A stretch of DNA of 64,000 nucleotides, taken from the NCBI GenBank assembly GCA_965215125.1, contig OZ244052.1, forward strand, positions 1,984,001 through 2,048,000, read 5' to 3'. The notes under the pieces are model-generated. The model had not been told where the DNA came from, did no database searches, and saw only the letters and a list, made by a program, of their open reading frames with translations. This DNA comes from an uncultured candidatus Porisulfidus sp. (GTDB taxonomy: Bacteria > Pseudomonadota > Gammaproteobacteria > Poriferisulfidales > Oxydemutatoraceae). The stretch's first letter is position 1. Each line of letters starts with the position of its first letter. Of the stretch, positions 1 through 64,000 are shown in pieces. The translations under genes and the position numbers were made by a program.

Positions 1-606
1 TGCGAAGCGGACTAAATTTTTTGCCGTTTCGCTATCTATACCGGTTTCTTTGCATAAGATTTCCTGCTCTATTTCGGAGCTCGGGTAATTGAATTCTATT
101 GCCACAAATCGCTGCCTCGTACTTTGCTTGAGATTTTTTAATACACTCTGATAGCCGGGGTTGTAAGAGACCGTCATACAGAAATCATCGTCGGCGGAGA
201 TTAGTTCGCCACGTTTCTCTATAGCCAGCAAGCGTCTATCGTCGCACAAAGGATGGATCACGACAGTGGTGTCTTTGCGTGCTTCCACAATTTCGTCCAA
301 GTAGCAGATGCAGCCGTAACGTACTGCACGGCTGAGCGGACCGTCTATCCAAGTTGTTTCGTTGTCTTTGAGTAGATAGCGACCGACCAAATCGGATGTG
401 CTTAGATCGTCGTGGCACGAGACGGTAATCAGAGGTTTTTGAAGTTGCCATGCCATATACTCTATAAAGCGTGTTTTTCCACAACCGGTAGGTCCTTTAA
501 GCAATATCGGTAATTTATTGGCGAAGGCTTTAGTGTAGACTTCTATTTCGTCGGCGGTACTGAGATAGAGTGGTTCTTTATCTATCGAATATTCCTGTAC
601 TTCCAT
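1..606 (-). CDS. CbbQ/NirQ/NorQ-family (MoxR-type) AAA+ ATPase, 3' end outside the window
   Basis: Absent from the ORF track; translated by hand from ATG at 606: MEVQEYSIDKEPLYL...LLKGPTGCGKTRFIEYMA...VSCHDDLSTSDLVGRYLL...WIDGPL...CYLDEIVEARKDTTVVIHPL...SYNPGYQ...LKQSTRQRF. Walker A/B and family motifs are present and the frame stays open to base 1. Confidence 0.9.
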   Translation of the reverse strand, partial: MEVQEYSIDKEPLYLSTADEIEVYTKAFANKLPILLKGPTGCGKTRFIEYMAWQLQKPLITVSCHDDLSTSDLVGRYLLKDNETTWIDGPLSRAVRYGCICYLDEIVEARKDTTVVIHPLCDDRRLLAIEKRGELISADDDFCMTVSYNPGYQSVLKNLKQSTRQRFVAIEFNYPSSEIEQEILCKETGIDSETAKNLVRFA

Positions 607-609
607 AGT

Positions 610-1872
610 TTAAGTGGTCTCCAATTTTTTCAAACGTTTGGTGATTAAGCCTTTTTTCATTTTTACATACTTCGGTATGCCCTTTTCATAAGGAGGATAA
701 TCTTCACCCTCTATCAACGGGCGTATGTAGTTATCACAAGCAGCCGTGGTGTTGAGTCCGTCTTTGTTTATGTATTCTTTGGGCAGGGTGTGTTCACGGT
801 TGGCAACCTTACTCAGAGCGACCGAGCCGACTTTCCATAGGTACGGTTTGTCCGATAATCTAATGATGGTTAACATCACCGCATTATGTCCGGCAAGCGC
901 GAATTCTATTGCCTGTCGTCCTAATGTATAAGCCTGTTCTACATCGGTATTAGACGCGATATGCCGCGCCGAGCGTTGCAGATAGTCGGATACCGCCCAA
1001 TGGCATTTGTAACCCAGTTTGTTTTTGATAATTTTTGCGATTAGGGGTGCTACGCCGCCTAATTGCGTATGTCCGAAAGCATCGCATGCACCGCTTTCGG
1101 AGAGGAATCTACCTTCTCGATCTCTTAATCCCTCCGATGCCACAACCACGCAATAACCCCTATCTTCAACTTGTTGCTTGATTTTTGTTAGAGTTTTTGC
1201 TTCGCTCCACGGCACTTCGGGGAGTAAAATCAGGTGAGGTGCATCTCGTTTAGAGCAACGCGCAAGCCCGGATGCCGCTGCAATCCAACCTGCGTGTCTG
1301 CCCATCACTTCCAAAACGAATACTTTGGTTGAAGTAGCAGCCATCCCGGCGACATCGAATGCGGTTTCTCGTACCGAGGTCGCGATATATTTTGCAACGC
1401 TTCCAAATCCCGGACAGCAATCGGTCAGCGGTAAATCGTTATCTATGGTTTTGGGTATACCGATGCAAGTTATGGGATAACCGAAAGATTGGCCGAGTTG
1501 AGATATTTTAAGGCTGGTATCTTGCGAATCTCCACCGCCGTTATAAAAGAAATAGTGGATATTATGTGCTTTGAATACCTCAATCAGCCTTTGATATTGT
1601 GCCTTATCTTCTTCTATTCCTTTGAGTTTGTAACGGCAAGTACCGAAGGCACTTCCCGGGGTATGTTTCAAAGCTGTAATGCTTTTATCGCTTTCATTCC
1701 CGGTGTCGATCAGCTCTTCGTTGAGAACGCCGAGTATGCCGTTATGTGCGGCGTATATTTTCTCTATCTTATCGGGGTAGCTTCGGGCGGTTTCTATTAG
1801 TCCGCAGGCGGTCGCGTTGATAACGGCTGTTGCTCCTCCGGATTGTGCGTAAAGAATGTTTGCTTTACTCAT
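610..1872 (-). CDS. 6-phosphofructokinase, probably pyrophosphate-dependent
   Basis: YAQSGG, NGGGDS (Asp at the specificity position), PKTIDND and EVMGRHAGWIA motifs. Confidence 0.9.
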   Translation of the reverse strand: MSKANILYAQSGGATAVINATACGLIETARSYPDKIEKIYAAHNGILGVLNEELIDTGNESDKSITALKHTPGSAFGTCRYKLKGIEEDKAQYQRLIEVFKAHNIHYFFYNGGGDSQDTSLKISQLGQSFGYPITCIGIPKTIDNDLPLTDCCPGFGSVAKYIATSVRETAFDVAGMAATSTKVFVLEVMGRHAGWIAAASGLARCSKRDAPHLILLPEVPWSEAKTLTKIKQQVEDRGYCVVVASEGLRDREGRFLSESGACDAFGHTQLGGVAPLIAKIIKNKLGYKCHWAVSDYLQRSARHIASNTDVEQAYTLGRQAIEFALAGHNAVMLTIIRLSDKPYLWKVGSVALSKVANREHTLPKEYINKDGLNTTAACDNYIRPLIEGEDYPPYEKGIPKYVKMKKGLITKRLKKLETT

Positions 1873-1922
1873 AGTTCTATTATAATGCTATCTTTTAATT
1901 TTTATTTTCTATTAAACTTGTT

Positions 1923-2567
1923 ATGAGAGTCATTTTATTAGGCGCGCCGGGTGCCGGCAAAGGCACGCAAGCGCAATTTATATGTAAGCAATATAGGATA
2001 CCACAAATTTCTACCGGAGACATGTTGCGCGAAGCGGTGAGCGGTCGCACCGAACTAGGACTGCAAGCCGAAGCCTATATGACTGCCGGTGATTTGGTAC
2101 CGGATAGTCTGATTATAGATTTGGTCAAGACGCGTGTTTCCGACCCCGATTGCGAAACAGGATTTTTGTTTGACGGCTTTCCGCGCACTCTCGCGCAAGC
2201 ACAGGCACTAGACGCACAAAGCATAGTCGTAGAATATGTGATCGAAATAGCGGTTCCCGACGAAGTTATCATAGAACGTCTCGGCGGTCGCCGTATACAT
2301 CAAGCGTCGGGGCGTACATACCATATAAAATACCAACCACCCGTGCAGCCGAGTAAAGACGATCTCAACGGCGAGGAATTAATACAACGCGAAGACGACA
2401 AACCCGAGGTTGTGAGCCAACGTCTGCAAAATTATCATCGTCAAACAGCCCCGTTGGTTGAGTATTATTCCCGACAAGCCGGTTCGAATCGCGTGGTTTA
2501 TAACGCGGTAGACGGCACCCTGAGTATCGCGGCGGTACAAAAGCAAATTATGCAGATACTGAATTGA
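1923..2567 (+). CDS. adk: adenylate kinase
   Basis: [26 protein letters not shown]. Confidence 0.97.
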
Positions 2568-2603
2568 TGCAGGACTGCACAAATACAATATCAGCACAGT
2601 TCC

Positions 2604-3584
2604 ATGTCTTTTGAAGTTTTACTAAAAACCATTGGCAAACGATTTGTTGTAGAACACGGTGAAGCAGTACTTGAGGCGGCACTCAAGGCAGGTTTGAATG
2701 TTGCTTACGGTTGCAATAACGGGAATTGCGGTTTGTGTTCGGCACGTCTGCTCAGAGGTGAAATCGATAGAATCAAGGACTCCGATCATGTATTTTCCGA
2801 GAACCTAAAAGCGCAGAATTATTTTTTAATGTGCTCGCATACACCGATATGCGATATAGCCTTAGAGACCGAGATTGCCGATAGTAGCATACAAATACCA
2901 ATTCAACAATTTCGCGCTAAATTATCTAAGATAGATAGAATAGCCGAACAACTTGCGGTAGTGCGTATGCGGGTTGCGCGCAGCCATCGCCTTAGATTTA
3001 TGGCAGGGCAGTCGGTTGTCTTAAAACATCGAAATTACGGTAATCAATATTTATCTATCGCCAGTTGTCCTTGCGATGCGACCGAACTGGAGTTTCATAT
3101 ACAGTGCGACGACAACGAGAATCCTCGCAACTTATGCGAGCAGTACCGTATAGGAGAATGGTTTGATGTAGAAGGACCTTATGGACACTTTACTTTCAGC
3201 GAGAATTTAGAAAGACCGGTAGTGTTGATAGCCTGCGATACCGGTTTTGCCTCGACTAAGAGTTTGATAGAGCATATTGTCGCTCAAGAAAGTGAACTAC
3301 CGATACATTTATATAGAACCGGTCTTGAGATACCGGTCTACATGGAGAACCTATGTTTCGCATGGCGCGATGCTTTAGACCAACTGAAATACTCGACGTT
3401 GACCGACGCAAGCGATAATCCATTGTGCGTTGCCGACTGGATGCAACAGCTTACTTGCGACCACCCTCAACTTTCGGATATCGATTTTTATTTATGTTTA
3501 CCCGACAAGATCTCAGAGGCTATGAAATCCGCTTTACTTGAACACGGTGCATTAGCCGACCATATTTTCTGTCAACTGTCGTGA
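2604..3584 (+). CDS. 2Fe-2S ferredoxin / FAD-NAD(P)H oxidoreductase (CDP-6-deoxy-3,4-glucoseen reductase-like)
   Basis: N-terminal CNNGNCGLC...LMC cluster motif, SIAS, GPYG and TGFA motifs of the FNR-like family. Confidence 0.75.
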   Translation: MSFEVLLKTIGKRFVVEHGEAVLEAALKAGLNVAYGCNNGNCGLCSARLLRGEIDRIKDSDHVFSENLKAQNYFLMCSHTPICDIALETEIADSSIQIPIQQFRAKLSKIDRIAEQLAVVRMRVARSHRLRFMAGQSVVLKHRNYGNQYLSIASCPCDATELEFHIQCDDNENPRNLCEQYRIGEWFDVEGPYGHFTFSENLERPVVLIACDTGFASTKSLIEHIVAQESELPIHLYRTGLEIPVYMENLCFAWRDALDQLKYSTLTDASDNPLCVADWMQQLTCDHPQLSDIDFYLCLPDKISEAMKSALLEHGALADHIFCQLS

Positions 3585-3593
3585 GCGTATAGT

Positions 3594-4109
3594 ATGGCAA
3601 GTAAAGAACGTATATTCATTGCTTTGCGCCCCGCTGCGGAAACTTGCAAAGACTTAATTAAGATACAACAACAAGTGCTTGTAAGCGGCAAAATGATGCC
3701 ACCCCGGAGTTTGCATCTGACCTTGGCTTTTCTCGGCGATTGTGATCCCGAACGCAAGCAATGCGTACTAGATAAAATTACGAATATCAATATCAATGCA
3801 TTTGATATGACACTCGGAGAATTCGGATACTTTGAACACCACCGTATTTTTTATATAACACCGAGTATCGTACCCATAGAACTATTATCTCTGCACAAAC
3901 AACTATGTAATGCACTATCACCGTGCCGATTCAAGACCCCGCGCGCCTTTAAGCCTCATGTCACCCTCTTCAGAGGTGTAGTCACACCACCGTTCTGTGA
4001 ACCTCTAAATACTACCGTACGATGGCATGTTCGTTCGATTCATGTAGAACGCTCGGAACTCGGCTCGGAAGGTGCACACTATACGACCCTCAAAGAACAA
4101 CCGTTTTAG
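3594..4109 (+). CDS. thpR: RNA 2',3'-cyclic phosphodiesterase (2H family)
   Basis: RIFIAL, HLTLAFLG and PHVTL, i.e. two HxT motifs. Confidence 0.9.
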   Translation: MASKERIFIALRPAAETCKDLIKIQQQVLVSGKMMPPRSLHLTLAFLGDCDPERKQCVLDKITNININAFDMTLGEFGYFEHHRIFYITPSIVPIELLSLHKQLCNALSPCRFKTPRAFKPHVTLFRGVVTPPFCEPLNTTVRWHVRSIHVERSELGSEGAHYTTLKEQPF

Positions 4110-4256
4110 TATAACCCAACCATCGGATACCTTTTATATACTCAAATGCGACCGTTCGTCGGATAACGAATTCTCGGGTTTTGATATAGGTCAGTATTGC
4201 GAATAAGGTTGCGTGCGCAAGCACTATTTACAATTTTCAAGCAATAGGAGATAATA

Positions 4257-4517
4257 ATGTCTAAGCCAATTAATTCAAGCGAAGAGGTGTTCAACACGAT
4301 GCATAAACTGGAACGAGCAGGCATGTCGCGAGTCCAAGCCGAGACCACTGCGCGTGCGGTTGATAGCCAAGTATCAAACGGTGTTCAGTTGGTACTCGAA
4401 AAATTGGACGAAATTAAAAAAGATAATATCATTGCAAACACCATTATCGGTATTGGTTTTGCCGGCATCATTATTAGTCTGGTCGGTATTATGTTTGCAT
4501 TGTTATCGATAAAATAA
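4257..4517 (+). CDS. small DUF1640/CCDC90-like coiled-coil protein with C-terminal transmembrane helix
   Basis: KLERAGMSRVQAE motif, hydrophobic C-terminus, AGGAG RBS; paralog at 61848-62193. Confidence 0.6.
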   Translation: MSKPINSSEEVFNTMHKLERAGMSRVQAETTARAVDSQVSNGVQLVLEKLDEIKKDNIIANTIIGIGFAGIIISLVGIMFALLSIK

Positions 4518-4618
4518 GTGGTCTATTGCGATTGCATAAGGCCATTAAAAATATTTTATATATCAAAACCAACAGGCATCCACTCTATCTATGTCGGTTG
4601 ATACCGTAAATCAAAAAT

Positions 4619-6721
4619 ATGCACGAAGAACCTCTCATTGCGCCCGTCGCCGACCGTATTCCTACCGAGTTTTGCAATCACGACGATGTTCGGATCGACG
4701 AGTATGCATGGTTGCGTAGCCGGCATTGGCAGCAGATGTTGACGGATCCGACTAAACTGGAACCCGAAATACATCGTTATCTGAAAGCCGAGAACGCGTA
4801 CACCGAAGCGGAGATGAAAGACAGCGAGGATTTGCAGCAAAGTCTTTGTGAGGAGTTGCGAGGGCGTATTCAGGAAGAGGACCGATCGGTACCCGATAAA
4901 GACGGGGATTACGAGTATTATTTACGCTACCGCAAAGGCAAGCAGTACCCGATTTATAACCGTCGCCTGCTTGCCGATCAAAACGAGGAAGTGTTGCTGG
5001 ATGTCAATCATGCCGCCGAAGGGTCGGACTATTTTCGAGTTGTCGGCTTTAGCCATAGCCCCGATCATCGCTATATCGCCTATTGCGTAGACGATAACGG
5101 ATCCGAGTGTTATACCTTGTATCTACGCGACACGCATGGCGATATGCCGGCGCAGCGATTATTCGACCGCTTGCACGGCGACTTGGTTTGGTCTGCCGAT
5201 AGCCGTCATCTGTTTTATGTCAAGCTAAACGATGTCCACCGTCCCGATTCGGTGTTTCGTTACTGCATAGACGATGCGCCCGATAAAATTACGTTGATAT
5301 ATAAAGAACAAGACCCCGGTTTTTTCATCGATTTGTATCATACCCGTTCGCGCCGTTTCATCGTGATACACAGCCACGACCATGCGACATCGGAGGATCG
5401 GATAATTCCCGCCGATGCGCCCGAACAAGCACCCAAGTTGGTACGACGGCGCGAATTGAATACCGAGTATAAGACCGAGGAATGTCGTGGCAAATTACTT
5501 ATCCATAACAACAGTGCGGGTGCCGAGAATTTCAAACTCTCGGTTGCCGACATAGACAAGCCGACCGTCTGGCACGACATCTATGTTCCCAAGCTCGGCG
5601 TACTACTGGAAGATTTTATGGTGTTCGAGGATTACTTAGTGTGTCTGGAACGATGCGATGCCGCAACGCATATCGCACTGATACCGACCTCAATAGTAGA
5701 TCAACTCTCGCAGGCGCAAACGCAATACATCAACTTTGACGAACCGTGCTACGAGGCCGGTTTGATGGATATTTTTGAATACGATAGTCGGATACTTCGC
5801 TTTGAATATAGCTCGCCGAAGACACCGCGTTGCATCTACGATTACGATATGCAAAGTCATCGACGCACACTGCGTAAAGCGCAACGAATACCGAGTGGCT
5901 ATGATGCAAGCCGTTATAGCACACGGCAGCTTCGTGCGCGCAGCGACGACGGTGTGGATATTCCGATTAGCATAGTACATCTCAAAAGCACCCCGCTCGA
6001 CGGTAGTGCGCCGTTGTTGCTTTATGCTTACGGTGCTTATGGATACCCCATGCCGGCAGCTTTTTCCACGCATCGTTTATCTTTGCTTGACAGAGGATTT
6101 ATTTATGCGATTGCCCACATCCGTGGTGGCATGGAAAAAGGCTACGCGTGGTATAGAACCGCCAAGTTCAAGCAAAAGAAAAATACTTTCAACGATTTTA
6201 TAGCGTGTGCCGATTATTTGATAGAGCAAAAGCTCGGTTATCGCGGTGGCATTGCGATACACGGCGGTTCGGCAGGCGGTATGACGATCGGCAATGCAAT
6301 CAATACCGCACCCGAACTGTTCAATACGGCACTTGCCGAAGTGCCTTTTGTGGATGTGCTGAATACGATGTGCGATGCCGACTTGCCGTTGACCCCTCCG
6401 GAATGGCAAGAATGGGGCAACCCCATAGACGATTACGAACTCTATTGCTATATGAAATCGTATTCTCCTTATGATCAGGTTAAACGCCAATCTTACCCCA
6501 ACATGCTGGTGACGGCAGGATTGAGCGACCCGCGCGTAGGCTATTGGGAGCCTGCCAAATGGGTTGCGAAACTGCGTGCGTATAAGAAAGATAATCGTTG
6601 TTTGTTGTTAAAGGTGGATATGGGCAAGGGACACGCCGGTGCTGCCGGACGTTTTGATTATCTAAAAGAAATCGCGTTCAAATACGCATTCGTGTTGAAA
6701 AGTTTCGGCAAAAACAGTTAG
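4619..6721 (+). CDS. ptrB: oligopeptidase B / S9 family peptidase
   Basis: DEYAWLR, GGSAGG catalytic Ser, EVPFVDV, EWGNP, DPRVGYWEPAKW, GH. Confidence 0.9.
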   Translation: MHEEPLIAPVADRIPTEFCNHDDVRIDEYAWLRSRHWQQMLTDPTKLEPEIHRYLKAENAYTEAEMKDSEDLQQSLCEELRGRIQEEDRSVPDKDGDYEYYLRYRKGKQYPIYNRRLLADQNEEVLLDVNHAAEGSDYFRVVGFSHSPDHRYIAYCVDDNGSECYTLYLRDTHGDMPAQRLFDRLHGDLVWSADSRHLFYVKLNDVHRPDSVFRYCIDDAPDKITLIYKEQDPGFFIDLYHTRSRRFIVIHSHDHATSEDRIIPADAPEQAPKLVRRRELNTEYKTEECRGKLLIHNNSAGAENFKLSVADIDKPTVWHDIYVPKLGVLLEDFMVFEDYLVCLERCDAATHIALIPTSIVDQLSQAQTQYINFDEPCYEAGLMDIFEYDSRILRFEYSSPKTPRCIYDYDMQSHRRTLRKAQRIPSGYDASRYSTRQLRARSDDGVDIPISIVHLKSTPLDGSAPLLLYAYGAYGYPMPAAFSTHRLSLLDRGFIYAIAHIRGGMEKGYAWYRTAKFKQKKNTFNDFIACADYLIEQKLGYRGGIAIHGGSAGGMTIGNAINTAPELFNTALAEVPFVDVLNTMCDADLPLTPPEWQEWGNPIDDYELYCYMKSYSPYDQVKRQSYPNMLVTAGLSDPRVGYWEPAKWVAKLRAYKKDNRCLLLKVDMGKGHAGAAGRFDYLKEIAFKYAFVLKSFGKNS

Positions 6722-6751
6722 AATACAAATCTTTATCGGATTATCAATACC

Positions 6752-7261
6752 ATGTCATCTGAAAATACATCTGTCGATGATATACTCGTGGGTATCGTGA
6801 TGGGGAGCCAGAGCGATTGGCCGGTAATGCGTTGCGCTGCCGAGATGCTGACGCGCTTCGCCGTGCGTTTTGAACCAAAAGTCGTGTCGGCGCATCGCAC
6901 ACCGGAGTTGATGTATCAATACGCGCAAAGTGCCGAGTCGCGCGGATTGCAGTGCATTATTGCCGGTGCCGGCGGTGCTGCCCATTTACCGGGAATGATC
7001 GCATCGTTGACTACACTACCGGTATTGGGTGTGCCTATACCCACCGCGCATTTGAAAGGGCAAGACTCTTTGTTATCCATCGTGCAAATGCCCAAGGGTG
7101 TGCCGGTTGCGACTTTTGCGATTGGTGATGCGGGTGCGGCAAATGCCGCTTTATTTGCGTGTCGGATGCTCGCAGCACATTCTCAATCGCTACGAAAAGC
7201 CTTAGAGGATTTCGGACAAGCGCAGCAACAGGCTGTGCATAACAGCACTCTAGAAACCTAA
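6752..7261 (+). CDS. purE: N5-CAIR mutase
   Basis: [31 protein letters not shown]. Confidence 0.97.
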
Positions 7262-7268
7262 GTTCGAA

Positions 7269-8438
7269 ATGAATAGCTTAGCTCCCGGCGCAACCTTAGG
7301 AGTACTGGGCGGCGGACAATTAGGTCTGATGTTCGTCAAGAGCGCACAAACGATGGGCTATCGTTGTGTCGTTTGGGACCCTGCCGGCGATAGTCCCGCC
7401 GGGCGTATTGCCGACCTACACATCAAGCAGCCGTTTTCCGACGATACGGCATGTTCACGGTTTGCGCAAGAATGCGACACCGCTACTCTGGAGTTTGAGA
7501 ATGTTCCGGTGCAGCTCATCGAACGCTTGGAAAAATATGATCTGCAGACCAGGCCTTCCGCACATGCCTTAGACATTGCTCAGGACCGTATCACCGAGAA
7601 GACCTTTATCGCAAATGCCGGTGTTGCAACTACGCCTTTTTATCCGGTGCGTTGCGCCACCGATATAGACGAAGCATTTGAGCATTTGTCGTCTCCGCTT
7701 ATGTTAAAGACCGCCCGTTTAGGCTATGACGGCAAAGGGCAAAGAGTGGTTGATAGCGTGGCGCAGGCCAATTCGGCATTTGATGAGATGAAGCAAGTAC
7801 CGTGCGTTGCCGAAAGCCGTTTGCAGCTTGTGAGTGAGATTTCGGTGGTGCTGGCACGCTCGCAACAGGGGATATGCGAGTTTTTTCCGGTTGCCGAGAA
7901 CGTACATAGAAACGGTATATTGCATTTATCCCGAGTGCCGGCGAGTGTAGATGAGACCCTGCAAGCACAAGCTCGCAACGATGCTCGACGCATAGCCGAC
8001 GCACTGGAATATCAAGGTGTCTTAGCCGTTGAGTTTTTCGTTAAAGATACCGAGCAGGGTAGAGAATTGTTCGTCAATGAAATCGCGCCGCGACCGCACA
8101 ACACCGGACATTACACCCTAGATGCTTGCCTAAGTTCGCAGTTTGATCAGCAAGTAAGAATGATGTGCAACTTGCCTGCATCCGACACGCGACTATTAAT
8201 GCCGGTGGTGATGGTCAATCTACTCGGTGATTTATGGGAAAACGGAGAACCGCAATGGGATATTCTATTAAAAGATCCGAGGTTACGGTTACACTTATAC
8301 GGCAAGCGGCACCCGCGCAGTGGTAGAAAAATGGGACATTTTTGTTTGTTGGATGAAGCCTTCGATATTGATCTCAACGCATTACAAGATCGCGCCGAGC
8401 AATATCACCGAACATTACTGGAAGATGCGTTGCGATGA
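7269..8438 (+). CDS. purK: N5-CAIR synthase (ATP-grasp)
   Basis: GGGQLG, EFENV, GYDGKGQ, NEIAPRPHN, YGK...RKMGH. Confidence 0.96.
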   Translation: MNSLAPGATLGVLGGGQLGLMFVKSAQTMGYRCVVWDPAGDSPAGRIADLHIKQPFSDDTACSRFAQECDTATLEFENVPVQLIERLEKYDLQTRPSAHALDIAQDRITEKTFIANAGVATTPFYPVRCATDIDEAFEHLSSPLMLKTARLGYDGKGQRVVDSVAQANSAFDEMKQVPCVAESRLQLVSEISVVLARSQQGICEFFPVAENVHRNGILHLSRVPASVDETLQAQARNDARRIADALEYQGVLAVEFFVKDTEQGRELFVNEIAPRPHNTGHYTLDACLSSQFDQQVRMMCNLPASDTRLLMPVVMVNLLGDLWENGEPQWDILLKDPRLRLHLYGKRHPRSGRKMGHFCLLDEAFDIDLNALQDRAEQYHRTLLEDALR

Positions 8439-9412
8439 TAAATTGCCGAGCCTTTCGTATCCATAAAAAACCGTTTCACGCCGGCTTTGAAACCGTGCCG
8501 ATAGGAGAACCCGAAGCGGGTCAAGTTTTGGTTAAAGTTCATTATTCGGGAGTTAATTATAAGGATGCTTTAGCCGGCACCGGCACCGCGCCGATTATTA
8601 GAAAAGAAGTATTGACGGGGGGCATAGATTTGGCAGGTGTGGTTGAGCATAGCACGGTGTCAAAATTCAAGAAGGGCGACGAGGTGTTGGCAACCGGCAG
8701 TGGTTTAGGAGAGATATACGACGGTGGTTATGCACCTTATGCAATCGTGCCTGCCGATATACTCATGCCCGTACCGTCGCGGTTGGATTTGCGTACTGCG
8801 ATGATTATAGGCACCGCCGGTTTTACCGCAGCACTGAGTCTGGAGCGTATGCTACAAAACGACCAATTACCCGAGTTGGGTGCGGTTGTCGTGACCGGAG
8901 CGAGCGGTGGTGTCGGAAGTTTTGCCGTGCATTTTCTCAACCGACTAGGCTTTGAAGCGGTTGCGGCAACCCATAAACAGCAAGCCGGCGAATACTTAAA
9001 GAGTTTGGGTGCTACCGAAATAATAGGCGCGATTAGTCCGGTAGACGGCGCATTGGCTGAAGCGACATGGGGCGGTGCGATAGACAATCTAGGTGGCAAC
9101 ACGCTGGCAACCTTGCTAAAGACCACTCGAAACGGCGGTAATGTAGTGAGTGTCGGTTTAGCCGAATCGTCGGAAGTGAATCTCACTGTGATGCCGATGA
9201 TTATCCGCGGTATCAACTTACTCGGCGTAAGTTCGGCAAATTGCCCGATGCCGTTGAAACGGAAAATTTGGCAAAGTCTAGGCGATAAATATCTGCCTAC
9301 CGTGGCACAAGCGATGCTGTACGACCTTGCCAAGCTGGAAGAATTGCCGATGTGCTTTGAACGACTACTAAATAGGCAAGTGCAGGGGCGTATCTTAATA
9401 GATTGCCGCTAG
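8435..9412 (+). CDS. YhdH/AcuI-family medium-chain oxidoreductase (acryloyl-CoA reductase-like)
   Basis: VNYKDALA, GIDLAG, GTAGFTAAL, VTGASGGVGS, IIRGINLLG. Confidence 0.85.
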   Translation: MINCRAFRIHKKPFHAGFETVPIGEPEAGQVLVKVHYSGVNYKDALAGTGTAPIIRKEVLTGGIDLAGVVEHSTVSKFKKGDEVLATGSGLGEIYDGGYAPYAIVPADILMPVPSRLDLRTAMIIGTAGFTAALSLERMLQNDQLPELGAVVVTGASGGVGSFAVHFLNRLGFEAVAATHKQQAGEYLKSLGATEIIGAISPVDGALAEATWGGAIDNLGGNTLATLLKTTRNGGNVVSVGLAESSEVNLTVMPMIIRGINLLGVSSANCPMPLKRKIWQSLGDKYLPTVAQAMLYDLAKLEELPMCFERLLNRQVQGRILIDCR

Positions 9413-9422
9413 GCTTATATAC

Positions 9423-9712
9423 GGGGCTGAAAGAATATTGGCATCGCACGAATAGAACTGCCCTGCATCACATAATTATGCAAACCACCTGTAGGGGCAG
9501 ACTATTCCCCTCCATAGGAGGGGAATGGACCACCCCGTCAGGCTGCACCTGCCACCCCTCCATAGGAGGGGAATACCACCCCGTCAGGCTGAATAGAACC
9601 GCCGATTGAACCAGTAGGTCAATCGGCGTGACTTTGTTCAGAACCTCAACATAACTGCTAAACGCATGCATTGCAAAATGCATAGGCCACCCCTCCACAG
9701 GAGGGGAATGGA
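9423..9712. repeat. composite palindromic repeat cluster (REP half, CCCCTCC/GGAGGGG hairpins, CCGATTGA/TCAATCGG hairpin)
   Basis: Segments recur near-identically at 22964-23075 (inverted) and about 28708-28845. Confidence 0.85.
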
Positions 9713-9801
9713 CCATCCCCTTCTTTGTTGGGTGAACACGGCAAATAATGATACTATATAGCGTTCTAACAATTTGAAAGAAAGCAAAAAGGAGTTTTTG
9801 A

Positions 9802-10719
9802 ATGGAAGACAGAGACGGCTGGATATGGTACGACGGAGAGTTCGTACCATGGCGCGAGGCGCGTGTTCACGTACTAACACATACTTTACATTATGGAATG
9901 GGGGTTTTTGAAGGGGTCAGAGCATACAGAAGCGACGAAAGTACGGCGATTTTTCGTTTGCCGGATCATACCCAAAGGCTGTTCAATTCGGCCCGGATGA
10001 TGGACATAGAGATACCTTATACCGAGCAGCAGTTGAATGAAGTACAAAAGGAGGTATTGAGAAGAAACAATCTAAACACTGCTTATATACGCCCGATGAT
10101 TTTTTACGGTGCCGAAGGGATGGGCTTGCATACCAACGAATTGAAGGTGCATGCCATCGTCGCAGCTTGGGAATGGGGTGCTTATTTGGGAGAAGAGAAT
10201 ATACACCGAGGGATTAGCGTCAAGGTTTCTTCTATTGCGCGTTATTCGGTTAAGACCGCAATGTGCCGCGCAAAAGCGAACGGTTATTATATTAATTCCA
10301 TGCTGGCTCTTCAGGAAGCACAGCGGCACGGCTATGACGAAGCGTTGATGCCGGATGTAGACGGTTATCTTGCCGAAGGTAGCGGCGAGAATATATTCAT
10401 CTTGTCCAAAGGGGTGCTTTATACACCCGATCTAGGTTGCGTGTTGGACGGCATCACCCGCCGTACGATTATGGAGCTTGCGCGCACCGAATTAGGTTTG
10501 AAAGTAGTAGAAAAAAGAATTACTCGCGACCAAGCTTACATTGCCGACGAGGTGTTCTTCACCGGTACCGCAGCCGAGGTCACGCCGATACGCAAGATTG
10601 ACGAACGGCAGATTGCCGACGGCACGCGTGGTCCTATTACCGAAAAATTACAATCGCTCTATGCCGATGTTGTCACCGGACGCAACGAGCGATACCGAAA
10701 GTGGCTGGACTTCATTTGA
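9802..10719 (+). CDS. ilvE: branched-chain amino acid aminotransferase
   Basis: HTLHYGMGVFEG, AKANGYY, EGSGEN, GITR, TGTAAEV. Confidence 0.96.
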   Translation: MEDRDGWIWYDGEFVPWREARVHVLTHTLHYGMGVFEGVRAYRSDESTAIFRLPDHTQRLFNSARMMDIEIPYTEQQLNEVQKEVLRRNNLNTAYIRPMIFYGAEGMGLHTNELKVHAIVAAWEWGAYLGEENIHRGISVKVSSIARYSVKTAMCRAKANGYYINSMLALQEAQRHGYDEALMPDVDGYLAEGSGENIFILSKGVLYTPDLGCVLDGITRRTIMELARTELGLKVVEKRITRDQAYIADEVFFTGTAAEVTPIRKIDERQIADGTRGPITEKLQSLYADVVTGRNERYRKWLDFI

Positions 10720-10732
10720 TACACACGACGAG

Positions 10733-12148
10733 ATGAGCGCGCTTGCCGACTTTTCCAAGTCTCGGGTATTAGTCGTAGGCGATCTGATATTAGATCGCTA
10801 CATACAAGGCAAAACTTCTAGGATTTCTCGCGAAGCACCGGTGCCGGTCGTACTAGCCGAAGCCATCGAAGAGCGTTTGGGAGGTGCTGCCAATACCGCT
10901 GCAAACACCGCCGCCTTAGGCGCACACACAACGCTGATTGGTTTTGTCGGGCAAGATGCCGCAGGCGAAGACCTTCGAAAATTGCTGAGCGACAACACGA
11001 TAAAAGCCGAACTGATAGAAAGTAAAAATGCCGAAACGATCGTCAAATCCAGAATTCTCAGTAAAAATCAACAGCTACTTCGTCTGGATAGGGAGAGAGG
11101 ATACCACGACGAGAAAGAACTCGCACAACTCTACGACTGCTATGTGGCTTGTTTAAGCGACGCAGATGTCGTCGTGTTGTCCGATTATGCCAGCGGGACT
11201 ATGCGAGATGCACAGAAATTAATAGCAGCTGCGCGTAAAGCGAATAAACCGGTATTCGTAGATCCTAGGCAAAGGAATTTTTATTCGTATAAAGGGGCGA
11301 CTGTGTTAACACCCAACTACGATGAATTCAGAGCGATTGTAGGCCGCTGCGACGATCTGCAGACCCTCGAGCGTTCGGGTCTGAAGCTCAAAGAAGATTT
11401 ATCGTTGACTGCGTTGCTTGTAACTCGCGGCAAAGAAGGTATGTCGTTGGTACAGAATGCCGAGCATACCTTCCACTTGCATGCCAAAGCTCGAGAAGTC
11501 TACGATGTTACCGGTGCCGGCGACACGGTCATTGCAGTGATGGCAACCGCGTATGCCTGTGGCTTATCGTTGCCCGAAGCCATGCGCCTTGCCAATCAAG
11601 CGGCGAGTTTGGTTGTTGCGAAGTCCGGTACCGCAACCACAAGTTACGACGAATTGGAATATAGCTTGCGACGCGAAGCCGATACCAAAATAGTCCGAGA
11701 ATTGCCGACACTGCTCAAACAAGTGGAAGAGGCACGCCGTAGAGGTTCGCGTATCGTAATGACCAACGGTTGTTTTGACATACTACATGCCGGTCATATT
11801 CATAGCTTAAGGCAAGCAGCGTCTTTGGGAGATTGTTTGATCGTTGCGGTCAACGACGACGACTCGGTGCGTCAAATCAAGGGAGAAGATCGACCGTTTA
11901 ATAATTTGGCTCATCGCTTAAGCGTGTTGGCGGAGTTGCGTACGATTGATTGGCTTATCCCTTTTTCGGAAACGACACCGATCGCGTTGATAGAAGCTAT
12001 CACGCCGGATATACTAGCCAAAGGAGGAGACTATAAAGTGGAACAAGTCGATGGTTATCAACATGTAATCGCCGAGGGGGGACAAGTGGTCATATTGGAT
12101 TATGTAGAGGGGTTGTCTACCACGAAATTCTTAGAGAAACTAACTTGA
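10733..12148 (+). CDS. hldE: bifunctional heptose-7-phosphate kinase / heptose-1-phosphate adenylyltransferase
   Basis: RISREAPVPV, DVTGAGDTV, TNGCFDILHAGH, KGGDY. Start moved to in-frame ATG 10733 to remove the ilvE overlap. Confidence 0.94.
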   Translation: MSALADFSKSRVLVVGDLILDRYIQGKTSRISREAPVPVVLAEAIEERLGGAANTAANTAALGAHTTLIGFVGQDAAGEDLRKLLSDNTIKAELIESKNAETIVKSRILSKNQQLLRLDRERGYHDEKELAQLYDCYVACLSDADVVVLSDYASGTMRDAQKLIAAARKANKPVFVDPRQRNFYSYKGATVLTPNYDEFRAIVGRCDDLQTLERSGLKLKEDLSLTALLVTRGKEGMSLVQNAEHTFHLHAKAREVYDVTGAGDTVIAVMATAYACGLSLPEAMRLANQAASLVVAKSGTATTSYDELEYSLRREADTKIVRELPTLLKQVEEARRRGSRIVMTNGCFDILHAGHIHSLRQAASLGDCLIVAVNDDDSVRQIKGEDRPFNNLAHRLSVLAELRTIDWLIPFSETTPIALIEAITPDILAKGGDYKVEQVDGYQHVIAEGGQVVILDYVEGLSTTKFLEKLT

Positions 12149-12149
12149 G

Positions 12150-14078
12150 GTGAACGGGCGAATACAACAGCTCGCCGTATCGGGCATGCTTATGCTTGCG
12201 TGTCACGGTGTTTTTGCAAACCAGCTATTACAAAAGCAAAGAACCTTATATCTCAAAGCCGAACAAACGCTCAAGCAAGGACACGGTGCTTTCTTTTCAC
12301 AACAGCGTGATTTGCTAAGCGACTATCCGTTGTACCCTTATCTGTTGTATCTAGATATGGCAAGACGCATCGCATCTGTGGAAACCAAGACCATCGTCGA
12401 TTTTCTAAATTTCTATGACGGCACACCGGTTGCCGACAAATTGCGCTATAAATGGTTGAAGCATCTGGTAACTAGAAATAATTGGCAACTATTTGCACAA
12501 CACTATCGGGCCGGCCGGTATTACTCGGATAAAGAACTCGCTTGTTTTTATGCGCAGAGTCTGCTACGGAGCAATCGTTTTAATGAACTACGTGCTTTGG
12601 CAAAACAACTATGGTTAGTCAATTTCTCTCAACCTTCGGAGTGCGATGCCGTTTTTCTATGGGGCAGACAAACTCGAGCGATTGACCAAGACCTGATATG
12701 GCAAAGGATTCTATTGGTTGTCAAAGGCGGTCGTTTGAGCCTTGCCGATTATCTCGCAAAGCAATTGGATGCCGATACACGCAAATGGTATGCTCTGCTC
12801 AAACAAGCCCATTCTCATCCGTTCAAAGCATTGGCAGAAATAGAAAGCCACTCAAAACATTCTCCATTTCTGCACCAAGTGCTTTTATATAGTCTGTGGC
12901 GGACACGAAACGAAGACTTACATAGAACGCACGCTTTGTGGAAAGGCATGGAGCGGTCTTTTAGACCTTATTCCGATGTCTACGAACACGCACGCAAAGA
13001 TTTAGGTATTTCTGCGTGCTGGCAATTAGAACCCGAGATAGGGTTGTACTATCTATCGTCCCTCGATGTTGCCGCTGCCGATGAGAATTTTTATCATTGG
13101 CGCATACGGTGTGCGCTTCGTTTGCAGAAATGGAAAACGGTTTTAGAAACTATTGAAGCATTAGACGAACCGAACCGAACGAGTAGCAGATGGCTTTACT
13201 GGAAAGCACGAGCACTCGAGCGTTTGGGAAGAGACGAAGAGGCAATGGCTACATGGAGACGCGGTGCCTCCGAGGCAAGTTATTACGGCTATTTGGCCGC
13301 CGACCGTATCGGCGCACCGTATGCGTTGTCTACCGTACTTCCCGAAGTCGAGCGAGCGACCCTAAACAAAGTTAAAGACTCGGATACGATGAAGCGAGTA
13401 TACGAGTTTTATGATATGGATAGGATTTTTGATGCCCGGCGAGAAATGCTATATCTGTTGCCTACAATGAGTAAGGACGAACGTCTAGGTATTGCTTTAC
13501 TATGCAGACAGTGGGGTTGGGCTACTTGTGCGATTGAAGCACTGAGCGACCCGATGTTTTGGCATAAAGAATTAGAGCTGCGTTTTCCTATGCCGTATGG
13601 CGATCTCGTCGCTGCCCAAGCTCGTCAAGCCGATCTGCCGGCGCACTGGATTTATGCGGTAATGCGCCGCGAGAGTGCGTTCATAGAAGATATTAAATCG
13701 TCGGCAGGCGCACTGGGTTTGATGCAACTGATGCCGGCGACCGCTCGTCGCGTTGCTCAAGGTGCAAAGCTAAGTTATGCCTCTAATCGGTCGCTATTGC
13801 AACCCACGCTGAATATGCGGCTGGGGAGTACTTATCTAAGGCAAATGTACCTCGTCAACGACCGAAATTGGGCAGCGGCACTTGCCTCGTACAACGCCGG
13901 CCCTCATCGCGTTAAAAAGTGGAAATCGCAATCACCGGTATACGATGCAGATATCTGGATAGAGACGATACCGTTTGTCGAAACTCGTCGTTATGTAAGG
14001 GCTGTTTTGTTCTATACGGTTGTCTATTATTACAAGCTCCACCATAAGGCGATACGACTGAAAACTCTGGTACAGTAA
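12150..14078 (+). CDS. slt: soluble lytic murein transglycosylase (Slt70-like)
   Basis: Signal peptide, YPLYPYL, RRESAF, GALGLMQLMP, ASYNAGP, IPFVETRRYV. Confidence 0.92.
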   Translation: MNGRIQQLAVSGMLMLACHGVFANQLLQKQRTLYLKAEQTLKQGHGAFFSQQRDLLSDYPLYPYLLYLDMARRIASVETKTIVDFLNFYDGTPVADKLRYKWLKHLVTRNNWQLFAQHYRAGRYYSDKELACFYAQSLLRSNRFNELRALAKQLWLVNFSQPSECDAVFLWGRQTRAIDQDLIWQRILLVVKGGRLSLADYLAKQLDADTRKWYALLKQAHSHPFKALAEIESHSKHSPFLHQVLLYSLWRTRNEDLHRTHALWKGMERSFRPYSDVYEHARKDLGISACWQLEPEIGLYYLSSLDVAAADENFYHWRIRCALRLQKWKTVLETIEALDEPNRTSSRWLYWKARALERLGRDEEAMATWRRGASEASYYGYLAADRIGAPYALSTVLPEVERATLNKVKDSDTMKRVYEFYDMDRIFDARREMLYLLPTMSKDERLGIALLCRQWGWATCAIEALSDPMFWHKELELRFPMPYGDLVAAQARQADLPAHWIYAVMRRESAFIEDIKSSAGALGLMQLMPATARRVAQGAKLSYASNRSLLQPTLNMRLGSTYLRQMYLVNDRNWAAALASYNAGPHRVKKWKSQSPVYDADIWIETIPFVETRRYVRAVLFYTVVYYYKLHHKAIRLKTLVQ

Positions 14079-14099
14079 ATTTAGCAGATTGGATATTGG

Positions 14100-14148
14100 T
14101 CCATTCCCCTCCTATGGAGGGGTGGCAGGCTTCGCCTGACGGGGTGGT
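14100..14148. repeat. CCCCTCC-GGAGGGG hairpin plus CAGGC-GCCTG hairpin repeat
   Basis: attcccctcctatggaggggtggcaggcttcgcctgacggggtgg; related copies near 9500, 22965, 23640, 46215, 48238, 52610. Confidence 0.85.
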
Positions 14149-14260
14149 CGCAGAAGCTGGGCTGTTGAAAAAGTGCAGACATCGCACAAATCCAACCGCT
14201 TTGCGCCGTATAATTATCCAACCCACCTGTAGGGGCAGACTGATATGATGCCTTATTAAA

Positions 14261-14266
14261 AGTCAA
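14261..14266 (-). promoter_or_regulatory. -35 box (TTGACT) at the IS110 right end, half of the circle-junction promoter
   Basis: In the reconstructed circle it lies exactly 17 bp from TATATT in the left end. Confidence 0.75.
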
Positions 14267-14317
14267 GTTATTTTATTCGTTTTTTATCTTTTTCTATCTC
14301 CTCTTCTGAGTATCAAT

Positions 14318-15304
14318 TTAGGACGCAGATACGCAACAATAATTCGGGTCAAACGGTTTCTTGTGCTTGAGTATTCCGTAAATGATACGCGTCAGTTTAT
14401 GGGCGCAAGCAACAATAACCTGCTTTTTGGTTAAATCCGGACGCCGCCGGCTTAACTGGTCGGCGAACGCACGGACGATTGGGTTATGAACCCGAGCCGA
14501 GAGTGCCGCCATAAATAGTGCGGTGCGCAGGTGTGCATCGCCAATTTTAGAGATGTGCGCCTTCGCCTCGTAGTTGCCGGATTGCTTGCGCATCGGAGTG
14601 ATGCCGATATAGGCGGCAAGTTGCTTTGGGTGTTGAAACGTATTATCATCAAAAGCTGCACATAGGGTGGCTGCGGTTTGAGTTCCGATTCCAGTAATAG
14701 AGCAGAGCAATTGATACTGCTGTGTGAGTTGTTCGTCTTCAGCGATGATTTCGTAAAGTAAGGCGTCACACTCATGGATTTGTTTCTGGAGGTGAGCGAG
14801 TTCTGCAGCTGCCTTCTTTTTGAGCTGCATACTGCGCAGCGTCTTTGCACAGTTGCTTAACTGCGTATGGGACTTGGTTAATTGCCGGCGCCATTTCAGT
14901 GTATCTCTCAAGGCGAATACTGCTTCGGTAGGCTGTTCCCAGTCTTGAATATCACCGACTGCAAATGCGAAGCGTGCGATGAGTTGCGCATCAACGCCAT
15001 CGGTTTTATTACGCATACCCAGCGTTTTGCGGTAGCTCGCGACCTGTACAGGTGGCACAATCGTGATGGGATGTTGGTCATAGCTTTCCATGCACAGGTC
15101 TAGCTCAAAACCGCCGGTTGCCTCAACGCAGAGGCGACACTGTTGCGCACCATGCTCGGTAGCCCAAGATAACAGTTGTTTGATGCCTTGGGCATCACTA
15201 CTAAATTGTTGCTCGGCAAAACTATTATCAGTGAATAATAGAGCCGCCTCTAAAGTGTCTTTAGAGACATCAACGCCAATCGTGACGGGTTGTTTGTTTT
15301 CCAT
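14318..15304 (-). CDS. IS110-family DEDD recombinase/transposase (328 aa)
   Basis: GVDVSK, VEATG and KTDGVDA (D-E-D-D), SITGIG, AAYIGITP, KQSG (catalytic Ser), HISKIG, AHKL. Confidence 0.96.
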   Translation of the reverse strand: MENKQPVTIGVDVSKDTLEAALLFTDNSFAEQQFSSDAQGIKQLLSWATEHGAQQCRLCVEATGGFELDLCMESYDQHPITIVPPVQVASYRKTLGMRNKTDGVDAQLIARFAFAVGDIQDWEQPTEAVFALRDTLKWRRQLTKSHTQLSNCAKTLRSMQLKKKAAAELAHLQKQIHECDALLYEIIAEDEQLTQQYQLLCSITGIGTQTAATLCAAFDDNTFQHPKQLAAYIGITPMRKQSGNYEAKAHISKIGDAHLRTALFMAALSARVHNPIVRAFADQLSRRRPDLTKKQVIVACAHKLTRIIYGILKHKKPFDPNYCCVSAS

Positions 15305-15339
15305 AATAAATTACTCCATAAGGGTTGGTTAATGAATGA

Positions 15340-15540
15340 AATACTAGGTATCAAACACAGTTTAGGAAAGTATGACTACGCCGCCCAAACAGATGAATAC
15401 GAGATCTAAAGTCCCAAGCTGCCTTTCGAGCTCTATAGTCATAACGCCGGAGGAGTGCTTTTCATACCATCAGGCTTTAATGCCTCGTCCGTCCTGCAGC
15501 GTGTCTCCTCCGACTTCCTAGGCACTGCATCTACCTAAGC
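15340..15540 (-). ncRNA. predicted IS110 bridge RNA with target-binding and donor-binding loops; ends approximate
   Basis: Two stem-loops with internal loops, stems 15505-15514/15446-15455 and 15436-15443/15371-15378. Loop segments match the REP target and the donor junction. Confidence 0.8.
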
Positions 15541-15570
15541 GTTTATCTTATATCAAATAAGCCAGGGTTT

Positions 15571-15576
15571 AATATA
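15571..15576 (-). promoter_or_regulatory. -10 box (TATATT) at the IS110 left end
   Basis: 2 bp inside the core; pairs with TTGACT at a 17-bp spacer only after circularisation. Confidence 0.75.
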
Positions 15577-15890
15577 TCTGTCCGCCCTAAAGTTCCGTTC
15601 TGCACAGCCGTAACCGCTTGCGCCGTATGGTTTTGGTTTCCATAAATTGGATGAATGAATGTATAAATCGTGCAGGCGCAACGCGTTACGGGCAGAATAG
15701 AGCCGCCGATTGAGCCGGTAGGTCAATCGGCAATTCAATTGAAGTCCGCCCCTACGGTGTATGAAATACTTTTTCAACAGCCCCAGCGTATCTGCACAAG
15801 TATAGTGCTAGTCCTGACGAGACAAACTACCGGATTTTATGGTATGCTATAGTTTCTAGCAAGGTCTCGACGACCGAATAGGAGGGGAAA

Positions 15891-17747
15891 ATGAATGGTG
15901 ATTTACATAGTCTATCAAGAATAGTAAGTACATCAAATGGTTATCTGAGATTTAATCACAGCACCGGTAATCTGCAGACTAACGGCGGTAATTTTCTAAG
16001 CAGACTGGTAGTCTGGATACGTTTCAAAACCAGTTCGAGTTATAGAAGTTCAGTCTTAGATGCCAAGCGTCGGATTATGGAATCGATGTTATCCGATAGT
16101 GTCTACGGCGAAGACTTTCGTCAAAAAATAGAAGGCTTAGATAGAAGGCATGGATTTTTCTTCAACGATAAACCTCTGTCGGCAAGAAAAGTACGTCGCT
16201 TTATAAATGATGTAACGCAAGATGTGAATCAAGTACTTCATCGGGAAAGGTCCCAGGAGGAATTAAGCAAAGGTTTGGTTGATTGGGTATGCGGCAAAGG
16301 CAACACCATAGCGAGCGGTGAGACTTTCGAAGATAATCTACATGCGATGCTCGTCGAGAAACTGCAAGATGAACATGGTATCACAGCGGCGGATGTCGAT
16401 CTAAAGGGGATAGGTGACGAGATCCATCAAGCCTCCTTGAATGATCGAGAAGGGATGGCGACTGTCACCGACGGTGCGCAAGCTACCGTGCATGTAAGCA
16501 AGGCTATGTCTCGTATTTTGGAGGGGCGTATTGCCGATGCACGCTCGGTGAACCAAGCAAAATTATGCAGGCGGTTATCTGTTTCGGGCTTGTCCGAGAC
16601 GGAAATGGACACGGTAAATGCGGAGATTGCCGCATCTAAAATTACAACGATGGATGAATTAGACCAACATGTAAATCGCTTAATCATACTAAAAGTAGAC
16701 GAGGAATTTCCGCAATTACTTCAACGAGCACAAGCGGAACAAGATTTTAACGGCGAACTTGCGCAACTATCCGAGCTGAGGGCACAATTAAAAGAAGAGC
16801 TTACACGGCAGAGCGATCATCGGATGTTGTCGATGCAGGCTGCCCGCGACAAAGTCGGTCAATTATTAAATCGTTGGCTTGAAAACAAGCAACAAGCGAT
16901 CGCCGCAGCGCAAGAGAGTCGACACACAAGCATAGTCGATGTATTAACCAAACTTGCATTACAGGAACCTCGGGCGCGCAAAGAGCATATTCAATCTTTT
17001 AGACAAACGATAGAGCAGACCTTGGATGAGATTTACGAAAAAAACCGTTCCGATTATGAAGCACTCAATGTTGCTAAGGCAAAACTTTTCTCCATGTTAT
17101 ATAAATTTGATCGCCGAGAAGTATTATTGAAGCGTTTGCAGGATTTGGTTAAAGAGACGCAAACGGCAAGTTCTCTGTTTGAAGACGATATTCGGCAAGT
17201 TCCGGACATTAAAGGCGTGGCTAAAAGATATGTTGAATCGGTGAGTAAGCCCATGGTACGAAGCCACGCAAAGGTGTCGGCTTTAAGAGGAAGAATTCCG
17301 GATTATATTTTCCATACCATGCTGGAGAAAGTAAGCAAGGGTTATGTATGGGAACCGAGGTTTGTTTCTGCGGCAAACGGGATGCACATAGCCAACCTGA
17401 CTAAAAAGGAAAACGAAGGGCTTTATGCGTTATTGGACTCACCGCAAGTTGCGCGAAAAAGAATAGGTAGCAGGGAAGACTTCGTTAGTTTTAGCTTAGA
17501 CGATTTACTCAAATCGATGCTGGGTCCTAAAAACATAGATAATCACAAAAAAAGGAGACAAGCCATAGATCAAGTGGTGCCCGACGAAGTTAAAGTCAAA
17601 CTGTTGGATGAATTGGATCGTCAGTTGTTGATGGTACGGAGCAGGGTTATGGATGAAGAAGATGCGAATGCTTTATTTGAAAGAGGAACGGTTAGATTTT
17701 TACGCGCCCAAGACATTAATTTTGAAGCGATGACCGCAAAGGAATGA
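15891..17747 (+). CDS. hypothetical helical protein, paralog 1 of a tandem trio (candidate secreted effector)
   Basis: 618 aa, AGGAGG RBS, collinear similarity to the next two ORFs. Confidence 0.8.
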   Translation: MNGDLHSLSRIVSTSNGYLRFNHSTGNLQTNGGNFLSRLVVWIRFKTSSSYRSSVLDAKRRIMESMLSDSVYGEDFRQKIEGLDRRHGFFFNDKPLSARKVRRFINDVTQDVNQVLHRERSQEELSKGLVDWVCGKGNTIASGETFEDNLHAMLVEKLQDEHGITAADVDLKGIGDEIHQASLNDREGMATVTDGAQATVHVSKAMSRILEGRIADARSVNQAKLCRRLSVSGLSETEMDTVNAEIAASKITTMDELDQHVNRLIILKVDEEFPQLLQRAQAEQDFNGELAQLSELRAQLKEELTRQSDHRMLSMQAARDKVGQLLNRWLENKQQAIAAAQESRHTSIVDVLTKLALQEPRARKEHIQSFRQTIEQTLDEIYEKNRSDYEALNVAKAKLFSMLYKFDRREVLLKRLQDLVKETQTASSLFEDDIRQVPDIKGVAKRYVESVSKPMVRSHAKVSALRGRIPDYIFHTMLEKVSKGYVWEPRFVSAANGMHIANLTKKENEGLYALLDSPQVARKRIGSREDFVSFSLDDLLKSMLGPKNIDNHKKRRQAIDQVVPDEVKVKLLDELDRQLLMVRSRVMDEEDANALFERGTVRFLRAQDINFEAMTAKE

Positions 17748-17829
17748 TGCCGAGTTATGAATTTTTGCTTGCAATATGTGGAATAACGGGGCTTGAAGAC
17801 AACAACAATTTCCTAAATAGGAGGGTGAT

Positions 17830-19734
17830 ATGAATGTAATAAATTTACAATCTTTAGTGCAGATGATCAATCGATCACACGGTTATATCGGTTTAGACCG
17901 ATCGACGGAGGAATTGAAGACCGAGGGAACTCATTTTATAGGCAAGGTAGTCACTTGGGTGCGTTTTAGGTTTAATAAAGATTATAGAGAAGCGGCTTTG
18001 CTCGCCAGAGGCAAAGTAAAGGATTTGCTATCGAATGATCCGTTGCACGGCAAGGATTTCAAGGCAAGAATAAACGAATTAGATCCTCAAGGCAGTATTT
18101 TCTATAAAGATAAACCATTGTCGGCTAGAAAAGTGTATCGCTTTATCAGCGATGTACAGCGGAATGCAACGGAAAAAATCGACCTAGCACAAGGATGGAT
18201 AGACTGGTACAGCGGCAAAGCCGAGTCGATGTCAAGTAGAGAGCGTTTTGATAATAAGGCGGAAGCTATGCTTAGAGAAAAGATTAAAGGTCGGAGAGGT
18301 ATTTCGGTTGAGGATGTCACTTTAATATTTCTAAGCGATGAGGTCAATAGACAGGCTCGGGACGACACAGCGGGAATTAAAACGATAGTGGATCAGGCTG
18401 ATGATCAGCAGGCGCAATATGCGCAAAGGTATGTAGATCGGATACTGTCGGAGGCATTGGATCGGCGCATCGATGATGCTCGTCTAGAATTACAAAACGA
18501 ATTAAACGGATATCTTGAGGCTTCCGGTTTAGACGGTGAAATAAAGCAAGCGATAACGACGGAGATTGCCGATGCAACGATAGCGACAACCGGCGAGTTA
18601 AAGACGCGCGTCAACGAAGCCGTCGTCAAGCAGATAGGCAATGAGTTTGAAGGTTTGCTTGCGCAAGTGCGAGAAGATCACCAATTTAGCGAACGGCTCA
18701 CGCAGTTGCCGGAAGTCCAACAGCAATTACAGACGAAGCTCGCACAGCAGAATCAAGGTCGGATATTATCGGTTAAAGGAGCACGCATGCAAGCAACCCG
18801 GCTATTAAGCCAATGGGTATTAGGCAAAAAAGAAGCCATCGTGGCACTTGAACACGCTCAATACGCCGGTATGGATGATTTGTTGAAGAAATTGTTGCTA
18901 CAGAACCCTTATTTAGGGAAGCCGCAGATTGAATCTATACAACGAGACATGGAACAAACATTGGATGAGATTTATGACAAAGACGCAGAAGCCTGCCAAG
19001 CCCTAGGATTGGATAAGGGAAAAATTTTATCTAAGATGCATCAGTCTGTTCGCCGCAATATACTATTTGAACGCCTTAAAGAGCTATCTAATTGGGCACC
19101 CAAACCAGACTCTTTGTTTGACGGCAAGAATTGGGGATTAACAGGCGTTAAGACTGCGGTGCGAAATTATACCGAAGATATCGTTGCTCCCTTGCTCGAC
19201 AGTTATAAGAAAGTATCAAGCCTAAAGGGCAAGATACCGAATCGTATTTATGAAACTTTAATGCGGGAAGCCGGCAAAGGTGCCCGGTTGGAACCTGAAT
19301 TTATATCCATAGCAAATCAGATGCATATTAACACCTTGACCGATAACAATTATAGTGGGTTTTATAGATTATTACAGACACCGGAAGTTGCTAAAAAGAG
19401 GATAGGTAGTAAGGATAGTCTCGAAGATTTCACCTTAGACGATCTGCTCAAAGTAATGCTATCCGCTAAAGATATTCGTAATCCCGAGAAAAGACGGCAG
19501 GCGATAGATAGGCTAATACCCTCTATGGCGAGAGATCAATTATTGGACAAATTGGAGGCGCAGTTGGGAATGGTAAAGAGTAGGATAATGAATGAAGAGC
19601 ATGTCACCGCTTTATTTCAAAGAGGTGCAAGCAGTTTTTTACGAGACTTAAAAATTAATTTTGAACACCGAGTCGCAACCGCCCCGGCAGAATCGCCGAA
19701 GGATTCCATTGTTCGTTATGAGACACCTGTCTAG
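17830..19734 (+). CDS. hypothetical helical protein, paralog 2 (candidate secreted effector)
   Basis: 634 aa, AGGAGG RBS, shared motifs (KPLSARKV, LLQTPEVA, QAID, INFE); ends YETPV. Confidence 0.8.
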   Translation: MNVINLQSLVQMINRSHGYIGLDRSTEELKTEGTHFIGKVVTWVRFRFNKDYREAALLARGKVKDLLSNDPLHGKDFKARINELDPQGSIFYKDKPLSARKVYRFISDVQRNATEKIDLAQGWIDWYSGKAESMSSRERFDNKAEAMLREKIKGRRGISVEDVTLIFLSDEVNRQARDDTAGIKTIVDQADDQQAQYAQRYVDRILSEALDRRIDDARLELQNELNGYLEASGLDGEIKQAITTEIADATIATTGELKTRVNEAVVKQIGNEFEGLLAQVREDHQFSERLTQLPEVQQQLQTKLAQQNQGRILSVKGARMQATRLLSQWVLGKKEAIVALEHAQYAGMDDLLKKLLLQNPYLGKPQIESIQRDMEQTLDEIYDKDAEACQALGLDKGKILSKMHQSVRRNILFERLKELSNWAPKPDSLFDGKNWGLTGVKTAVRNYTEDIVAPLLDSYKKVSSLKGKIPNRIYETLMREAGKGARLEPEFISIANQMHINTLTDNNYSGFYRLLQTPEVAKKRIGSKDSLEDFTLDDLLKVMLSAKDIRNPEKRRQAIDRLIPSMARDQLLDKLEAQLGMVKSRIMNEEHVTALFQRGASSFLRDLKINFEHRVATAPAESPKDSIVRYETPV

Positions 19735-19799
19735 TTGGGAGTTTCCGTCATTCAATCGTTCATTTGACATTGCGAGATTATTAGCCGAGGAGGGGAAAC

Positions 19800-22700
19800 A
19801 TGGAACTAAAATCCTTAAAGCAGATGGTAGATAACTCAAGTGGTTTTTTGGGTATCAATCGAACAACGAATGAAGTTGAGGTTCAAAATGCACACTTTTT
19901 CGGAAGGCTCGTAGTATGGATACGCTATAAAACCAGTAGCAGTTATCGCCGAGGAATCACCGAAGCACAAAATCAAATTCAAGAAGCCATGATGTCGGAT
20001 AGTGTTTATGGCCAGTATTTCGTCAATAGAATAAGTCAAACCCCTCCCGAGTATTTGGCGTTGAATAAACCTATTTCGGTAAGGGCAATTCGTACTTTTA
20101 TAGCGGAAGTGGAGCATCATGCAGAGCAGGTGAAAAGAGCGGAAATTGCCAACGTACAAAGAGAGCGGAAACTTTCGGATCTAAGAGAGCGAATCGGCAA
20201 ATTGAGTGCGTGTAGCGGAAAAGACGAGGATAGCCGAGCGTTAGAGGCAAAAGTCGACACCATGCTAAAAGCAAAAATAGTAGCCGAACCGGGTATCGAT
20301 GCGGCAGATATAAATCGAGAGGGGATCGGTGAGCAACTTTATAAAGAGGTCGTTGCCGATGATGCCGAGCTTCTCGCAATAACCGACGAGCGACAGATGG
20401 AACCTTTAGTCGACAAGGTATTGTCCGACATTTTGGATCGGCGTGTCGGTGAAGCGAAGGGAAATCTACAGTCCGTACTACAAAAACGGTTATCCGAGGC
20501 GGCTTTACCGCCCGAAACCCGACAGACGGTTGAAGATGCCATTCATACATCGCAAATAGTCGACGAAGCCGGGCTGAACGCACACATCAATAAGATAATT
20601 TTACAACTACATGAAAAGGATTTTGACGGCATGTTGGATTCGGCTTGCACGAAATATGGCTTTAAGAAAGAGATTTTTAATTCGCACGATATAAAGCAGT
20701 CTTTGCCGGCTTATTTACTTGGACGAGCCGATCAAAGATTATCGTTTGCCTCGGTTCCCGAACATGCGATGGATTTTTTCCGCGAGCAGGGGGAAAGAAA
20801 AAGAGCCGAGGCGGAAGTGTGGATAGCTAAGTGGATCGGCACCGACGGCACACCGGTCGCCCGAGAGAAATTTAAGGCACGTTTGGATAAGATGTTTGGC
20901 GATAAGATTGTCGACGAACCGGGATTAACCTCCCGCAATGTGTTGCTGTATCAAGTAGATGAAGAGATAAACCGAGCAGCGACGGATCATTTGACCGAGA
21001 TAGCTACCGAAGCACGGGCGAGCGAATTGGTGAACACGCTTATGTCCGGTGTTTTGGATAAGCGCATTGCCGAAGCACGACTCAAGTTGCAAGCGAGATT
21101 AAAAGAACGTCTGTCTGAATTTGGTGGCTTGCCGACACAGATCCACGATGAGATAGAAACCGAGATTGACGGTATGAATATAACCACTTATCCGCAACTA
21201 AATGAACGCGTCATAAATATCTTTTTGCAAAAGATAGACGGTGAGTTTAACGATATAGTGAGAGAAATATCCAGAAAATATGGTTTTAGTCGACATGTAC
21301 TTGCCGATTCTCAAACCAAAGCGCAGTTGCTGAAATATCTAAAAGGTGATTTGACGGAGTATGCCGAAGATAGGGTATTCGCGCTTACATTCACACTGGC
21401 GCGCAGCAAGGCTATCGAGCACCTTTATCGGCAGAGAGTTGACTTGGTCGATGCATGGGTGAGGCGGTGGAGCGGTGTGGACGGCAATCCCGATGGGCGC
21501 AAGCTACTTGCAGATGAATTGGATAAATTGCAGGTCTCCGATAATCTCAAAGGTATTTCCGTAGAAAATATCGGGGGTGAAATTAGTCGGGAGATTTTAG
21601 GCAATCCTAAAGATGTTGCCGCGATAGAATCCGAAGAGGATGCTAAAGCAATCTTGCTAAATAAGCTATCTAATATGTTGAAACCTCGTATAGAGCAGGC
21701 GCGTTTGGACTCTCAGACAAAATTATACCGACGCGCACAAGAAGCCAAACTACCTTATGACGACTATATGAATTTGGAGAATGAGATTGCTTTATCCAAG
21801 ATTACGACGATGGAGCAATTGAATCGTGTCATTGAGGACGCGGTGATTAAAGAAATTGATTCGGAATTTGATACTTTGTTTAAGCGAGTCAAAGATGGAT
21901 ATGAATTTCAGGAAGAGCTTGCTTCGTCGGCGATGATTAAAGCACAAGTTCGGCAACAGCTCGTCAAACAAACTACATCGGAGACGATATCGGTAGATAC
22001 GGCTCGCAATCAGGCGATTGAATTATTGGAACGGTGGTTGAATGCTAAAGCAGAGGCATTGGATGCTATCAAACCAAGTCGCTTGCCCGGTACCGAAACA
22101 TTGCTTAGGAATCTCGTATTGCAGGAACCCTATATGATTAAAGATCAAGTTGAAGAGTTGCAACAAGCAATTAATCGAACCATGGATGACGCTTATAGGA
22201 AATATGCCGATAGCGATGAAGCTAAAACTATCGAGCCGAAGCATGTGTTTTCTAGGTTGGAGCAATCGAAACATCGCGATACCCTAATCGAGAAATTAAG
22301 CACGATGGTAAAACAAACGACAAAACCTGCATCGATGTTTGACAACGAGGCTTGGCATATAGACGGCATGACTACTGCGGTGCAAGCGCATATAGCGGAT
22401 GTAGTCCGACCTCGGATTGAAGCCTCTAGGCAAGTGGGTCAACTAAGGAAACAAGTTCCGGATTCTGTCTACCAAACGGCAAGAACAACCCTCGTAGAAC
22501 AAGATATTAACTGGGGAGACGATTTTATCGCAACCGTAAACGGTTCATACATTAACACTTTGAAAGACGATAATAATGCCGGACTTTACGCACTATTACA
22601 GACACCGGAGGTTGCGCAACGAGAGATAGGCACCAAGTCGGATCAAACACCGTTCACATTTAAGGATTTAGTTGAGTCCACGCTAACAAAGAAAAAAGAT

Positions 22701-22955
22701 ATCCAGAAGCCTAAGAAAATACATCAAGCAATAGATAAACTCGTTCCCCTCGAAGCAAAGAATGAGCTACTTCAGGGCATAGAAAATGATCTAAGGCAGG
22801 TACGAAATAGAGTAATAGACCAACATGCCGCCGACCAACTATTTCAAGCCTGTGTAATCGGTATGTTGCAAAATGCAGAAATAAACTTTGAAGCCAAAAA
22901 ACTAAACTTCAAGCAACGACTTCCGACCCGCCCACATTATGAAACAACCGTATAA
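19800..22955 (+). CDS. hypothetical helical protein, paralog 3 with triplicated central domain (candidate secreted effector)
   Basis: 1051 aa, GAGGAGG RBS, same N- and C-domains as paralogs 1 and 2; ends YETTV. Confidence 0.8.
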   Translation: MELKSLKQMVDNSSGFLGINRTTNEVEVQNAHFFGRLVVWIRYKTSSSYRRGITEAQNQIQEAMMSDSVYGQYFVNRISQTPPEYLALNKPISVRAIRTFIAEVEHHAEQVKRAEIANVQRERKLSDLRERIGKLSACSGKDEDSRALEAKVDTMLKAKIVAEPGIDAADINREGIGEQLYKEVVADDAELLAITDERQMEPLVDKVLSDILDRRVGEAKGNLQSVLQKRLSEAALPPETRQTVEDAIHTSQIVDEAGLNAHINKIILQLHEKDFDGMLDSACTKYGFKKEIFNSHDIKQSLPAYLLGRADQRLSFASVPEHAMDFFREQGERKRAEAEVWIAKWIGTDGTPVAREKFKARLDKMFGDKIVDEPGLTSRNVLLYQVDEEINRAATDHLTEIATEARASELVNTLMSGVLDKRIAEARLKLQARLKERLSEFGGLPTQIHDEIETEIDGMNITTYPQLNERVINIFLQKIDGEFNDIVREISRKYGFSRHVLADSQTKAQLLKYLKGDLTEYAEDRVFALTFTLARSKAIEHLYRQRVDLVDAWVRRWSGVDGNPDGRKLLADELDKLQVSDNLKGISVENIGGEISREILGNPKDVAAIESEEDAKAILLNKLSNMLKPRIEQARLDSQTKLYRRAQEAKLPYDDYMNLENEIALSKITTMEQLNRVIEDAVIKEIDSEFDTLFKRVKDGYEFQEELASSAMIKAQVRQQLVKQTTSETISVDTARNQAIELLERWLNAKAEALDAIKPSRLPGTETLLRNLVLQEPYMIKDQVEELQQAINRTMDDAYRKYADSDEAKTIEPKHVFSRLEQSKHRDTLIEKLSTMVKQTTKPASMFDNEAWHIDGMTTAVQAHIADVVRPRIEASRQVGQLRKQVPDSVYQTARTTLVEQDINWGDDFIATVNGSYINTLKDDNNAGLYALLQTPEVAQREIGTKSDQTPFTFKDLVESTLTKKKDIQKPKKIHQAIDKLVPLEAKNELLQGIENDLRQVRNRVIDQHAADQLFQACVIGMLQNAEINFEAKKLNFKQRLPTRPHYETTV

Positions 22956-22963
22956 CCTACCGG

Positions 22964-23129
22964 CTCCATTCCCCTCCACAGGAGGGGTGGCCTATGCATT
23001 TTGCAATGCATGCGTTTAGCAGTCATGTTGAGGTTCTGAACGAAGTCACGCCGATTGAGCCAGTAGGTCAATCGGCAATTCAATTGAAGTCCGCCCCTAC
23101 GGTGTATGAAATACTTTTTCAACAGCCCC
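22964..23129. repeat. composite repeat cluster ending in a MITE-type terminal repeat
   Basis: 23049-23129 matches 15704-15784 at 80 of 81 bases; the 5' part is an inverted copy of about 9600-9712. Confidence 0.9.
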
Positions 23130-23202
23130 CACGCAATGCACCCGCGCACAATACATTTTTAAGATATGGTAGAATTAAACTTTTAACTAGGAATAAACAG
23201 AG

Positions 23203-23421
23203 ATGTCGGAAATAGCACTTTACAACGCATTAACGAAATTAGGACTAAACCATGACGAAGCAAAGGAGGCAGTTACGGATGTTGCGAGTTCAAGGGATGT
23301 GGCTACGAAGGAATATCTAAAAGCAGAGATAGCAAATTTAGAAACTAGGCTAACAAATCGAATATATGCAGTCGCCGGGATAATCATTGCATCGGTTGGA
23401 TTGATGATAAGGTTTTTATAA
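23203..23421 (+). CDS. small DUF1640-like protein with C-terminal transmembrane helix
   Basis: LYNALTKLG...EAKEA...VATKEYLKAEIANLETRL followed by a hydrophobic tail. Confidence 0.65.
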   Translation: MSEIALYNALTKLGLNHDEAKEAVTDVASSRDVATKEYLKAEIANLETRLTNRIYAVAGIIIASVGLMIRFL

Positions 23422-23509
23422 AACCACTGCATGATATTCAGTGCAGTCATAATCAAATAATAGACTAGCAATCAATACTGAAAATATTTGGAGTTGTTGA
23501 GTCTAAATC

Positions 23510-23668
23510 AGTACATTCCCCTGCGAAGGAGGGGAATAAACCACCCCATGAAAAGGTTTTACATTTTGTAATATGTACTAAGATTCTGCACAACGTTACG
23601 CCGATTGACCTACTGGCTCAATCGGCGGTTCTGTTGCGCCTGCCACCCCTCCACAGGAGGGGAATGGA
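23510..23668. repeat. degenerate composite repeat cluster
   Basis: Contains ttcccctgcgaaggaggggaa, gccgattgacctactggctcaatcggc and cccctccacaggagggg hairpins. Confidence 0.8.
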
Positions 23669-23738
23669 TCTGCACTTGTGTTTTGTTGCAATTTTTAATA
23701 TCATAGGCTTGTTATTTAACATCGGCTAACTTTTCGGA

Positions 23739-23764
23739 AGGCTCCTTCAAGGAGCTTTTTTATT
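23739..23764 (+). terminator. hairpin plus U-tract in the rimP leader (terminator/attenuator-like)
   Basis: gctcc-ttcaa-ggagc followed by tttttt, about 40 bp before rimP. Confidence 0.5.
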
Positions 23765-23801
23765 ATGTGTCGGTTGGTTTAGCTAAACATCGTGTAACGA
23801 G

Positions 23802-24299
23802 GTGAACACTATGAGGAGCGTGGACGATTTATCATCCATTATAAGACCTGCAGTTGAGTGTATGGGATATATTTACTGGGGTCTTCAGTTTAACGGGTAC
23901 GGACGGCGTTCCGTGTTGCGGATCTATATAGACCATCCTGACGGTATCACGCTTGACGATTGTTCTGTCGTCAGTAATCAGATAAGCGGCGTATTGGATG
24001 TAGAAGATCTAATGAGACAAGCGTATACCTTAGAGGTTTCGTCGCCCGGAATAGAACGGCCTTTATTGAGTAACAAACATTATGAACTATACATAGGAGC
24101 TATGATAAAAGTGAAAAGCTATACATCTTTTAATAATAGGAAAAATTTTACCGGCCGTCTAGAAGCGGCGAGTGCGAACTCTATTACTCTGAAAATAGAG
24201 CAAGAATCAATTGATATTCCTTATGGTGCAATCAAACAGGGTCGTTTGCTTTGCGAAGAGTGGGATTATTCCGAAAAGAGGAAAAGCGATGCAAAGTAA
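23802..24299 (+). CDS. rimP: ribosome maturation factor RimP
   Basis: LRIYID, DDC, YTLEVSSPGIERPL; upstream of nusA. Confidence 0.95.
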   Translation: MNTMRSVDDLSSIIRPAVECMGYIYWGLQFNGYGRRSVLRIYIDHPDGITLDDCSVVSNQISGVLDVEDLMRQAYTLEVSSPGIERPLLSNKHYELYIGAMIKVKSYTSFNNRKNFTGRLEAASANSITLKIEQESIDIPYGAIKQGRLLCEEWDYSEKRKSDAK

Positions 24300-25782
24300 T
24301 GAAATTTTACGCGTTGTAGAAGCCGTGCAAAACGAAAAAAATGTGGCGGCAGAGGATGTTTTTGAAGCCTTGGAGTCGGCACTGGCTGTGGCTGCCCGTA
24401 GAAAATTAGATCATAATGTAGATATTTGTGTAGAGATAGATCGTAAAACCGGAGAGTATAACACCTATAGGCGGTGGCATGTGATTGATGATGACGATGA
24501 GAATTTCACCTCTTCGGATCATCAAATCCTCTTGAGTTCGGCAAGACAAGACGACGAGTCCTTGAACCCCGGCGATTATTTGGAGAAGCAGATTGAAAAT
24601 GCGCCTTTCGGTCGTATCTCTGCGCATACTGCCAAGCAAGTTATAGTCCAAAAATTGCGCGAAGCTGAGCGTACGCGTATTGTCTCTTTGTATAAAGACA
24701 AAGTTGGGACTTTGATTATGGGCAATGCCAAACGAGATGATTATACCGGCCTCTATTTAGATTTAGGAAGCAACGGAGAAGGATTTATACCGCGTAGCGA
24801 TTTAATTCCCAGAGATACCATACGCCCCGGTCAACGCGTACGTGCTTACTTAAAGGAAGTACGCGAAGAAATGCGTGGACCACAACTGATTATGTCTCGC
24901 ACCGCACCGGAATTTCTGATCAGGTTGTTTGAACTTGAAGTGCCGGAAGTAGGGCAAGGGTTAATAGAGATCATAGGTGCATCGCGCGATCCCGGTCTAC
25001 GCGCTAAAATTGCCGTACATTCCAAAGACTCGCGTCTGGACCCGGTAGGTGCTTGTGTCGGAATGCGCGGGGCGCGTGTACAAGCGGTGTCCAATGAGTT
25101 AGCGGGAGAACGCGTTGACATCATTTCTTGGGATGAGGATTTCGGTAAATATGTAGTCAATGTGATGGCACCTGCTGCAATCACTTCTATCGTGGTGGAA
25201 GAGGAATCACAGCAAATAGATATTATAGTGGAGGAAGAAAAACTTTCCCAAGTCATCGGGCGTGGTGGGCAGAATGTACGATTGGCGAGCCAGCTATTAG
25301 GATGGAAATTGAATGTTATCAGCACCCAACAGGCAGAAGACAAAAGCGAATACGAAATACAGAATGTGGTTGAATTATTTAATGAGAAACTCGATGTAGA
25401 CAAAGAAGTTGCGGAAATTTTGGTCGACGAAGGCTTTGACAGCATGGAAGCGATTGCGTATGCCGAAACCGAAAAATTGCTCGCCATCAAAGAGTTTGAC
25501 GAACAGCTTGTAGAAGATCTAAAAAGTCGTGCAAGCGATGCCATGTTGGCGATGGTTTTATCAGATGAAGACGAACCCGTCGACAACGAGTTAAGCAATC
25601 TTCGGAGTGTAGATCAGTCGTTGCTCCTAAAACTAAAGGAACACAACATCACCAATCGAGAAGAATTAGCGGAGCAGGCGGTAGACGATCTATTAGAAAT
25701 AGAGGGTATAGATAAAAATAAAGCGGCAGAACTCATTATGGAAGCGAGGACGCCTTGGTTTCAGAATGTCGAGGGTAGCTAA
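24289..25782 (+). CDS. nusA: transcription termination/antitermination factor NusA
   Basis: EILRVVEAVQNEK, FGRI, LEVPE, DPVGACVGMRG, IGRGGQNVRLAS. Start reassigned to ATG 24289. Confidence 0.96.
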   Translation: MQSNEILRVVEAVQNEKNVAAEDVFEALESALAVAARRKLDHNVDICVEIDRKTGEYNTYRRWHVIDDDDENFTSSDHQILLSSARQDDESLNPGDYLEKQIENAPFGRISAHTAKQVIVQKLREAERTRIVSLYKDKVGTLIMGNAKRDDYTGLYLDLGSNGEGFIPRSDLIPRDTIRPGQRVRAYLKEVREEMRGPQLIMSRTAPEFLIRLFELEVPEVGQGLIEIIGASRDPGLRAKIAVHSKDSRLDPVGACVGMRGARVQAVSNELAGERVDIISWDEDFGKYVVNVMAPAAITSIVVEEESQQIDIIVEEEKLSQVIGRGGQNVRLASQLLGWKLNVISTQQAEDKSEYEIQNVVELFNEKLDVDKEVAEILVDEGFDSMEAIAYAETEKLLAIKEFDEQLVEDLKSRASDAMLAMVLSDEDEPVDNELSNLRSVDQSLLLKLKEHNITNREELAEQAVDDLLEIEGIDKNKAAELIMEARTPWFQNVEGS

Positions 25783-25785
25783 AAG

Positions 25786-28197
25786 ATGTCGGAAACCGTT
25801 GAGAAATTATCTCAAAGCCTAAAGAAATCGCCCAGCGAGACAGTCAAGATTCTCAAAGCTGCGGGCATAGTCGGCAAGAAAGCGGGGGACACGCTTTCTC
25901 ACGACGAGAAAATGCAAGTAATACAGTATTTAGGTAAAGGTAGGCGAGTCGGTCGTCCCCAAAGTAGCACTTCGCAAGTCAAAATCATGCAGGGTCAATC
26001 GGCTAAAACAGTCAATGTGGAGGTTCGTAAAAAAACTACTTATGAAAAACCTAAAGCACCGCCGCCGCCTGCTAAAAAACCAAAAATCGCACAAGTTGAA
26101 AAGAAAGATACCGTTAAGACGGTAAGAAAAAAATCGTCGCAAATAACGATTCCTCAAATACCCGAAGTCGAAGAAAGCAAAGCCGAGAAAAAAACGAAGG
26201 CCGAAAGTAAATCAAACAAACAAACAAAAGCCAAATCCACAAAAAAATCTACGGAACCCTCAATCACCGAAGCCGGAAAAGCCAAAATAATCGACCTAGT
26301 CGCCGCGCAACAAGAAAAACCGCGTAAGCGATTGAGTATCGCGAGCGATAAAAGCGGCAAACGAACGATCAGAAGACACGGCAGACAAGCGGTTAAAGTA
26401 ACACCATCCCAGAAACACAGGTTTGAAAAACCCACTCAACAAGTAAAACGCGAAATGGTCATTCCCGAACATATATCGGTACCCGATTTGGCGCAAGGTC
26501 TGGCAATCAAGAGCGGTGAACTCGTTAAAAAAATGATGGATATGGGCATTATGACGACTATCAACCAATCGCTGGATCAAGATACCGCAATATTGATAGT
26601 AGAAGAATTAGGGCATCGCGCAGTTGCCGAGAAGCGCGAGGATGCAGAGATGGGATTGGTAAATAAATTGGACGACGAAAACTTGGAAAAGTTTTCTCGC
26701 CCCCCTGTCGTTGTAGTAATGGGGCATGTAGATCATGGTAAAACATCGTTGCTCGATTATATACGTAGTGCCAAAGTGCACAGCAACGAAGCGGGCGGTA
26801 TTACACAACATATAGGCGCGTATCATGTGGAAACCGATAAGGGGGTAATCACCTTCTTGGATACGCCCGGCCATGCCGCATTTACGGCGATGCGCGCCCG
26901 AGGTGTCGAGGTGACCGATGTTGCCGTTTTAGTAGTCGCCGCCGACGACGGCGTGATGCCGCAGACCGTAGAAGCGATAGAACATGCCCGAGAAGCTAAG
27001 ATACCGGTCATAGTCGCGTTTACAAAAATAGATAAAGAAGGTGTGGACACCGAGAAAATAAAAAGTGAACTTGCCAAACACGATATCGTATCCGAAGCAT
27101 GGGGAGGGGACAATATCCTCGTTGAGGTTTCATCTAAAAGCGGTCAAGGTATAGACGAACTATTAGATGCAATCTCACTGCAAGCCGAAGTTATGGAGCT
27201 CAAGGCACCGATTTCGGGGAATGCGCAAGGTGCAGTGATAGAAGCTACATTGGATAAAGGACGCGGCGTTATCACAACGGTTTTAGTCAAGCGGGGTGTG
27301 TTAAAGAAAGGCGATATTCTATTGGCAGGTATGGAATTCGGTCGAGTGCGTGCGATACTGGATGAACGCGGTAATACGCTTTCCGAAGCCAGCCCTTCCA
27401 TACCGGCCGGGGTCTTGGGACTTTCCGGTGCGCCGTCGGCGGGCGACGAGTTCATCGTCGTAGAGAACGAGCGTCAAGCAAGAGATGTCGTCGATTTACG
27501 CCGTCAAAAAGAACGCAACAAACACTTGGCTCGCACTCCGGTTGTGCACCTCGATAACTTCATAAAGGATGCGAAACAAGCTGTGCAATCGATCAATATA
27601 TTGCTCAAAGCGGATACCCGCGGGACTGCCGAAGCCATACAAGATGCCCTTTCTAAAATTCCCGGCGATGAGGTGAAAGTCAACATGTTATCTACCGGTG
27701 TGGGCGGTATTAATGTCTCCGATGTCAACTTGGCGGCGGCCTCCAAGGCGATGGTGATAGGATTCAATGTGCGAGCCGATGCACAGGCGCGCAGAGCAGC
27801 CGAGGCGCAAGGTATAGCGATGAACTATTACAGCATTATCTACGAATTGATAGATAGTGTTAAGGAGATGATGGGCGGTTTGTTGGAACCCGTTATCAAA
27901 GAAGAAATTGTAGGCATCGCCCAAGTCAAGGATATCTTCCGCTCGTCAACGCTCGGGGTAGTCGCAGGTTGTCAGGTGATAGAAGGCACGGTACGACATG
28001 GCAATCCAATCCGTGTATTGCGAGACAATATTGTTATTTACGAAGGAGAGCTAGAGTCGTTACGCCGCTTCAAGGATGATGTGAAAGAAGTCAAAGTGGG
28101 AACCGAGTGTGGCATTGCCGTCAAAGACTACAACGATGTTAAATTAGACGATCAAATAGAAGTTTTTCAACGGGCGGAAATGCGAAGGAGCCTGTGA
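25786..28197 (+). CDS. infB: translation initiation factor IF-2
   Basis: [40 protein letters not shown]. Confidence 0.98.
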
Positions 28198-28541
28198 TGG
28201 CTACCGTTTTATACCGTCCTTTGCGGGTTGCAGGGTTGCTCAAGCGGGAAATCGCTATGGTGTTACGCAGTAAAATTAACGATCCGCGTTTGCACCGAAT
28301 CATCGTAACCGATGTAGAAGTGAGTAGGGGTTGCTCGCATGCAAAAGTTTATATCTCGGTACCCGAACCGGAAGACGAACAACAAATACTAAAAGCCGTT
28401 AACGGCGCAGCCGGGTTCATTAGAAGCAATTTGTCGTCGAGTCTGGAGCTGAAGTTTATGCCGAAGCTCAGTTTTAAGATCGACAACTCATACGAACAAG
28501 GAAAACGTATAGACGACATACTCGGGAATGTGTTCGAATAA
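28194..28541 (+). CDS. rbfA: ribosome-binding factor A
   Basis: DPRL, VTDVEVS, AKVY, AAGFIR, PKLSF; follows infB. Confidence 0.93.
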   Translation: MMATVLYRPLRVAGLLKREIAMVLRSKINDPRLHRIIVTDVEVSRGCSHAKVYISVPEPEDEQQILKAVNGAAGFIRSNLSSSLELKFMPKLSFKIDNSYEQGKRIDDILGNVFE

Positions 28542-28559
28542 CGGCATGTCGTATCATTC

Positions 28560-28883
28560 CCAAAATACCGTTTTGCATGAATATTATGATTACCCACCCA
28601 ATTTATGTTTACCTACCGTAGGGGCAGACTTGTATGTCTACCCTAAAGTACCGGTCTGCATGAACCCAACCGCTTGCGCTACCCGATAATGGTTTCCACA
28701 TTTAACAACCACCCCGTCAGGCTGAATAGAACCGCCGATTGAACCAATAGGTCAATCGGCGTGACATTATGCAGAACCTAAACATGATTGCTAAACGCAT
28801 ACATTGCAAAATGCATAGGCCACCCCTTCGAAGGAGGGGAATGTACCGTCCCTACGGTTCGTGGATACTTTTTCAACAGCCCC
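28560..28883. repeat. MITE-like composite repeat between rbfA and truB
   Basis: Contains REP 28618-28644 and a CCGATTGA hairpin; right end TTTTTCAACAGCCCC; largely an inverted copy of 46175-46482. Confidence 0.85.
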
Positions 28884-29762
28884 ATGTCAAATCATTGTGA
28901 AGCCTCGGTAGACAATATTTTATTGTTGCTTTACAAACCCACCGCAATCAGTTCTTGTCAAGCGGTTGAGCAAGTCAAACGGCGGTTGCGTGTTAAGAAG
29001 GCCGGTCATGCCGGCACCTTGGATCCTTTTGCAGAGGGTTTGCTAATCGTCGCATTGGGTAAAGCAACCCGCGCATTAACCGATTTAAGTAATCGGTATA
29101 AATGTTACGAAGTGCGGCTAAAGTTAGGTTTGCGTACTACAACCGGTGATTGCGAAGGTGAGATTATCGAGCGTCGGGATTTTATAATGCCTAAGGCGAG
29201 CGTCCTAAACGATGTATTTTCCGATTTCATCGGCGAGATAGAACAAATCCCACCAATGTATTCGGCACTCAAACATCGAGGTCAACGGCTATATAAATTA
29301 GCGCGTGCTCATATCTCTGTTCCTAGAAGCAAACGCAAAGTGCACATTCGTTCTTTGACACTGCGGCAGATTAACGACGACGGTTTTAGTTTTAAGGTGG
29401 AGTGTTCCAAAGGTACTTATATACGCACTTTAGTAGAAGATATAGCAGCCGCACTGGATACCGTCGCCTATACCCACAGCCTGAAACGCACTGCGATAGG
29501 TGCTTTTGATATTGCGTCCGCCATATCGCTCGATTGCTTAGAACGAGACCCCGATCCACAATCGGCATATCTAATTGATCCGGCTCAGGTTTATTCGCAC
29601 TTTCAAGCCTATATAATGAATGAAGAATCGGCAAAATACTTTAAGCACGGCCGTTACGGCAGGCGGATACTGCCGTCGGGCGGACGTTTTAGACTGTACA
29701 ATGAAGCGGGTGATTTTTTGGGTATAGGCGGAGACGGCAAGGTATATGCTAGATTCGTTTGA
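28884..29762 (+). CDS. truB: tRNA pseudouridine(55) synthase
   Basis: KAGHAGTLDPFAEGLL, QIPPMYSALK, CSKGTYIRTL. Likely start at 28884 or just downstream, since the upstream in-frame part is repeat-derived. Confidence 0.94.
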   Translation: MSNHCEASVDNILLLLYKPTAISSCQAVEQVKRRLRVKKAGHAGTLDPFAEGLLIVALGKATRALTDLSNRYKCYEVRLKLGLRTTTGDCEGEIIERRDFIMPKASVLNDVFSDFIGEIEQIPPMYSALKHRGQRLYKLARAHISVPRSKRKVHIRSLTLRQINDDGFSFKVECSKGTYIRTLVEDIAAALDTVAYTHSLKRTAIGAFDIASAISLDCLERDPDPQSAYLIDPAQVYSHFQAYIMNEESAKYFKHGRYGRRILPSGGRFRLYNEAGDFLGIGGDGKVYARFV

Positions 29763-29803
29763 GTTGGATTATACGATGGTGATTTATAGCTATAAATTGG
29801 GCA

Positions 29804-30814
29804 ATGTTTTTGAAAGATAAATTAAACAGACCGATACGCGACCTTAGAATCTCGGTTACCGACCGTTGTAATTTTCGCTGTACTTATTGTATGCCTAAGG
29901 AGATTTACGGGTCCCATTATCAATTTATGCGGCGCGACGAATTACTATCTTTCGAAGAGCTGGTTCGTGTGGTTGGTATATTTGCCGAACTCGGAGTTGT
30001 TAAAGTACGCATCACCGGTGGTGAACCGTTGGCGCGTCAGAATGTAGAGGTGTTGATCAAAATGATTGCACAAACAAAAGGTATCAAAGATATTAGCCTA
30101 ACCACCAACGCCTCCTTATTGACTGCCGACAAAGCACGGCGATTAAAAGAAGCCGGTTTGAAACGTCTTACCGTGAGTTTGGATGCACTCGACAACGAGG
30201 TCTTTATGAAAATGAACGATGTGAATTTTCCGGTCGATAAAATTCTAGAACATATAGACCATGCGAGCGGTGTCGGCTTCGAGACGATTAAAATTAATAT
30301 GGTGGTAGTAAAGGGGCGCAACGAAGATCAAGTTTTGGCTATGGCACACCGCTTTAGAGGGCGCGATTGTATACTCCGTTTTATCGAGTATATGGATGTA
30401 GGTGGTGGCAACCGATGGAAACTAGACCAGGTGGTGTCTACGGCCGACCTGATAAAGTTAATCAACGAGAAATTTCCTATAGAAGCAATCGCTGCCAACT
30501 ATGCGGGTGAGGTTGCGGAACGTTGGCGTTATCGGGATGGTCAAGGAGAGATCGGTTTTATTGCTTCGGTCTCGAAACCCTTTTGTCGCAGTTGCACACG
30601 CATTAGGCTATCTGCCGAAGGTAAACTCTATACCTGTTTATTTGCCTCCCGCGGCCACGATCTGCATCAATTGCTGGACTCAAACTATACCGACGATGAG
30701 CTCAAAAACTATATTATTGATCTGTGGACGCAACGCGAGGATCGTTATTCCGAGATACGCAACGCACAAACGGTCGCTCTTCCCAAAGTAGAAATGTCTT
30801 ATATCGGCGGCTAG
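29804..30814 (+). CDS. moaA: GTP 3',8-cyclase
   Basis: LRISVTDRCNFRCTYCMP, FCRSCTRIRLS, C-terminal MSYIGG. Confidence 0.97.
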   Translation: MFLKDKLNRPIRDLRISVTDRCNFRCTYCMPKEIYGSHYQFMRRDELLSFEELVRVVGIFAELGVVKVRITGGEPLARQNVEVLIKMIAQTKGIKDISLTTNASLLTADKARRLKEAGLKRLTVSLDALDNEVFMKMNDVNFPVDKILEHIDHASGVGFETIKINMVVVKGRNEDQVLAMAHRFRGRDCILRFIEYMDVGGGNRWKLDQVVSTADLIKLINEKFPIEAIAANYAGEVAERWRYRDGQGEIGFIASVSKPFCRSCTRIRLSAEGKLYTCLFASRGHDLHQLLDSNYTDDELKNYIIDLWTQREDRYSEIRNAQTVALPKVEMSYIGG

Positions 30815-32019
30815 AGGGGTGAGTCGGCGCGAGGTGATGTCGCTTGATCGACGGTAGCAGGCGATAGTTCCACCTTTTGGTTGCTATTTAATTTTTCAAT
30901 GTCGCGGGCGACTACCCGTTCACCGCTTTCGATTCCACTCTCGACGATGATCGTATCGGCTACGCGCAAGCCTAGCACGACGGCTCTATTCTCCACGAGT
31001 TTGTCTTCGTTGACGACGAACAAAAAGGGTTGTCCGTCTATATATTGGATTGCGGTAACCGGCACGCTAATGGCATTGTCGTAGCGTTGCCCTTCGAGGG
31101 TAGCTTGTGCAGTCGCGCCGGCTTGCAAATCGGCACCGTCCAATCTAATTTTTACCTTATGGGTATTGGTTTCTTGATCGGGATTTTCTTGCAAAGCGAC
31201 GAGTGTGCCTTCGTAGTACTTTTTGCCTACGGTCACCGGCACCGTACTATTCAATTCTAAGGCACCCACTCGGGTATTACTCACATTTAGAACTAGGTCG
31301 TATTGCGATAAATCGACTAGCCGAACCACTTTTTTAGATCTACTCACATAGTCTCCTACCTCAATCATGACCTCGTTGACCGTGCCGCTAAACGGTGCGC
31401 TCAAGCCGGTGCGTTGCAGGTCGCGTTGTGCATGGCGTAGCAGACTGTCGTTTAAGACTAGGTCTATTTCGGCCCTCTTGATAGAGTGTTGCAATCTGAC
31501 CTGTTCGGAGCGAAAGTCTATAAGCTGTTTTTTCTCCGACTCCAGCAACGACGGTGAGATATGTTGTTTGGTCGATAGACTTTCGGCGCGCGCCACCTCG
31601 CGTTGTTGCATCGCAACATTTTCCATCGTAAGTTTTAGCAGTTCTTTGTCGTATTCTAATTGTGCGGCAACGCTGTCGCGACGCGCTTGCGCCTGCACAT
31701 AGGCATCGTAGTAATCACCCTCGTCTACGGCAAGCAGTACCTGTCCTTGTCTTACATACATTCCGGGTTCTACATAGCGAGCGACGATTTGTCCTTCAAC
31801 TTCAAATTCCAATTCGCTGACTTTAATAGGTTGCAAGCGTCCGGAAAGGGTATAGACAGGTGTGACGCTTTGTGGTTCGGCTATGACGGTTTCTACGGTC
31901 GCTAGAAAATTACTCTCTTTGGAAGCGATGGCTTGGGGACGAGTTTGTATCAATAGAACCGCAAGTAGTGCGCTCACGCATACTACTGCAAGGATCATAA
32001 ATTTTTGGGTCTTTTTCAT
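30811..32019 (-). CDS. RND-type periplasmic adaptor (membrane fusion protein)
   Basis: N-terminal TM, lipoyl half motifs (VEGQIV...VEPGMYV; APFSGTV...GDYV) flanking a coiled coil. Confidence 0.85.
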   Translation of the reverse strand: MKKTQKFMILAVVCVSALLAVLLIQTRPQAIASKESNFLATVETVIAEPQSVTPVYTLSGRLQPIKVSELEFEVEGQIVARYVEPGMYVRQGQVLLAVDEGDYYDAYVQAQARRDSVAAQLEYDKELLKLTMENVAMQQREVARAESLSTKQHISPSLLESEKKQLIDFRSEQVRLQHSIKRAEIDLVLNDSLLRHAQRDLQRTGLSAPFSGTVNEVMIEVGDYVSRSKKVVRLVDLSQYDLVLNVSNTRVGALELNSTVPVTVGKKYYEGTLVALQENPDQETNTHKVKIRLDGADLQAGATAQATLEGQRYDNAISVPVTAIQYIDGQPFLFVVNEDKLVENRAVVLGLRVADTIIVESGIESGERVVARDIEKLNSNQKVELSPATVDQATSPRADSPL

Positions 32020-32162
32020 TTTGCCGTTACTATAATGAGTCTCAACTGCTTATTATCTAATAATTTTAGGAAAACGCTATATGTTACCGCATATTTATAT
32101 CCGATTAAAATTTCACACGGTTCTGTCGTGTTTTTATACAACATAGTAGAGGATTAAGTTTG

Positions 32163-34247
32163 ATGTCTTATCGTTTTTGGGGCTTGATAACATTAGCGAT
32201 GCTGTCATTTTCACAGATATCGTATGCCGAAACCGACCGCTGTGCACCGGTAGTGCCGAAACCTACCGGAACCGACCCCGACCAGCTTCGTATATCGGCG
32301 GAAAGAGTTAGAGTCAACCCGAATCAAATTTCCGTATTGCAAGGTCAAGTACAACTTGAGCAGGCTCAAAAAAGGATACGCGCCGATCGTGTTGCGGTTG
32401 ATACAAACTCCGAGAGGTTAAAAGCCGAAGGTAATGTGCGCTATACGAATTGTGCGACACCGACACCGCTTTGGTTTATCTCCGCCGATGAATTGATATT
32501 CGATCAAAATAAAAACAGCGGCACGATCAAAGACGCATGGTTGCACTTGGGGGCAATTCCGTTTCTATACATGCCGCGTTATCGCATCGATCTATCGCAA
32601 GATAAACGAAAAAGTGGACTGTTGTCGCCGCGCCTTACTTATAAAAGCAAATCGGGTGTTAAAACAGGCATACCACTATATTTCAATATAGCCCCCAACA
32701 AAGATGCAACGATTACGCCTACATTCCATAGTCGGCGCGGCGCGGGGATTGATATGAAATCACGTTATTTGTATGCGCACGATCAAGGCGGTTTCGGTTT
32801 TTCTTGGATAGACGATACCGAATACAACGACGAACGCTACTTCTATTTTTGGGATCATCGCACTCGCGTCGATGATTTGTTTCGCATGGATATTAAAATA
32901 CACCGGGTTTCGGATGCCGACTATGTGCGGGATTTAAGCGGTAATGTAAGTCTATTGAACGAATCCTATTTGCGTAGCTATTTAGAGAGTGATTTATTTT
33001 GGCGCGGGTGGAATTTTAGTCTTCAAACGGAATTATTGCAGCGCGCCGACGACGATGCCGATTGGTTGGAGCGGCCTTACCAATACCAAATAAGGCCGGG
33101 ACTTACAGTGTCGCGAATATTTGCCGACGGTCCTTTGGGCTTCAATTTTGAGTTCCAATCTCAAGCTACGCAATTCGTTCACAGATATCGTTATCTACAA
33201 GAAGCCGATGGCAGTCGCGAGTATATTCCTCTAGGCAATCGTTTCCATAATAGTCTTAGAATGGATTGGTCCTATCGCCGCCCGTGGTTTTTTATAGCCC
33301 CTGCTGCCACCATTAATCACACGCACTATAAGATCTATAGGCAAAGCGACCTCAACCGCACACAGCCGGTCTTTAGCGTGCACTCGGGTTTGATATTCGA
33401 AAAGGTTGCCCAACAAGATGACCTATTCAGGCACACGATAGAACCCACTTTGTTTTATTTAAATGTGCCGAGACGAGAGCAAGACGACATACCGTTGTTT
33501 GATACCACTGTGAACGAATTCAATTTTCAAAGACTGTTTTCCGAGAATCGTTTTAACGGTGTCGATCGTATCGGTGATGCCGATCAGCTCACTTTGGCTT
33601 TGAATAGCCGTCTGTTTCATCGTAGCAGTGGCAAAGAGGCTATGCGGGCAAGTTTAGGCCGTATTTATTATTTCAGGGATCGTCAAGTGCAGATCAATAC
33701 CGACGCAGACAAGGTGCGGCCGCAATCTCCGTTAATCGGTGAACTGCATTTAGATCTCAATAACAAGATAAAATTTCTATCTTCGTGGGTTTGGGATTCG
33801 AAGCAAGACCAAACCTTGAAATTGACATCTCGGCTATCGATTAAAGGCAGCCGAAACCGTGTCGTTAATCTGTATTACCGCTCGCAAGCCGACGCATTCG
33901 ACGAACAGTTAGCTTTTGAATCCGACCACGGCTTTGAACAAGGTGGCATCAACCTCGGTATACCGCTCGGCGATCGTTGGACAATGTTGGCAGGTTGGTC
34001 CTACGATTTTGATGCCGACGACAATTTATCAACCTTTGCCGGCGTTGAATATCGTAGCTGTTGTTGGACATTGAGTGTGGGTCTACAACGGCGGCTGATA
34101 GATGTAGACAACGATAGCGGGCGTATAGCCGACGGCAGCCTTGATTTTGAAAACTTCGTAGGTTTTGAATTTAACCTTGAAGGATTAGGCGGTATAGGTG
34201 ATAATTTACAACGAAATTTAAGCAAAGAAGTATTCGGTTATAAATAA
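32163..34247 (+). CDS. lptD: LPS assembly protein LptD
   Basis: RKSGLL, PLYFNIAPN, FSENRFNGVDRIGDA, YRSCCW; upstream of surA-pdxA. Confidence 0.93.
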   Translation: MSYRFWGLITLAMLSFSQISYAETDRCAPVVPKPTGTDPDQLRISAERVRVNPNQISVLQGQVQLEQAQKRIRADRVAVDTNSERLKAEGNVRYTNCATPTPLWFISADELIFDQNKNSGTIKDAWLHLGAIPFLYMPRYRIDLSQDKRKSGLLSPRLTYKSKSGVKTGIPLYFNIAPNKDATITPTFHSRRGAGIDMKSRYLYAHDQGGFGFSWIDDTEYNDERYFYFWDHRTRVDDLFRMDIKIHRVSDADYVRDLSGNVSLLNESYLRSYLESDLFWRGWNFSLQTELLQRADDDADWLERPYQYQIRPGLTVSRIFADGPLGFNFEFQSQATQFVHRYRYLQEADGSREYIPLGNRFHNSLRMDWSYRRPWFFIAPAATINHTHYKIYRQSDLNRTQPVFSVHSGLIFEKVAQQDDLFRHTIEPTLFYLNVPRREQDDIPLFDTTVNEFNFQRLFSENRFNGVDRIGDADQLTLALNSRLFHRSSGKEAMRASLGRIYYFRDRQVQINTDADKVRPQSPLIGELHLDLNNKIKFLSSWVWDSKQDQTLKLTSRLSIKGSRNRVVNLYYRSQADAFDEQLAFESDHGFEQGGINLGIPLGDRWTMLAGWSYDFDADDNLSTFAGVEYRSCCWTLSVGLQRRLIDVDNDSGRIADGSLDFENFVGFEFNLEGLGGIGDNLQRNLSKEVFGYK

Positions 34248-34288
34248 TGATATATTTGATGGTTATGATAAACCCAATGAATAAATGT

Positions 34289-34582
34289 GGGGCTGTTGAA
34301 AATGTATCGGCAGCGCAAAAATCCAACCGCTTGCGCCATCCAATTACGCAAACCGCCTGTAGGGGCGGACTAGCATGTCCGCCCGAAACGCGTTGCGCCG
34401 CCACGATTTATACATTCATCCATCCAATTTATGGAAACCAAAACCATGTGGCGTAGGCGGTTGGGTTTGTGCCGAACGGTAGTTAAGGGCAGACATATAA
34501 GTCTGCCCCTACGGGTGGTTTGTAAATATTCACGGCGCAAGCGGTTGCAGTTGTGCAAAAACAATACTTTTTCAACAGCCCC
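34289..34582. mobile_element. MITE-like element (294 bp) carrying two inverted REP hairpins
   Basis: Ends GGGGCTGTTGAAAATGTAT and ATACTTTTTCAACAGCCCC; internal REPs at 34359-34384 and 34486-34512. Confidence 0.8.
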
Positions 34583-34652
34583 CGGCATGTCTGCACAATT
34601 TAACCGAGGGCATCCTCCAAACATACCGAATCCTTGCACAAACCCAACCGCT

Positions 34653-35939
34653 ATGCGCTCCATGTTGTGCGCACCGCAACTTGAAATTTTAATCGCAATT
34701 TTATTATTTGTCGCGATCATTCCTGCATCCTCGCAAGCTCAACCGAAGGTAATAGATAAAATCGTCGCAGTAGTCGGAGATGTTGCAATCAGCTCGCGCG
34801 AACTGGCAATGACGGTGGATCGCGTCAAGCAGAATATGGCGCGTCAAGAACAAGAGATTCCGGACTCCCAAACCCTGGTTCCTAGGGTTTTAGAACAGCT
34901 GATAGTCGTTAAACTACAACTCCAAGAAGCGAAACGCCTGGGTATTACGATAGACGAAATAGCACTTGATCAAATGCTTGCCAAAATTGCCGCCGATAAC
35001 GGTAAGACCCTTGCCGAGATGAAAGCCGAAATTGAACGCAGTCAAGGAAGTTATAGCGAGATGCGAGAGTCGGTGCGTCAAGAGTTCATCATCTCTCAAC
35101 TCAGGCAAAGCGTGATTAATAGTATAGTGGTTTCCGAGAGTGAAATAGAAGCCAAACTGAGAGAAATCAATGCGCAGACACTATTTAGTTTTTCTTATTT
35201 AGCGGCGGAATTACCGGAGGCGGAAAGTGAACGTGAAGAATTGACGCAATGGTTTCACAACCTGCGCCTTAAAATACTAAACGAAAACGATTTTTACGAT
35301 ATCGCGAAGCAAGCGGCGAAAAAAGCATCGGTAAACTATAAAAGATCGCAGCCTAGACGGCTAAACCAATTACCGAAGCTACTGCAAGAGAAAGTATTGA
35401 ATATGAATATCGGCGACATCACCTCGGTTATCAAGACTGCCGATACACTTTACCTATTTAGTTTAGACGGCAGACAGGCAGAACAATTACCGCAGATCGT
35501 TGAAAAGCAATATCATATTAGACATATCCTATTGAGATCCGATGCGATGTATTCCGATTCGTATATACGCAAAAAACTACTTGCGATCAAAAGACGTATT
35601 GAAAACGGCGAGAGCTTTGAACAAATGGCAAAAAAATACTCGCAAGACCCCGGTAGCGGCTTCAAAGGCGGCGACTTGGGATGGATCCCCACCGAAGGCT
35701 TGGCAGCGGAATTCGCACAGCAAGTGGAAAATGCACCACATCGCAAACTCATCGGACCTTTTGCGACCGCCTTCGGACAGCATATATTGGAAGTACTGGG
35801 CGAACGCCGACAAGATGTCAGCAACCGAATACAAAGACGAAACATCATTGCACAGCTACGCCAAGAAAAGTCGGGTGTCGAAATAAACGAATGGTTGCTT
35901 AGATTGCGAGAAAGCCGATATATAGACATCAGACTTTGA
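34653..35939 (+). CDS. surA: periplasmic chaperone/PPIase SurA
   Basis: Signal peptide then DKIVAVV, RHILL, AKKYSQD, GGDLGW. The ORF-track start at 34431 lies inside the MITE, so the true start is about 34653-34662. Confidence 0.9.
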   Translation: MRSMLCAPQLEILIAILLFVAIIPASSQAQPKVIDKIVAVVGDVAISSRELAMTVDRVKQNMARQEQEIPDSQTLVPRVLEQLIVVKLQLQEAKRLGITIDEIALDQMLAKIAADNGKTLAEMKAEIERSQGSYSEMRESVRQEFIISQLRQSVINSIVVSESEIEAKLREINAQTLFSFSYLAAELPEAESEREELTQWFHNLRLKILNENDFYDIAKQAAKKASVNYKRSQPRRLNQLPKLLQEKVLNMNIGDITSVIKTADTLYLFSLDGRQAEQLPQIVEKQYHIRHILLRSDAMYSDSYIRKKLLAIKRRIENGESFEQMAKKYSQDPGSGFKGGDLGWIPTEGLAAEFAQQVENAPHRKLIGPFATAFGQHILEVLGERRQDVSNRIQRRNIIAQLRQEKSGVEINEWLLRLRESRYIDIRL

Positions 35940-36913
35940 GACCACACAAAACCATTGCAATCACAGCTGCGGAACCTGCCGGCATCGGTCCCGACATACT
36001 GGCTTCGCTTGCTCATATACCGATTGCCGATGCCACACTTGCGGTAATCGGCAATGCAGAATTATTGGAGCTTCGCGCAAAACAAATCGCAAAACCTATT
36101 AAAACGTATACTTATACCGATGATACCGTGCAAACACATCGCGGCGATGGAACTTTGGCGGTCATCGATGTTGCGTTGCCGGTACCGGTTGTTGCCGGGC
36201 AAATTGATACGCGTAATGTTCCTTATGTGTTGGAGCAATTGGATATTGCCGTGCGCGGTTGCTTGCGGGGTTCTTTTGACGCACTGGTCACCGGTCCCGT
36301 CAATAAGGCAGCTATTTGTCAAGCGAGCATCCCTTTTCAAGGACATACCGAATATCTTGCACAAGCCTGCGATAGCGGTAGCGTTATGTTGCTCGAAGCC
36401 GAGGCATTACGCATTGCACTGGCAACCACCCACATTCCTTTATCCGAAGTGCCGAGACAACTCTCCCGTGATTTATTGACAAAAACAATTAAGATATTGC
36501 ACGACGATATGCGTCGTCGCTTTAAGATGGATGCGCCTCGTATCGCGGTATGCGGACTGAACCCGCATGCCGGGGAACAGGGTTATTTAGGATCGGAAGA
36601 AATTGAAGTAATCGCACCTGCGATAGCCGAATGTGCTGCACAAGGAATAATGACATTCGGCCCGGTCTCCGCCGATACTGCATTTACACCCGAGCAACTA
36701 CGGCAATGCGATGTGAGTCTTGCGATGTATCATGATCAAGGCCTTGCGGTTGTCAAGTATGCAGGTTTCGGGCAAGTCGTCAACATTACTCTGGGACTAC
36801 CGTTTGTGCGTACCTCGGTAGACCACGGCACCGCCTTGGAATTAGCCGGTAGTGGACAGGCTCGATCTACCAGCTTGGAACACGCGGTGCGCCGTGCAAT
36901 CCAATTATCCTAG
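35936..36913 (+). CDS. pdxA: 4-hydroxythreonine-4-phosphate dehydrogenase
   Basis: EPAGIGPD, GHTEYL, GLNPHAGE, MYHDQGL, RTSVDHGTA. Confidence 0.96.
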   Translation: MRPHKTIAITAAEPAGIGPDILASLAHIPIADATLAVIGNAELLELRAKQIAKPIKTYTYTDDTVQTHRGDGTLAVIDVALPVPVVAGQIDTRNVPYVLEQLDIAVRGCLRGSFDALVTGPVNKAAICQASIPFQGHTEYLAQACDSGSVMLLEAEALRIALATTHIPLSEVPRQLSRDLLTKTIKILHDDMRRRFKMDAPRIAVCGLNPHAGEQGYLGSEEIEVIAPAIAECAAQGIMTFGPVSADTAFTPEQLRQCDVSLAMYHDQGLAVVKYAGFGQVVNITLGLPFVRTSVDHGTALELAGSGQARSTSLEHAVRRAIQLS

Positions 36914-36924
36914 TGGTGGTATTC

Positions 36925-36970
36925 GGGGTTGTTGGAAAATACGGTTTTGCACGAACCGAACCGCTGGTGC
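36925..36970. repeat. truncated MITE-like end
   Basis: ggggttgttggaaaatacggttttgcacgaa resembles the terminal repeat and 28560-28580. Confidence 0.55.
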
Positions 36971-37109
36971 TACTGCAACAAGTGGCAGTTCTATTTGTGC
37001 TTACAGACTTCATTATAATCTTGACTAGCATGTAAGAATTTTTTAAGATATTCTACAATATGTTCATAATTAATATAATCGGGGAATCCAGCACAATAAA
37101 AAGGTAAAA

Positions 37110-40100
37110 ATGAAGCCCCTCTTGATCATTCTATTTGCCCTATTCAGCACAAATCTAATGGCTCAAACCGACATAGATAGGGATGGCGACGGTCTGATAG
37201 ATATTAATCATCTGGAGGATTTGGATGAAATCCGCCATCACTTAAACGGTTTGCCGCCGGCTTGCGGAGAAAATAACAACGAAGCCTATAGAGGCTATGA
37301 ATTAATAAGAAGCCTGGGTTTTAACGACGATACACGCTACTTGGATGCCGATGCCAACAAAGAGAGATGGACGACGGGTGCAGGTTGGCAACCGATCGGT
37401 GATTTTGATAATCCTTTCAATGCGCTATTCATGGCGAGTACCGAGACCTTGACTATTTCTAATTTGACGATAGACAAACGCAGTGAATCGAGTATAGGTT
37501 TGTTCGGTGTGTCTTTCGGTGGTATAGCCGATATTCATTTAAGCGATGTATCGTTTAAAGGATATAGCGTAGTCGGTGGTTTGGTCAATGATAATCAAGG
37601 TGTCGTCAATCAGAGCTACCGGCAGGCAAACGAGGCGATAAGCGATAACGGTGTGGGTGAAGCACAAGACGACTTGCAACGGGTTTCTTCGTTCTCGGAG
37701 TGGTCGTCGGCAAACTGGGATTTCACTGCCGGCGAGTATCCGGGTTTGCAGTATGCGGTGGGCAACGACGAGGATGGCCCTGCGTGCGAGACACCGCCGC
37801 CGGATACCGAACTGCCGAACTGCGGAGCTTTATTGGCGGAACAGAGATTTGAGCTGGAGCGTATAGAATTAGTCGGGGCAGGGTTATTACCCGACTTCGA
37901 CCTTGCGATCGACAACTATGTTGCAGGTGTTTCCGCCGAGACAACGAATGTCATGATAATCGTGCGTGCGAACCGTAAAGATACACCGATTAGAATAAAC
38001 GGTAATGTCGTATCGGTTGATGCGGTCAATGTCGTGGAATTAGCCGAAGCAGGGAACACGCAAATTGAAGTCGTGAGTGTAGCGGAGGCTACAACCTATA
38101 CCATCGTAGTCAGGAAAATAACCTTGCCGCCGTGCCATGCTTTAATAGAATTTCCCGATGACAACGACGGCATAGCCCAAACCATAGATATTGACAAGAA
38201 TAACAACGGCTTGATAGAAATCTGCGATTTGGAAGGTCTCGATGAAATACGCTATCGATTGAATGGCACCGGTTATAAAACAAGTGCCGATGCGGTGGTA
38301 ATAATGACAGGTTGCCCTGCCGACGGTTGCAGGGGTTATGAGCTAACCAAAGATCTAGACTTCACGGATAACGATAGCTACCGCATAGCAGACAATAAGG
38401 TAATATGGACTGCCGATAAAGATAGAACGAATTCAGGCTGGACACCTATTGATCCCCGTGCTCCTTTGACCGCTATATTCGAGGGAAACAATCACACTAT
38501 TGCTAATTTATATATCAATATGAATGATTCGGTAACAATAGGTTTATTTAGCGTCATTAGATCCGAGATCAGGAATGTCAATCTATCGAATGTGGACATC
38601 AACGGGTTTACTATAGTAGGTGGATTGGTCGGCTTAAATGGAGGTCTAATCATCAATAGTCGGATGACCGGTAGCGTTTCCGCAACCTTATCTAATCTCG
38701 GTGGACTGGTTGGTGTTAACGGTGTTAATGCCGAAATCAGTAATAGTTCTGCGAGTGGCACTGTCACCGGCCCGGCTACCGTAGGCGGCTTGGTTGGTCT
38801 TAATATTAGCATAATCAGAAATAGTTTTGCGAGTGGTATTGTCACCGGCACGGATAGCGTAGGCGGATTATCGGGAATTACGGGTAATGATGGACTCGTC
38901 ATTAATAGTCACGCCGACAGTACGGTGAACGGCACGGAAATGGACGATACCGGCATAGGTGGGCTAATCGGTACCAGTAGTGGTTTTATCATGGGTAGCC
39001 ATGCAAGCGGTGCCGTTAATGTTGACGCACAGGGGAATGATACCGGTGTAGGTGGCTTGGTCGGTCAAAATTCTTCTTTAATCATCAACAGCTATGCGAC
39101 CGGTGCCACCCGCGGTCATAGCAGTGTGGGTGGCTTGGTGGGATTAAGCGAGGAGGGTATGTCGGGTAGTTTAATGACAATCATCAACAGCTATGCGACC
39201 GGCGATGCGAGCGGCACGGGAAATAACAATAAAAACATAGGCGGTTTGATCGGCCATAACAACAAAGCGCGTATTATAAATACTTATGCCGAGGGCGATG
39301 TATCGGGTATCTCAAATGCGGGTGGTTTAATCGGTCTATCGACGAGCGGCACGATTGAAAACAGTTATACGATCGGTGCGGTGCGTGGCACGGGAGACGA
39401 TAACAAAAACATCGGTGGGATGGTCGGTGCGACTTCGGACACTGTTATTATCACCGCCAGCTATTGGAATAGAGACACCGGTGGACAAGCCACTTCCGCC
39501 AGCGGCACGAGTAAAACAAGGATGGAACTGCAATCACCGACTGCACCGGGAAGCACTTCAACCGAGATTTATTACAACTGGAATCCAGACTATCCGGCAC
39601 ATGCCGATTGGGATTTCGGAGACTCGCAGACCTATCCGGCACTTCGCTATGCCGTCGGCCCCGACGAAGATAACGCCGCCTGCGACGACGACCCCGATAC
39701 GATATTGCCTCAATGTAGCTTATTGTTGCCCGATCAACCCGGTCGCGATCGGGGTTTAGATTTCGTATTTTTCTTGTTGGATGCAGACGACGCTATTTTA
39801 GAACTGGAGCCGTCACTCTCTCCGCTTGTCAACGAATATAAGCTCTTCGTTGCCGGTGATTTGAATACCATACGACTGAGACCGTTTGCGGTCAACGGTG
39901 GTGCTACAACGATTAAAATTATAAAAGACGAAGAGAGCCCCGAAGAGAATTATTTTGCCGGCATGAATAGCGGTGACACGAGTAGTACCATAACTTTGGA
40001 CGATGCGACGACCCCCCTAGTCGTTACGGTGGCAGAGACCATAAACAGCCTCGAGATCGAAAATGTCTATCGGTTTGGGATAACGAAAGTGTCGCCTTCG

Positions 40101-43100
40101 GACATATCGGAGATTACGGTGTTTGAAAACGGTAATATGGATACCGACGACACGGTCGATGAGGGGAGCCAAATCACCCTAAGTCCTACGATTGACAACG
40201 GCACCGGAAACTATCGTTATGAAGTACGAATAGACGGAGAACCTACGGAACCCGTGACACGGAGCTCTTCGTCGATAACGATCAAGCTACCTACCAATCT
40301 AGTTAGCGGAGATGAGCTTGTTGAATTCAAGCTGGTAGTTGAAGAGTTTTTCTCTCGTTTTTCTATAATCACGAGTGCAACCAAAGTATTGACGGTTCGG
40401 CAGATTGACAACGGATCTCCGGACATAGAATTCGGAGTAAATGCAGACGAGCTATTTGTTTCTATAAAAGATCCGGACGGTGACGGCACCGCCTCGTATC
40501 GATGGCAACGACTTAATTATGATAACGGCAATCCGCAATGGGTTGACCTTCCTTCGGAGACGAATGGGACCTTAAATCCGTCGCCGGAAGTCAATGCTGT
40601 GTTGAATCCGACAGCCAGTTTGCGCTATCGCGTCGAAGTGACTTATCGTGATGCACAAGGCTATGAAACCGTTGAATTAGTACACTTCGCATATAGACAA
40701 GAAGCCGACGACGACAACGACGGGCTGATAGAAATTTACTATTTAGAGGATTTGGACGCAATACGCTACCAATTCGATGGTAGTGGCTATAGAGGAAGCT
40801 CGGTGGCGAACAAAATAATTAGAGGTTGTCCCGACGATGGTTGCATCGGCTACGAGTTGGCAAGAAGCTTGGACTTTAACGACGACGCAAGCTATGTTTC
40901 AACAGCCAACAAAGTAATATGGACTGCCGATAAAGAGAAAACGAATGTAGGTTGGCCACCGATTGACAGTATCAGTACTTCCATTATAGTGATATTGGAT
41001 GGGAATGGTCGTGCCATCTCTAATTTATATATCGATCAATCAATACCATTCGCAGGATTATTCGGCCGAGTGATTAACCCTAAATCCGAGATTAGAAATA
41101 TTCGTTTGTTGGATGTGGACATTCAGGGCACTTTTTCCGTAGGTGGATTGGTTGCTCTTAATGCCGGCTATATTAGTAATAGCCGTATCACCGGCAGCAT
41201 CTCGGGGAGCGAGAACGGTATAGGCGGATTGATCGGTACTAACAGCGGTGAAATCAAAGCGAGTTCTGCGAGTGGCACTGTCACAGGAAATACGCGTGTA
41301 GGTGGATTAATAGGTGACAACAGTGCCATTGTTATCGATAGCTATTCCGATAGCACGGTGAATGGCACGGAAGATAACAATGAAAACATCGGCGGACTAG
41401 CAGGTAGAAATCTAGGTTTGATTGTCGGTAGCTATGCGAGCGGTAGCGTTGAAGGTCGTAACGATGTAGGTGGTTTAGTGGGATTTAATGATGCCGATAG
41501 CTCATCAATCGGTAGAATTTTCAACAGCTATGCGAGCGGCAATGCGAGCGGCACAGAAGACGATAACCAAAACATCGGCGGGTTGGTCGGCATCAATAAA
41601 GGGGTCATCACAAACACTTATGCCGCGGGCAATGTATCGGGTGTTTCAAATGCAGGTGGTTTAATCGGTCTATCGGAGCGCGGCATGATTAAAAACAGTT
41701 ATACGATCGGTGCGGTGAGCGGCACCGGAGACGATAACCAAAACATCGGTGGGATAGTCGGTGCGACTTCGGGCACTGTTACCATCGTCGCAAGCTATTG
41801 GAGAGACACCGGTGGGCAGGCTACTTCCGTCGGTAGCACGAATAAAACTGCGATGGAATTGCAATCGCCGACTGCTCCGGGGAGTACTTCAACCGAGATT
41901 TATTACAACTGGAATCCCGACTATCCGGCACATGCCGATTGGGATTTCGGAGACTCGCAGACCTATCCGGCACTTCGCTATGCCGTCGGTCCCGACGAAG
42001 ATAACGCTGCTTGCGACGATGACCCCGATACGATATTGCCTCAATGTAGCTTATTGTTGCCCGATCAACCCGGTCGCGATCGGGGTTTGGATTTCGTGTT
42101 TTTCTTGCCCGACCTTAACAACGCTATTATAGAACAGCAGCCGTCGTTCTCTCCGCTTGTCGACGAATATAAGCTCTTCGTTGCCGGTAATTTGAATACC
42201 ATACAGCTGAGGCCGTTTGCGGTCAATGGTGGTGCTACAGCGATTAAAATCATAAAAGACGAAGAGAGCCCCGAAGAGAATTATTTTGCCGGCATGAATA
42301 GCGGCGATACGAGTGGAGAAATAACTTTGAACGATATGACGACCACTCTAATCGTTACGACTGCGGATACGATAAACGGGATTGGCGATGAAAGCACTTA
42401 TAGATTTACGATAGAGAAAGTTTTACCACTTGTCATATCGGATATAGAAATAGTCTCGCCGAATAACGACGGCACGGTGAATGAAGGGATTGATATCACG
42501 CTACACCCTAAAGTTACCGGTGGTATAGGTAATTACCGCTATAAAGTGGAGACAACACCAACGGTGACATTTGTCTCTCAAACTCCCTCTGCCGTAAAAA
42601 TTCGGTTTGCCGCCAATCTCGTACCTGCAGATAAAACAACGCGCAGCGCAATCATAAAGCTAACGGTTACAGAGACCATTGACAATAAACTTTATAGTGC
42701 TAACCGAACCAAGCGGATCGTAGTTAAGCGGATTAACAACGGAAATCCTATTTTAACGCCGTTAGTACGCCAAAATAACCTACTAGATGTTACCATCTTT
42801 CTCGGTAATGGAGATCCCGATGGTGGGCTCCCGGGCATTACCGACACTAGATGGCGAAGACTCGATTATAACGATGGCAACCCACAATGGACCGATATTA
42901 CTACGTTTAGCAGGTTTCCCCATAGGACAGGCTATCAAGTACCGAGCAATGAACTTGTCACTACCCGCTATCGTGTGGATGTGACGCATACGGACGGACA
43001 AAGCTATCAATTTAGCAGGAGTTTTTGGTTTAGATTTACACTCGACGACGACGACGATGGATTAATAGATATCTACTATTTAGAGGATTTGGATGCAATT

Positions 43101-46100
43101 CGTGATAATCCATCGGTTGATCAAGATAACATATATAGAGATAGGCGATACACACTTGACACATTTAACCGACTGGGCTGCAGTTTGACCGATAGAGTAT
43201 GCGTTGGTTATGAATTGAGAAGAAGCCTGGATTTCTTTGATGATGCAAGCTATATTTTAACTTCAAACAAAATATTATGGACACAAGCGGGCGGTGGTGC
43301 CGGCTGGCAGCCGATAGGAGATCTCGGCAATCCGTTCAATACAAGATTTAATTCTACCGATACACTTGTTATTAGTAATTTATTTATCAACAGGCCCGAT
43401 GAGGATTATGTCGGTTTATTCGGTGTGACCAACGGTCAAATCTCGGGTGTGGATTTGAGAAATGTAAACATTGGTGGGCGGTTCGTAGTGGGAGGCATTG
43501 CCGGAATGTCTTTAGCATCAAGCCTAATTTCCGACAGTTCGGTAGACGGCACGGTTTCGGGTAACGATGCTTGGATCGGTGGTTTGGTCGGGACGCATTA
43601 CGGCGCAATCGTCAACAGCCATGCACGAGGCGAGGTCATCGGCGACACCAGCGTCGGTGGTTTGGCAGGTTATGCGCTCGGTCCGATCACCAATAGCTAT
43701 GCGCATAGCACCATAAGGTCTCAAGCCTATAGCGGTGGTTTGGTTGGCTATCATCAAGGACAATGGGGGATCACCAATAGTTATGCAAGCGGCAGTGTGG
43801 AGAGTGTTTTTTATGTAGGTGGTTTGGTCGGCTATAACGATGGAGGTATCATTGCCAATGCGTATGCGCTCGGTGATGTGGTCGGCGGTACCAATGTAGG
43901 TGGTTTGGTCGGTTATAACGACGGTGGGGAGATTTCTGCAACTTATGCACTCGGCAACATCACCGGCGCATATCATGTGGACGGTTTGGCGGGAGATCGA
44001 AATGGCGGTTCAATCACCGACAGTTATACCGCCATGCAACTGGAGGCTAATCTTGCCTCGTCAAACTGGTCGGCGGATAACTGGGCTACCGACGGCGCGA
44101 ATCGACCGAAGCTCAAATATGGAGGAAGTGTGTCGGGAGACGATGCAAGCGAGCGCAAAGATAGATACGGATATACCGTGTGTGGTGGTGAGAACATGCC
44201 GTCTTGCGGTGATGCAATTCCCGACCAAAATGTAGCAGTCGGCAAGTTGCTTGCATTGAGCGAATTAACTTTATCGGTGGGCACACTGGAACCGCCGTTT
44301 GATCCTTCGGTTAACGAGTACGAGCTTTTTGATATTTCCGGGCTGCAAACGACAGTGATGGCAGTAGCAAATAATACGACTGTAACCGTTGCTATAGGCT
44401 TAGGTAGTCAAACGATATCAATGAATAGTCAAGCATCGCTAACGGTTCAATTAGCCGAACTGCCGGCTGCGAACATCGTCGTCACATTGACGGCATCGGA
44501 TCAAACCACGAATACATATACGATAACCCTGCCTACGCAACCCGATTTAAGCGGTAATCCCCTAGCTTCGTGCAATGCAACGGATATAGACACGGACGAC
44601 GACGGTCTGATAGAGATTTGCGACATAGAAGGCTTATATGGAATACGTTATCAATTAAACAGGTTGCCGAGGACTTGTGGAGAAAGTGACGACGAGACAT
44701 GCAAAGGCTATGAACTGGAGCGTAATTTAGACTTTGATACCGATGTTTCATACCGTAATCCGCAGACGAACAAGGCGATATGGAGCGAGGGTAGGGGCTG
44801 GCGTCCGATCGGGACTTTTGCGAAGCCGTTTAATGTAATTTTCAATGCCAACGACCACACCATTGCAAACTTAAGGATCGATAGCACGCACCGAGACTAT
44901 GTGGGCATGTTCGGTCATATTAGTACTAATGCGAAAATAGAAGACACTGAATTGGCGGATGCGTCCGTACAAGGTAGGTCTTCGGTCGGTGCGTTGGTCG
45001 GTTCTAATGACGGTGGCACGATCATCGATAGCCATACGAGCAACGTTGCGACAACGACATTGGTAATAGGAAGCGGGATACGGGTCGGTGGTTTGGTCGG
45101 TGATCATAAAGGTATAGTTGAGCATGACAGTTATACGAGTGGCATTGTGCGAGGCAACAGGTCGGTCGGTGGCTTGGTGGGTTATTTCAGAGGACTGGAC
45201 AGCGGAGAGAATGCGTTGAATCACGGGATTATCAACAGCTATGCCGAGAGTGCCGTACACGGGAGGGTATTTAGCGGCGGTTTGGTCGGAACCAACCTCA
45301 ACAGGATCATCAACAGCTATGCGATTGGTGATGTGCAAGGTATTTACTACACCGGTGGCTTGGTGGGCTTCAATGGCGGTACCATCACGAACACCTATGC
45401 GTACGGTGATGTCAACGGTTGGGAGATTGTCGGTGGCTTGGTAGCCGACAATAGAGCCCCCGGTTCCATAGTCAATAGTTATACGATCGGTACGGTGTCG
45501 GGACAACGTTCCGTAAGTGTACTGGTCGGTAATAATAGCGGTACGATCGGCTATAGTTACGGTGTCGGTGATCTGGGTTTGGTAGCTTCGGATTTTGGTG
45601 GGACGACTACGAATAGTAATGTTGTTGTAGACTCTGCGGAACTTCAAACCTCTATCGGCGGATGGGATGCGGAAAACGAATGGAGTTTTGAGGACGGTAA
45701 ATACCCTGCCCTCAGATATAGAACGAGTGCCGGCTGCGAGAGTGATTTGTCATGCGGGCAATTGTTACGCGGACAATTGCCGGAATTGGTTTCACTAACG
45801 GTTGTAGAACCTGAGATTGCAAGATTATCTATGCAAAACGAGTTCAGCTATTTATTAAGAATTGCCGAGGATATCACTAGGATTATATTGACCTCGAAAA
45901 CCGATGATGCTACTACGGTTAGCTATAGCATAAACAATGTGGATTTCAATGCGATGGCAAGCGGAGATTCGTTGACGATTGATCCATTACCTAAGACAGC
46001 AACGGCAATTACAATCAGATTGGAGTCATCGGATGCCGGTCTCAGATCGGTAGATTATATAGTTGAGATAGAAAGAATACAAAGTATACGGGCTCTTATC

Positions 46101-46148
46101 CAAGTCAGAGTATTTTTAGAAGGCTCCTTGCGGGAAATCTCACCCTAA
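37110..46148 (+). CDS. giant (3012 aa) secreted modular protein with GLUG-type repeats and beta-sandwich spacers
   Basis: Sec signal peptide; five DxDxDGLI(E/D)I...GYEL modules, each followed by VGGLVG-N repeats; Ig/cadherin-like stretches. Confidence 0.85.
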   Translation: MKPLLIILFALFSTNLMAQTDIDRDGDGLIDINHLEDLDEIRHHLNGLPPACGENNNEAYRGYELIRSLGFNDDTRYLDADANKERWTTGAGWQPIGDFDNPFNALFMASTETLTISNLTIDKRSESSIGLFGVSFGGIADIHLSDVSFKGYSVVGGLVNDNQGVVNQSYRQANEAISDNGVGEAQDDLQRVSSFSEWSSANWDFTAGEYPGLQYAVGNDEDGPACETPPPDTELPNCGALLAEQRFELERIELVGAGLLPDFDLAIDNYVAGVSAETTNVMIIVRANRKDTPIRINGNVVSVDAVNVVELAEAGNTQIEVVSVAEATTYTIVVRKITLPPCHALIEFPDDNDGIAQTIDIDKNNNGLIEICDLEGLDEIRYRLNGTGYKTSADAVVIMTGCPADGCRGYELTKDLDFTDNDSYRIADNKVIWTADKDRTNSGWTPIDPRAPLTAIFEGNNHTIANLYINMNDSVTIGLFSVIRSEIRNVNLSNVDINGFTIVGGLVGLNGGLIINSRMTGSVSATLSNLGGLVGVNGVNAEISNSSASGTVTGPATVGGLVGLNISIIRNSFASGIVTGTDSVGGLSGITGNDGLVINSHADSTVNGTEMDDTGIGGLIGTSSGFIMGSHASGAVNVDAQGNDTGVGGLVGQNSSLIINSYATGATRGHSSVGGLVGLSEEGMSGSLMTIINSYATGDASGTGNNNKNIGGLIGHNNKARIINTYAEGDVSGISNAGGLIGLSTSGTIENSYTIGAVRGTGDDNKNIGGMVGATSDTVIITASYWNRDTGGQATSASGTSKTRMELQSPTAPGSTSTEIYYNWNPDYPAHADWDFGDSQTYPALRYAVGPDEDNAACDDDPDTILPQCSLLLPDQPGRDRGLDFVFFLLDADDAILELEPSLSPLVNEYKLFVAGDLNTIRLRPFAVNGGATTIKIIKDEESPEENYFAGMNSGDTSSTITLDDATTPLVVTVAETINSLEIENVYRFGITKVSPSDISEITVFENGNMDTDDTVDEGSQITLSPTIDNGTGNYRYEVRIDGEPTEPVTRSSSSITIKLPTNLVSGDELVEFKLVVEEFFSRFSIITSATKVLTVRQIDNGSPDIEFGVNADELFVSIKDPDGDGTASYRWQRLNYDNGNPQWVDLPSETNGTLNPSPEVNAVLNPTASLRYRVEVTYRDAQGYETVELVHFAYRQEADDDNDGLIEIYYLEDLDAIRYQFDGSGYRGSSVANKIIRGCPDDGCIGYELARSLDFNDDASYVSTANKVIWTADKEKTNVGWPPIDSISTSIIVILDGNGRAISNLYIDQSIPFAGLFGRVINPKSEIRNIRLLDVDIQGTFSVGGLVALNAGYISNSRITGSISGSENGIGGLIGTNSGEIKASSASGTVTGNTRVGGLIGDNSAIVIDSYSDSTVNGTEDNNENIGGLAGRNLGLIVGSYASGSVEGRNDVGGLVGFNDADSSSIGRIFNSYASGNASGTEDDNQNIGGLVGINKGVITNTYAAGNVSGVSNAGGLIGLSERGMIKNSYTIGAVSGTGDDNQNIGGIVGATSGTVTIVASYWRDTGGQATSVGSTNKTAMELQSPTAPGSTSTEIYYNWNPDYPAHADWDFGDSQTYPALRYAVGPDEDNAACDDDPDTILPQCSLLLPDQPGRDRGLDFVFFLPDLNNAIIEQQPSFSPLVDEYKLFVAGNLNTIQLRPFAVNGGATAIKIIKDEESPEENYFAGMNSGDTSGEITLNDMTTTLIVTTADTINGIGDESTYRFTIEKVLPLVISDIEIVSPNNDGTVNEGIDITLHPKVTGGIGNYRYKVETTPTVTFVSQTPSAVKIRFAANLVPADKTTRSAIIKLTVTETIDNKLYSANRTKRIVVKRINNGNPILTPLVRQNNLLDVTIFLGNGDPDGGLPGITDTRWRRLDYNDGNPQWTDITTFSRFPHRTGYQVPSNELVTTRYRVDVTHTDGQSYQFSRSFWFRFTLDDDDDGLIDIYYLEDLDAIRDNPSVDQDNIYRDRRYTLDTFNRLGCSLTDRVCVGYELRRSLDFFDDASYILTSNKILWTQAGGGAGWQPIGDLGNPFNTRFNSTDTLVISNLFINRPDEDYVGLFGVTNGQISGVDLRNVNIGGRFVVGGIAGMSLASSLISDSSVDGTVSGNDAWIGGLVGTHYGAIVNSHARGEVIGDTSVGGLAGYALGPITNSYAHSTIRSQAYSGGLVGYHQGQWGITNSYASGSVESVFYVGGLVGYNDGGIIANAYALGDVVGGTNVGGLVGYNDGGEISATYALGNITGAYHVDGLAGDRNGGSITDSYTAMQLEANLASSNWSADNWATDGANRPKLKYGGSVSGDDASERKDRYGYTVCGGENMPSCGDAIPDQNVAVGKLLALSELTLSVGTLEPPFDPSVNEYELFDISGLQTTVMAVANNTTVTVAIGLGSQTISMNSQASLTVQLAELPAANIVVTLTASDQTTNTYTITLPTQPDLSGNPLASCNATDIDTDDDGLIEICDIEGLYGIRYQLNRLPRTCGESDDETCKGYELERNLDFDTDVSYRNPQTNKAIWSEGRGWRPIGTFAKPFNVIFNANDHTIANLRIDSTHRDYVGMFGHISTNAKIEDTELADASVQGRSSVGALVGSNDGGTIIDSHTSNVATTTLVIGSGIRVGGLVGDHKGIVEHDSYTSGIVRGNRSVGGLVGYFRGLDSGENALNHGIINSYAESAVHGRVFSGGLVGTNLNRIINSYAIGDVQGIYYTGGLVGFNGGTITNTYAYGDVNGWEIVGGLVADNRAPGSIVNSYTIGTVSGQRSVSVLVGNNSGTIGYSYGVGDLGLVASDFGGTTTNSNVVVDSAELQTSIGGWDAENEWSFEDGKYPALRYRTSAGCESDLSCGQLLRGQLPELVSLTVVEPEIARLSMQNEFSYLLRIAEDITRIILTSKTDDATTVSYSINNVDFNAMASGDSLTIDPLPKTATAITIRLESSDAGLRSVDYIVEIERIQSIRALIQVRVFLEGSLREISP

Positions 46149-46174
46149 TACAGAAAATTTTTACCCATTGATTC

Positions 46175-46482
46175 GGGGCTGTTGAAAAAGTATCCACGAA
46201 CTGTAGGACGGTACATTCCCCTCCTTGTAGGGGCGGACTCGTATGTCCGCCCTTAGGGTGGCAGGCTGTGCCTGACGGGGTGGTTGTCAAATATGGAAAC
46301 CATCATCGGGTGGCGCAAAGCGATCGGATTTGTGCAAGTATTAAACTTTAGGACGGACATCATTGAATTGTCGATTGAACCAGTAGGTCAATCGGCAGTG
46401 CTATCCTACCTCTGCGGTAAGTAAACATAAATTGGGTGGGTAAACACATTATTCGTGCAAAACGATATTTTTTCAATACTCC
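46175..46482. mobile_element. MITE-like composite repeat
   Basis: GGGGCTGTTGAAAAAGT left end, degenerate TTTTTTCAATACTCC right end, GATTC directly on both flanks; contains REP 46227-46253. Confidence 0.75.
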
Positions 46483-46661
46483 GATTCCTGCGAATCACAA
46501 CCGCTGACCTTAGCTCATTTTTATGGGTGTTTGCCGTTGCGATACATTTTTTAATTTTTTAAGAGCAGATTGGATAAGGTCGGCTTAAACGGTTTGTATC
46601 CGTCATAGTTGAGTAGGCGACGAATATCTAGTATCCTTTTATAACTTCCTAAAGTTTTTAC

Positions 46662-46748
46662 GGAGAGGTGGCCGAGTGGTTGAAGGCATCGGTCTTGAAA
46701 ACCGAAGATCGCGCAAGCGGTCCGGGGGTTCGAATCCCTCCCTCTCCG
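46662..46748 (+). tRNA. tRNA-Ser(TGA)
   Basis: GGAGAGG/CCTCTCC acceptor stem, TGGCCGAGTGG D arm, TCGGT-CTTGAAA-ACCGA anticodon arm, long variable arm, GGTTCGAATCC. Confidence 0.95.
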
Positions 46749-46862
46749 CCGATATTGCAAGAAGCTAACAATATGGAATTCCTTATTATCATTTAACCGC
46801 AAAAATCATAATATAAACTCATTCAACCTACAGATCGGATTCCTATAGCCTAGATATATTAT

Positions 46863-48164
46863 TTATCGGTTGGGTGTCGCTTTGCTTAGCTTAGGTAATG
46901 TTTCTTGTCCCCAATAGCACACGAGCAAGCCGGACAAAAACATAGATACAACGACCACCCAGAAAGTACTCGTAATTGCACCGTGGATATCGGCGGTTAA
47001 ACCCAAAACGAGCGCGCCGATTCCGTATCCTAAATCGCGCCAGAAACGATAAACGCCGATAGCCGAGCCGCGCCAATTCGGATGGCTGATGTCGTTGACG
47101 GCAGCACTCAGATTAGGATACAACAAAGCCATGCCTAGTCCGGTGATCGCTGCGCTGAGAGACCACCACATTATGTCGTCACCGTATAATTTCATCGCAA
47201 CACCAACGGCGCAAATCCACATTCCCGAGACGATAGGCTTCATACGCCCGATATGGTCGGAAAGTTTTCCGGTCACGGTTTGCAGTGTTCCCCAGACGAA
47301 ACCATAAATGCCGACGACGATACCGATATGGAATAAGCTCAAACCCTGTTCGTATAAATAGACGGGATAGAATACCCAAATGAGCGTATCTACGAATTTT
47401 TCTATCAATCCGGCTTGACTAAAAGTCATCATTCTGCGATCTTGCCAACTCACCCAGACAAAAACCTCCCAAGTAGTCGGTGTGTCGGGGATTGAACGAG
47501 AACCGTAGCAGTATCGGTGTATATTATTTTCCTTTTGCCGACTGCGTGCTTCGGTGTGCATCCACGGCAGTGTTTCCAGTACCCAAACCCAAGCGAATAT
47601 TAATGCCAATGAAATAACTACGATACCGAAAAGTAACAATGCTTCGCGTGGTGGTAGAAGTTCGGACAGATAACCGGTCAGTACACCGGCGATGGCAACT
47701 CCCAAATAGCCGGCAAATTCGTTCAAGCCGATAGCGAGACCGCGTTGATTCAAATGCGTGATATCCATTTTAGAAGTCTGCGTCATAGACCAGCACAGGC
47801 CTTGATTGATGCCGAGTAATATCGTAGAAGCAATAATCCAATTCCAGCCGGGTGCATAAAAGATCATCCACGGCACCGGCAGTGCGGTTATCCAACCGGC
47901 GATTAAAACCGATTTGCGTCCCATCCGCTCGGAAAGGCGGCCGGCAACAAAGTTCAATGTTCCTTTAACAAAACCGAATGTAATGACAAATGCGGAGAGT
48001 AAAGTAAAAGCGTCTTCCGGCATCCTGAATTCGGTTTCGGCTAGTACCGGTACGACGGTGCGCATCACTCCCCATGCCATACCGACGAAGAATACCTGTA
48101 ACAGTAGATGTGTGAACTGCAATCGGTTCGATGCGATGCCGTGCTGATATGTGATTTCTGCCAT
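46863..48164 (-). CDS. MFS transporter
   Basis: About 12 hydrophobic segments; GRLSERMGRK and GKLSDHIGR motif A. Confidence 0.9.
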   Translation of the reverse strand: MAEITYQHGIASNRLQFTHLLLQVFFVGMAWGVMRTVVPVLAETEFRMPEDAFTLLSAFVITFGFVKGTLNFVAGRLSERMGRKSVLIAGWITALPVPWMIFYAPGWNWIIASTILLGINQGLCWSMTQTSKMDITHLNQRGLAIGLNEFAGYLGVAIAGVLTGYLSELLPPREALLLFGIVVISLALIFAWVWVLETLPWMHTEARSRQKENNIHRYCYGSRSIPDTPTTWEVFVWVSWQDRRMMTFSQAGLIEKFVDTLIWVFYPVYLYEQGLSLFHIGIVVGIYGFVWGTLQTVTGKLSDHIGRMKPIVSGMWICAVGVAMKLYGDDIMWWSLSAAITGLGMALLYPNLSAAVNDISHPNWRGSAIGVYRFWRDLGYGIGALVLGLTADIHGAITSTFWVVVVSMFLSGLLVCYWGQETLPKLSKATPNR

Positions 48165-48237
48165 GATTAAATAGTTCGTGTCTCCAGCGAGAAAATAAGG
48201 AACTATTCTACTATAGTGATTCTTTTTAGATACAGAC

Positions 48238-48307
48238 CATTCCCCTCCTGTGGAGGGGTGGCAGGCGCAATAGAACCGCCGATTAAGCAGTAGGTTAATC
48301 GGCGGTT
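48238..48307. repeat. two fused hairpin repeats downstream of pstB
   Basis: attcccctcctgtggaggggtggcaggcgc followed by aatagaaccgccgattaagcagtaggttaatcggcggttc. Confidence 0.85.
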
Positions 48308-48313
48308 CATATA

Positions 48314-49087
48314 TTAGCCGAAGCGCCCGGTAATATATTGTTCGGTTAGAGTCTCTTTAGGATTTGTGAATATCTCTTCGGTGTCTGCCAATTCAATTAG
48401 AGCACCCAAATGAAAATAAGCGGTTGTTTGCGATACGCGGGCTGCTTGTTGCATAGAATGTGTGACGATAGCAATCGTATAATTTTGTTTTAATTCGTCT
48501 ATTAATTCTTCTATTTTAGCGGTTGCGATGGGGTCTAGAGCGGAACACGGCTCATCCATTAGCACGACTTCGGGATTGATAGAGATCGCCCGTGCGATAC
48601 ATAGACGTTGTTGTTGTCCACCCGAGAGACTGGTTCCGGTTTCTTCTAAACGATCTTTTACTTCATTCCATAGTCCGGCTTTTTCCAAACTCGCATGAAC
48701 GATTTCGTCGAGTACGTGTTGATCGGAGACTAGACCGTGAATACGCGGACCGTAAGCGATATTGTCGTAAATGGACTTAGGAAATGGGTTGGGTTTTTGA
48801 AAAACCATGCCGACTCTGGCTCGCAATTCCACTACATCTATGCCGTCGTTGATATTAATATCATTGAGAAATATCTCACCGGTGATCCGGCAATCGTCTA
48901 TGGTGTCGTTCATTCTATTGAGACAACGCAAGAATGTGGATTTGCCACAACCGGATGGTCCGATCATTGCGATCACTTCGTTGCGTTTTATATCCAGACT
49001 GACATCGTCGATTGCTTGCTTTTTGCCGTAATATACATTTAAGTTTTTGACTTTAATGCAGATATTGCTCTGTGTTTCTTCGGTCAT
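48314..49087 (-). CDS. pstB: phosphate ABC transporter ATPase
   Basis: [42 protein letters not shown]. Confidence 0.97.
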
Positions 49088-49097
49088 AGAGGTGTAT

Positions 49098-50369
49098 TCA
49101 GTATTTTACTTCAAGTGCTTTTCTGGCCAATACCGCCAGTAGGTTCATTGCTATCAGAAACAATAATAGCACTACGATTGCACCTGCGGTGCGGTCTACA
49201 AAAGCGCGTTCGGGGCTGTCTGCCCACAGGTATATCTGTACCGGTAATGCCGTGGCGGGGTCGGTCATGCCTTGGGGAATATCAACGATGAATGCCATCA
49301 TTCCTATAATCAGCAACGGGGCACTTTCCCCTAGTGCTTGCGCCATGCCGATAATGCTACCGGTTAATATACTAGGCATTGCCAAAGGCAACACATGTTG
49401 TGTTGTCGCCTGCATATCGGATGCGCCTAAAGCGAGTGCACCTTCGCGTATAGAAGGCGGTACCGATTTTAGTGCTGCGCGCGCGGCGATAATAATCGTG
49501 GGCAGAGTCATCAGGCTTAGGACTAAGCCTCCTACCAGAGGCGTTGATCTCGGTAGATTAAAAAAGTTTAGGAAAATTACCAAACCTAGTAAACCGAAGA
49601 TTATAGAAGGCACTGCGGCCAAATTATTGATATTGATTTCTATAAAATCGGTGTAGCGATTTTTGGGAGCAAATTCCTCCAAGTAAATTGCCGTAGCGAT
49701 ACCGAGTGGAAAAGAGATTAGAAACGCGACTAGCAAAGCATAGAAAGAACCGACGATTGCACCCAATATGCCGGCGCGTTCGGGATCACGCGAATCGCCG
49801 TTGGTAAAGAAGTTGATATTGAATTTCAATTTAACACGATCTTGCGAGACGAGCTGTTCCGTCCATGCAACCTGTTTTTCGTTGAGTCTAAATGTTCTTC
49901 TGGTAGCAGGCGAATCTCCGCTTTTCATATAGCCATCCAGTTCGTCATCGGCGAGTATATCCAGAGATACCGTCTGCCCCGATGTTTTCGGCAAGTTTTG
50001 AATTATCTCTATGACTTCATATTTGGCACCGTTGCTGATTAATTTTCCTAACGCAAGTTTATCGCCTCTGGACTGGACATCGGGAAACAACCCGTACAGT
50101 GCGGTCTTGATAACATTTTGAACATACAAACTTGATACCGTTTGTTGTCCGCGCACATCGGCGGGAAGGTCGATGTCCAGCTGTATATAGGTCTGTTGAA
50201 AAGCGTTTCTCGCCTGGTAGATTAATCCGCCTATGATGAGCACCAACAGCAATATACCGATTAGTGTGGTAATCATAGCCGCGAGTTTAAACAGTTTCTC
50301 GGTGTAATAACGCCGTCCTAAACCATGTTTTATTTTTTCTATATACGATATGTCGGTACTTTTATTCAT
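49098..50369 (-). CDS. pstA: phosphate ABC transporter permease
   Basis: [33 protein letters not shown]. Confidence 0.95.
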
Positions 50370-51606
50370 ATTGCTCCCTGTATGTTTTTAAGATCTTTAA
50401 TGCAACGATGTTGAGCATCAGTGTCGCCAAGAACAAAGTCAATCCCAAAGCAAAAGCAGCCAATGTTTTGGCACTGTCAAATTCGTGATCCCCGATGAGT
50501 AGAGAAACAATCTGTACGGTCACGGTGGTGGTACTGTCAAGCGGATTACCGGTCAATTTGGCGGACATGCCCGCCGCCATCACAACAATCATAGTCTCGC
50601 CGATTGCTCTAGAGACTGCCAATAAGATACCTCCCATAATACCCGGTATCGCTGCCGGTAGTACAACTTTGGTTATGGTTTCCGAATGTGTGGCACCGAG
50701 CGCGTACGAACTATCGCGCAAGGTTCTGGGCACGGCGTGTAAGGCGTCGTCGGTGAACGAGCATATAAACGGTATTAGCATGATTCCCATTGCCAACCCG
50801 GCGGCTAAAGCACTTTCCGACGAGGCTTCCAAGCCGAATGCCTCGGCGGTATTTTTAATGAAAGGGGAAAGCCATAAAACTGCGATGAAGCCGTAGACCA
50901 CGGTTGGTATGCCGGCTAAAATCTCAAGCAAAGGTTTGATGGAATTTCTGATATGCGAACCCGCATATTCGGCAAGAAAGATAGCCGACATCAAACCTAC
51001 AGGTAAGGCTAGTGTCATCGCCACTACGGTTATCAGCAAGGTGCCGGCGAATAATGGGATCGCACCGAAAGCACCCGAGGCACCGACTTGGTCTTCGCGT
51101 ATCGCAGTTTGCGGACTCCAGTGCAAACTGAAAAATTCACTAATCGGTACTAAATTAAAAAACTTAATAGATTCAAATAGTACCGACAACACGATACCTA
51201 TAGTGGTCAAGATGGCGATGGTAGAAGCGGAGATCAGTAGCCAGGTCAACATTTTTTCAATCGCTTTGCGCGTATTGTGTCTATTGTTAATGCACTGCCA
51301 TCCCCACATAGCACCTACGAGTAAGACACCGATACACAGAGTCATAAGCACCGGAAACGGACCTGTTTCTATGGCATCTTTGACGGTGGTAGGCAAATAA
51401 TCACCCCATAGAAACCATCCGACTAAGATAATCATCGGCGGCACGCTACTCCACAGTGCGGTATGCCACGCATAATAGACGGGTGCCGATTTAACAACGC
51501 GACTATCGTGACTTTGCAGTTGTATCGCTTTAGCGCGCCGTCCTGCAAAAAAATATATCAAAGTAGATAGCGATAGTAGAAGGATAGCTAGTTCTATATT
51601 ATTCAT
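50362..51606 (-). CDS. pstC: phosphate ABC transporter permease
   Basis: KPLLEILAGIPTVVYG, SRAIGETMIV; start taken at in-frame ATG 51606 (uncertain). Confidence 0.93.
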   Translation of the reverse strand: MNNIELAILLLSLSTLIYFFAGRRAKAIQLQSHDSRVVKSAPVYYAWHTALWSSVPPMIILVGWFLWGDYLPTTVKDAIETGPFPVLMTLCIGVLLVGAMWGWQCINNRHNTRKAIEKMLTWLLISASTIAILTTIGIVLSVLFESIKFFNLVPISEFFSLHWSPQTAIREDQVGASGAFGAIPLFAGTLLITVVAMTLALPVGLMSAIFLAEYAGSHIRNSIKPLLEILAGIPTVVYGFIAVLWLSPFIKNTAEAFGLEASSESALAAGLAMGIMLIPFICSFTDDALHAVPRTLRDSSYALGATHSETITKVVLPAAIPGIMGGILLAVSRAIGETMIVVMAAGMSAKLTGNPLDSTTTVTVQIVSLLIGDHEFDSAKTLAAFALGLTLFLATLMLNIVALKILKTYREQYE

Positions 51607-51720
51607 AACTATAAGATAGGTGATAGTCGGGTAATGGAAACCACTACTATAATCCATTGCCTATTATACAAAAAAACTGTTAAGCTAATTTTGTTCATTT
51701 AATAATTATGTGTCGGGTAT

Positions 51721-51738
51721 TTGACAAATGTGTGAAAA
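51721..51738 (-). promoter_or_regulatory. possible Pho box
   Basis: Minus strand TTTTCAC-ACAT-TTGTCAA, 11-bp spacing like the CTGTCAT repeats, between pstC and phoU; weak match. Confidence 0.3.
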
Positions 51739-51830
51739 TCCGAATTTTTTTACTAAAAATAGTCTTTTTGTTATGCTTATTGGCATATACTAATATCATT
51801 TAAGACCGATACTGAGAGCTTAATCTACCC

Positions 51831-52532
51831 ATGAATGATAATTTACCCGACCATAGTGTTGCTCAATTCGAAAAGGAAATAAACGATCTTAGGAGCTTGG
51901 TTTTACGCATGGCAGGGGCTGTGGAACAACGCGTTGTCGCAGTTGTGGAAGCTATGACCGAAAATAATTCCGTTCGGGCACAATGGGTTATAGATTCGGA
52001 TAACGAGATCAATAATCTGGAACGCGAAGTCGATGAAATGTGTGTAGGTATTATGGCACGTAGGCAACCCGTTGCGATTGATTTACGATTGGTGATTACC
52101 ACACTCAAGCTGACTACCGACCTTGAACGTATCGGAGACGAAACACAACGTATCGCAAAAGTAATCAGAAATTTAAATTTTGCGACTACGCCCGATCAAA
52201 TGAAACAGACATTCAAGGAATTAGGTACAAGAGTGACAAAGATGCTACACGATGTCATAGACAGTTTTGCACGCAACGATGTGGAACTCTCGGGTCGCAT
52301 TTTCAAACAGGATAAGTATGCCGACCAGCACTATAAAACTTTACTGGAAGACCAGCTTCCCGACTTTATAAACGATAATACGCATCATATTCCTTATGTA
52401 TTAGATCTGATTTGGTGTGCGCGTAGCCTGGAGCGTATCGGCGATCATTCAAAAAATGTAGCGGAACACGTTATCTATATGGTTGAAGCCACGGACGTGC
52501 GGCACCGTAAAGTATCGTCTCCGAGCGTATAA
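51831..52532 (+). CDS. phoU: phosphate signalling protein PhoU
   Basis: RQPVAIDLR, DLERIGD, LERIGDHSKNVAE, DVRH. Confidence 0.96.
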   Translation: MNDNLPDHSVAQFEKEINDLRSLVLRMAGAVEQRVVAVVEAMTENNSVRAQWVIDSDNEINNLEREVDEMCVGIMARRQPVAIDLRLVITTLKLTTDLERIGDETQRIAKVIRNLNFATTPDQMKQTFKELGTRVTKMLHDVIDSFARNDVELSGRIFKQDKYADQHYKTLLEDQLPDFINDNTHHIPYVLDLIWCARSLERIGDHSKNVAEHVIYMVEATDVRHRKVSSPSV

Positions 52533-52555
52533 TCCTTTTGCAGGGAAAAAATGTA

Positions 52556-52736
52556 GGGCTGTTGAAAAAGTATCCATGAACCGTAGGGGCGGATTTGCAT
52601 GTCTGCCCTTAGGGTGGCAGGCTGTGCCTGACGGGGTGGTTTATTCCCCTCCTTGTAGGGGCGGACTCGTATGTCCGCCCTTAGGGTGGCAGGCGCAATA
52701 GAACCGCCTATTGACCTACAAGTTCAATCGGCGGTT
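52556..52736. repeat. composite repeat between convergent phoU and argF
   Basis: MITE-type end, REPs at 52583-52609 and 52655-52681, CAGGC hairpin and TCAATCGG hairpin. Confidence 0.9.
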
Positions 52737-53632
52737 GACTCGGTCATTAATAATTCCAGCAATGCTTTTTGGGCGTGCAGTCGGTTGCCGGCTTCTTCCC
52801 AGACAACGCTTTGCGCTCCGTCTATGACTTCGGCATCGACTTCTTCGCCACGATGTGCGGGCAAGCAGTGCATGAATAACGCATCGGGTTTTGCATGCTT
52901 CATCAATTTTTCATTAACTTGATAATCCTTGAAGTCTTGCAGACGTTTTTGCCTTTCGGTTTCTTGTCCCATACTTGTCCAGACATCGGTTACCACTAAA
53001 TCGGCATCCTTGACGGCCACATAGGGGTCGTCGACTAGTCGTACCGGTGGTGCAATTTTTGGCAACTGTGCATCATTTATTCGGTAGCCTTCGGGACTTG
53101 CAATCGTCAATTGAAACCCCAGCAACGATGCAGCATTCATGTAGGAATAACAAACATTATTTCCGTCTCCTACCCATGCAACCGATCGTCCTTTGATGTC
53201 ACCGCGCTTTTCAAAATAAGTCAGCATATCGGCGAGTAGTTGGCACGGATGGCAGAGATCGGTCAAGCCGTTGATTACCGGTATGGTTGTGTGTTCGGCA
53301 AAACATTCTAGGTTTCGGTGTGCGGATGTCCGTATCATAACCGCATCGACCATTTGAGATAAGACTCGGGCACTGTCTGCTATGGTTTCACCGCGGCCCA
53401 ATTGAGTGTCTTTGCTGCTCAGGAATATTGCGTAGCCGCCGAGTTGTACCATTGCGGTTTCAAAAGAAACGCGCGTACGGGTGGAAGACTTTTCAAATAT
53501 CATCGCAAGTGTTTTATTTGCCAAAGATTTGGAATAAGGGGCTTTTTTGAGGGCTATGGCTTGGTTGAGTAGCGTTCTGAATTCATCGGCACTCAAGTCT
53601 TTGAGCGTTAAAAAATGTCTAGGCTTTTTCAT
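52724..53632 (-). CDS. argF: ornithine carbamoyltransferase
   Basis: SSTRTRVSFE, HPCQLLAD, WTSMGQE, HCLPAHRGEE. Confidence 0.97.
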   Translation of the reverse strand: MKKPRHFLTLKDLSADEFRTLLNQAIALKKAPYSKSLANKTLAMIFEKSSTRTRVSFETAMVQLGGYAIFLSSKDTQLGRGETIADSARVLSQMVDAVMIRTSAHRNLECFAEHTTIPVINGLTDLCHPCQLLADMLTYFEKRGDIKGRSVAWVGDGNNVCYSYMNAASLLGFQLTIASPEGYRINDAQLPKIAPPVRLVDDPYVAVKDADLVVTDVWTSMGQETERQKRLQDFKDYQVNEKLMKHAKPDALFMHCLPAHRGEEVDAEVIDGAQSVVWEEAGNRLHAQKALLELLMTESTAD

Positions 53633-54786
53633 AGTTTCTCCACATCTTTAATCGTCAACGATAAGCGTTTTATCGCTTCGTCCGCTTCCTCAGTTGTGAG
53701 TATCAAAGGAGGCAATAAGCGTATTACGTTTTCTGCAGTCAAGTTGATCAGCAAGCCATGAGCAAGTGCAATGCGCACTATCCCGGTGCAAGGTTGTGCG
53801 ATTTCTATACCGATCATCAAACCCATGCCGCGTATCTCGTAAATTTTATCCGAAACAAGTTTGCTTTTGAGTGCGTCGAGTAAATAAGCACCGATCTTTG
53901 CCGCTTTCTCGCATAAATCATTTTTCTCTATCGTATCTAAAACTGCAAGTGCTGCGCGGCACGCAAGTGGATTGCCTCCGAAAGTAGAACCGTGTAGACC
54001 GGGCTTGAATAACCGTGCAATTTCTTTTTTAGCTAAGCAAGCACCAATCGGGACACCGTTGCCGAGTGCTTTTGCAGTAGTGAGTATATCGGGTTTGATT
54101 GCGCTGTGCTGATAACAATACCAGTGTCCGGTTCTGCCTACGCCGCTTTGTACTTCGTCGAGTATCAACAGTAAATTATGTTTATCGCAAAGTTCACGCA
54201 CCGACTTTAAGTAATCGTTGGGGGCGATACGGATACCGCCTTCTCCTTGTATAGGTTCAAGCATCACCGCGGAAAGTTCGGGTTCCGTTTCAATCAATTT
54301 TTTCAAGCTATCGATGTCGGCATACGGGATTTGTGTGAAGCCCGAGAGCAACGGCGCATAACAAGTATCGTCGGGTTGCGTTGCACTCCATGCAGCTATC
54401 GTGCGTCCGTGGAACGCTTTTTCCATTACTGCGATCATCGGATTTTCCCGATGATGTTTGCGTGCGTGAAGGCGTACTAATTTGATAGCAGCCTCGTTTG
54501 CCTCACTGCCGGAATTACAAAAAAAGACCGAGTCCAAGCCACTTATGGAGATGAGCTTGGAGGCTAGTTTTTCTTGTAGATCTATTCGGTAAAGATTAGA
54601 GGTGTGGAGTAAGCGATTAGCTTGTTCACGAATGGCTTCACTGACGGCAGGATGGGCATGCCCTAAACTACATACTGCAATCCCCGAGATCATATCGAGA
54701 TAACGTTGTCCGTGATAATCCGATAACCAGCATCCCTTACCCTCGTTGAACATTACTTCTAATCGGTTATAGTTCGGCATCAACAT
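53629..54786 (-). CDS. argD: acetylornithine aminotransferase
   Basis: NSGSEANEAAIK, FHGRT, EPIQGEGG, DEVQSG, HGSTFGGNPL. Confidence 0.94.
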   Translation of the reverse strand: MLMPNYNRLEVMFNEGKGCWLSDYHGQRYLDMISGIAVCSLGHAHPAVSEAIREQANRLLHTSNLYRIDLQEKLASKLISISGLDSVFFCNSGSEANEAAIKLVRLHARKHHRENPMIAVMEKAFHGRTIAAWSATQPDDTCYAPLLSGFTQIPYADIDSLKKLIETEPELSAVMLEPIQGEGGIRIAPNDYLKSVRELCDKHNLLLILDEVQSGVGRTGHWYCYQHSAIKPDILTTAKALGNGVPIGACLAKKEIARLFKPGLHGSTFGGNPLACRAALAVLDTIEKNDLCEKAAKIGAYLLDALKSKLVSDKIYEIRGMGLMIGIEIAQPCTGIVRIALAHGLLINLTAENVIRLLPPLILTTEEADEAIKRLSLTIKDVEKL

Positions 54787-54808
54787 CGTGTTATGCAGTC
54801 CAATTAGA

Positions 54809-56488
54809 TTATAAGCACCCCATGGCTTTAATTCTATCGTATATCTCGTTAGTCAAATTCTCGGCAGTAGTGGTGCTGGTGTCTAGAGTCATCTCCGGAT
54901 TTTTAGGTACTTCGTAAGGGTCGTTAATGCCGGTGAAAGATTGGGTTAAATTATGACGTGCCCGCAAATAAAAACCTTTGATATCTCTATGTTCGCAGAC
55001 TTCCAATGGCGTACTCAGATAAATCTCTATATAGATGCCGTACTGAGAGATTAGCCTTCGGTTTTCCATGCGATCGGCTTCGTACGGCGCAATCGGTGCG
55101 CAAATTGCAATGCCGCCGTTTTTAGTGATCTCGCTGGCAACATAGCCTATACGCCGTACATTGATTGAACGGTGTTCTTTAGAAAAACCGAGCTCGCTCG
55201 ATAAGTTTGTGCGTACTATATCGCCGTCCAACAAAGTGACCCTGCGTTTACCGTGTTCTACCAACTTAACCATCAGCATTTTGGCCAGCGTGGTTTTGCC
55301 GGAACCCGACAAACCGGTAAAGAATATCGTGAAACCTCTATCTTTTAAGGGAGGATAAATTTCTTTTAGATATTTTGCGATGGTAGGCATAGTAAACCAA
55401 TCGGGTAATTTTTCTCCCTTTATCAGCATTTCTCGCATTTGTGTGCCGGAGATGGATAATAACTCCTCACCTTGCTTTTTGTCCTGTAGAAAAACATATT
55501 TCTTACGCGAAGGGCTATACGCCATTTCTTCAAATAATATCGGCTTAATACCAATTTCGTCACCATGCTTATTGAGTAAATCGTGGGCTTCTAAAGGTGA
55601 GTAAAAGTTTTTTCCTGCCGAGTCTTTGCCCGGTCCGGCGTGGTCGCGTCCTACTATGAAGTGAGTGCAACCGTAATTCTTACGAATCAATGCATGCCAT
55701 AATGCCTCTCTAGGTCCTGCCATGCGCATCGCCAACGGCAATAGCGATAGCATCGCGGTATTTTGGGGGTATTGACGCAATGCTGCGCGGTAGCATTTCA
55801 TACGCGTGTAATAATCTACATCGCCCGGTTTGCTAATACCTGCAATCGGGTGTATCAATAAGTACGCATGCTCTTTTTTTAATGCCTCTTTGGTCAATTC
55901 TATATGTACCCGATGCAAAGGGTTACGTGTCTGAAAAGCAATAACCTTTTCCCATTTTTTCCTTTTGAATATTGCCCGTAATGCTTTGGGTGTATGCCGA
56001 TATTTCACATAATCTATATGTCGGGGCAATTCAATCGCCTGCAACGGACCGCTAATATAAACGGGATTGGTAGACTGGAAAAGATAAGAGACTGCCGGGT
56101 GTTTTGGGTCTTGAGTGCCGAAAGTTTTTTCTGCTTCTGCTTGCAAGTCCGGTTTCCAAATTTCCTGCACTTCTATAATCGCAACCGCAAAGTGTTCCGG
56201 GTCGCGCAAGGCAATTTGGTCTCCGGTATTTAATGATTCGGCAAAGGACTCCGGAATATCAAGTGTAATAGGCATCGGCCAAAGCTGCCCATCTGCAAGG
56301 CGCATGTCGTTGACCACGCTTTCGTAGTCGGCTTGGCATAAAAAACCATGCAAGGGGTCAAATGCGCCGTTGAGCAATAATTCAATATCGCAAGTTTGTC
56401 GTGCGCTTAATTGCCAATACGGCAGGTGAAAAGCTTTTTCTATCGCTTCGTCCAGTTTTTTGGAAGATAATATCGCAGGAGAGCTCAT
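54809..56488 (-). CDS. bifunctional sulfate adenylyltransferase / adenylylsulfate kinase (Sat-CysC fusion)
   Basis: FQTRNPLH, MAGPREA, VGRDHAG, then TGLSGSGKT, LDGDIVR, FTGINDPYE. Confidence 0.94.
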   Translation of the reverse strand: MSSPAILSSKKLDEAIEKAFHLPYWQLSARQTCDIELLLNGAFDPLHGFLCQADYESVVNDMRLADGQLWPMPITLDIPESFAESLNTGDQIALRDPEHFAVAIIEVQEIWKPDLQAEAEKTFGTQDPKHPAVSYLFQSTNPVYISGPLQAIELPRHIDYVKYRHTPKALRAIFKRKKWEKVIAFQTRNPLHRVHIELTKEALKKEHAYLLIHPIAGISKPGDVDYYTRMKCYRAALRQYPQNTAMLSLLPLAMRMAGPREALWHALIRKNYGCTHFIVGRDHAGPGKDSAGKNFYSPLEAHDLLNKHGDEIGIKPILFEEMAYSPSRKKYVFLQDKKQGEELLSISGTQMREMLIKGEKLPDWFTMPTIAKYLKEIYPPLKDRGFTIFFTGLSGSGKTTLAKMLMVKLVEHGKRRVTLLDGDIVRTNLSSELGFSKEHRSINVRRIGYVASEITKNGGIAICAPIAPYEADRMENRRLISQYGIYIEIYLSTPLEVCEHRDIKGFYLRARHNLTQSFTGINDPYEVPKNPEMTLDTSTTTAENLTNEIYDRIKAMGCL

Positions 56489-56636
56489 CCGAGTGTAATT
56501 TTCGTTTAGTGTCTAATAAGGCATTAATATCGGAAATAAAGGGCATATCATATTCTAATCTTGTGCAATGAGCAAGTAACTTATTCAAATTTATGAGTAC
56601 CAGCTAAGGTTTATCTTCTCATGCGGTTGCAGAGTT

Positions 56637-56894
56637 GGGACTGTTGAAAAAGTGCAGACATTGCACAAATTCAACCCCTGTGCGCCACATAATTATCCAA
56701 ACCCACCTGTAGGGGCAGTATAAAGCCGCCGATTGAGCCGGTAGGCCAATCGGCAACTCTGATGTCTGCTTTTAAGTACCGTTCTGCACAACACCAACTG
56801 CCCTACGCCAACAAATAATGGTTTCCGTAAATTGGATGAATATATAAATCATGCAGATACGACACAACCACCCCGTCAGGCGCAGCCTACGGGG
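56637..56894. repeat. MITE-like composite repeat upstream of sdhC
   Basis: gggactgttgaaaaagtgcagacat start nearly identical to 14159-14238; REP loop occupied by a CCGATTGA hairpin. Confidence 0.85.
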
Positions 56895-57013
56895 TAATTG
56901 CAGATGCCACCGCATATAATTAAGCATAGATGCCACTAAAAGTAGAAAGTTTGAAGGGCATATACCTTAGAGGCTTTGCATAAGATAGAGTTACCTTATA
57001 TAATTATTCCTCT

Positions 57014-57397
57014 ATGCAAGATTCATCCAGACCTCTGTCTCCTCATTTGCAAGTTTACAGGCTTCCTGTAACTGCGATATTATCTATAATGCACCGAATG
57101 ACAGGTGTTGTTCTGTCTTTAGGATTAGTGTTATTAGTCGTTGTCTTGGCGACTGCGGCATGGCATCGTGAAACTTACGAGGTTTTGAGAACCCTGTTGT
57201 CGCATTGGTTGGGGCAATTGTTTTTAATTGCGTGGATTGCAGCCTTGTATCTGCATTTGTGCAATGGTATACGGCATCTTTTTTGGGATGCAGGCATGGG
57301 CTTTGACTTGAGGAGAACAAATCAAACAGCTTATTTAACAGTTGCAGGTACTGCGATTTTGACTGCAGCGACTTGGTTGTTGGCATACTTACTATAG
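57014..57397 (+). CDS. sdhC: succinate dehydrogenase cytochrome b556 subunit
   Basis: RPLSPHLQVY, SIMHRMTG, NGIRHLFWD. Confidence 0.96.
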   Translation: MQDSSRPLSPHLQVYRLPVTAILSIMHRMTGVVLSLGLVLLVVVLATAAWHRETYEVLRTLLSHWLGQLFLIAWIAALYLHLCNGIRHLFWDAGMGFDLRRTNQTAYLTVAGTAILTAATWLLAYLL

Positions 57398-57407
57398 GAA
57401 TAATCTA

Positions 57408-57782
57408 ATGAATTTAAGAACACCTTTATCTCGTGCTAAAGGACTCGGTTCGGCTAAAGAAGGTGTAGGGCATTGGTGGATGCAACGCGTCAGTTCGCTA
57501 TTTCTAATACCGCTCGTAATATGGGGCGCGTTTATGATGGCAACCCTCGGCGACTACGACCATTATCACTTTACGAAGTGGCTTGCCGAACCACTCAATG
57601 CGATTTTGATGATAACTTTACTCGTCGTCGTGTGCTATCATGCAGCATTGGGGTTGCAAGTCATCATAGAAGATTATGTGCATCTCACTGCAGTTAAAAT
57701 CATAAGCATCGTAGCGGTTTATCTGCTTTCGTTTTTCTTGGCTTTGACCGGAGTATTCGCAATCCTTAAAATTACATTTTGA
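57408..57782 (+). CDS. sdhD: succinate dehydrogenase membrane anchor
   Basis: [25 protein letters not shown]. Confidence 0.95.
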
Positions 57783-57783
57783 T

Positions 57784-59580
57784 ATGTCGTCTAAAGCATA
57801 CCGGATAGAAGAACATACACACGAGGTTATAGTCATCGGTGCCGGTGGCTCGGGCCTGCGAGCAACTTTCGGTATTGCCGAACAAGGTTTCAAGACTGCG
57901 TGTTTAACCAAAGTATTTCCGACGCGTAGCCATACGGTTGCCGCACAAGGCGGTATTAGTGCGGCACTCGCCAACATGGGAGAAGACGACTGGCGTTGGC
58001 ACATGTACGACACGATTAAAGGTTCCGATTGGCTGGGAGATCAAGATGCTATCGAGTATATGTGCAAAGAAGCCGCCGATTCGATTATAGAGCTTGAACA
58101 CTACGGCGTACCGTTCTCTAGGACCTCCGACGGGCGTATTTATCAGCGTCCTTTCGGTGGTATGACTACGCATTACGGTGAAGGTGTTGCACAGCGTACT
58201 TGTGCGGCAGCCGACCGCACCGGCCATGCTATTTTGCATACCCTGTATCAGCAATCACTTAAACACGATGCCGAGTTTTTTATAGAGTATTTCGCTATTG
58301 ATTTATTGATGAGCGAAGACGGGGCGTGTTGCGGTGTAATCGCTTGGAATTTGGCAACCGGAAAATTACATGTATTTCATGCGCATATCGTCATACTGGC
58401 AACCGGTGGCTATGGGCGAGTCTATTTTTCGTGTACCTCCGCACATACCTGCACCGGGGACGGTGGTGCGATGGTGTTGCGTTGTGGACTAGCACTACAA
58501 GACATGGAGTTTGTGCAATTTCATCCGACCGGTATATACGGTGCGGGTTGTTTGATTACCGAGGGTGTGCGCGGAGAAGGTGGTTATTTGACTAATGCTT
58601 TAGGCGAACGTTTTATGGAACGCTATGCGCCGAATGCCAAAGACTTGGCATCTCGCGATGTGGTGAGCCGCTCTATGTCTATGGAAATCAAAGAAGGGCG
58701 CGGCGTGGGATCCGACAAAGACCATATACATTTACATTTGGAACATTTGGGTCCCGAGGTGATACAAGAACGTCTGCCGGGCATCGCCGAATCGGCACGT
58801 ATTTTCGCCGGTATCGATGTCACACGCGAACCCATACCGGTGTTGCCTACCGTGCATTACAACATGGGTGGTATTCCTACCAACTATATGGGCGAAGTGC
58901 TGAAACTAGAAGACGGCAATCCGGACTATGTGGTACCGGGCTTGATGGCAATAGGCGAGGCTGCGTGTGTATCGGTGCACGGTGCTAATCGCTTGGGATC
59001 TAATTCCCTGCTCGATCTGATAGTATTCGGACGCGCTGCTGCGAAGCGGGCTACCGAATTGTTGTCGGCTTATCGCGGTCGTTCGGTACGGCGTGCCCCC
59101 GAGCAAGCCATTGACCGAGTCTTAAGCCGCTTTGACTATCTACGCAATGCCAACGGCGAATATGCGACTGCGGCACTACGCTTGGATATGCAAAAGACGA
59201 TGCAGCAATACGCAGCGGTATTTAGAACCGGAGAGAGCTTGCAAGAAGGCACCGATAAAATGAAAGTGCTTCATAGTCGGCTTGATGCACTGTGCGTAAG
59301 CGATCGTTCTATGATTTGGAATACCGATTTGGTAGAAACCTTGGAATTGACCAATTTATTACCGCAAGCCTTATGCACGATTACCTCGGCATTGAATCGA
59401 GAAGAAAGCCGAGGTGCGCATGCGCGTGATGATTTCCCCGAACGCAACGACGAGAAATGGTGGAAGCATACGCTGATTTATTGCGATGAGCAAGATACCC
59501 GCATAGACTATAGGCCGGTTCATACCCAACCGATGACCGACGAAGTAGAAGCGGTGCCGTTACAAGAACGCGTATATTAA
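57784..59580 (+). CDS. sdhA: succinate dehydrogenase flavoprotein
   Basis: [39 protein letters not shown]. Confidence 0.98.
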
Positions 59581-59634
59581 TGTGCAGAGAAGTATTAATG
59601 TATATCAACGGATGTAAAGACATGAGGGAGAACT

Positions 59635-60411
59635 ATGGCAGAGTTTAGATTACCGGCGAATTCTATAGTCAAAAAAGGCAATCACTATCCAGCTTCGGAT
59701 AAAAGCGAGAATACGCAACGTTTCATCGTTTATCGCTACGATCCTGATTGCGATGAAAATCCGCGTACCGACACCTACGATGTGAATATAGAGCAATGCC
59801 CTATGGTGCTGGATGCACTGATCAAGATCAAAAACGAAATAGATCCGACATTGACTTTCAGACGTTCGTGCCGTGAAGGTATTTGTGGTTCGTGTTCAAT
59901 GAACATAGCAGGACGCAACACTCTGGCGTGCATCAAACCTTTGGGCGAACTCGAAGGTGATATCAACATATATCCTTTGCCGCACCTGCCGGTGATTAAG
60001 GATTTGGTGCCCGACCTAGATAACTTTTATGCACAATACGCCTCTATCAAACCATGGATCAGAACTCAAACCCCGGCACCCGATAAAGAACGATTACAGT
60101 CGGTAGAAGATAGAGAAAAAATTCAAGGCTTGGAGGAGTGTATTTTGTGCGCCTGTTGCTCTACAAGTTGTCCCAGTTACTGGTGGAATTCCGATCGTTA
60201 TTTAGGACCTGCCACTTTATTGCAGGCATACCGATGGATTGTCGATAGTCGCGACGAAGCAACCGGTGAACGCTTGGATGAATTGGAAGATCCTTTTAAG
60301 CTATTTCGTTGTCATACCATCATGAACTGCGCAGATACTTGTCCCAAAGGACTCAATCCCGCTAAAGCAATTGCCGAAATTAAGAAATTATTGCTCGCTC
60401 GCCGCTATTGA
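59635..60411 (+). CDS. sdhB: succinate dehydrogenase iron-sulfur subunit
   Basis: [33 protein letters not shown]. Confidence 0.98.
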
Positions 60412-60586
60412 TAAAAAAACGCAAAGAAATTTATCGGACTCTCCGTATAGATTTCCGAAGAGCCGTAGGGGAGTTATTGAATCGCCGTTTGCTGCAGTTG
60501 TACGAACGACGATGCCGTTCATACCCTTTTTTTATACCGTTCAAGATTTTCAATCTTGCATGACTTAGGTTTGAGTTATTATTGCT

Positions 60587-60832
60587 ATGAATGCCGAGAA
60601 AAAGCAACTCTATTGGATGTGTCGCCGCGGCACCAAAGAATTGGATGAATTAACACTACGCTACTTAAACGAATACTATGATCAAGCAAGTCGGGAACAT
60701 CGCCGAGCATTTAAGTCTATGCTACAACTATCCGACCCCGAGCTATACCAAATCCTCATCGGCGCGCAACCTTGCGATAACCGCGTGATAAATGAAATCA
60801 CAAAATGTATACGCCGAGAGTCTGTGGATTGA
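60587..60832 (+). CDS. sdhE: FAD assembly factor SdhE
   Basis: LYWMCRRGTKELD, DPEL. Confidence 0.9.
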   Translation: MNAEKKQLYWMCRRGTKELDELTLRYLNEYYDQASREHRRAFKSMLQLSDPELYQILIGAQPCDNRVINEITKCIRRESVD

Positions 60833-61253
60833 ACTACGTCCTTCTCGCATCGCACAAATACTCAAACTCGTATTCTATGTCTTAATCCTTGCATCTATAG
60901 CAACATGGTCGCTTCCATTAATTTGGAAATCGCTTGCCGGTCTATTTGTTATAGCTTGCTATGTATTAGACCATTTCGAGAACTGTATTGGGACTTTAGT
61001 TCGAAAAAAATACACCGATATTAAGGCAGTTGTACTGTCTTCCGATAAAGGTATAACTGCAACCCGATGTGGTTCGCAAGTTCGCGAAGTCCGATCTTTT
61101 AGGATAGAACATATACTATGCTACTATATCCAATTATATTTATGTTATGAGAACGGAAGTTATCAACGGCTTTACATTTTTCCCGATTCAATGGACGAAA
61201 GGGCTTTTCATAAATTCCGTTGCATGGGAGTACGTAATAAGGCTACAAAATGA
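60792..61253 (+). CDS. YgfX-like membrane protein
   Basis: ELRPSR, two TM segments, C-terminal IFPDSM...F; follows sdhE as ygfX does. Confidence 0.55.
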   Translation: MKSQNVYAESLWIELRPSRIAQILKLVFYVLILASIATWSLPLIWKSLAGLFVIACYVLDHFENCIGTLVRKKYTDIKAVVLSSDKGITATRCGSQVREVRSFRIEHILCYYIQLYLCYENGSYQRLYIFPDSMDERAFHKFRCMGVRNKATK

Positions 61254-61696
61254 CCGATACGATATATGTTAGACATACACACTTTAAACCCGATCTCGCC
61301 GGGTTGATGAACTTATACGGAAATAACTACCGATTGCTGAGCACGTTGCTGGAATATTTGGACGATAACCAAAATTCCATACGAAACAAAAATGGTTATA
61401 CCTTAAAAATACATAAAGGTCGTCACAGTCGCTACACGCAAAACATGGATCTGCATTATAGTTTCCACACCCGAAGGCGAGGACGCAAAATTACCGTAGC
61501 GATTGCCAGCTTCAAAGTTCAACTCTATTTAGATACCCGTCAAGTGGCAGTGGTTTGTAGTCAAATACAACTAAAAAAATCTTCTCCTATACGCAGCCTG
61601 CTCTTGTCGCTACAAACGAAATGGTACTATAACCGGTGCCTCGGAACCGTGTTAAGAAGTTTCTTTACTCACCGTATACCGACACAACTCCGGTAA
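61250..61696 (+). CDS. DUF1249 (YqiB-like) protein
   Basis: LMNLYGNNYRLL, SRYT, VQLYLDT, KWYYN. Confidence 0.6.
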   Translation: MTDTIYVRHTHFKPDLAGLMNLYGNNYRLLSTLLEYLDDNQNSIRNKNGYTLKIHKGRHSRYTQNMDLHYSFHTRRRGRKITVAIASFKVQLYLDTRQVAVVCSQIQLKKSSPIRSLLLSLQTKWYYNRCLGTVLRSFFTHRIPTQLR

Positions 61697-61847
61697 CGGA
61701 ATACCCTATATTCTCCTTATATAAAACCGTTCGTCGGGTATTTAGGGTGGTTCATAAAAATTAGGAAAACCGTGCTATGGGGTCTGGATAATCTATATGT
61801 TGGTTTGCCTTAGGGCATTAATTTACATATAATTCAAAGGAGTAAAA

Positions 61848-62193
61848 ATGAGTAGAATGATCAATCGAAGCACGGAAACTTTTCACGATGCACAAATTGG
61901 AACAAGCAGGAATGTCGAGAGCACAAGCGGAAATAATGGCGCGTGCGATTGACCGACAAGTATCAATGTCAATGCAAGAAGTGCTGGATAAAATAGACGC
62001 TCGTTTTGATGCGCACGAGGCACTCTACGAGGCACGTTTTCAGTCTATAGAAAACCGTATTGACGCTGTTGAAAAGCATATTGATATAGTTGAGAAAAGA
62101 TTATCGTGGCTATACGTAGAAAGCATTGTGTCTATATGTGTCATCGGTGCCGGCTTTACCGGTGTCATTATCGCTTTATTGCGTATGGGCTAA
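61848..62193 (+). pseudogene. DUF1640-like paralog of 4257-4517 with an early frameshift (or N-truncated protein from ATG 61888)
   Basis: AAGGAG RBS plus ATG 61848 encode MSRMINRSTETF, homologous to MSKPINSSEEVF, but 40 nt before and out of frame with MHKLEQAGMSRAQAE. Confidence 0.65.
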
Positions 62194-62204
62194 ATCGTTA
62201 TCTA

Positions 62205-62249
62205 CCGGCGGACATGCGAGTCCGCCCCTACACTCAATCGGCGGTTCTA
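62205..62249. repeat. REP hairpin plus half of a TCAATCGG hairpin
   Basis: ggcggacatgcgagtccgcccctac then tcaatcggcggttcta, between convergent genes. Confidence 0.8.
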
Positions 62250-62250
62250 C

Positions 62251-63594
62251 TTAGTTCGCTTCGGATTTTATATGTTCAATAATGGCATCACCGAAACCCG
62301 AAGTGGTGACTAATTTGGCTCCCGGCATAAGTCTTTGCAGTTCTTCGCTTATGTTTCCCAGCTTGGGTCCTCTTGCGGCGGGAATACCGCCGCGTACCCT
62401 TGCAAGGTCGTAGGTTACGGTCTTGTTGGAGATAGCCGATGCGATGCCGTGAATTACCAAATCGGCAGCTTCGTGCCATCCGATATGTCTTAGCATCATT
62501 TCTGCGGAAAGAATGATTGAACCAGGGTTGACGCGATTCTTACCGGCGTATTTGGGCGCGCTACCGTGGGTTGCTTCAAACACCGCAACTTGATCCGACA
62601 TATTAGCCCCCGGTGCGATGCCGATACCGCCCACCTGAGCCGCCAAAGCGTCGGAGATATAATCGCCGTTCAAGTTAAGTGTCGCAATCACGTCGTATTC
62701 GTCCGGTTTAAGAAGTATTTGCTGTAGAAAATTGTCCGCGATAATATCCTTGATTAGAATGGTCTCTCCCGAGTATTTAGGGTTCTCTATCGTACACCAA
62801 GGCCCGCCGTTCAATTCTTTAGCCCCGAATTCGGAGACGGCAAGTTCGTATCCCCAGTTGCGAAACGCACCTTCGGTATATTTCATGATATTACCTTTAT
62901 GTACCAGCGACACCGATTGACGACGGTTTTCTATTGCGTAGCGTATTGCTTTTCTAATCAAACGTTGTGACCCTTCTCGGGATACCGGTTTGATGCCCAA
63001 GCCGCAATGGTCGGGGAAGCGTATCTCGGTCACATCCATTTTGTGCTTCAGAAAATCCAAAACTTTTTTGACATTGAGTGAGTCGGCTTTCCATTCTATA
63101 CCGGCATAGATATCCTCGGTGTTTTCACGGAACACGACCATATCGGTAGTCTCGGAATCTTTGAGCGGGGTGGGTGTGCCGGAGAAGTAACGTATCGGTC
63201 TAACGCAGGCAAATAAATCCAGTTGCTGACGAATTGCAACATTCAAAGAGCGTATGCCGCCGCCGACCGGTGTCGTTAGCGGTCCTTTTATAGCAATGCT
63301 GTATTCGTTGATTGCATCATAAGTCTCACTCGGCAACCATTGATTCTGTCCATAAAGCTCAATCGCTTTTTCACCGGCATAAATTTCCATCCATTCAATA
63401 CGCCGTTTATCGTTGTAGGCGTATTTGACGGCGGTGTCTACAACTCTGCGCATCACCGGTGTCACATCAATACCAATACCGTCTCCTTCAATAAAAGGAA
63501 TGATCGGACAATCCGGCACCGAGATGCTACCGTCCGCCGACATCTTTATTATTGCTCCTTGCTGCGGAACTTTGATGTTACTACTTTTTGCCAT
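62251..63594 (-). CDS. icd: NADP-dependent isocitrate dehydrogenase
   Basis: [44 protein letters not shown]. Confidence 0.97.
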
Positions 63595-63628
63595 TTGTGC
63601 TTTAAGAAATCCGGATCGGCTTAGACGA

Positions 63629-64000
63629 TTAAAATTGATCCTCCTCGGTTGAACCGGTTAGCGCAGTGACGGATGAAGTGCCACCTTGGATTACGGTAGT
63701 TACATCATCAAAGTATCCGGTGCCTACTTCGGCTTGGTGGCTTGAAAAGGTATAGCCTCTATCGAGTGCCGAAAATTCCTTTTCCTGCACCATATCTACA
63801 TAAGCCGTCATACCGTTCTTAACATAGTTATCGGCTAAATCAAACATGTGGTACCACATATTGTGTATGCCGGCTAGCGTAATAAACTGATATTTATAAC
63901 CCATTGCACCCAATTCTTGTTGGAACTTGGCGATCATCTTCTCGTCTAGATTTTTGCGCCAATTAAAGGAGGGTGAACAGTTATATGCAAGCATTTGCTC
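63629..64000 (-). CDS. aceA: isocitrate lyase, C-terminal part (5' end outside the window)
   Basis: [37 protein letters not shown]. Confidence 0.95.

Follow-up and report, generated by a model that had tools for sequence, protein, structure and literature searches.

A probable full-length IS110-family element with a CA core and a predicted bridge RNA in a REP hairpin

The window analysed here, a 64,000-nucleotide stretch of DNA from an uncultured bacterium, very probably carries a full-length insertion sequence (IS) of the IS110 family (IS110 group, with an IS621-like layout) that used a CA dinucleotide in a REP hairpin loop to insert by conservative recombination. Bridge-RNA mechanisms have been studied in detail since 2024, and the mechanism is a known one; what is new is the family member, whose crossover is CA instead of CT. 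The evidence lies in the anatomy of the element, the distribution of its copies, the conserved residues of its recombinase and the covariation between guides and flanks. Judged from its letters, the element may also be an intact, reprogrammable bridge system.

Anatomy of the element and its recombinase

On the minus strand, window positions 14246-15580 comprise 1335 bp with both copies of the CA dinucleotide, and the element itself measures 1333 bp (Table 1). At the left junction, the flank ...CTTTAGGGCGGA is followed by CA and then by GATATATT..., and at the right junction the element end ...TAAGGCAT is followed by CA and then by the right flank TATCAGTCTGCCCCTAC, such that a REP hairpin is split by the element. 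The REP used for comparison is located at 52655-52681, and an identical sequence occurs again at 46227; the REP pattern has three matches in the window versus none in 100 shuffles. The element ends carry no inverted repeats, with 9 of 40 positions matching when compared in register and 17 when shifted for the best fit.

An earlier note on this DNA had described a 1333-bp element with a 2-bp CA core, inserted in a REP hairpin, with no terminal inverted repeats, a long left end of about 275 bp and a short right end of 70 bp. The coordinates hold when checked piece by piece, as do the junction sequences when their letters are re-read on the minus strand and the comparison REP at both of its positions; the ends measure 276 and 72 nt with the core included. 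The IS621-type layout proposed there is likewise recovered in every sequence-level feature, namely the domains, residues, core, ends, split promoter and loops.

Table 1. Features of the element and its flanks, in order along the element (minus) strand. A hyphen within a sequence marks the edge of the CA core.
Feature	Window positions	Strand	Remarks
Left target flank (LT), CTTTAGGGCGGA	15581..15592	-	Left arm of split REP hairpin, given on element strand; same arm flanks other copies
CA core, left copy	15579..15580	-	CA at both junctions in 34/34 copies
Left end (LE)	15305..15580	-	276 nt including core; predicted bridge RNA-coding
TATATT, predicted -10 half of junction promoter	15571..15576	-	Complete only with RE-LE joined in circle
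5' stem-loop of predicted RNA	15538..15563	-	Consensus fold, alignment columns 3-28
First internal-loop hairpin, predicted target-binding loop	15446..15514	-	Stem CGGAGGAG / CUCCUCCG
Predicted left target guide (LTG), GGACGGACG	15486..15494	-	Same sense as LT + core (GGGCGGA-CA); would pair with bottom strand
Predicted right target guide (RTG), UGGUAUG	15463..15469	-	Complementary to core + RT (CA-TATCA)
Predicted handshake guide of target loop, AA	15461..15462	-	
Second internal-loop hairpin, predicted donor-binding loop	15371..15443	-	Stem UAUGACUA / UAGUCAUA
Predicted left donor guide (LDG), AAGGCAGC	15418..15425	-	Same sense as last 7 nt of RE + first core base (AAGGCAT-C)
Predicted right donor guide (RDG), AUCUG	15390..15394	-	Complementary to core + first 3 nt of LE (CA-GAT)
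Outer stem, 3' strand	15345..15368	-	Pairs with 15515-15537, encloses both loops; consensus fold
Recombinase gene, 328 aa	14318..15304	-	DEDD RuvC-like + Tnp domains; D12, E61, D102, D105, S242-G243
Mosaic crossover interval	15176..15182	-	Element positions 399-405; upstream subfamily B, downstream subfamily A; informative sites, sliding identities
Right end (RE)	14246..14317	-	72 nt including core
TTGACT, predicted -35 half of junction promoter	14261..14266	-	
CA core, right copy	14246..14247	-	
Right target flank (RT), TATCAGTCTGCCCCTAC	14229..14245	-	REP loop + right arm

The encoded recombinase matches two Pfam domains, both above gathering score (DEDD_Tnp_IS110, PF01548, E 5e-20; Transposase_20, PF02371, E 2e-25), and the NCBIfam model NF033542, 'IS110 family RNA-guided transposase', with 215.5 bits at a cutoff of 140. 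Its best match among solved structures is the IS621 transposase (8wt6, E 1e-42, residues 8-321 versus 9-321), and the second-best solved relative is ISCro4 (9t56, E 4e-42). The retention of DEDD and the S-G serine in a 328-aa protein, also pointed out in the earlier note, is confirmed by the alignment, in which D12, E61, D102, D105 and S242-G243 fall under the catalytic residues of IS621 as these are named in PMC11208158. Among 19 members of the clade, D12, D105 and S242 are invariant and D102 nearly so; E61 is present in the window protein and absent from the listed conserved columns.

The closest proteins in a large collection are 67-69% identical to the recombinase, and among the collections searched relatives at 50-72% identity belong to the same genus only. 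A protein search of a plasmid collection gave none above 34% identity, and the only name it returned was the generic 'IS110 family transposase'. The best match in a scan of metagenomes for closer relatives reached just 36% identity, which is of no use for covariation, and these loci were left out.

Predicted bridge RNA and its guides

Two internal-loop hairpins are found in the left end by single-sequence folding and by consensus folding alike. Conservation of the left end averages 94%, with variation concentrated in the four predicted guide segments; over 12 distinct left-end variants, the stem of the target loop is invariant and the loop segments vary. Because the hairpin stems are invariant, covariation speaks neither for nor against them. 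Double changes affect 2 of 63 predicted pairs, both in the outer stem of one sequence (G004 L038), and leave the pairing intact. The left end does not fold more stably than shuffled sequence (z = -0.95). An Rfam search of window positions 13500-16500 with E values up to 1 left the left end unmatched, and Rfam 15 need not hold a bridge-RNA family; the sole match, a chance match to a microRNA, is outside the element and was rejected.

Guides were compared with flanks in 34 copies from four congeneric genomes, comprising 8 full-length copies in the window genome and 26 in three congeners. The predicted right target guide pairs with its own flank at 228 of 238 positions by Watson-Crick rules, and 25 of the 34 copies are perfect (7/7); the window copy forms six Watson-Crick pairs and one G-T pair of seven. 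No label shuffle among 10000 reached this score, under a shuffle that ignores the kinship of copies and the REP types that differ between genomes. Four variants of this guide occur, each mostly at the matching REP loop, and the correspondence is also seen for different variants within one genome (2/2 and 4/5 copies in G003; 1/1 and 13/15 in G004). The right donor guide is perfect (5/5) in all 34 copies and exhibits a compensatory change, as 11 copies have CAGAT/AUCUG and 23 have CAGGT/ACCUG.

For the left donor guide, 8/8 positions agree in 3 copies and 7/8 in 31, including the window copy. For the left target guide, the window copy has seven Watson-Crick pairs and one G-T pair of nine, 33 copies score between 5 and 8 of 9 and one scores 1 of 9, and the expected feature is thus present only in part. 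Each copy in the window genome has one A-C mismatch in this guide. Agreement is poor in the most prolific lineage, where GAGAGGAUU faces GGGAGGG-CA with five Watson-Crick pairs and one G-U pair of nine (16 copies); for the G001/G004 lineage, other registers, inspected by eye only, were none better than the aligned one. At the position that would read the second core base (A), both left guides lack conservation and carry A, G or U.

The concept of a handshake guide is taken from PMC11208158. In all 34 copies the first base of the predicted handshake guide is A, which is complementary to donor position 7 (T in 34/34) and not to target position 7 (A in the window copy), and 33 of the 34 copies follow the handshake rule of IS621. 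Collectively, these patterns suggest a system in which the right guides would be strict and the left target guide loose, with the handshake rule kept.

By analogy with IS621, the element would excise as a circle, in which the joining of RE to LE would build a sigma-70 promoter (TTGACT, 17 bp, TATATT). This promoter would drive a left-end bridge RNA of about 200 nt and the recombinase gene behind it; the RNA would present two internal loops, the second of which would read the joined ends of the element itself, and a tetramer of the DEDD/serine recombinase would swap strands at CA. Transcription, circle formation, dependence on RNA and current activity are all drawn from this analogy. The natural RTG and RDG variants lend indirect support to recombination that would depend on the RNA and be reprogrammable. 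The joined ends are predicted to give TTGA(C/T)T-17 bp-TATATT in 34/34 copies, whereas for the integrated copy the prediction gives no sigma-70-like site upstream of the left end.

Among the 15 listed of 33 joints in assembled contigs of public runs, none is of the circle type. In X1 and in X5, one contig runs directly from 14245 to 15579 and leaves out 1333 bp, with two ambiguous bases, as an unoccupied REP would; the joint was called with only 30 letters on each side at a likeness threshold of 90. Similar flank pairs occur elsewhere in the genome with 4-5 mismatches. Because the sides are short and such pairs exist, this joint is not assignable to the locus of the element and is not counted as evidence.

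Copies across genomes and alternative explanations

The earlier note had proposed a search for other copies at the same CA in REP loops, and such copies make up 8/8 in this genome and 24/26 in the three congeners. All eight full-length copies in the window genome lie between ...GGC(G/A)GA and a REP loop with its right arm, and have CA at both ends. REP loops thus hold 32 of the 34 copies, and the remaining two, in congeners, sit after the left-end fragment of another copy. The CA core is present in 34/34 copies across the four genomes, and the bases beside it differ, such that the overlap is exactly 2 bp. Two congeners lack the element at the orthologous site, where the same two flanking genes are neighbours 240 and 452 bp apart; in the window genome, 1812 bp separate these genes. 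When the copies of this genome are compared, two pairs at separate loci are 100% identical, which suggests, on the basis of this identity, that the family has moved recently. Decayed copies are also present in the window genome: one with a 1-bp deletion, one with an internal deletion and two interrupted by another IS.

The window copy is chimeric, a point that the earlier note could not have seen. Element positions 1-399 belong to subfamily B and positions 405-1335 to subfamily A, with 34/35 informative sites B-like up to position 399 and 235/237 A-like from position 405. The mosaic therefore consists of the left end and the first approximately 41 codons of subfamily B, and of subfamily A for the remainder. 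The window copy is unique and may not have moved since the mosaic formed.

This uniqueness leaves room for an explanation in which the window copy is a resident relic, inserted as a subfamily-B element and later converted to subfamily A past position 400 or so by homologous recombination or gene conversion. It is possible that such a mosaic has never transposed and that its RNA does not work with the hybrid protein. One crossover within positions 399-405, a right target guide of the subfamily-B type, the absence of a second copy of this kind in the genome and the dead copies found beside it are all as this account would have them. However, the reading frame is open over the full 328 aa with all catalytic residues, and neither the two ends nor the two junction-promoter halves are damaged. 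The right target guide also suits the unusual loop of the mosaic itself, CA-TATCA (6 Watson-Crick + 1 G-T of 7), as well as it suits CA-TGCCA, the loop of three subfamily-B copies, and better than it suits CA-TGCAA (5 + 1), the loop of the other subfamily-B copy. We regard the relic account as possible but rather doubtful. A different challenge is that the protein might recognize the REP hairpin by its structure or sequence, with the matches between left end and flank being incidental. That all targets are REP hairpins and that the left target guide matches loosely would fit, and a preprint on ISPpu10 describes a target stem-loop that adds specificity on top of base pairing. Yet four variants of the right target guide follow four variants of the REP loop, also inside single genomes, the right donor guide follows a change in the element's own end, and left-end variation is concentrated in the guide segments. 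The same ISPpu10 work reports that base pairing is essential, with a strict right guide and a permissive left one, which is the pattern seen here, and we regard target choice by the protein as very improbable.

Membership of the IS1111 group, whose elements are defined in PMC11187229 by a non-coding region downstream of the gene and by subterminal inverted repeats, would instead imply a downstream-encoded seekRNA. The Pfam domains are the same in that group, and according to the same paper some of its members, such as ISPa11, also target REPs. However, the non-coding region of the window element (276 nt) is upstream of the gene and the downstream end has just 72 nt, terminal inverted repeats are lacking (9/40), and the strand matches in the loops follow the same order as in IS621. 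This assignment was rejected on the upstream non-coding end and the lack of inverted repeats, and we consider it extremely improbable. The data are best read as those of an IS110-group element of the IS621 type that recombines at CA.

Relation to known bridge systems

The element resembles IS621 of Escherichia coli (structures 8wt6-8wt9) in its two-domain recombinase with D/E/D/D and S-G, in insertion into REPs with a 2-bp core, in a long left and a short right end, and in a promoter predicted to be rebuilt across the joined ends. In the predicted RNA, too, the target loop comes before the donor loop, and in each the 5' side would pair with the bottom strand and the 3' side with the top strand. 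The 8-nt LDG extends as far as the first core base, a mismatch is tolerated at donor position 7, and handshake bases are present. Identity with IS621 itself is excluded by an amino-acid identity of about 31% (99/316 alignment columns). The core is CA here and CT in IS621, the RTG has 7 nt here in nature versus 4 nt in IS621, and the LTG has no conserved pairing to the second core base, whereas that of IS621 reads both core bases (PMC11208158). Also unlike IS621, an extra outer stem encloses both loops, and the element belongs to a bacterium that is uncultured.

ISCro4 / IS622 of Citrobacter rodentium (9t56) shares the same architecture and is about as distant in sequence as IS621 (approximately 31% identity). 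In a preprint its recognition of target and donor is described as covering 14 bases, centred on a dinucleotide core, which is CT. ISPpu10 and ISPpu9 of Pseudomonas putida are likewise members of the IS110 family; REP hairpins are their insertion sites, and their circles have a junction promoter. ISPpu10 in particular is described with a strict right guide and a permissive left guide, as in the natural data here, and differs in having a CT core. The core is thus CT in all of the characterized systems IS621, ISCro4/IS622 and ISPpu10. A preprint reports that a second core, GT, abolishes cross-reaction of two bridge RNAs at lower efficiency. Because CT is common to these three systems and GT is less efficient, a natural CA system with a long RTG is a reasonable candidate for an orthogonal core.

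In a keyword search of the literature, no IS110 paper contained the term 'CA core'. Thousands of orthologues are reportedly listed in the supplements of Durrant et al. 2024 and Perry et al. 2025; CA-core elements may well be among them, and CA cores may already have been reported.

Bridge recombinases are under development as programmable DNA-insertion tools. We tentatively propose that the genus-restricted clade is a natural CA-core bridge system in which LTG and LDG ignore the second core base, the 7-nt RTG is the main discriminator among REP loops, and recombinases with only about 70% identity can exchange their RNA-coding left ends, as the mosaic suggests; this combination is conceivable, and we hold it with less than even confidence. 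If the mosaic is active, its RNA scaffold and protein would tolerate each other across about 70% identity, and it would supply an efficient core orthogonal to CT. For host biology there is nothing unusual in the element: it is an IS that targets REPs and that, in a small genome, has multiplied, recombined and decayed. The 34 copies also offer a small body of natural data on how stringent the guides are, and their patterns agree with bench results on other elements.

Anatomy and recombinase of the element

In every respect visible to sequence, the window copy works like IS621 and carries the sequence-level hallmarks of the IS110 family of RNA-guided transposases. On the minus strand its left junction reads ...CTTTAGGGCGGA, then CA, then GATATATTAAACC..., and its right junction reads ...TTAATAAGGCAT, then CA, then the flank TATCAGTCTGCCCCTAC; each flank is one half of a REP hairpin. 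An earlier note had described these junctions, the CA core, the split REP and the 1,333-bp length in the same way, and each reading stands. Uninterrupted REPs of the same family lie at three further places in the window (three pattern matches versus none in 100 shuffles), and a strict REP pattern occurs 52 times genome-wide, including six times within the window. Inverted repeats are absent from the element ends, as that note had claimed, with 9 of 40 positions matching. The long left end and short right end that it had put at about 275 and 70 bp measure 276 and 72 nt when the core is counted.

Table: Coordinates of the element and associated features (G000, genome containing the window; C1, its contig; L011, an extracted locus)
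Feature	Position	Strand
Window copy, 1,333 bp plus one extra CA (junction reading)	window 14246-15580	-
Sole long ORF, 328 aa	window 14318-15304	-
AAGGCATCA within the recombinase ORF	window 15177-15191	-
Lytic transglycosylase-like gene	window, ending 14078	
618-aa ORF	window 15891-17747	+
Uninterrupted REPs	window 34359, 46227, 52655	
Second palindromic repeat, one of seven places in the window	window 14103-14121	
Nested insertions of about 1.1 kb	L011:1866-3007 (G000:C1:298355-299496); G000:C1:764797-765934	
Solo left-end remnants, 32-110 nt, outside the window	G000:C1 521885-521929, 1402490-1402591, 1981289-1981359, 1633291-1633322, 670310-670417, 585642-585709, 1334511-1334592, 2109565-2109617	
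Internally deleted copy	G000:C1:1428678-1429714	
Weak matches to the recombinase C-terminal half	G000:C1 550992-551378, 1057679-1058068, 1428098-1428484, 933798-934028	

The ORF, which has GGAG 9 nt 5′ of its ATG, is the 328-aa recombinase with DEDD and SG residues proposed previously. It matches the Pfam domains DEDD_Tnp_IS110 and Transposase_20, and passes the NCBIfam model 'IS110 family RNA-guided transposase' at 215.5 bits (cutoff 140). Among proteins of solved structure it most closely matches the transposases of IS621 (E 1e-42, aligned over almost the full length) and ISCro4. Residues D12, E61, D102, D105 and S242-G243 align under D11, E60, D102, D105, S241 and G242, which are listed as the IS621 catalytic residues in the IS621 structure paper (PMC11208158). 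Identity to IS621 is roughly 31%, counted as identical letters in the printed alignment.

Several short repeat modules, which are also found near other insertion sites, form a mosaic around the targeted REP. The genome contains 157 occurrences of a second palindromic repeat, CCCCTCC-N3-6-GGAGGGG, and the window seven; contig depth over the element's flanks exceeds that of adjoining unique sequence by one to two orders of magnitude.

Copies and insertion sites within the genus

The clade appears narrowly distributed. A collection of 5.8 billion proteins holds only about 20 proteins at 50-69% identity to the recombinase, with the next at 37%. In a set of 40 related genomes, close matches are present in three of the four other genomes of the genus, the fourth (G002) having only fragments, and in none of the 14 other genomes of the family.

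The genome containing the window is a single 2.22-Mb contig in which copies fall into two groups, here called subfamilies A and B. Four A copies are 97-100% identical to the window copy, one with a 1-bp deletion, and an additional A copy carries an internal deletion. The four B copies show 82% DNA identity and about 70% protein identity, and two are interrupted by the 1.1-kb insertion. All eight full-length copies share one insertion point, the CA that separates the left arm of the REP from its loop, as the earlier note had anticipated. Two A copies at separate loci are 100% identical, as are two B copies, which points to recent movement of the element in this genome.

Adding 26 congeneric copies gave a set of 34 (G000, 8; G001, 3; G003, 7; G004, 16), from which the internally deleted copy, left-end remnants and G002 fragments were excluded. 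The core is CA in all 34, bearing out the suggestion that it differs from the CT of IS621. Insertion at non-REP sites had been named as evidence against a REP-targeting system; 32 of the 34 copies lie in REP loops, and the other two directly follow a fragment of another copy's left end. In these two full copies (locus L052 in G001 and L053 in G004) the left REP arm is replaced by a left-end fragment extending to about position 78 and 55, respectively, and a CA within that left end forms the junction with the full copy. Such an arrangement suggests that the element inserted into a resident copy or recombined with one.

Predicted guides and junction promoter

Single-sequence and consensus folds divide the left end into a 5′ stem-loop, an outer stem and two enclosed hairpins, each containing a large internal loop. 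Fold energy is unexceptional (z = -0.95). Because the stems are unchanged over 12 distinct left-end variants, with a double change in only 2 of 63 pairs, covariation is uninformative on them. The informative signal is the location of the variation: mean column identity is 94%, and the differences concentrate within the two loops, in four short segments that match the flanks of their own copies across the 34-copy set. We term the four segments the predicted left and right target guides (LTG, RTG) and left and right donor guides (LDG, RDG); the 8-nt LDG and the handshake bases follow definitions in the IS621 structure paper (PMC11208158).

Table: Predicted RTG variants and the sequence following the CA core
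RTG	Right flank (copies)
UUGCAUG	TGCAA (4), TGCCA (1)
UAGCAUG	TGCTA (5), TGTTA (1)
UAACAUG	TGTTA (16), TGCTA (2)
UGGUAUG	TGCCA (3), TATCA (1, window copy), TGCAA (1)

The four RTG variants form 228 of 238 possible Watson-Crick pairs with their own flanks, and 25 of 34 copies pair perfectly. None of 10,000 guide-label shuffles reached this score, in a test that ignores relatedness and between-genome differences in REP type. Sorting of RTG to loop also holds within single genomes (2/2 and 4/5 in G003; 1/1 and 13/15 in G004). The predicted RDG is AUCUG in 11 copies with left end CAGAT and ACCUG in 23 copies with CAGGT, a compensatory change that leaves pairing perfect in every copy. The predicted LDG, AAGGCA(U/G)C, corresponds to the final 7 nt of the right end followed by the core C, with agreement at 8/8 positions in three copies and 7/8 in 31; the mismatch sits at donor position 7, which was mismatch-tolerant in the IS621 screen. 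The base 3′ of the RTG is A in 34/34 copies and complements donor position 7 (T) rather than target position 7 (A or G). The RDG is followed by U in 33/34; it does not pair with donor position 7 and can pair with target position 7, as A in 16 copies and as G by wobble in 17.

The LTG is the weak point of the guide model. The predicted GGACGGAC(A/G) pairs at 6-8 of 9 positions with GGGCGGA followed by CA, and GAGAGGAUU, in the most prolific lineage, forms five Watson-Crick pairs and one wobble with GGGAGGG followed by CA. Opposite the second core position the LTG has A, G or U. This combination of a loose LTG and a strict RTG agrees with mutational scanning of ISPpu10, which found the left guide loose and the right guide strict.

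A TTGACT hexamer (TTGATT in most relatives) lies 15 bp from the tip of the right end, and TATATT occupies positions 5-10 of the left end. Joining the ends through a single CA would place these as a -35/-10 pair with a 17-bp spacer in 34/34 copies; a consensus scan upstream of the integrated left end found no such promoter. The predicted junction promoter would be complete only when the ends are joined, the same arrangement as described for IS621 and ISPpu10.

This is not a new mechanism. The core is CA here, whereas IS621, ISCro4/IS622 and ISPpu10 have CT. Compared with IS621, the natural RTG is 7 nt, the RNA has a predicted outer stem, pairing between the LTG and the second core base is unconserved, and the clade is sequence-distant and found only in one genus. 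A literature search on CA cores in bridge recombinases returned nothing relevant, and large orthologue tables may already list such elements. We regard the element as a candidate orthogonal-core system of modest interest, and as a tidy putative natural example of guide reprogramming and module exchange.

Mosaic origin, empty sites and remnants

At the 272 sites that distinguish subfamilies A and B, the window copy is B-like at 34/35 up to position 399 and A-like at 235/237 from position 405, a switch also followed with sliding identities. The window copy is thus an A/B mosaic: B supplied the RNA-coding left end and first 41 or so codons, and A the remaining coding sequence together with the right end. 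Its ORF is open and all listed parts are intact. The insertion may have been of a B copy that an A copy subsequently converted, or of an element that was already recombinant. The B-type RTG, UGGUAUG, forms six Watson-Crick pairs and one G-T with the unusual REP loop of this site. The flanking lytic transglycosylase-like gene and 618-aa ORF, 1,812 bp apart here, are adjacent in G001 and G004 with element-free spacers of 240 and 452 bp, which indicates that the element inserted in this lineage or was precisely lost in the others. The two genes are non-adjacent in G003 and G002. Short contigs from public runs include one joint that resembles an unoccupied REP but is not assignable to this locus. 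Tandem paralogues of the 618-aa ORF (about 40% identity) lie directly downstream in G001, G003 and G004.

The 1.1-kb insertion near element position 960 in two B copies is a DDE-type insertion sequence nested within the IS110 element; its 367-aa product has helix-turn-helix and rve integrase-core domains. The solo left-end remnants look like scars of aberrant excision or deletion. Several still adjoin the left REP arm, and that at 521885 is flanked by both REP halves; in the remnant at 1334511 the first hairpin survives in diverged form, its stem showing one compensatory change and its loop a different sequence. The AAGGCATCA within the recombinase ORF is identical to the terminal 9 nt of the right end, core included. 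The internally deleted copy, which has no REP as its right flank, lacks positions of about 106-390, so that this ORF site is fused to AAGGCATTAAA, a similar sequence in the first hairpin; the deletion looks to have arisen through the short repeat. Weak matches to the recombinase C-terminal half (26-30% identity) lie mostly inside 391-aa open frames, one adjoining the internally deleted copy, and may belong to another, unrelated IS110/IS1111-type element of this genome.

Follow-up and report, generated by a model that had tools for sequence, protein, structure and literature searches.

Does the long non-coding end of an IS110-family insertion sequence from an uncultured candidatus Porisulfidus sp. 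encode a bridge RNA, and if so, what do its loops read? Bridge RNAs are recently described molecules in which two programmable RNA loops direct DNA recombination, and they are under development as genome-editing tools. The locus lies in a window of 64,000 nucleotides (contig OZ244052.1, positions 1,984,001 to 2,048,000), which is the whole stretch of DNA analyzed here and to which the coordinates below refer. A first-pass annotation had read such an RNA on the minus strand, with a target loop and a donor loop inside a long closing stem, and every string that it quoted was found on that strand exactly where it had been placed. Comparing the sequences of related copies, we suggest that the minus strand of 15345-15563 very probably encodes the bridge RNA of an IS110-group element at 14246-15580. 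We regard this RNA as a further example of the described class; the known mechanism is unchanged by it.

The boundaries of the insertion sequence (14246-15580, minus strand) follow from its copies in the same genome. All eight aligned left ends start ..ACA|GATATATT, and all nine right ends terminate in AATAAGGCATCA. At the window site, the left flank ends in GGGCGGA+CA (15587-15579) and the right end in AAGGCAT+CA (14254-14246), which is followed by TATCAGTCTGCCCC; empty paralogous repeats read ..GGGCAGACATATCAGTCTGCCCC.., i.e. left flank, CA and right flank joined exactly and without duplication. Based on these common ends and empty sites, the element measures 1333 bp, and each of its junctions is marked by a CA core (15580-15579 and 14247-14246). 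CA is the core of every copy. Both the target and the donor string named in the first-pass annotation are thus real: they are the GGGCGGA+CA flank and the AAGGCAT+CA right end, and empty sites do join at CA.

The insertion site is the loop of a GC-rich intergenic palindrome, GGGC[G/A]GAC-loop-GTC[C/T]GCCC. The left target and core (GGGCGGA+CA, 15579-15587, minus strand) belong to the left arm of this palindromic repeat and the core and right target (CA+TATCA, 14241-14247, minus strand) to its loop, so that the target of the window site, written through, is GGGCGGACATGCAAGTCCGCCCC. A loose pattern search gave about 48 empty palindromic sites in the genome; the palindrome is embedded in larger repeats, for which there are 81 matches. 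At the window site these are longer mosaic repeats (15579-15800 and 14100-14247, about 120 nt on one side and about 90 nt on the other), which recur dozens of times genome-wide and in both orientations. Contigs from three of four runs join 14245 to 15579 and so skip 1333 bases, with 2 ambiguous letters and short sides (23-30 letters); as they probably come from paralogous empty repeats, we did not count them as excision. Next to the element are two adjoining paralogous ORFs on the plus strand (15891-17747 and 17830-19734; 618 and 634 aa) for which no Pfam family was found, and upstream of this pair a soluble lytic transglycosylase with SLT and SLT_L domains (12150-14078).

The recombinase gene (14318-15304, minus strand) encodes 328 aa with the Pfam domains DEDD_Tnp_IS110 and Transposase_20 (PF01548 and PF02371, E 5e-20 and 2e-25), and the protein matches the IS621 transposase (8wt6) with E 1e-42 across residues 8-321, at ~32% identity. 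The DEDD and serine residues of the window recombinase are D12, E61, D102, D105 and S242, all of them invariant in an alignment (A1) of seven subfamily representatives; S241 is named as the recombinase serine of IS621 (PMC11208160, PMC11208158). Recombinases of a 70-72% subfamily (L036, L039, L019, L023 and L027) are five codons shorter, with TGA replacing the Cys codon of the window copy; this early stop reads as a C-terminal truncation rather than an internal break. The non-coding ends of the element measure 274 nt on the left (15578-15305) and ~70 nt on the right (14317-14248), and ATA..TAT bracket the donor core, so that the subterminal inverted repeat is very short. By its long left end, short right end and very short subterminal repeat, the element is to be placed in the IS110 group rather than the IS1111 group.

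Nine copies of the element, the window copy included, are present in the 2.22-Mb single-contig genome (11 blastn pieces of at least 150 nt): three of the others are 96-97% identical to it, one is truncated, and four are at ~82%, two of those being interrupted. The interruption in these two (L043 2127-3230, i.e. G000:C1:764.8-765.9k, and G000:C1:298.4-299.5k) lies at the identical position and is a 1.1-kb element whose protein (367 aa) has rve and HTH domains; it is thus another, nested IS. Relatives were found only in the window's own genus: of 53 genomes in the order, 4 have a protein match. G033, a fifth genome from this genus, contributes four diverged RNA regions only, at 71-73% identity and with different target guides (L170-L173). 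A contig peptide scan gave 5 loci, only 3 of them close. A metagenome scan with the protein alignment gave no relative among 155 pattern matches, and one with a 16-nt scaffold motif gave at least 120 stretches, none of them related by blastn or tblastn among the matches listed. The best plasmid match by tblastn was 33.5% identical, too distant to be usable for RNA alignment. Since all homologues are kin from one genus (5 genomes), independent changes are few.

The guide comparison is accordingly built on 27 full copies from four genomes of this genus, with 12 distinct RNA sequences. Right-target counts cover 25 sites, and left-donor counts cover 25 copies with a readable right end. Set apart from the 27 rows are a copy with a split frame (copy D, C1:1121k; right guide 6/7 by hand), a truncated copy with a different right flank (copy E, C1:1428k) and 7 further copies in G035; the four G033 regions, two cut by contig ends and two decayed, are likewise outside the guide-target counts. 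Among the 12 RNAs, the scaffold has 93% mean column identity, while the recombinases are 61-72% identical to that of the window, and the differences among the RNAs cluster at guide positions. At the level of sequence, the scaffold is more conserved than the protein.

The predicted RNA is about 220 nt long (15345-15563, minus strand; RNAfold and RNAalifold), with ends that we infer from the promoter position and the last conserved helix. It would begin with a 5' stem-loop (15538-15563; RNAalifold columns 18-43, where pair 18-43 occurs as GU, AU and GC), and the contrast that had been drawn with a free 5' hairpin in IS621 was therefore overstated. Next is the target-binding hairpin (15446-15514), whose outer stem pairs GUCGGAGGAG (15514-15505) with CUCCUCCGGC (15455-15446) and whose internal loop is capped by an apical stem-loop in which AGGC (15485-15482) pairs with GCCU (15475-15472). 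The donor-binding hairpin (15371-15443) has a stem of UAUGACUA (15443-15436) and UAGUCAUA (15378-15371), and ends ~65 nt before the start codon of the recombinase. Two closing helices would enclose the hairpins, an inner one of UAGGAA (15515-15520) with UUCCUA (15363-15368) and an outer one of UAGGUA (15532-15537) with UACCUA (15345-15350); the 5' strand of the outer helix can alternatively form a local hairpin (15536-15532 with 15524-15520). All of these features are on the minus strand. The two-hairpin fold had been drawn by eye and is the same as the minimum free energy structure of RNAfold (-69.1 kcal/mol; the z-score is only -2.1, with 4/200 shuffles folding equally well), and the RNAalifold consensus of 12 sequences retains both hairpins with their internal loops: 5' stem-loop (columns 18-43), target hairpin (67-136), 2-nt linker, donor hairpin (139-211) and a three-part closing stem. 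Against Rfam 15, the region 13800-16000 gave a single hit at E up to 1, a weak mir-136 match (E 0.35; 15680-15761) that is due to chance and falls on a hairpin of the flanking mosaic repeat; no curated model thus independently confirms the bridge RNA reading.

Pairing in the stems was assessed on 16 sequences, namely the 12 close RNAs and the four diverged G033 RNAs (71-73% identity). For the hairpin stems, 97.3% of cells are paired, with 6 compensatory pairs (21 cells), compared to 35-48% in slid controls, and neither the pairing percentage nor the covariation score was reached in any of 500 shuffles. Within the target hairpin, pairing reaches 99.4% in helix 67-76/127-136, which has 2 of the compensatory pairs, and helix 81-83/123-125 has 2 more; the donor hairpin helices (139-147/205-213, 151-155/197-201 and 166-170/180-184) are 91-100% paired, also with 2 compensatory pairs.

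The long closing stem of the first-pass annotation fared less evenly. Its inner 6-bp helix is paired in 96.9% of cells (slid controls 15-70%), with a covariation score reached in 0/500 shuffles; two of its pairs show double changes (AU replaced by GC in 3 sequences, UA by CG in 1), and its pair probability is at least 0.94 in all 12 close sequences. The outer helix has probabilities of 0.61-0.98 in the same 12 sequences, but it is only 83.7% paired, with 130/500 shuffles as good, and is broken in the four distant G033 rows, whose 3' alignment is uncertain. Folding the IS621 left end for comparison gave a structure that lacks a closing helix and in which the donor hairpin directly adjoins the start codon. 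Given these covariation results and the IS621 fold, what survives of the proposed closing stem is the inner 6-bp helix, not the long form.

An RNA that ends sooner is an alternative. As in IS621, the molecule might stop just past the donor hairpin, at about 15371, in which case the 3' strand of the closing stem would belong to the leader of the recombinase mRNA; the working RNA would then consist of the 5' stem-loop, a second small hairpin (15536-15520) and the two guide hairpins, with no closing helix. In favor of this, the published IS621 RNA is 177 nt long and ends with the donor loop (PMC11208160, PMC11208158), and the IS621 fold and the loss of the outer helix in the four distant sequences point the same way. 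The local hairpin (AGGUA/UGCCU) is moreover 100% paired in 16/16 sequences, in a shuffle control that was itself weak (75/500), and varies in pair type at two positions (UG, CG and UA at one; AU, GU and GC at the other). Against it stand the covariation and high pair probability of the inner helix, with which the local hairpin clashes at one base only. Position 15533, the sole base separating the window RNA from four sister copies, is U in the window, favoring the outer helix, and C in the sisters, favoring the local hairpin. We consider the shorter molecule to be possible rather than probable.

With similar caution, we can only tentatively suggest that the bridge RNA of this lineage is a closed three-way junction, in which the covarying 6-bp helix joins the segments before the target hairpin and after the donor hairpin, with a 2-nt linker between the two hairpins; we hold this arrangement, too, to be possible rather than probable. 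Were the closing helix present in the active molecule, it would lock the target and donor modules into a set orientation to each other, unlike in IS621, where the linker is flexible and a single synaptic complex takes its two loops from separate RNAs. The helix may also set the 3' end of the RNA apart from the recombinase message. A literature search, covering sources that were partly available, found no IS110 bridge RNA described as a three-way junction; a similar helix may already be drawn in Fig. 6d or Extended Data 10c of PMC11208160, which present six other bridge RNAs.

What the loops read can be judged against the rule published for IS621. By that rule, 8-9 nt on the 5' side of each internal loop are complementary to the bottom strand and 4-7 nt on the 3' side to the top strand, and every one of the four pairings includes the core (PMC11208160). 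The left guides of IS621 measure 9 nt (target) and 8 nt (donor), and its right donor guide pairs discontiguously, flipping two bases out; each right guide is followed by two 'handshake' bases, and position 7 is the handshake position (PMC11208160, PMC11208158). All four guide segments had been placed correctly in the first-pass annotation, and their strand sense agrees with this rule. The left target guide GGACGGACG (15486-15494, minus strand) has the same sense as the left target GGGCGGACA (GGGCGGA-CA) and forms 7 Watson-Crick pairs and 1 G:T, with 1 mismatch at position 3. For the right target guide, the position given earlier was right, but the UAUG proposed there is only the last four bases of a 7-nt segment, UGGUAUG (15463-15469, minus strand), antisense to CA-TATCA, which pairs 7/7 with the top strand CATATCA, including one G:T; AA at 15462-15461, directly after it, occupies the place of the IS621 handshake guide. 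The left donor guide AAGGCAGC (15418-15425, minus strand) has the sense of AAGGCAT-C and matches the right end AAGGCATC at 7/8 positions. Lastly, the right donor guide AUUCAUCUG (15390-15398, minus strand) pairs through AUCUG (15394-15390) with CAGAT, and its AU can also pair with the following AT if two bases, UC, flip out as in IS621. GUAUU (15400-15396) precedes AUCUG, and its resemblance to the IS621 donor loop, named in the first-pass annotation, is correct, as the IS621 locus reads CGUAUUUGCAAG at the same place.

Taken singly and in the window only, these matches are within chance: with G:U and G:T allowed, they were equalled by 217, 84, 122 and 681 of 1000 shuffles, and the best wobble-tolerant donor-left match lies elsewhere than the proposed left donor guide. 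The ordered arrangement of all four guides, on the other hand, was reached in 1/5000 dinucleotide shuffles. The best wobble-tolerant donor match in the whole RNA is AGGCAU in the apical stem-loop (15485-15480), identical to donor positions 2-7 (AGGCAT); as G033 does not share this resemblance, it is probably a coincidence. Shifting the register of the left target guide by one base was also considered and rejected for the window; by hand reading, this is better for the G033 copies and misfits the window and the 62% family. One G033 locus (L171) has a left flank, AATGCCAGAAACA, that fits its guide AAUACCAGAUAUG in the shifted register. With single matches in the window within chance, the true support for a bridge RNA is to be sought in the comparison of homologous sequences.

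It is in the right guides that this comparison is clearest. The right target guide pairs with the right target by Watson-Crick pairs over all 7 nt at 21/25 sites, with one wobble at 3/25 and one mismatch at 1/25, so that full 7/7 pairing, wobble included, is found at 24 of the 25 sites. Its four variants UUGCAUG, UAGCAUG, UAACAUG and UGGUAUG occur with CATGCAA, CATGCTA, CATGTTA and CATGCCA/CATATCA, respectively. Likewise, the right donor guide follows the A/G change of the left end: 10 copies combine AUCUG with CAGAT, and the other 17 combine ACCUG with CAGGT (27/27, no exception). Covariation of guides with target and donor across homologues, proposed earlier as a check, is thus found in both right guides, and the reading of loop 1 as target and loop 2 as donor, with four guides converging on the CA core, is supported as far as sequence comparison reaches.

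Covariation of the left target guide appears to be partial. It contains CGGAC in hosts with the palindrome arm GGGCGGAC, and GAGGGC or GAGAGG in hosts with the arm GGGAGGGC; row by row, it pairs at 8/9 positions in 14 rows, 6/9 in 1, 6/9 in another 11 and 7/9 in 1. Guides of the window class have a constant mismatch at position 3. Left target pairing is weakest in the most numerous family, at 62% and with 17 protein matches in G035 (e.g. L021, L024 and L028, in G034 and G035): of the 9 positions of GAGAGGAUU against GGGAGGGCA, 5 form Watson-Crick pairs and 1 a wobble, positions 2, 7 and 9 are mismatched, and the core is unpaired. The handshake bases of this family, AU, match donor positions 7 and 6. 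Cognate guide sets have the best score, or one at most 0.5 from the best, for 6/6 site classes. The left donor guide cannot covary, as the right end is invariant; it pairs 8/8 in 2 copies and 7/8 in 23/25. These 23, which include the 17-copy family, have G at guide position 7 (window 15419), next to the core and opposite a donor T, and the matching U is found only in the 97% subfamily of the window's genome. As to the core, UG is the last dinucleotide of both right guides in 27/27 rows, and C is the last base of the left donor guide; at the first core position, the left target guide has C in 15/27 rows and, in 12/27, a U that wobbles with the G of the bottom strand; the core dinucleotide would accordingly belong to all four pairings.

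At one locus (L025, G034:C1:264.0-268.0k), a copy of the element is inserted in the target-hairpin stem of another copy, with a left flank ..GUCGGAGGAGACA and an intact right arm of the palindrome opposite, an apparent self-directed or off-target insertion.

The window copy has a mixed ancestry. We compared 14246-15580 with the copies at G000:C1:452k, 603k, 909k, 990k and 1121k: positions 1-400 of the window copy, which hold the RNA and 41 codons, differ from the 82% subfamily by 1 mismatch, while positions 401-1335 (935 nt) differ from the 97% subfamily by 3. Judging from these differences, the window copy arose by recombination between two IS subfamilies, with a crossover near position 400, ~124 nt into the recombinase gene; the subfamily that supplied the RNA module has a recombinase ~70% identical to that of the window. 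This origin explains the 7/8 donor match of the window, as its RNA is of the type with G at position 7, whereas the RNA of the 97% subfamily reads AAGGCAUC. It also makes the copy's own activity uncertain, and the RNA family could be real and the window copy nonetheless a dead recombinant, immobile by itself, in which the RNA of one subfamily is joined to the recombinase and right end of a second. The two-part ancestry and the position-7 mismatch between left donor guide and right end would both suit this, yet that mismatch is shared with the 17-copy family and others as noted above, the recombinase frame is intact with its catalytic residues, and the right target guide of the copy fits its own unusual site, CATATCA, 7/7 and, by hand reading, better than the guide of the other subfamily does. 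We thus think it unlikely that the copy is dead. If the three-way junction is true, a natural swap of the RNA module between recombinases ~70% identical would show that the scaffold is portable.

That the structure is merely a leader of the recombinase mRNA, e.g. for control of translation or stability, with its matches to flank and ends arising by chance or as leftovers of terminal sequence, would agree with the chance level of the single matches and the lack of an Rfam match, but is very improbable given that guide positions co-vary with sites outside the element, that the joint arrangement is so rare in shuffles, that the protein is homologous to a recombinase shown to use such an RNA, and that the scaffold is more conserved than the protein.

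For the RNA to act it would have to be transcribed, and the ends of the element suggest how. A -35-like TTGACT in the right end (14261-14266, minus strand) and a -10-like TATATT in the left end (15571-15576, minus strand), both read from the sequence, would be separated by a 17-nt spacer once the ends join at one CA; this arrangement fits the junction promoter described for IS110 elements. When the integrated context was scanned, neither a sigma-70-like site ahead of the RNA nor an intrinsic terminator behind it was found. By analogy with IS621, we suggest that the element would exit as a circle, in which joining of right and left ends would create the putative promoter and allow transcription of the left end. 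The RNA would then fold into the 5' stem-loop and two internal-loop hairpins, possibly held together by the short closing helix, and would be bound by the recombinase with its DEDD residues and serine, as its counterpart is in IS621. Loop 1 would read the host repeat, and loop 2 would likewise read the circle junction AAGGCAT-CA-GATAT, so that strand exchange could take place at the common CA.

The family is a clean natural illustration of such a system, with a near-constant scaffold serving recombinases 61-72% identical to that of the window. Its target guides are rewritten to match the differing palindromic repeats of sister species, and one copy has swapped its RNA module between subfamilies. 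Three of its features could inform design rules: the 7-nt right target guide, the CA core, and the widely kept mismatch at donor position 7 along with the possible closing helix.

Among known systems, the closest comparison is with IS621 of E. coli (Durrant et al. 2024, PMC11208160; Hiraizumi et al. 2024, PMC11208158). Both elements have the RNA in their left end, ahead of the gene for a DEDD/Ser recombinase, and in both it consists of a 5' stem-loop, a target hairpin and a donor hairpin in this order; the left target guide has 9 nt, the left donor guide 8 nt, and the core takes part in all four guides. Both have CGUAUU at the right donor guide, the window element reading CGUAUUCAUCUG where the IS621 locus reads CGUAUUUGCAAG. 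In both, the target is a palindromic intergenic repeat. A promoter is rebuilt at the circle junction of IS621, and a putative one would form at that of the window element. There are also differences. The window protein is only ~32% identical to that of IS621 and the core is CA instead of CT, the T of which is nearly invariant, and by these two features the window element falls outside IS621 and its close orthologues. Its right target guide has 7 nt compared to 4, its hairpins are separated by 2 nt compared to nucleotides 99-109, and its RNA has ~220 nt compared to 177; the 6-bp helix that would close both hairpins into a three-way junction and the ~65 nt between donor hairpin and start codon also set it apart.

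The IS1111 group shares with the window element an RNA-guided DEDD recombinase of the same family. Its RNA (seekRNA) is found in a long right end, and its subterminal inverted repeats measure 7-17 bp (PMC11208160), whereas the window element has a long left end (274 nt), a short right end (~70 nt) and only ATA/TAT flanking the donor core. Going by its description in a recent preprint, ISPpu10 of Pseudomonas putida resembles the window element in its choice of site: all of its insertions are in copies of one intergenic GC-rich stem-loop sequence (bioRxiv 10.64898/2026.03.19.712850), much as the left guide of the window RNA would read the arm of a GC-rich palindrome and the right guide its loop.
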